From an archaeon (lineage in GTDB: Archaea > Asgardarchaeota > Thorarchaeia > Thorarchaeales > Thorarchaeaceae): DNA of 10,337 nucleotides. A program made the position numbers and the translations under genes. The notes beneath the pieces are model-generated. The model made no database searches. It worked only from the letters and a program-made list of their open reading frames with translations, and had not been told where the DNA came from. The stretch is from contig JAJRZD010000113.1 in the NCBI GenBank assembly GCA_024275415.1, positions 1 through 10,337 on the forward strand, written 5' to 3'. How positions within the stretch are numbered: position 1 is the stretch's first letter; each line of letters begins with the position of its first letter. This document shows positions 1 to 10,337 of this stretch, one piece after another.

Positions 1-345
1 ATGCTGGGCACAGACACCAACATGAGATTGGAACTCATGTCGATGCTGAACCCGGATAAGTATCTCGAGTTCATATCGAGCAAGGGCATCCTTCACAAGA
101 TGGTAAAACGTGCGATCAAGCGTGGAGGAGGGCCATACACGATTGGTCTACAGAACTCGATCTATATGAAAAAAGCATACCCCGAACGACGAAAGCAGAT
201 GAAAGATGCAAAGTCAAGGTTGGATCCTAACAATATAATGAATCATGACAGAGTGACAAGTTGTATGACATCATTTGGAAGGATCAATATCCTATTCGGA
301 CTTGCGGTTGCCTTCAGAAGGCTTGCCAAACATGTTACGAGGTGA
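1..345 (+). CDS. C-terminal fragment (5'-truncated by window) of a VAO/PCMH-family FAD-linked oxidoreductase, GlcD-like (flavoprotein 1)
   Basis: GGGPYTIGLQN and KSRLDPNNIMN align with the C-termini of the two full-length paralogs in this window (GGKPYAVGLWN...LDPKDLLNP; NGRAYSIGMWN...TDPKNIVNP). DPxxxxN is the typical C-terminal motif of FAD-linked oxidases. The ATG at 1 is probably an internal Met. Confidence 0.8.
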   Translation: MLGTDTNMRLELMSMLNPDKYLEFISSKGILHKMVKRAIKRGGGPYTIGLQNSIYMKKAYPERRKQMKDAKSRLDPNNIMNHDRVTSCMTSFGRINILFGLAVAFRRLAKHVTR

Positions 346-350
346 TAGTG

Positions 351-1478
351 ATGAAAGTCGACTTACCCATGGACATACTCCGCGCTTGCGGTTCATGTAA
401 TTATTGTAGGGACTTCTGTCCGATGTACAGAGAGATTGGCTCAGAGCTTGATAGCCCGGGTGGAAAGCTTCGAGCCCTACGGGCATACGCTGAGAAGATG
501 TACTCAAAACCTCCTCAAGAGTTGCTAGACAAGCTTTTCTGTGCAGATTGCAGAAGATGTGAAAATATCTGTCCGGCCGGAGTGCCTGTCACTTCATACT
601 GGCATGATGCGAAGGCAACTCTGCTAAAGACAGGGGGAACGAGATCAGAGGGCCTTGAGAAAGTCCTTGATTGGTTGCAAAAGGAGGGCACCCCCTTTGT
701 CGGATACGAGGCTGAAGAACGCACCTTGTGGGCTGAAGACCTTGAACTCCCAGCAGAGTCAAACACTGCTATATTCTCGGGTTGCATGGGTTCCTACTGG
801 TACCCAGACCAACCAGAGATGGTCGTAGACATGATGCGGAAGTTGAAGATCAAGGTAGGATACATCCCTAGCGAGGTGTGTTGTGGGCTGATGAATTACT
901 GGGCTGGGGACGACACTGGGTTCGAGTCCATCATCAGGAAGAACTATGAAATGTTCAAGAAAGCAGGCGTAGACCATATCATAACCGGATGTGGGGGGTG
1001 CTATGGCACCCTTGCTGAGCATTATCCACATGTCATAAAGAACTTTGACATTCAGATTCATCATACAGTGGAAGTATTGGCCGATATGGTCGAGAATGGT
1101 GTGCTGACATTCAAGGGACTAGAAGGCCGATACACATTCCATGATTCATGTCACCTAGGGCGAGCCCTAGGCATCTATGACGCACCAAGAGAGATCATAG
1201 CTGCGATTCCGGATCTTGAATTCGTTGAGATGCAGAACAATCGCGAGGACTCCAACTGCTGTGGGGGTTTTGTAACGGTTGTGGATCCTGACCTCTCAGA
1301 ATCCATCGGTAAGAAACGAGTCCAAGAAGCACTAGAAACGGGAGCAGACGGCCTGATCACAACATGTGTGTCATGCTACAAGAACCTCAGCTATTGTGCC
1401 AGAGGCACAGATCTTGAGGTGATTCAACTCGACGAGTTGATTCTGAACTTAGCACAATCTTCGTTGGTAGAAGAATAG
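351..1478 (+). CDS. HdrD/GlcF-like Fe-S oxidoreductase (2x[4Fe-4S] ferredoxin motifs plus two CCG domains), Fe-S protein 1, 375 aa
   Basis: CGSCNYCRDFCP and CADCRRCENICP; CCG domains FSGC..VCCG..TGCGGC and HDSCHLGR..NCCG..TTCVSC. Start moved from 261 to ATG 351 because AGGTGAT at 340-346 is an archaeal-type RBS and the 261 start would overlap the upstream gene by 85 nt. Confidence 0.9.
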   Translation: MKVDLPMDILRACGSCNYCRDFCPMYREIGSELDSPGGKLRALRAYAEKMYSKPPQELLDKLFCADCRRCENICPAGVPVTSYWHDAKATLLKTGGTRSEGLEKVLDWLQKEGTPFVGYEAEERTLWAEDLELPAESNTAIFSGCMGSYWYPDQPEMVVDMMRKLKIKVGYIPSEVCCGLMNYWAGDDTGFESIIRKNYEMFKKAGVDHIITGCGGCYGTLAEHYPHVIKNFDIQIHHTVEVLADMVENGVLTFKGLEGRYTFHDSCHLGRALGIYDAPREIIAAIPDLEFVEMQNNREDSNCCGGFVTVVDPDLSESIGKKRVQEALETGADGLITTCVSCYKNLSYCARGTDLEVIQLDELILNLAQSSLVEE

Positions 1479-1497
1479 AAAACTAGAGGAACGAAAA

Positions 1498-2823
1498 ATG
1501 AACGACAAAAAAGGAACGCGGGTTGTCATTGTCGGAGCAGGTATCGCGGGATTCTCATGTGCCCTTGAACTGAAAGGTCTGAAAGCGCGATGTCAGATCC
1601 TTGAGAAGGAGCCAACCGTTGGCGGAAGAGCAAGGTCTTTCACGGAGTCAGGATATGTCTTTGATCAGGGTCTGCACTTCTTCGTTGGCGGCTTCAAATC
1701 GCTCATCCCCATTCTTGAGAGAAGCGGTGTCAGAATGACAACTGTTGGGGAAGGTGCAGTATGGCTCAAAGGTGGCGCGCGTCACATAATGAAGCAATCG
1801 GCATTAGACCTTGTGAAGTTCAGCCTTCTCAGCCCCGGGGACAGAGTGAGCCTCGGCAATGCGGTCAGGAAGAACCTTGGCAGGAGCATGGAGGACTTCA
1901 TGGAGCTTGACAAGATGACATTTGCAGAGTATGCAGAAGACAACGTATCGGAAAGCATCATGGAGAATTTCTATGAACCGTTGATACGTTCTGTGACTTT
2001 CATGACTCCCGAAGAGGTATCTGCAGGTCAGTACCTTTACTCGGAGCAATTGAGATTCGCATACGAAGATGGGTTCAAAGCCATGTATCCTGAACGAGGA
2101 GGCCTTGGAAGTGTGCCATACACACTCATGCTTCAGGCACGAAACTTTGCCATTGAACCAAAGGTGAACTGCGATGTTCAGAAGATTATAATTGAGGACG
2201 GCAGGGTCAAAGGTGTGGAGTTCATTCAGGATGACAAGGAACAGTATGCAGAGGCAAATGCAGTGGTTGTTACCACACCAATTGACCTCCTACCGAACTT
2301 CATTGACATGAACCTTCTTCCTAGCGAGTTCTCGAACGCTACCAAGCAATTCAGCTACAGACCTTCAATTGTCGCCTACTTTGGGCTGAGCTCAAGAGTG
2401 CTAGACTTTAATGTTGGAGGTTTCGTGCCCGGAAAGAAAATCCACATCGTTGCAGAAGCAAAGAGAGTGTCAGGGGTTCTTGCACCAATAGGTGAGTCCC
2501 TGCTCACAGTGACCTCAATTGATACAGAGCTTCTGAAGATGGAAAATGGCGAAGCATTGGGTGTGATCCTAGATGAGCTGAAAGAGCTGATTCCGGGAAT
2601 CGAAGACAAAATCACATGGCAGAAGTGTTGGAAGATATGGCGCTCGGTTCTTGCACAACCACCAGGCATCATGGAGCAGCGACTCAAGACCAATAAGACA
2701 GGAATAGAAGGTCTCTATGTAGCAGGCTCGTTTGCCAATTGTGACAATTACTATGCTTCGATGGAAGCTGCGGCAAGGTCTGGAATAGCATGTGCTCAAG
2801 AGATGACCCACGATTTCTCGTGA
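1498..2823 (+). CDS. FAD-dependent oxidoreductase of the amine oxidase / phytoene desaturase (PDS/ZDS/HpnE-like) family, 441 aa
   Basis: Rossmann motif IVGAGIAG, LEKEPTVGGRARS, FDQGLHFFVG, FYEPLIRSVTFMTPEEVSA, and C-terminal GLYVAGS...YASMEAAARSG. RBS GAGGA at 1486-1490. Confidence 0.85.
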   Translation: MNDKKGTRVVIVGAGIAGFSCALELKGLKARCQILEKEPTVGGRARSFTESGYVFDQGLHFFVGGFKSLIPILERSGVRMTTVGEGAVWLKGGARHIMKQSALDLVKFSLLSPGDRVSLGNAVRKNLGRSMEDFMELDKMTFAEYAEDNVSESIMENFYEPLIRSVTFMTPEEVSAGQYLYSEQLRFAYEDGFKAMYPERGGLGSVPYTLMLQARNFAIEPKVNCDVQKIIIEDGRVKGVEFIQDDKEQYAEANAVVVTTPIDLLPNFIDMNLLPSEFSNATKQFSYRPSIVAYFGLSSRVLDFNVGGFVPGKKIHIVAEAKRVSGVLAPIGESLLTVTSIDTELLKMENGEALGVILDELKELIPGIEDKITWQKCWKIWRSVLAQPPGIMEQRLKTNKTGIEGLYVAGSFANCDNYYASMEAAARSGIACAQEMTHDFS

Positions 2824-2839
2824 GCACGAAACACCCTCC

Positions 2840-2874
2840 TGTGCCAGTAGTGCAAGTCGTTTACTACTGGCACA
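2840..2874. repeat. Perfect 12-bp inverted repeat with 11-nt spacer (hairpin); possible terminator, RNA-processing element or operator
   Basis: TGTGCCAGTAGT (2840-2851) and its exact reverse complement ACTACTGGCACA (2863-2874), followed by CTTTTG at 2879-2884. The repeat is certain; the function is not. Confidence 0.75.
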
Positions 2875-2913
2875 CAGGCTTTTGCGCCGGTAGGCGGTCA
2901 TCGAGGTCAGACA

Positions 2914-4110
2914 ATGACACGATTGGATGTGATTGAAGAATCGGGACACGGGGATGATCCGTACATCTGCGCGTCCTGTGGCAATTGTACCATGGTCTGC
3001 CCGACGTTCAGGCTGGGAAAATGGGAGTCCTTCGGCCCCAGAGGTCGCCTACAGGTGACAAAGAATATACTAGAAGGAAAAGCCAAATTCGATGAGGAAT
3101 ATGTCAGAAAGCTCTTCATGTGTTCATTATGTGAAAACTGTGCCTCAGTATGCACGACCAGCCTGAAACTTGACGAGTTCTGGCGGGAAGCACGCGCCCA
3201 AGCATGGGAGATGGGAATGGCCCCGAAACCTGCAAAATACGCTAGCAGTTCTATCATGCGATATGGTGACCCACTTGCGATGGGCTCGTCGTCAAGACTA
3301 CGGTGGGCTCAAGACTTTGAGATCGACATAACAGACAGGATAGAAGCCAATGCAAAGGTGGGTTATATCCTCGGTTGCGATGTGGCACTGAAGCCCCAGC
3401 TCAACGATATTGCCCGTTCAATGGTAAAGATTCTCGAACACGCAGGAGTAGAATATACCCTGCTTGGAGAAAAAGAAACCTGTTGCGGAGCTCCCATGCT
3501 TTGGGCGGGGAACAAGTCCGAAGTCCATCTTATTGCGGAGAAGAACTATCTTCTGCTTGAAGAACTTGGTGTGGAAAAGGTCATCTTCAGCTGTCCTTCG
3601 TGCATCTACATATGGCATATAGTCGGTTCTACGACTCCACACAAGAGAGGGAACTCGCCACTCAAACTGTACACATCCTCCCAGTTCATCAGCATACTCG
3701 ATAAGAACGGATTACTTGCATACAGAGAGCAGCCGATGATCACAGTGACCTATCATGACCCATGTATCTCAGCACGCAGGCTTGGGATCTATCATCAGCC
3801 ACGAGACCTTATTGAACACATCCCAGGGGTCTACAAAGTTGAGATGGCATATTCTGGAACAGAAACAAGGTGTTGTGGATGGCACGGATTGCTGAACCTT
3901 ACCAATCCTCTCGTTTCACTGGAGATTGCCGAGATGCGGATGAGAGACGTTTCCGTAACACCAGCCTCACGGGTGATAAGCGAATGTCCCAGGTGTATCC
4001 AAGCACTTGATACGGCAGGTCAGACCATGCAATACGAGCTGAAAGTTCAAGATATCACACAGCTGGTGGCGGAATGTCTTGTAGAACCCGAAAAGGATGG
4101 AGGTTCATAA
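2914..4110 (+). CDS. HdrD/GlcF-like Fe-S oxidoreductase (2x[4Fe-4S] plus two CCG domains), Fe-S protein 2, 398 aa
   Basis: CASCGNCTMVCP, GPRGRL, CSLCENCASVC; CCG domains LGC..TCCG..SCPSC and HDPC..RCCG..ECPRC. RBS GAGGT at 2903-2907. Confidence 0.9.
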   Translation: MTRLDVIEESGHGDDPYICASCGNCTMVCPTFRLGKWESFGPRGRLQVTKNILEGKAKFDEEYVRKLFMCSLCENCASVCTTSLKLDEFWREARAQAWEMGMAPKPAKYASSSIMRYGDPLAMGSSSRLRWAQDFEIDITDRIEANAKVGYILGCDVALKPQLNDIARSMVKILEHAGVEYTLLGEKETCCGAPMLWAGNKSEVHLIAEKNYLLLEELGVEKVIFSCPSCIYIWHIVGSTTPHKRGNSPLKLYTSSQFISILDKNGLLAYREQPMITVTYHDPCISARRLGIYHQPRDLIEHIPGVYKVEMAYSGTETRCCGWHGLLNLTNPLVSLEIAEMRMRDVSVTPASRVISECPRCIQALDTAGQTMQYELKVQDITQLVAECLVEPEKDGGS

Positions 4111-5816
4111 TGGTGAAGATACAACGAATCGAGGACTTGGTAGGTGCAGATAACGTTTCAACATTGGATGAGACCCTTGGTCTATACTCCCGCGATATTG
4201 CTGCATTGCCAGGACTGGCATTCCAGATTATCGATAACCAGTTTGATGTAGTCGCTCAGCCACAGACTGTTAGATCGTTGTCCAATTTGATCCGTTATGC
4301 GCACGAGCACAATATCCCAATCGTCCCTCGTGGTAGTGGAACATCAGGATGGGGAGGTGCATTGCCTACTCGTGTAGGCATCTGCATAAGCACTCTCCAT
4401 CTGTCAAACTTGGTACATATTGATGAGAACAAGATGCTGGTAACGGTGGAGGCAGGAATGACATGGAAGGAACTCCTCATGGTTCTTGAACAGATAGGCT
4501 TCACGCTTCCGGTATATCCATCAAGTGCAGCAGCAGCAACAATCGGTGGGTTTGTTGCAAGCGGGGGATTGGGAATAGGATCAGCAAAGTATGGTGACAT
4601 CCGTGAACAAGTAGCCGGTCTTGAAGCAGTGCTACCAAACGGGATGATCGTGAGAACTGGGAATTTCCTAATAAAAGAGGATGACAACGAAACCGAGGAC
4701 GGTGAGTCCGCTGGTGCATATTTGCTCTCAATCCTTGACCAAATTCCTGAAGAGTGCCGTCCAGAGCCTATCGACCTGTTCCTTGGACTATACGGTACGT
4801 TCGGTGTCGTTTCACGTGTCACCTTACGTATGGTACCTAAGTTGATCCTACAACCCTTTGCATGCGTATTTGACAATGTCAATGATCTCACATCTGCAAT
4901 ACGCGATATCCAAGACATGGCCCGACCGTATTACCTCCGGTTCATCTCTAATTCATACACTATAAAGCGGTTTACTCCTAGAAGCTCTATCGACGAGTAC
5001 GGCAAGTTCATTCTCATTGGTGCGTTGTTGGACACATACTTCCAAATCGAGGAAGACGAGCAGGCTATCAAGGACATCGTAAAAGCACACAATGGATGGA
5101 CAACACAACAGAAACGGGCAGAGTACCTGTGGGATGAACGACTGTATCCTCTAAGAATAAAGACCCTTGGTCCCAGCTTAGTCCCAGCAGAACTCCTGAT
5201 CGATGTAGAGCACATCCCGGAACTTTATGAGAATGTCCTCTCACACATCAGTACCGACTCGATCGCAATTGAAGGGACGGTTGGAAGAAATGGTACCACT
5301 TCATTCCTAGCGTGGATCCTAGATGACGAACGCAAGAAATTCCGATATACACTAGGTTGGCACAGGTCGTTTGATATCACGAATCTAGGAATCAAACATG
5401 GTGGAAAACCATATGCTGTCGGATTATGGAATGTAATTCACGCACCACACTATTATGGAAGACAGCACTACAACGCATTAAGAAGGATAAAGCGTCTACT
5501 GGATCCAAAAGACCTGTTAAATCCAATGAAAGTGTTTGGAGGAAGGGTCAATGCGAAAAAAGAATCACTTGTATTCGGTTTCACCAGTGGCTTAATTGTT
5601 GGTGCTCTTGTCCATTACGCTCTCTCAAGCACCTTAGGCACTGGCTACCTATGGTCAATATTGGGACTGCCTCATCTGGGCTTTCAACTCGGCCTATTTG
5701 TGGCGATTATTGGAGGGTTGGTTGGATTGATGTTCATCAAGTTCCTTACAATAAAGAACGCCCTCAGACTGGGCATACCCATATTGCATGTACTCCGTAC
5801 GTTTCTTAGAAAGTAG
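4110..5816 (+). CDS. VAO/PCMH-family FAD-binding oxidoreductase (GlcD-like) with C-terminal two-helix membrane anchor, flavoprotein 2, 568 aa
   Basis: PRGSGTSGWGG, VTVEAG, PSSAAAATIGGFVASGGLG..KYG, GLYGTFGVVS, DPKDLLNP, then two hydrophobic segments. Start moved from 4074 to ATG 4110, which has a TAATG stop/start overlap and RBS GGAGGT at 4099-4104. Confidence 0.9.
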   Translation: MVKIQRIEDLVGADNVSTLDETLGLYSRDIAALPGLAFQIIDNQFDVVAQPQTVRSLSNLIRYAHEHNIPIVPRGSGTSGWGGALPTRVGICISTLHLSNLVHIDENKMLVTVEAGMTWKELLMVLEQIGFTLPVYPSSAAAATIGGFVASGGLGIGSAKYGDIREQVAGLEAVLPNGMIVRTGNFLIKEDDNETEDGESAGAYLLSILDQIPEECRPEPIDLFLGLYGTFGVVSRVTLRMVPKLILQPFACVFDNVNDLTSAIRDIQDMARPYYLRFISNSYTIKRFTPRSSIDEYGKFILIGALLDTYFQIEEDEQAIKDIVKAHNGWTTQQKRAEYLWDERLYPLRIKTLGPSLVPAELLIDVEHIPELYENVLSHISTDSIAIEGTVGRNGTTSFLAWILDDERKKFRYTLGWHRSFDITNLGIKHGGKPYAVGLWNVIHAPHYYGRQHYNALRRIKRLLDPKDLLNPMKVFGGRVNAKKESLVFGFTSGLIVGALVHYALSSTLGTGYLWSILGLPHLGFQLGLFVAIIGGLVGLMFIKFLTIKNALRLGIPILHVLRTFLRK

Positions 5817-5843
5817 AGTTACAAAATTGTGAACCAATACACT

Positions 5844-5934
5844 CAAATATCGCACCTAGATTCCAATGCGAAACCAAGAGGTGTTATCCCTACAAATATC
5901 GCAGGGGTAATATAATTTACAAATACATAGGGGT
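5844..5934 (+). promoter_or_regulatory. Putative promoter/operator region with direct repeats and an AT-rich TATA-like element
   Basis: Largest intergenic gap in the window (5817-5941). CAAATATCGCA occurs at 5844-5854 and 5893-5903; TACAAATA..AGGGGT occurs at 5891-5908 and 5918-5934. TAATATAA at 5908-5915 lies about 27-34 nt upstream of GTG 5942. Confidence 0.45.
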
Positions 5935-5941
5935 TCCGACT

Positions 5942-6553
5942 GTGAAAACAAAGCTCGTCAAGAAAATGTTACTTGTAACTTGCTTTCTCGTAATAATTAC
6001 CGCTGGTGCAAGCTTTGTACTTGCATTTCCAGACCAAACCAACGAATGTGATCAGTGTCATACGAACACGGACGTATTGCTACTAACTTCTAATGCCACA
6101 TCTACAGTGAATACGAAAGTAGGTGTATCATTTATTCTTGTTCTTGATGGCTCCAATGGAGTCGAGCATTTGAAGATCGTGAGCGACTGGGCAAATAACA
6201 GCCAGTTCACATTCTCAGTCATGGATGTCGATGACAATGGGGCTGATGATACAGATACAGCGACTGGAGAGATTACTGTCGCAGTGAATGTGACACCCTT
6301 AGCAGTAGGTAGTTTCACCATTAAGGTATGGGTCGCTGCGGCATCACAGCTTTCTGCAAGTACAGAAGTTTCAGTGAATGTCGAAGAGAATACAGACACC
6401 ACATTCACAACTCCAACAACTCCGACAACTCCGACAACTCCAACTGAGAACCCACTCGAAGCATGGACTTTTTACATGTACGTCATAAATGCAGGAGTTG
6501 CAATCGCGCTCTTAATAATCGGAGCTGTTATTTGTAAGAGGACAAGGAGGTAG
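5942..6553 (+). CDS. Exported, C-terminally membrane-anchored protein with a single CxxCH heme-c attachment motif (putative monoheme c-type cytochrome), 203 aa
   Basis: Basic n-region plus hydrophobic signal peptide ending FVLA; CDQCH at residues 36-40 (nt 6047-6061); beta-strand-rich acidic ectodomain; (TTP)4 linker; hydrophobic C-terminal helix followed by KRTRR. GTG start; ATG 5966 is an alternative. Confidence 0.75.
   Translation: MKTKLVKKMLLVTCFLVIITAGASFVLAFPDQTNECDQCHTNTDVLLLTSNATSTVNTKVGVSFILVLDGSNGVEHLKIVSDWANNSQFTFSVMDVDDNGADDTDTATGEITVAVNVTPLAVGSFTIKVWVAAASQLSASTEVSVNVEENTDTTFTTPTTPTTPTTPTENPLEAWTFYMYVINAGVAIALLIIGAVICKRTRR
6407..6442 (+). repeat. In-frame tandem repeat, 4 x 9 bp ACAACTCCR, encoding (Thr-Thr-Pro)4
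   Basis: ACAACTCCA ACAACTCCG ACAACTCCG ACAACTCCA read directly from the sequence. Confidence 0.95.
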
Positions 6554-6563
6554 GTGATAAGAA

Positions 6564-7061
6564 ATGGCACTTCATCCGGTATTCATTCACTTTCACACAG
6601 GCATTTTAGCAGCAAATGCAGCTCTTGCATTAGTATGTCTACTATTTAGACTGGTCTTTCGGGATGCAATAAACACCCCCGGAACAAAGATGGCAAAAAT
6701 ATTCCATGAATTCGATATCTTCATCTTCTGGGGTAATATTATCGGGTTCCTAGGATTGATTGCAGGAATGCTCACTGGCTTTATGGATTGGCCAATTGAG
6801 GCTGTACTAGCCAGTGCATATATGCGATCCAAGATACTATTCTCAGCAGTGGCTTTGCAAGTCTATATGTTTCTGATTCTTGTAAGGGTAAAGATTGGGG
6901 ATCGTATATGGACATCAACATCAGGGTTCCTGATTTACGGTATCTTGATTATAATTGGTGGCGGACTCATGATAGTGATTGCAGCAATGGGTGGAATAGC
7001 AGTCTACGGAACTTCGATCCTTAAGCCAATACTTGATTGGGTCGGAATGCCATGGCCATAA
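6564..7061 (+). CDS. DUF2231-like four-helix integral membrane protein (possible heme b-binding), 165 aa
   Basis: N-terminal HPxxxHF motif, AGMLTGFMDW, terminal AMGGIAVYG and four hydrophobic segments match the DUF2231 pattern as I recall it. RBS AGGTGA at 6552-6557. Confidence 0.7.
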   Translation: MALHPVFIHFHTGILAANAALALVCLLFRLVFRDAINTPGTKMAKIFHEFDIFIFWGNIIGFLGLIAGMLTGFMDWPIEAVLASAYMRSKILFSAVALQVYMFLILVRVKIGDRIWTSTSGFLIYGILIIIGGGLMIVIAAMGGIAVYGTSILKPILDWVGMPWP

Positions 7062-7073
7062 GAGGAGAGAGAG

Positions 7074-8255
7074 ATGGGAACCAAGACATTTGAAAGACTC
7101 AGAGAATCCGCGTTAGATGTGGAGCCCCTTGTCTGTGCAAGATGTGGCTTCTGCACTTTCGTGTGTCCCGCATATAATGACACCCTCTGGGACTCGCAAT
7201 CACCACGTGGTAAGCTATACCAGCTTCGAGAACTCATCTTGAAGAACCAACCAATCCCAGAAGACTTTGCTGAACGAATTTTCAAATGTACGCTCTGTGG
7301 TGCATGTCAAGAAATATGTCAGACGAAAATTCCCCTTCTTACCTTCTGGCAAAAAGTTCGTCAAGAAATCAACGATGCAGGGCTCTGGCCGAAGGTCGTA
7401 CATCTTCTTGATGAATCGATCCAAAGTAGCAAGAATATCATGGATCTTGACCAAGAGGACAGAATGCTCTGGACAGATATGGTCGATGATATTGTAGAAG
7501 ACCGCATTGACAAACCAGCCAAGGTGGCCTATTTTGCAGGATGCAACATATCCTTCAAAGGGACTCTTGCACCGATTGGAGAGAATACGATTAAGGTGTT
7601 TGACCATCTTGGAATCGACTTCACGATATTGGGAGAGGAAGAATATTGCTGTGGGAATCCCTATTTTGTAGGAGGAGAATGGGATAAAGCCAAAGAACTC
7701 GCCATTCATCATCTTAACAAACTCAAAGACCTCGGCGTGAAGACGGTTGTGTTCAACTGTCCGGGATGCCATAGAGCATTCAATGAGGAATACCCGCATA
7801 TGCTAGGGAAGGAGTCCGTCGCGGGTATTGAATTCCTGCCATTCTCCCAGTTCATTGCATGGATGTTGCGAGAAGGGAAACTGAAATTCACCAAGGAGTA
7901 CAACGAGGTAATAGCGTGGCATGACCCATGTGAACTCGGACGACATCAAAACATCTATGATGAAGCCCGCGAGGTATTGAACGCGATTCCGGGGCTAGTT
8001 CTACGCGAGATGAAACATTCGCGCAACAAAGCTGACTGTTGCGGCGGTGGAGGCTTACTAAAAGGCACTAATCCTCTCATGTCAGTCCGTATTTCAGGGC
8101 GTCGAATAGAGGCGACTGAAAAGACTGGAGCAACGATACTTGCGAGTGAATGCCCGTCATGCATGATGTCATTCATGGATGGCATTGAGAACACAGGAAA
8201 AAAGATCAAATTCAAAGATCTTTCACAAATTGTCGTGGAGGCACTAGGATTATAG
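7074..8255 (+). CDS. HdrD/GlcF-like Fe-S oxidoreductase (2x[4Fe-4S] plus two CCG domains), Fe-S protein 3, 393 aa
   Basis: CARCGFCTFVCP, SPRGKL, CTLCGACQEIC; CCG domains FAGC..YCCG..NCPGC and HDPCELGRH..DCCGGGG..ECPSC. RBS GAGGA at 7062-7066. Confidence 0.92.
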   Translation: MGTKTFERLRESALDVEPLVCARCGFCTFVCPAYNDTLWDSQSPRGKLYQLRELILKNQPIPEDFAERIFKCTLCGACQEICQTKIPLLTFWQKVRQEINDAGLWPKVVHLLDESIQSSKNIMDLDQEDRMLWTDMVDDIVEDRIDKPAKVAYFAGCNISFKGTLAPIGENTIKVFDHLGIDFTILGEEEYCCGNPYFVGGEWDKAKELAIHHLNKLKDLGVKTVVFNCPGCHRAFNEEYPHMLGKESVAGIEFLPFSQFIAWMLREGKLKFTKEYNEVIAWHDPCELGRHQNIYDEAREVLNAIPGLVLREMKHSRNKADCCGGGGLLKGTNPLMSVRISGRRIEATEKTGATILASECPSCMMSFMDGIENTGKKIKFKDLSQIVVEALGL

Positions 8256-8265
8256 GGTGGTTACA

Positions 8266-9996
8266 ATGCTGTTAAAGAAGCAGTTACAACAGATTGCAGA
8301 CATCGTAGGTGAAGATTACTTCTCTTCTGAGGAATACATGCGCAAGCTGTATTCACATGACGTAGGTGCTTTGCCGAACCTGGTGAATGATATTCTGAAA
8401 ACACAAGTTGATGCAGTTGCACAACCCACATCACCTGAAGTTGTTTCTAAACTACTCCAATATTGTCTCAAAAACAAGATACCGGTAATACCACGAGGTC
8501 ACGGCACTAGCGGATATGGTGGTGCCCTACCGACCAAGGCAGGCCTTGCAATTGAGATGACCCGTATGAACAAGATCCACAATGTGGATACATCCAATAT
8601 GACCGTCGAGGTCGGCGCAGGTATCATCTGGGGGAATCTCATCGAGGAATTGGAGGATCAGAACCTCACTGTCAGAGCTTATCCATCGAGCGCCCCATCA
8701 AGCACTGTGGGAGGCTGGGTAGCAGCTGGTGGTTCAGGAATCGGAAGTACGAAGTATGGTGGTGTGAGTGACCAGATAGTAGACCTTGAAGTCGTATTGC
8801 CTGATGGCAGGATCATACGCACCAGCTCACCACCTGATGACATCATAGAAGAATTCGTCAAGCAGGAATACAACTATTTCCCAAGTGATGACGAATACAT
8901 ATGGGCAATCAAAGAGGTCGAGAAAGATGATTTTGACTTGACCTCCTTCTTTGTCGATAGTAATGGCACATTAGGTATCATTACAAAAGTCGTGCTCAAG
9001 ATTATTCCATTGCATGCTATCCGCCCGTTCGTCGCATCGTTCAAGACCAAGGAACAGATGATATGGGCAATGCAGGAGATAATGAAAGAAACACGCCCAT
9101 TCTATTTACACTTCATCACAGAAGGGTTCAATCAAATGCTGACTGATGTTGACATGCCAACTCACTCCCAGCACCCATGGGTATTCCTTTGTGCCTTCGA
9201 AGGTTCAAAAGAACAACTCGATAACGAAGAGGCATCATTAAAGAAAATCGTGGATAACAACATGGGAGTCCTTGAACCACAGGAGGTTGCTGAGCATGAG
9301 TGGGATGAACGCTTCTATCCAATGCGCATCAAGCGGTTAGGGCCGAGTCTTGCACCATCAGAGGTATACGTCCCCCTTTCGAACCTTCAGTCATTCATCG
9401 AACGCGTAGACAGACACTTCAAAGGAGAGTCCTTTGCACTTGAAGGTGCAGTCAATAACAAAGGCGAAGTAGCTGTGCTTGCGTGGTTCCTTGACGATGA
9501 GAGAAAAACTATCGCATTTCTCATGGGTTGGTACCGCTCACTCGACTTTATCGAATTAGGTCTGAAAGAGAATGGACGTGCTTACTCCATTGGCATGTGG
9601 AACGTTTCTCATTCACGTTCATTTTTTGGCAAGAAGAAATACGCAAGTATTGCTCAGCTGAAAAAGAAAACAGACCCGAAGAACATAGTTAACCCGAACA
9701 AGGTATTTCCAGGACCAATACAGCTCTCAATGAGATTCAACTACTTGATAATCATAGCTGCGACTATCATCGCTCCAGTCGTACTCTGGCTCGCAGGCCT
9801 CTGGGTAGGTGATATCATGGCTGCTTACGGTCTTGAGTGGTTAGCAGTGACTAATCTCACCAGCGCCCTAGTCGCCATCGGGATAGGTCTATTTGCTGGA
9901 GTAGCTGTTTCGGAAATCGCCAACTATGTCCCAATAAATTTCATGCTCACGATGGGAAGGCCTTTCTTAAGGCTCGGACGTAAGATATTCCATTGA
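8266..9996 (+). CDS. VAO/PCMH-family FAD-binding oxidoreductase (GlcD-like) with C-terminal two-helix membrane anchor, flavoprotein 3, 576 aa
   Basis: PRGHGTSGYGG, VEVGAG, PSSAPSSTVGGWVAAGGSG..KYG, SNGTLGIIT, DPKNIVNP, then two hydrophobic segments; a clear paralog of 4110-5816. ATG 8266 is preferred (GGTGG at 8256-8260 as RBS); GTG 8257 is an alternative. Confidence 0.9.
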   Translation: MLLKKQLQQIADIVGEDYFSSEEYMRKLYSHDVGALPNLVNDILKTQVDAVAQPTSPEVVSKLLQYCLKNKIPVIPRGHGTSGYGGALPTKAGLAIEMTRMNKIHNVDTSNMTVEVGAGIIWGNLIEELEDQNLTVRAYPSSAPSSTVGGWVAAGGSGIGSTKYGGVSDQIVDLEVVLPDGRIIRTSSPPDDIIEEFVKQEYNYFPSDDEYIWAIKEVEKDDFDLTSFFVDSNGTLGIITKVVLKIIPLHAIRPFVASFKTKEQMIWAMQEIMKETRPFYLHFITEGFNQMLTDVDMPTHSQHPWVFLCAFEGSKEQLDNEEASLKKIVDNNMGVLEPQEVAEHEWDERFYPMRIKRLGPSLAPSEVYVPLSNLQSFIERVDRHFKGESFALEGAVNNKGEVAVLAWFLDDERKTIAFLMGWYRSLDFIELGLKENGRAYSIGMWNVSHSRSFFGKKKYASIAQLKKKTDPKNIVNPNKVFPGPIQLSMRFNYLIIIAATIIAPVVLWLAGLWVGDIMAAYGLEWLAVTNLTSALVAIGIGLFAGVAVSEIANYVPINFMLTMGRPFLRLGRKIFH

Positions 9997-10058
9997 GCAG
10001 CCTGACGCTCAAAAAGAGTATGGAAAAATGTCAAACGAGTTGAGACTAGGTGGCACTG

Positions 10059-10337
10059 ATGACAAAACATATAGTTGCAGCTACAAACCTTACTAGAAGG
10101 TACGGCTATCGGGTCGCCCTCAAGAAAGTTTCCTTCGAAATCGCACATGGTGGAATCCATGCACTCTTCGGTGCCAATGGTGCTGGGAAAACCACTCTCA
10201 TGCGGATAATCTCAACTCTACTACGACCTCACGGAGGAACAATCCTAGTATTTAACAAGAATCCACAGACTGATAGTATTACTATTAGAAGAAAGATAGG
10301 ACTGATTGGTGAGAAACCTCTGCTATACAACGAATTG
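10059..10337 (+). CDS. ABC transporter ATP-binding protein, N-terminal 93 aa (3'-truncated), CcmA-like; missing from the supplied ORF track
   Basis: My translation from ATG 10059 is MTKHIVAATNLTRRYGYRVALKKVSFEIAHGGIHALFGANGAGKTTLMRIISTLLRPHGGTILVFNKNPQTDSITIRRKIGLIGEKPLLYNEL. It has Walker A GANGAGKT and RBS AGGTGG at 10048-10053, and the frame is open to the window end. ABC ATPase is secure; the CcmA subtype is tentative. Confidence 0.85.
   Translation, partial: MTKHIVAATNLTRRYGYRVALKKVSFEIAHGGIHALFGANGAGKTTLMRIISTLLRPHGGTILVFNKNPQTDSITIRRKIGLIGEKPLLYNEL

What the first reader, a model, noticed from the sequence alone, without database searches (positions are those of the whole stretch)
1..10337. 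Triplicated flavoprotein + CCG Fe-S module cluster joined to a desaturase-like enzyme, a c-type cytochrome and a membrane protein: candidate undescribed membrane redox system
Seen: three VAO-type flavoprotein/HdrD-like pairs, a PDS-like flavoenzyme, a CxxCH surface protein, a DUF2231-like protein and an ABC ATPase, all co-oriented with gaps mostly under 20 nt. Known: GlcD/GlcF-type and lactate dehydrogenase/HdrD-type pairs pass electrons from a flavin substrate site through Fe-S centres to an acceptor. Inference: three diverged copies suggest three substrates or sequential steps of one pathway feeding a shared membrane/cytochrome c outlet. I know of no described pathway with this composition.
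Basis: partly seen in the sequence, partly recalled or inferred. Interest (0 to 1): 0.8.

Follow-up and report, generated by a model that had tools for sequence, protein, structure and literature searches.

The report
Thorarchaeal flavoprotein/Fe-S/cytochrome c membrane redox cluster
This contig from a Thorarchaeota (Asgard) genome holds a conserved gene block of three unusual flavin/iron-sulfur enzyme pairs, an exported single-haem cytochrome c, a small membrane protein and the cytochrome c maturation genes. It looks built to carry electrons between cytoplasmic metabolism and the cell surface, and I found no paper that describes it.

Summary
The window is a whole contig of a Thorarchaeota MAG and carries ten co-oriented genes:
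- three VAO-type flavoproteins, the first only as its last 114 residues;
- three HdrD-like Fer4+2xCCG proteins;
- a PDS/HpnE-like flavoprotein;
- an exported monohaem cytochrome c with an invariant CxxCH;
- a 4-TM protein with invariant histidines, DUF2231-like only below threshold;
- an ABC ATPase that is CcmA.

The contig joins C38 upstream and C62 downstream. There it sits in a ~50 kb respiratory region with CcmBCDE/F, a heptahaem cytochrome, a complex I-like operon, a MenA-like prenyltransferase and more flavoprotein/CCG pairs.

The gene order is kept in every related locus examined. Genes g3, g5, g7 and CcmE occur in the same 5 of 16 genera of the family.

It is not a standard lactate or glycolate dehydrogenase. 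All three flavoproteins lack the His/His/Glu metal triad and belong to a large unnamed clade with the signature DER...GG[RK]PY.

The closest solved relative of the CCG protein is mycobacterial EtfD. My best reading is a modular electron wire: flavoenzyme, then CCG and [4Fe-4S] clusters, then a membrane module, then outside haem c. Substrate and direction are unknown.

This scan already noted the same system in another Thorarchaeota genome. I rate it a new variant of a known kind.

The parts
1..345 (+). g1: C-terminal 114 aa of flavoprotein 1 (FADox1, type A, no TM tail). Its N-terminal ~380 aa lie on contig C38.
   Evidence: Pfam FAD-oxidase_C E 0.0025. It is 75% identical to the end of the 498-aa FADox1 of L001, and C38 shares a 137-nt identical overlap with the window start.
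351..1478 (+). g2: HdrD-like Fe-S protein 1 (two CX2CX2CX3C motifs plus two CCG domains)
   Evidence: Pfam CCG 119.6 bits and Fer4_8. The motifs were located. All NCBIfam hits are sub-threshold.
1498..2823 (+). g3: PDS/HpnE-like FAD enzyme (amine-oxidase fold)
   Evidence: Pfam Amino_oxidase 116.6 bits. HpnE scores 119.7 bits against a cut-off of 283. The best solved relative is rice phytoene desaturase 5mog, E 9e-14. There is a single copy in the genome.
2840..2883 (+). 13-bp hairpin followed by CUUUUG in the g3-g4 spacer; a possible transcript end or attenuator
   Evidence: MFE -32.5 kcal/mol, z -2.1. Conservation was not tested.
2914..4110 (+). g4: HdrD-like Fe-S protein 2
   Evidence: Pfam CCG 101.6 bits plus Fer4. 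Motifs. Its stop codon overlaps the g5 start by 1 nt.
4110..5816 (+). g5: flavoprotein 2 (type B), with a VAO-type catalytic part and a C-terminal two-helix membrane tail
   Evidence: FAD_binding_4 124 bits. TM segments at about 487-505 and 516-549. The metal triad is absent. Orthologues occur only in 5 of 16 genera.
5844..5941 (+). Spacer before g6 with two copies of CAAATATCGCA (5844, 5893) and an AT-rich box about 30 nt before the start; a likely internal promoter or operator
   Evidence: 2 matches found against 0.17 expected. The motif was not found in the other loci.
5942..6553 (+). g6: exported monohaem cytochrome c with a beta-rich domain, Thr/Pro stalk and C-terminal membrane anchor
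   Evidence: C36, C39 and H40 are invariant in 12 orthologues; one orthologue has CX4CH instead. Hydrophobic N- and C-termini. It is a paralogue of the N-terminal domain of the upstream haem-c::4-TM protein, E 4e-13.
6564..7061 (+). g7: 4-TM membrane protein with invariant H4, H9, H11 and H48 and Trp-rich outer loops; DUF2231-like below threshold
   Evidence: Alignment A5. AF2 model with pLDDT 85 shows a four-helix bundle. Pfam DUF2231 E 0.02-1.1. It is restricted to one Asgard family.
7074..8255 (+). g8: HdrD-like Fe-S protein 3
   Evidence: Pfam CCG 115.7 bits plus Fer4_8. Motifs. The best solved relative is EtfD 9ojn_A, E 2.5e-30. Full-length sub-threshold hits to TmcB and HmcF.
8257..9996 (+). 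g9: flavoprotein 3 (type B) with a C-terminal two-helix membrane tail. The database gene call is 576 aa, which implies a start at 8266.
   Evidence: FAD_binding_4 137 bits. TM segments at about 490-526 and 528-556. The triad is absent. More than 100 Thorarchaeota orthologues.
10050..10337 (+). g10: N-terminal 96 aa of CcmA (cytochrome c maturation ABC ATPase); it continues on contig C62
   Evidence: ABC_tran. The window end and the start of C62 share a 141-nt identical overlap. CcmB, CcmC, a 44-aa ORF and CcmE follow in L001 and C62. The orthologue scores 119.5 bits on TIGR01189 against a cut-off of 131.6.

Best explanation
The window is the core of an accessory respiratory gene block of Thorarchaeia. 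It encodes modular 'flavoenzyme to cell surface' electron wires.

Each module pairs a cytoplasmic VAO-type flavoprotein with an HdrD-like protein. The flavoproteins belong to an unnamed clade that lacks the 2-hydroxyacid metal site. Two of the three are tethered to the membrane by a C-terminal helical hairpin. The HdrD-like protein carries two CCG-type clusters and two [4Fe-4S] clusters.

By analogy with EtfD and HdrDE, I propose this route. Electrons taken from an organic substrate at the FAD pass to the CCG clusters, then along the two cubane clusters to a small histidine-bearing membrane protein. In the window that protein is g7; just upstream it is the 4-TM domain of the haem-c fusion protein. 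From there the electrons reach an exported monohaem cytochrome c (g6), or a prenylated membrane carrier, and go on to the anchored heptahaem cytochrome encoded nearby.

The ccm genes that follow g9 mature these cytochromes. The PDS-like flavoprotein g3 is a fourth input or carrier-linked enzyme of the same block.

Shown here: domain content, cofactor motifs, membrane segments, conserved gene order, co-distribution with Ccm, and absence of the hydroxyacid triad.

Inferred: physical assembly, haem in g7, the order of electron carriers, the outward direction, and the substrates.
For: **Parts and motifs**
- Both ferredoxin motifs and both CCG motifs are complete in g2, g4 and g8.
- CxxCH is invariant in g6.
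- g7 has four invariant His and models as a confident 4-helix membrane bundle.
- g5 and g9 have TM tails.

**Conserved order**
- The order FADox1-CCG-PDS-CCG-FADox-cyt c-4TM-CCG-FADox holds in L001, L002, L003, L021, L022 and closed genome G320.
- The order g5-g6-g7-g8-g9 holds in 11 further loci.

**Co-distribution with cytochrome c maturation**
- g3, g5, g7 and CcmE occur in the same 5 genera and in none of the other 11.
- Inside one genus they are present or absent together.
- The MenA-like gene, by contrast, is in 15 of 16 genera.

**Few other cytochromes**
- The genome's only ORF with three or more CxxCH motifs is a heptahaem protein on C62.
- Only three proteins carry the exported haem motif near the N-terminus: g6, the upstream protein and one on C97.
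- The Ccm genes next door therefore have few other clients.

**Repeated theme**
- The gene just upstream of FADox1 fuses a g6-like haem domain (invariant CX4CH) to a 4-TM domain with four invariant His.
- That 4-TM domain also exists as a free gene beside another flavoprotein/CCG pair.

**Recurrence outside Thorarchaeota**
- The closest relative outside the g9 and g5 clusters (P0121, 44% identity, TM tail; organism not identified) lies near a CCG protein and a protein that hits DUF2231 plus a weak cytochrome b5 domain.

**Precedent for the wire**
- g8's best solved relative is EtfD 9ojn, E 2.5e-30.
- In EtfD the proposed path is FAD of ETF, then CCG clusters, then two [4Fe-4S], then haem b, then menaquinone (PMC13083937).
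Against: - No experiment or expression data bears on this.
- g7 has no significant fold or family match, and its histidines do not form an obvious bis-His pair pattern.
- g6 has no conserved second axial ligand.
- No NarI/HdrE-type cytochrome b is present.
- Pair 2 (g4/g5) has no membrane module of its own.
- Relatives of these flavoprotein/CCG pairs in other archaea sit beside UbiA, polyprenyl synthase, GGR, UbiE or UbiD genes without any cytochrome. The ancestral acceptor may therefore be a membrane carrier, or the pairs may have a biosynthetic role.
- Substrate and direction of flow are unknown.
Confidence: 0.55

Rival explanations
1. Biosynthesis or tailoring of a prenylated membrane carrier or membrane lipid. 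In this reading the membrane-tethered VAO-type flavoproteins and the PDS/HpnE-like enzyme oxidise or desaturate a lipophilic intermediate. The HdrD-like proteins only remove the electrons, and the cytochrome genes are neighbours that use the product.
For: - g3 is closest to enzymes acting on long isoprenoids: HpnE and plant PDS 5mog.
- The genome has a MenA-like prenyltransferase over the TIGR00751 cut-off, a polyprenyl synthase and a GGR-like gene in the same region.
- No MqnA/D or MqnC was found, and no MenB above cut-off, so the head-group pathway is unknown.
- Relatives of the flavoprotein sit beside GGR/UbiA/polyprenyl synthase/UbiE (L028, L030) or UbiD/4HBT (L026) in other archaeal contigs.
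Against: - The window's genes track CcmE, not the MenA-like gene. The MenA-like gene is present in 15 of 16 genera, the block in only 5.
- An exported cytochrome c and a membrane protein are embedded between the pairs with 10-12 nt gaps.
- Three full HdrD-type four-cluster proteins are more than a biosynthetic step needs.
Confidence: 0.15
2. Inward electron flow, as in the Tmc/Hmc/DsrMKJOP complexes of sulfate reducers. Electrons from an outside donor, or from a syntrophic partner, enter through the surface cytochromes. They cross the membrane through g7-type modules and are used by the HdrD-like proteins and flavoproteins to reduce a cytoplasmic disulfide or organic acceptor.
For: - The parts are the same as in the best explanation.
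- g8 gives full-length, sub-threshold matches to TmcB (98.7 bits), HmcF (81.9) and DsrK.
- The CCG motifs are complete, as in disulfide-reducing HdrB/HdrD.
- From my own knowledge of the literature, Tmc and Hmc work in this direction.
Against: - No candidate disulfide carrier (DsrC, lipoyl protein, CoM/CoB synthesis) was seen in the block.
- Each CCG protein is paired with a dehydrogenase-type flavoprotein.
- In EtfD, the closest solved relative, the CCG clusters are the entry point from a flavin rather than a disulfide site.
Confidence: 0.15
3. Ordinary paralogues of D-lactate, glycolate or 2-hydroxyacid dehydrogenase (GlcD/GlcF, Dld/HdrD type). They would reduce a quinone on their own, and the cytochrome c, the 4-TM gene and the ccm genes would be unrelated neighbours.
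For: The best named hits are GlcD, LDHD, LctD and GlcF/GlpC/LdhH. The genome holds 13 such pairs, most of them away from cytochromes.
Against: - The His/His/Glu triad seen in LDHD and LctD is replaced in all three flavoproteins.
- It is also absent from the best 149 representatives of the clade.
- Scores are 134-162 bits against the GlcD cut-off of 568.
- g6/g7 are fixed between the pairs in every locus examined.
- The block co-varies with CcmE.
Confidence: 0.1

Closest known systems
Mycobacterial EtfD (PDB 9ojn; PMC13083937) and the related HdrDE of Methanosarcina
   Same: It has two [4Fe-4S] motifs plus two CCG domains. g8 matches 9ojn_A at E 2.5e-30 over residues 68-376. It accepts electrons from a flavoprotein and passes them to a membrane haem part.
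   Different: EtfD carries its own five-helix haem b domain, and its donor is ETF. Here the CCG protein is soluble and the donor is a VAO-type flavoprotein encoded next to it. The candidate membrane parts (g7, the flavoprotein tails) are unrelated to NarI/HdrE, and an exported haem c is added.
TmcABCD, HmcABCDEF and DsrMKJOP transmembrane complexes of sulfate reducers (composition from my own knowledge of the literature)
   Same: The logic is the same: an outside c-type cytochrome, a membrane subunit and a cytoplasmic HdrD-like CCG protein. g8 aligns full-length with the TmcB and HmcF models.
   Different: All scores are far below the equivalog cut-offs (98.7 against 735; 81.9 against 750). 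There is no NarI-type cytochrome b. The cytochrome has one haem rather than many. A dedicated flavoenzyme is attached. The host is an Asgard archaeon.
GlcDEF glycolate oxidase, Dld-II/LdhAB D-lactate dehydrogenase and YdiJ D-2-hydroxyglutarate dehydrogenase
   Same: A FAD_binding_4 flavoprotein is paired or fused with a Fer4+CCG protein. Many relatives of g9 are 860-1030 aa fusions of this kind.
   Different: The catalytic His/His/Glu metal site is absent and replaced by the clade signature DER...GG[RK]PY. The flavoproteins have membrane tails, and the block is linked to cytochrome c.
p-Cresol methylhydroxylase (flavocytochrome c; PDB 1dii/1wve)
   Same: A VAO-family flavoprotein hands electrons to a c-type cytochrome subunit. 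It appears among the PDB hits, E about 4e-11.
   Different: PCMH is a soluble periplasmic heterotetramer with direct flavin-to-haem transfer. Here the flavoprotein is cytoplasmic and the haem c is outside, so Fe-S and membrane parts must lie between them.

Membership tests
D-2-hydroxyacid dehydrogenases of the VAO family (LDHD, LctD, GlcD, D2HGDH) | FAD_binding_4 plus FAD-oxidase_C domains | tested here: met
   g5 scores 124 and 36.8 bits; g9 scores 137.4 and 40.8 bits.
D-2-hydroxyacid dehydrogenases of the VAO family (LDHD, LctD, GlcD, D2HGDH) | Metal-binding His/His/Glu motifs (H-x-G-D-G-N-x-H and G-E-H-G-I-G, as in chains 8jdc and 7qh2) | tested here: not met
   The aligned stretches are EGAVNNKGEV / GRAYSIG in g9, EGTVGRNGTT / GKPYAVG in g5, and GHGSMMRLE / GGPYTIG in the L001 FADox1 orthologue (LGTDTNMRLE / GGPYTIG in the window's own g1). 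Only one of the 13 paralogues, on C73, keeps the motifs.
D-2-hydroxyacid dehydrogenases of the VAO family (LDHD, LctD, GlcD, D2HGDH) | Score over the curated equivalog cut-off (GlcD TIGR00387, 567.9 bits) | tested here: not met
   134.1 bits for g5 and 162.4 bits for g9.
HdrD/EtfD-type CCG iron-sulfur proteins | Two CX2CX2CX3C ferredoxin motifs and two CXnCCGXmCXXC motifs | tested here: met
   All are present in g2, g4 and g8.
HdrD/EtfD-type CCG iron-sulfur proteins | A haem b membrane partner or domain (HdrE; the EtfD N-terminal domain) | tested here: inconclusive
   There is no TM segment in g2, g4 or g8. The adjacent g7 is a 4-TM His-bearing protein of another family, and its haem binding is unknown.
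HdrD/EtfD-type CCG iron-sulfur proteins | Equivalog-level match to a named member (TfrB, LdhH, GlpC, GlcF, TmcB, HmcF, DsrK) | tested here: not met
   All are below cut-off; for example g8 scores 169 against 800 for LdhH and 98.7 against 735 for TmcB.
c-type cytochrome (g6) | A conserved CXXCH haem attachment motif | tested here: met
   C36, C39 and H40 are invariant in 12 orthologues; one orthologue (L018) has CX4CH.
c-type cytochrome (g6) | Export to the outer face, and a maturation system in the genome | tested here: met
   There is an N-terminal hydrophobic segment before the motif, judged by hydropathy only. CcmA-E and a CcmF-like gene are adjacent. CcmE is over the Pfam cut-off on C62.
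c-type cytochrome (g6) | Covalently bound haem | not testable with these tools
   This needs haem staining or mass spectrometry.
DUF2231 (PF09990) (g7) | Score over the Pfam gathering threshold (26.4 bits) | tested here: not met
   9.8 to 15.2 bits in three orthologues, although nearly the whole profile is covered. The Atlas feature search gave DUF2231 clusters at 0.86.
Phytoene desaturase / HpnE / CrtI family (g3) | Amine-oxidase fold with an N-terminal FAD-binding motif | tested here: met
   Amino_oxidase 116.6 bits, full length; NAD_binding_8 50.1 bits.
Phytoene desaturase / HpnE / CrtI family (g3) | Equivalog-level match (HpnE 283 bits, PDS 569 bits) | tested here: not met
   119.7 bits and 63.9 bits.
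Tmc/Hmc/DsrMKJOP-type transmembrane complexes | A NarI/HdrE-type dihaem cytochrome b subunit | tested here: not met
   No such domain is present in the window or in the flanking genes scanned.
System I cytochrome c maturation (g10 = CcmA) | An ABC ATPase directly followed by CcmB, CcmC, CcmD and CcmE | tested here: met
   The 141-nt identical join to C62 and the synteny in L001, L020 and L022 show this. The only NCBIfam hits of the next genes are CcmB, CcmC (plus a weaker CcsB hit) and CcmE, all sub-threshold. The CcmA orthologue scores 119.5 against 131.6.

The most novel reading that the evidence does not exclude
Some Thorarchaeia (Asgard archaea) have a self-contained respiratory add-on that wires cytoplasmic flavoenzymes of an uncharacterised VAO clade to the cell surface. 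The route runs through HdrD-like Fe-S proteins, new small haem-type membrane modules and exported cytochromes c. It would let them dump electrons on outside acceptors or on a syntrophic partner. That is a concrete molecular route for the electron export assumed in syntrophy models of eukaryote origin.
Probability: 0.3. Interest if true: 0.8.

Novelty: new variant of a known kind. Interest (0 to 1): 0.62.

Why it matters
Asgard archaea are usually modelled as fermenters or acetogens that export reducing power as H2 or formate. This conserved block, gained or lost as a unit, contains cytochrome c maturation genes, surface cytochromes and three flavoprotein/Fe-S input modules. It would mean that part of the Thorarchaeia can respire or exchange electrons directly across the membrane.

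The block also flags three groups of uncharacterised proteins whose chemistry is open:
- a large unnamed clade of VAO-type flavoproteins (328 representative clusters at E<=1e-30) that has lost the hydroxyacid metal site and is habitually paired or fused with HdrD-like domains;
- a 4-TM membrane family with DUF2231 likeness (g7);
- a second 4-TM, four-His membrane family (the p125/up type).

The genes are compact and could be expressed for cofactor and substrate tests.

Tried and rejected
- **Co-folding of g6 with g7** (complex prediction): no verdict. The median score was 0.31 against the mark of 0.32 and the controls were not run. It counts neither for nor against binding.
- **Public sequencing runs** for window 5800-9000: none was listed, so there is no expression evidence either way.
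- **Fold searches.** The g7 model and the p125-type 4-TM model gave no match at E<=0.001. Only weak likeness appeared, to cytochrome b561, CcsBA/CcmC, STEAP and COX3-type helix bundles, and I do not use it as evidence.
- **hhalign of g7 against the p125/up 4-TM family**: probability 1%, so they are not detectably related.
- **Pfam and NCBIfam** gave nothing for g7, the upstream 406-aa protein or p125 at normal thresholds.
- **tRNA and Rfam scans** of the window found nothing.
- **Literature searches** found no description of this block. The terms were DUF2231; Thorarchaeota + cytochrome c + HdrD; Asgard + multiheme; HdrD + FAD-linked oxidase; Asgard + cytochrome c maturation. Only open-access papers and preprints are held in that library.
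- **Cluster names** for relatives of g9 were only generic.
- **The CAAATATCGCA repeat** upstream of g6 is not found in the orthologous loci.
- **Horizontal-transfer signal by composition:** none. Window GC is 0.466 against 0.470 for the genome.

Full report
**What is in the window**

The 10,337-base window is a complete contig (C99) of a 3.5-Mb, 127-contig Thorarchaeota MAG that is 92.9% complete. Ten genes lie on the + strand:
- g1 (1-345): the last 114 residues of a FAD-linked oxidase.
- g2 (351-1478): a Fer4 + 2xCCG protein.
- g3 (1498-2823): an amine-oxidase-fold flavoprotein.
- g4 (2914-4110): a Fer4 + 2xCCG protein.
- g5 (4110-5816): a FAD_binding_4 / FAD-oxidase_C protein.
- g6 (5942-6553): a small protein with CDQCH.
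- g7 (6564-7061): a 4-TM protein.
- g8 (7074-8255): a Fer4 + 2xCCG protein.
- g9 (8257-9996): a FAD_binding_4 / FAD-oxidase_C protein.
- g10 (10050-10337): the start of an ABC ATPase.

The gaps are 5, 19, 90, -1, 125, 10, 12, 1 and 53 nt. No tRNA or Rfam family is present.

**The contig is part of a larger region**

The end of contig C38 and the start of the window share 137 identical bases. C38 carries the missing N-terminal part of g1's protein. The window end and the start of C62 share 141 identical bases. C62 holds the following, in order:
- the rest of CcmA, then CcmB, CcmC, a CcmD-sized ORF and CcmE;
- an FMN reductase and a CcmF/NrfE-like haem lyase;
- a heptahaem cytochrome with a C-terminal anchor;
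- a complex I-like operon whose NuoB is fused to a further FAD oxidase, plus an HdrD-like gene;
- a MenA-like prenyltransferase (TIGR00751, 113 bits against a cut-off of 102), a polyprenyl synthase and a GGR-like gene;
- two more FAD oxidases, a 125-aa 4-TM protein and a fourth CCG protein.

In the closed genome G320 the same genes are colinear on one chromosome. So g10 is CcmA, not a transporter of the redox system.

**The gene just upstream of the window**

The 406-aa gene on C38 just before FADox1 matters for the reading. It has four parts:
- an N-terminal hydrophobic segment;
- a domain homologous to g6 (BLASTP E 4e-13), with an invariant CX4CH where g6 has CX2CH;
- a further beta-rich domain;
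- a C-terminal 4-TM domain with four invariant histidines.

This 4-TM domain is 31-35% identical to the free 125/135-aa protein that lies beside FADox4/CCG4. The theme 'outside haem c + small His-bearing membrane module + flavoprotein + CCG protein' therefore occurs at least twice. It is fused upstream of pair 1, and split as g6 and g7 in front of pair 3. g7 belongs to a different membrane family from that 4-TM domain (hhalign probability 1%).

**Conservation**

Orthologues of g9 are abundant and almost all are labelled Thorarchaeota. The order FADox1-CCG-PDS-like-CCG-FADox-cyt c-4TM-CCG-FADox is the same in L001, L002, L003, L021, L022 and G320. The order g5-g6-g7-g8-g9 holds in 11 further loci.

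Among 400 Asgard genomes, g7 is confined to one family, apart from one weak hit elsewhere. Within that family (86 genomes, 16 genera) the counts for the five genera g1, g3, g6, g11 and g12 are:

| Gene | g1 | g3 | g6 | g11 | g12 | Other 11 genera |
|---|---|---|---|---|---|---|
| g3 | 6/6 | 1/1 | 3/3 | 19/28 | 12/17 | none |
| g5 | 6/6 | 1/1 | 2/3 | 18/28 | 10/17 | none |
| g7 | 6/6 | 1/1 | 2/3 | 16/28 | 9/17 | none |
| CcmE | 4/6 | 1/1 | 2/3 | 18/28 | 12/17 | none |

In genus g11, nine genomes, some 97-99% complete, lack g3, g5, g7 and CcmE. The MenA-like gene is in 15 of 16 genera. So the window's block plus the Ccm genes behaves as an accessory unit added to a more widespread complex I / prenyltransferase core. 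Related genomes are not independent, so I give counts and make no statistical claim.

**The flavoproteins are not ordinary lactate or glycolate dehydrogenases**

The nearest solved structures are mouse LDHD, LctD, glycolate oxidase and alkyl-DHAP synthase, mainly through the FAD-binding domain. In the cap domain, LDHD and LctD carry H-x-G-D-G-N-x-H and G-E-H-G-I-G. The window proteins carry instead:
- g9: EGAVNNKGEV and GRAYSIG;
- g5: EGTVGRNGTT and GKPYAVG;
- FADox1: GHGSMMRLE in the L001 orthologue (LGTDTNMRLE in the window's own g1) and GGPYTIG.

The spacing to the C-terminal DP..NP motif is preserved. Of the 13 FAD-oxidase paralogues in the genome, only the one on C73 keeps the canonical motifs. 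The one on C11 has an SHQHGVG stretch.

A search of 1.84 billion representatives with g9 gave 328 clusters at E<=1e-30. None of the best 149 has the canonical Glu-His motif, and most share F-x-x-D-E-R ... G-G-[RK]-P-Y-[SG]. Many are 860-1030 aa fusions with Fer4 and CCG motifs. Source names are only generic. NCBIfam GlcD scores are 134-162 bits against a cut-off of 568.

I therefore do not file these proteins as 2-hydroxyacid dehydrogenases. They form an uncharacterised sister clade that is habitually coupled to HdrD-like modules. g5 and g9 add two C-terminal TM helices.

**The CCG proteins**

g2, g4 and g8 each have both ferredoxin motifs and both complete CCG motifs and no TM segment. By sequence, g8's best solved relative is mycobacterial EtfD (9ojn_A, E 2.5e-30). 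HdrB and HdrC are far weaker.

The EtfD structure paper describes CCG-bound clusters D1 and D2, two [4Fe-4S] clusters, a haem b and a menaquinone site within electron-transfer distance. It proposes flow from the FAD of ETF through these cofactors to menaquinone (PMC13083937). This is the best available template for how a flavoprotein, a CCG protein and a membrane redox part can work together.

**The outlet**

g6 has an invariant C36-x-x-C39-H40 a few residues after its N-terminal hydrophobic segment. It also has a conserved N-glycosylation-like NAT site, a Thr/Pro stalk and a C-terminal anchor with a basic tail. One orthologue has CX4CH. No second conserved His or Met is present.

g7 is 64-72% identical among 14 orthologues, with invariant H4, H9, H11, H48 and several Arg, Trp and Tyr residues. 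AlphaFold2 gives a confident four-helix bundle (pLDDT 85). By the positive-inside rule, which is my inference, H4/H9/H11 and the DWP and PWP motifs face outward and H48 faces the cytoplasm. Pfam's DUF2231 covers almost its whole length but only at E 0.02-1.1. Fold searches gave nothing significant.

One piece of independent support comes from P0121, the closest relative outside the g9 and g5 clusters (44% identity, with a TM tail; its organism was not identified). It lies on a contig beside a CCG protein and near a 229-aa protein that hits DUF2231 plus a weak cytochrome b5 domain. The triad of haem domain, DUF2231-type membrane protein and flavoprotein/CCG pair therefore recurs with a different haem domain.

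The genome has very few other cytochromes c. The adjacent Ccm system mainly serves proteins of this region.

**Best-supported mechanism (confidence 0.55)**

- A cytoplasmic substrate is oxidised at the FAD of g9, and likewise at g5 and FADox1.
- Electrons enter the CCG clusters of the partner protein and run along its two cubane clusters.
- They reach a membrane module: g7 for pair 3, and the 4-TM domain of the upstream fusion for pair 1.
- From there they reduce the outside haem c, the heptahaem cytochrome or a prenylated carrier.

Shown: the parts, the motifs, the conserved order and the co-distribution. Inferred: assembly, haem in g7, carrier order, direction and substrates. g3 is closest to HpnE and plant PDS and is single-copy and block-specific. 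It may be a fourth input enzyme or may act on the carrier's isoprenoid chain.

**Rivals**

(a) Biosynthesis or tailoring of a prenylated carrier or lipid (0.15).
- For: g3's family; the MenA-like gene without any Mqn or Men head-group pathway; relatives of the flavoprotein beside GGR/UbiA/polyprenyl synthase/UbiE or UbiD/4HBT in other archaeal contigs.
- Against: the block tracks CcmE rather than MenA.

(b) The same hardware run inward, as in Tmc/Hmc/Dsr (0.15).

(c) Ordinary hydroxyacid dehydrogenases with unrelated neighbours (0.10). The missing triad and the fixed synteny contradict this.

**Novelty**

The design principle is known from EtfD, HdrDE and Tmc/Hmc/DsrMKJOP. Four things are new:
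- the input enzyme, a triad-less VAO clade, partly membrane-tethered;
- the membrane modules, two small families without annotation;
- the monohaem surface cytochrome;
- the host lineage.

I found no paper on it in the held library.

The scan itself had already reported the same cassette array and the haem-c::4-TM protein in another Thorarchaeota genome, and a Lokiarchaeia analogue. Those notes agree with what I derived here independently. One of them supplied the EtfD lead, which I then checked.

What this window adds:
- the direct join of the block to the ccm operon;
- the genus-level co-distribution with CcmE, as opposed to the MenA-like gene;
- the clade signature of the flavoproteins;
- the DUF2231/cytochrome b5 recurrence near the relative P0121.

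Verdict: real, conserved and mechanistically interpretable. It is a new variant of a known kind. Interest 0.62.

Noticed in passing
window 2840-2883: There is a 13-bp perfect hairpin followed by CUUUUG in the 90-nt g3-g4 spacer (MFE -32.5 kcal/mol, z -2.1). It may end or attenuate the first transcription unit.
   Followed up: partly
window 5844-5854 and 5893-5903: CAAATATCGCA occurs twice, 49 nt apart, in the 125-nt spacer before g6 (0.17 expected), followed by an AT-rich box about 30 nt before the start. It may be an operator and promoter. It was not found in the orthologous loci.
   Followed up: partly
G000 C38:83670-84890 (L006:11671-12891): A 406-aa protein lies just upstream of FADox1. 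It has an exported g6-like domain with invariant CX4CH, an extra beta-rich domain, and a 4-TM domain with four invariant His that also exists as a free 125-aa gene (L005:15847-16224).
   Followed up: partly
G000 C62:30561-31604 (L005:10558-11604, - strand): A MenA-like prenyltransferase scores over the TIGR00751 cut-off and is present in 15 of 16 genera of the family. This 92.9%-complete genome nevertheless shows no MqnA/D or MqnC, and no MenB above cut-off. What it prenylates is unknown.
   Followed up: partly
G000 C62:9799-11220 (L004, - strand): This is a 473-aa cytochrome with seven CxxCH motifs, no CxxCK, weak c554/c552 (NrfA-like) hits and a C-terminal membrane anchor. It is the only ORF with three or more CxxCH motifs in the genome.
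   Followed up: partly
G000 whole genome: The genome has 13 FAD_binding_4 paralogues and 13 HdrD-like proteins, almost all as adjacent pairs, plus 3 HdrB-like proteins. Only the C73 flavoprotein keeps the canonical hydroxyacid His/His/Glu motifs. The C11 copy has an SHQHGVG stretch that, from memory, recalls the HHH loop of alkyl-DHAP synthase.
   Followed up: partly
G000 C97:36637-38961 (- strand): A 774-aa surface protein starts with the same exported haem motif as g6 (YPSYTSECGGCH; 50% identical to g6 over 127 aa). It is followed by long beta-rich repeats, a poly-Thr stalk and a C-terminal anchor.
   Followed up: no
L028 and L030 (contigs of P0137 and P0129): In other archaeal contigs, a flavoprotein/CCG pair of the same clade sits directly beside GGR-like, UbiA, polyprenyl synthase and (in L028) UbiE-like genes. 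In L026 a relative sits beside UbiD and a 4HBT thioesterase. This is a recurrent link to prenylated-carrier genes.
   Followed up: partly
G354:C112:1471-3168: The g5 orthologue of one related genome carries one in-frame TAA. It could be a pseudogene or a sequencing error.
   Followed up: no
G000 C62:3345-5000 and C62:7112-9307: Two large unannotated genes are embedded among the ccm genes. One is a 551-aa protein with a weak Adaptin_N/HEAT-like hit. The other is a 731-aa protein with weak six-hairpin glycosidase-like hits, conserved next to CcmF in L001 and L022.
   Followed up: no

Follow-up and report, generated by a model that had tools for sequence, protein, structure and literature searches.

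Transmembrane redox complexes of the sulfate reducers, namely TmcABCD, HmcABCDEF and DsrMKJOP, are said to be described in the work of Pereira and co-workers, and in them, as in the locus analysed here, the genes of an exported cytochrome c, of a subunit that spans the membrane and of an HdrD-like CCG protein of the cytoplasm stand together. The HdrDE pair of Methanosarcina likewise has the gene of a CCG/Fe-S subunit beside the gene of a membrane subunit; its membrane subunit HdrE, a cytochrome b with two hemes, is reduced by methanophenazine. In eukaryotic CYBDOM proteins a DOMON heme domain is joined to a transmembrane cytochrome b561. The partnership of a FAD_binding_4 flavoprotein with a Fer4 and CCG protein, seen in GlcDEF glycolate oxidase and in D-lactate dehydrogenase/HdrD-like pairs, recurs in our locus as well. 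Thorarchaeota are commonly pictured as anaerobes that live by fermentation or acetogenesis and have no respiratory chain, and in the literature that we searched no description of c-type cytochromes or of Ccm in Thorarchaeota was found.

Our analysis suggests, with a probability of roughly 45% for the whole reading, that five genes of a Thorarchaeota archaeon form one module of a membrane-bound electron-export system. The window, by which we mean the whole stretch of 10,337 nucleotides, is one entire contig (C99), whose first 137 nt are the end of contig C38 and whose last 141 nt are the start of contig C62. The latter join is an assembly overlap of 141 nt, and the identical direct order is found on a syntenic contig. 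All five ORFs of the unit lie on the + strand, and the features of the window are the following:

1-345, + strand: 3' end of a FAD_binding_4 gene that begins on contig C38 (context)
351-1478, + strand: CCG protein (context, same conserved cluster)
1498-2823, + strand: HpnE/phytoene-desaturase-like flavoprotein (context, same conserved cluster)
2914-4110, + strand: CCG protein (context, same conserved cluster)
4110-5816, + strand: FAD_binding_4 flavoprotein with a TM hairpin (context, same conserved cluster)
5908-5919, + strand: possible archaeal TATA-like element, taatataattta (predicted by sequence reading)
5942-6553, + strand: p1, candidate exported monoheme c-type cytochrome of 203 aa (motif, ortholog alignment, distribution)
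6564-7061, + strand: p2, 4-TM membrane protein of 165 aa, apparently a divergent relative of DUF2231 (profile search, AF2 model)
7074-8255, + strand: p3, HdrD/GlpC/TmcB-like Fe-S protein with no signal peptide (domain matches)
8266-9996, + strand: p4, GlcD/D-LDH-like FAD_binding_4 flavoprotein with a C-terminal two-TM hairpin (domain matches)
10059-10337, + strand: 5' part of ccmA (domain match, join with C62)

With ATG starts at 8266 for p4 and at 10059 for the ABC ATPase (GTG 8257 and GTG 10050 are the alternatives), the intergenic gaps are 10, 12, 10 and 62 nt, and the gene order, families and gaps given by an earlier sequence-only reading were reproduced. The TATA-like element is situated about 25 nt 5' of the GTG of p1, within the 125-nt gap behind the preceding gene.

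The five genes are a conserved, tightly spaced unit in Thorarchaeia. Among the Thorarchaeia loci with enough flank, p2 has p1 next to it in 10 of 10 and p3 in 11 of 11, in the order p1-p2-p3 and with gaps of 0-18 nt, and the complete order from p1 to p4 is present in a closed genome and on long contigs of relatives. The same reading had called the unit a self-contained wire, which it is not, because it is one among several FAD/CCG modules of a conserved cluster of about 20 kb; additionally, inserted genes split ccm from the unit in some relatives. A NrfA-like heptaheme protein is encoded nearby, genes for UbiA and a polyprenyl synthase are located inside the cluster of a closed relative, and a UbiA gene is found in the neighbouring FAD/CCG region of the source genome. 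We surveyed 87 Thorarchaeia genomes from 17 genera and detected p2 in 35 of them, Ccm in 45 and the p1 domain in 42; 5 of the 17 genera, the same ones each time, account for all these genomes, and the only Ccm-less genome with p1 or p2 is 60% complete. Ccm accompanies the p1 domain in 41 of 42 genomes, and the domain is absent from all 12 Ccm-less genera. Within the class p2 co-occurs with p1 and Ccm; outside Thorarchaeia no general linkage of p2-like genes to CCG genes was seen.

The ABC ATPase, proposed earlier as the maturation gene of the unit, proved to be ccmA of a full archaeal-type Ccm system. Its ORF runs to the end of the stretch and encodes 227 aa once joined with contig C62, on which Pfam matches to CcmB, CcmC, CcmE and CcmF were found, with ccmB, ccmC and ccmE following ccmA and with ccmF convergent. 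The CcmE motif is CPSKY, that is, the archaeal CxxxY in place of HxxxY. No CcmH was seen in the region, and the presence of CcmA, B, C, E and F identifies the archaeal variant of System I.

In p1 the earlier reading had seen a surface heme c protein, and this assignment is well sustained. By sequence reading, p1 has a hydrophobic signal-like N-terminal segment with an Ala end just ahead of the mature FPDQ, and some 7 residues separate the predicted cleavage site from ECDQCH (residues 35-40). The rest of the protein comprises one Ig-like beta domain, a Thr/Pro linker, a C-terminal TM anchor and a basic tail; both of its ends carry the marks of a predicted exported and tethered protein. An alignment of 13 sequences, 11 of them orthologs and 2 paralogs, shows no change at C36, C39 or H40, and the spacing is CxxCH or Cx4CH; Cx3CH occurs in a fused paralog family, and Cys-x(2-4)-Cys-His is invariant across orthologs, paralogs and the fused form. 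When the 7918 genomic ORFs with a length of 80 aa or more were screened for two or more CxxCH motifs, or for a hydrophobic N-terminus with an early CxxCH, only 8 passed, and 3 of these are p1 and its two paralogs; therefore the motif exceeds chance. The adjacent ccmA, B, C, E and F genes supply a heme-attachment system of matching distribution. Taken together, the motif, the export marks and the distribution make p1 very probably a surface cytochrome c. The alignment of orthologs and paralogs revealed no conserved distal His or Met in the ectodomain. Two large paralogs are Ig-repeat proteins of 470-770 aa with the heme motif at the membrane-distal end, which is awkward for a fixed wire. The fused form is P0166 (contig C38), the first gene of the cluster, in which a p1-like heme domain is followed by a 4-TM domain with five invariant His (H276, H307, H352, H355 and H373), placed such that they would suit two bis-His sites, one outer and one inner. 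A gap of 4 nt separates P0166 from the FAD and CCG genes that come next.

The membrane protein p2 was modeled by AF2 as four long helices (pLDDT 88). Against Pfam DUF2231 (PF09990), a domain of unknown function, it scores 9.8 bits (E = 1.1) with a gathering threshold of 26.4 bits, and the alignment spans profile positions 3-132 of 139. Some orthologs with 60% identity carry PF09990 in precomputed annotation, and of ten distant relatives scanned eight gave no DUF2231 match at E <= 0.01 and two fell slightly under the cut-off. The length, the four-helix layout and the N-terminal HPxxxHF motif are common to p2 and DUF2231. The name "DUF2231-like" is thus a fair description of the likeness, but membership in DUF2231 does not follow from 9.8 bits; judged by sequence comparison, p2 belongs to a divergent sister family.

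It had been proposed that this protein could replace HdrE. The His pattern of HdrE, DsrM and NarI is absent from p2: its His residues are found at positions 4, 9, 11 and 48 only, and there is none in TM3 or TM4, therefore two bis-His hemes are impossible for p2 alone. We rejected a di-heme cytochrome b of the HdrE/DsrM/NarI type on the absence of its four-His, two-TM pattern, and no Pfam or NCBIfam family match of p2 to HdrE, DsrM or NarI was obtained. Foldseek returned no match at E <= 0.001 and only generic four-helix-bundle matches, and the VIA Z of 11-12 is too low to be informative where helical bundles are concerned. The predicted topology is N-out/C-out, with loops 1 and 3 inside according to the charge bias (mean K+R of 6.8 versus 2.3 on the opposite side) and with a conserved outer C-terminal tail that ends in PWP. 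In this topology H4, H9 and H11 would be found where TM1 ends on the outer side, and H48 on the cytoplasmic side ahead of TM2. The two inner loops hold the invariant R29, I36, T38, P39, H48, D51, R108, G112, D113 and W116. H48 is invariant in Thorarchaeia, the sole group with an adjacent CCG gene, and is not conserved in distant relatives. Throughout the superfamily H4 is kept in at least 90% of sequences, and H9 or H11 accompanies it on the outer face of the membrane.

In unrelated lineages p2-like proteins are repeatedly paired with exported, C-terminally anchored heme or redox proteins. One p2-like gene starts 2 nt after the gene of a 14-heme cytochrome c, in a one-to-one tandem pairing with ccmF/H/B/A/E alongside. 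In an oxidase operon the gene of a DOMON protein is followed by a p2-like::COX3 fusion, COX2, COX1 and COX4; in a separate case a DOMON protein gene is directly followed by a p2-like gene, and DOMON cases occur in other Asgard lineages. A NarGH-like operon has a p2-like gene ahead of NarJ and TatAC, and some p2-like genes pair with surface proteins that show no heme motif. This pairing, together with the adjacency in Thorarchaeia, makes it likely that p2 is the membrane partner of p1.

One would argue that such a partner needs no cofactor: a non-redox p2 could bind the C-terminal TM anchor of the exported carrier and hold it beside a membrane complex, and electrons would get to p1 otherwise, e.g., via P0166. 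The diversity of the partners (monoheme c, 14-heme c, DOMON, proteins of about 300 aa and the small TM protein of a NarGH-like enzyme) speaks for docking, since they share a TM helix, either C-terminal or the only one, and a Trp mostly stands before it. Moreover, p2 lacks the four-His pattern, while the TM domain of P0166 has its five invariant His. Given the fusion to COX3, a subunit with no redox centre, and the partners that lack a heme motif, a pure docking role therefore fits these pairings equally well. However, the conservation of H4 with H9 or H11 at the outer face indicates that these residues serve a ligand or cofactor function and are not there for packing alone, a role at the outer face leaves the conserved cytoplasmic loops and the invariant H48 of Thorarchaeia unexplained, and the gaps of 10-12 nt to p3 and p4 suggest the assembly of one complex. 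We thus regard docking as unlikely, and we propose tentatively that p2 itself carries a putative transmembrane cofactor.

A further candidate role for p2 is that of an accessory factor in heme delivery or attachment to the unusual N-terminal C-x(2-4)-CH of p1-type proteins, outside the working electron chain. p2-like genes adjoin ccmF-like genes in three contexts outside Thorarchaeia, the outer-face His and the Trp/Pro-rich outer tail loosely recall CcmC, CcmF and CcsA, and weak structural matches were obtained to CcsBA (TM-score 0.58), CcmF (Z 9.0) and a CcsA-like Atlas cluster (TM-score 0.64), but these matches are within the noise of helical bundles. The source genome encodes three further p1-type proteins yet only one p2, p2-like proteins pair also with DOMON and Mo-enzyme systems that need no covalent heme attachment, and the one-to-one pairing with the 14-heme cytochrome is that of a stoichiometric partner rather than of a general maturation factor. 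A role in heme handling is thus very improbable.

The cytoplasmic pair of the unit consists of p3 and p4. In p3, Fer4_8 (2x[4Fe-4S], E = 3e-11) and two stretches of CCG (E = 1e-33) were found, which is the HdrD/GlpC-like arrangement of an N-terminal 2x[4Fe-4S] ferredoxin domain and two CCG domains, and its Cys motifs are invariant in 13 orthologs. The TmcB, HmcF and DsrK models match p3 under their cut-offs. In p4, FAD_binding_4 (E = 3e-40) and FAD-oxidase_C (E = 3e-10) place the protein in the GlcD/D-LDH branch of VAO/PCMH-type flavoproteins. The closest solved relatives, for the FAD domain only, are D-LDH and LctD (E ~1e-28) and glycolate oxidase (1e-20); p4 has no equivalog-level match from which its substrate could be read, all scores being far under the cut-offs (GlcD TIGR00387 gives 162 bits versus a cut-off of 568). 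Its cytoplasmic tail PFLRLGRKIFH is near-invariant, with the last His replaced by K or R in a few sequences. It is reasonably probable that p3 and p4 feed or draw electrons via the p1-p2 pair. A complex prediction for p2 with p3 yielded no p2-p3 interface and spoke neither for nor against such a contact.

In another reading p3 and p4 could reduce a lipophilic carrier on the inner side of the membrane, in the manner supposed for the CCG subunits GlpC and LdhH, and p2 would oxidise the carrier outside and reduce p1, which would make p2 a small counterpart in function to CymA, NrfH or NapC. Among the NCBIfam models p3 matches best that of LdhH, a subunit of quinone-dependent L-lactate dehydrogenase, and next those of TfrB and GlpC (all below cut-off). 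Where p2-like proteins accompany the NarGH-like enzyme, the oxidase or the 14-heme cytochrome, they take the place expected of a quinol-oxidising anchor. The UbiA and polyprenyl synthase genes mentioned above would agree with such a redox loop, but UbiA homologs serve archaeal lipid synthesis too, and the p2 family has no known quinone-site motif. We searched the 92.9%-complete source genome for the menaquinone markers MqnA/D, MqnC, MenD and MenB; the first three were not found and the MenB matches were below cut-off. Therefore the quinone-mediated route is disfavoured, and we consider it quite unlikely.

The preferred reading, direct electron export, can be outlined as follows. The FAD dehydrogenase p4, held at the inner face by its TM hairpin, would oxidise a substrate, possibly a 2-hydroxy acid, and hand the electrons to p3 with its two [4Fe-4S] and CCG-type clusters. 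As the dedicated 4-TM partner of the p1 anchor, p2 would be the most likely transmembrane step; its cofactor would most plausibly be heme b, with the outer H4, H9 and H11 and the inner H48 as ligands and with a further copy of p2 or the helices of a partner supplying the remaining ligands. Outside, p1 would present a monoheme c on its C-terminal TM tether, the heme being attached by the Ccm encoded downstream. The gene content, its conservation, the tie to Ccm and the pairing of p2-like proteins with exported redox proteins are observations; we infer the physical complex, the p2 cofactor, the electron direction and the substrate, and outward flow is the direction that we prefer. The proposed chain from substrate through FAD, Fe-S/CCG and membrane heme to heme c is supported in part, by the genes, the p2-type pairing and P0166, but not by the His pattern of p2.

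A conserved predicted operon in which a surface cytochrome c and Ccm are linked to cytoplasmic dehydrogenases suggests that some Thorarchaeia can place electrons outside the cell, where they might be taken up by a mineral, by another organism living in partnership or by the NrfA-like heptaheme protein; this matters for models that derive eukaryotes from syntrophy. The DUF2231-like domain gains a proposed job as the membrane partner of tethered extracytoplasmic heme proteins, which would span cytochrome c, DOMON-linked heme-copper oxidases and NarGH-like enzymes. A wider notion, which we rate as somewhat unlikely, is that the DUF2231-like superfamily comprises unrecognised small membrane electron-transfer subunits for C-terminally anchored extracytoplasmic heme proteins, with c-type cytochromes, DOMON proteins and enzyme anchors as partners, and that export in Thorarchaeia is quinone-independent. 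If true, the superfamily would be an archaeal and bacterial functional counterpart of cytochrome b561 in CYBDOM, in Thorarchaeia the electrons of cytoplasmic flavin/Fe-S dehydrogenases would reach the cell surface by this route, and this would bear on syntrophic electron-transfer models of Asgard archaea and on eukaryogenesis.

CYBDOM and the p2 systems both couple an extracytoplasmic beta-sandwich heme domain with a small helical membrane domain; however, the p2-like domain has 4 TM helices versus 6 in b561, it is encoded by a separate gene or fused to COX3 instead of forming a DOMON-b561 fusion, and no homology between p2-like proteins and b561 was detected. In comparison with HdrDE, p2 lacks the fold signature and the His pattern of HdrE, and heterodisulfide reduction is not indicated for p3. 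From GlcDEF and the D-lactate dehydrogenase/HdrD-like pairs the unit differs by the TM hairpin of p4, and those systems are not known for a linkage to cytochrome c and ccm. Plain membership in the Tmc/Hmc/DsrMKJOP group was considered and rejected: the layout is alike, but the NarI-like cytochrome b is replaced by the DUF2231-like 4-TM p2 lacking the four-His pattern. No dsr context was seen in the Asgard host. The predicted cytochrome of the unit has a single heme, a beta-sandwich fold and an anchor at its C-terminus, whereas that of the sulfate-reducer complexes is of the cytochrome c3 type, and, unlike them, the unit includes a membrane-anchored FAD dehydrogenase. We read the unit as a transmembrane redox module of the Tmc/DsrMK type in a new variant.

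The source genome (3.5 Mb, 127 contigs, completeness 92.9%), which the names of homologs place in Candidatus Thorarchaeota (Asgard archaea), contains the window as the entire contig C99 (10,337 nt). At the 3' end of C99, 141 nt match the beginning of contig C62 exactly, and at its 5' end 137 nt match the end of contig C38 exactly. Therefore, the neighbourhood can be read over three contigs. The join rests on assembly overlaps and synteny, and the uninterrupted order through the ccm genes (System I cytochrome c maturation) is the same on a public contig of a relative. The sequence-only reading had described a self-contained unit of five genes in which p2 could replace HdrE, electrons passing from FAD over [4Fe-4S]/CCG centers and a membrane heme to a surface heme c, or the other way round. 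The five ORFs were found again, all on the plus strand, and the claimed gaps of 10, 12, 10 and 62 nt are reproduced when the ATG starts 8266 and 10059 are used:

5942-6553, plus strand: p1, exported protein of 203 aa: signal-like N-terminus, ECDQCH, beta-rich domain, Thr/Pro linker, C-terminal TM helix, basic tail
6564-7061, plus strand: p2, DUF2231-like protein of 165 aa, modeled as four long helices (pLDDT 88)
7074-8255, plus strand: p3, HdrD-like protein: dicluster ferredoxin domain plus two CCG domains
8266-9996, plus strand: p4, flavoprotein with FAD_binding_4 and FAD-oxidase_C, a C-terminal two-helix membrane hairpin and then a near-invariant cytoplasmic tail
from ATG 10059, plus strand: ABC ATPase, the last ORF of the window

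In our view p1 and p2 probably form a pair, with which p3 and p4 probably act. The 125-nt gap 5' of p1 contains a TATA-like element, and a promoter of its own is plausible for the p1 unit. The unit is not self-contained, however, but one module of a larger cluster, with more FAD/CCG pairs and an HpnE-like flavoprotein upstream. The longest-ORF starts of two upstream genes (261-1478 and 4074-5816) overlap the genes before them; ortholog lengths favor the starts 351 (375 aa) and 4110 (568 aa), with a 5-nt gap and a 1-nt overlap, and thus the upstream genes are packed as tightly as the p1-p4/ccmA unit. The HpnE/phytoene-desaturase-like flavoprotein (1498-2823) lies between two CCG genes, a position that is kept in relatives. 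Upstream of the cluster, C38 carries a 2098-aa ORF (L002:189-6485, minus strand).

The genes p1, p2 and p3 are adjacent, with gaps of 0-18 nt, in all Thorarchaeia loci with sufficient flank, p4 comes after p3 in a closed genome and in long contigs, and 35 of 87 genomes have p2, all of them from the five genera that also have Ccm. In some relatives p4 and ccmA are separated by inserted genes: one insert harbors an extra FAD/CCG pair together with UbiA and a polyprenyl synthase, and a second one encodes a cupredoxin, an EB_dh-like heme protein and a Fer4_5 membrane protein. Genome G046 seemed to have lost p2, but what separates p1 from p3 there is a stretch of N and not a deletion.

The ABC ATPase gene of the window is ccmA, the ORF of which runs on into C62, where it is followed by CcmB, CcmC, CcmE (with CPSKY, the archaeal CxxxY variant of the motif), an FMN reductase, a HEAT-repeat gene and then a convergent CcmF. 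The HEAT/adaptin-like repeat protein between ccmE and ccmF (551 aa; L001:3345-5000, plus strand) is an unexpected find in a maturation cluster. C62 also encodes a multiheme protein, some 10 kb downstream of the window:

L001:9799-11220, minus strand: heptaheme protein of 473 aa with seven CxxCH

This protein matches cytochrome c554 and the c552/NrfA family, and its gene, convergent with ccm, adjoins ccmF and the gene for a 731-aa protein. It is possible that the heptaheme protein is a terminal reductase supplied by the surface cytochromes.

In p1, a candidate c-type cytochrome, ECDQCH lies about 7 residues past the likely cleavage site, and 11 p1 orthologs and two long paralogs of the source genome keep Cys36, Cys39 and His40 without exception. 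The spacing is Cx4CH in some orthologs, and Cx2CH, Cx3CH or Cx4CH in the related fused family; heme is accepted at all three of these spacings. Of 87 class genomes, 42 have the p1 domain and 45 have Ccm, both being restricted to the same 5 of 17 genera, although these counts come from related MAGs and are inflated by kinship and physical linkage. The sole p1-positive genome without Ccm is 60% complete, and a p1-type protein was not found in any of the 12 Ccm-less genera. The ortholog alignment revealed no conserved distal His or Met in the p1 ectodomain. The start of the p1 anchor is Met-rich, with W-x-M-M in most orthologs. The two large paralogs (L003:4638-6962, minus strand, 774 aa, on C97; L004:6215-7633, plus strand, more than 473 aa, on C116) both carry this EC..CH domain at their N-terminus, where it caps a series of many Ig/PKD-like repeats on the side away from the membrane. 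The one on C97, which is complete, has a poly-Thr stalk and a C-terminal anchor in addition. No p2 gene lies beside either of them in the available sequence.

The assignment of p2 to DUF2231 stands only in part: PF09990 aligns with it end to end, but scores 9.8 bits against a cut-off of 26.4. Its orthologs, 57-71% identical (one 50%), are almost only from Thorarchaeota, and several are labeled PF09990. A profile search of 1.8 billion representatives gave 72 relatives, mostly of 170-280 aa; among ten that were scanned, two fall just under the cut-off of DUF2231, and the other eight do not match it at E <= 0.01. Foldseek found no match of the p2 model in the PDB at E <= 0.001, VIA-align wide returned designed helical bundles (top Z 11.6), which is uninformative for a helical bundle, and the Atlas structure matches were unnamed clusters and a weak CcsA-like row. 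The ESM Atlas feature search yielded an unnamed archaeal cluster (0.90) and DUF2231-containing clusters (0.86), which serve as leads only.

Of 24 sequences of the Thorarchaeia family, 23 have H4, H9 and H11, and H48, R88, R108 and Y125 are invariant. From the charge bias, loops 1 and 3 are cytoplasmic and the two termini lie outside; therefore, H4, H9 and H11 would be on the outer side of the membrane and H48 on its inner side. In the superfamily as a whole H4 is the sole His kept in at least 90% of sequences, along with G72, K90, R108, G143 and S151, and it comes with H9 (DUF2231 type) or H11. Having no His in TM3 and TM4, p2 alone cannot form the two bis-His sites which define HdrE, DsrM and NarI. 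The complex prediction for p3, p2 and two hemes (ipSAE 0.00 and 0.01, mark 0.32) says nothing for or against binding.

The architecture that had been proposed for the split p1 and p2 is found in a single protein, P0166, which opens the cluster upstream of the window:

L002:7671-8891 (C38:83670-84890): P0166, fused heme-domain/membrane protein of 406 aa

P0166 begins with a signal peptide and CDASGCH, continues with a p1-like domain (HMM E = 6e-14) and another Ig-like domain, and ends in a 4-TM domain. Five His of this last domain (H276, H307, H352, H355 and H373) do not vary among 13 orthologs. On the outer side H276 lies at the start of helix A and H352 and H355 at the start of helix C, while on the inner side H307 is at the start of helix B and H373 at the end of helix C; these predicted positions match the needs of a transmembrane di-heme b domain. 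The FAD and CCG genes begin 4 nt 3' of P0166. Judged from its sequence, this organism thus has a p1-type heme domain fused straight to a His-rich membrane domain beside an FAD/CCG pair, and P0166 looks like a putative single-chain surface-heme-c/membrane-cytochrome-b conduit. Comparison of the p2 family with the P0166 TM domain by hhalign gave no homology (probability 0.2%), and fold searches with this domain gave weak matches only (COX3, E 0.035; Ferric_reduct, heme A synthase and CcsA clusters, TM-score 0.57-0.64).

The strongest independent evidence comes from the contexts of p2-like genes outside Thorarchaeia. In another archaeal assembly a 30%-identical p2 relative starts 2 nt after the gene of an 824-aa, 14-heme, C-terminally anchored cytochrome c, and this pair adjoins ccmF, H, B, A and E. 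Metagenome contigs contain two tandem pairs of an Ig-repeat surface protein and a p2-like gene, and at one more locus the neighbours of two p2-like genes are a ccmF-like gene and the gene for an exported protein with CNTCH. At L078:7594-8556 (plus strand), 3' of a p2-like gene, an exported Ig-like protein has DPGVCH in place of the p1 ECDQCH, a single-Cys form of the motif. One Asgard family has a DOMON protein, with signal peptide and C-terminal anchor, that is followed by a p2-like::COX3 fusion and then by COX2, COX1 and COX4; in a second family a DOMON gene again directly precedes the p2-like gene. This COX3 fusion and a NarGH-like operon with a p2-like gene lie at:

L073:6285-7718, minus strand (also L071, L072, L074 and L080): p2-like::COX3 fusion, p2-like part N-terminal
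L039:736-6233: NarGH-like operon of a NarG-like molybdoenzyme, an Fe-S subunit, an 81-aa TM protein, the p2-like protein, a NarJ-like chaperone and TatA/TatC

DOMON genes beside coxABC were described in Hodarchaeales by a preprint that does not mention a p2-like domain and in which the p2-like::COX3 fusion was not found (10.1101/2024.07.04.601786). By gene order, the p2-like gene of L039 appears to occupy the position expected for the membrane anchor subunit. NarM of Pyrobaculum is described as a single-TM anchor (PMC4683180), and its counterpart in the NarGH-like locus may be the 81-aa gene rather than the p2-like gene. Some partners are exported, C-terminally anchored proteins of about 300 aa with no recognisable heme motif or Pfam family. 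What the partners share is predicted export and a single predicted C-terminal TM helix, usually with Trp before it; in many cases, though not in all, they are putative heme proteins. No regular linkage to CCG genes was observed in the contexts examined outside Thorarchaeia. The fusion to COX3 and the wide variety of partners favor a serious rival explanation, according to which p2 would act in docking only; a weaker model is that p2 handles heme. A reading of p2 as a CopD-like copper protein was raised and set aside.

As for electron transfer through the p1/p2 pair, a menaquinone pathway was not found in the genome (92.9% complete), which weakens a quinone loop and makes a protein-borne path the simplest membrane crossing. 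Such a path would demand p2 cofactors at both membrane faces, and the conserved His of p2 seem rightly placed for this, but too few. The missing ligands could be provided by a second copy of p2, by the Met-rich start of the p1 anchor or by the p4 hairpin; the hairpin has no conserved His in the orthologs.

The searchable literature gave no account of the p1-p4/ccm unit nor of any DUF2231 function, the domain being mentioned in a Cys-annotation database only, and no relevant link between Thorarchaeota and ccm or c-type cytochromes was found there. In layout the unit is like Tmc, Hmc and DsrMKJOP, in which a membrane subunit is combined with an exported cytochrome c and a CCG protein of the cytoplasm, and it also resembles HdrDE. 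However, the unit is outside all four systems because the NarI-type cytochrome b that defines them is absent; its putative cytochrome and its dehydrogenase differ too. At the domain level only, the FAD/CCG pair of the unit is similar to GlcDF and D-lactate dehydrogenase systems.
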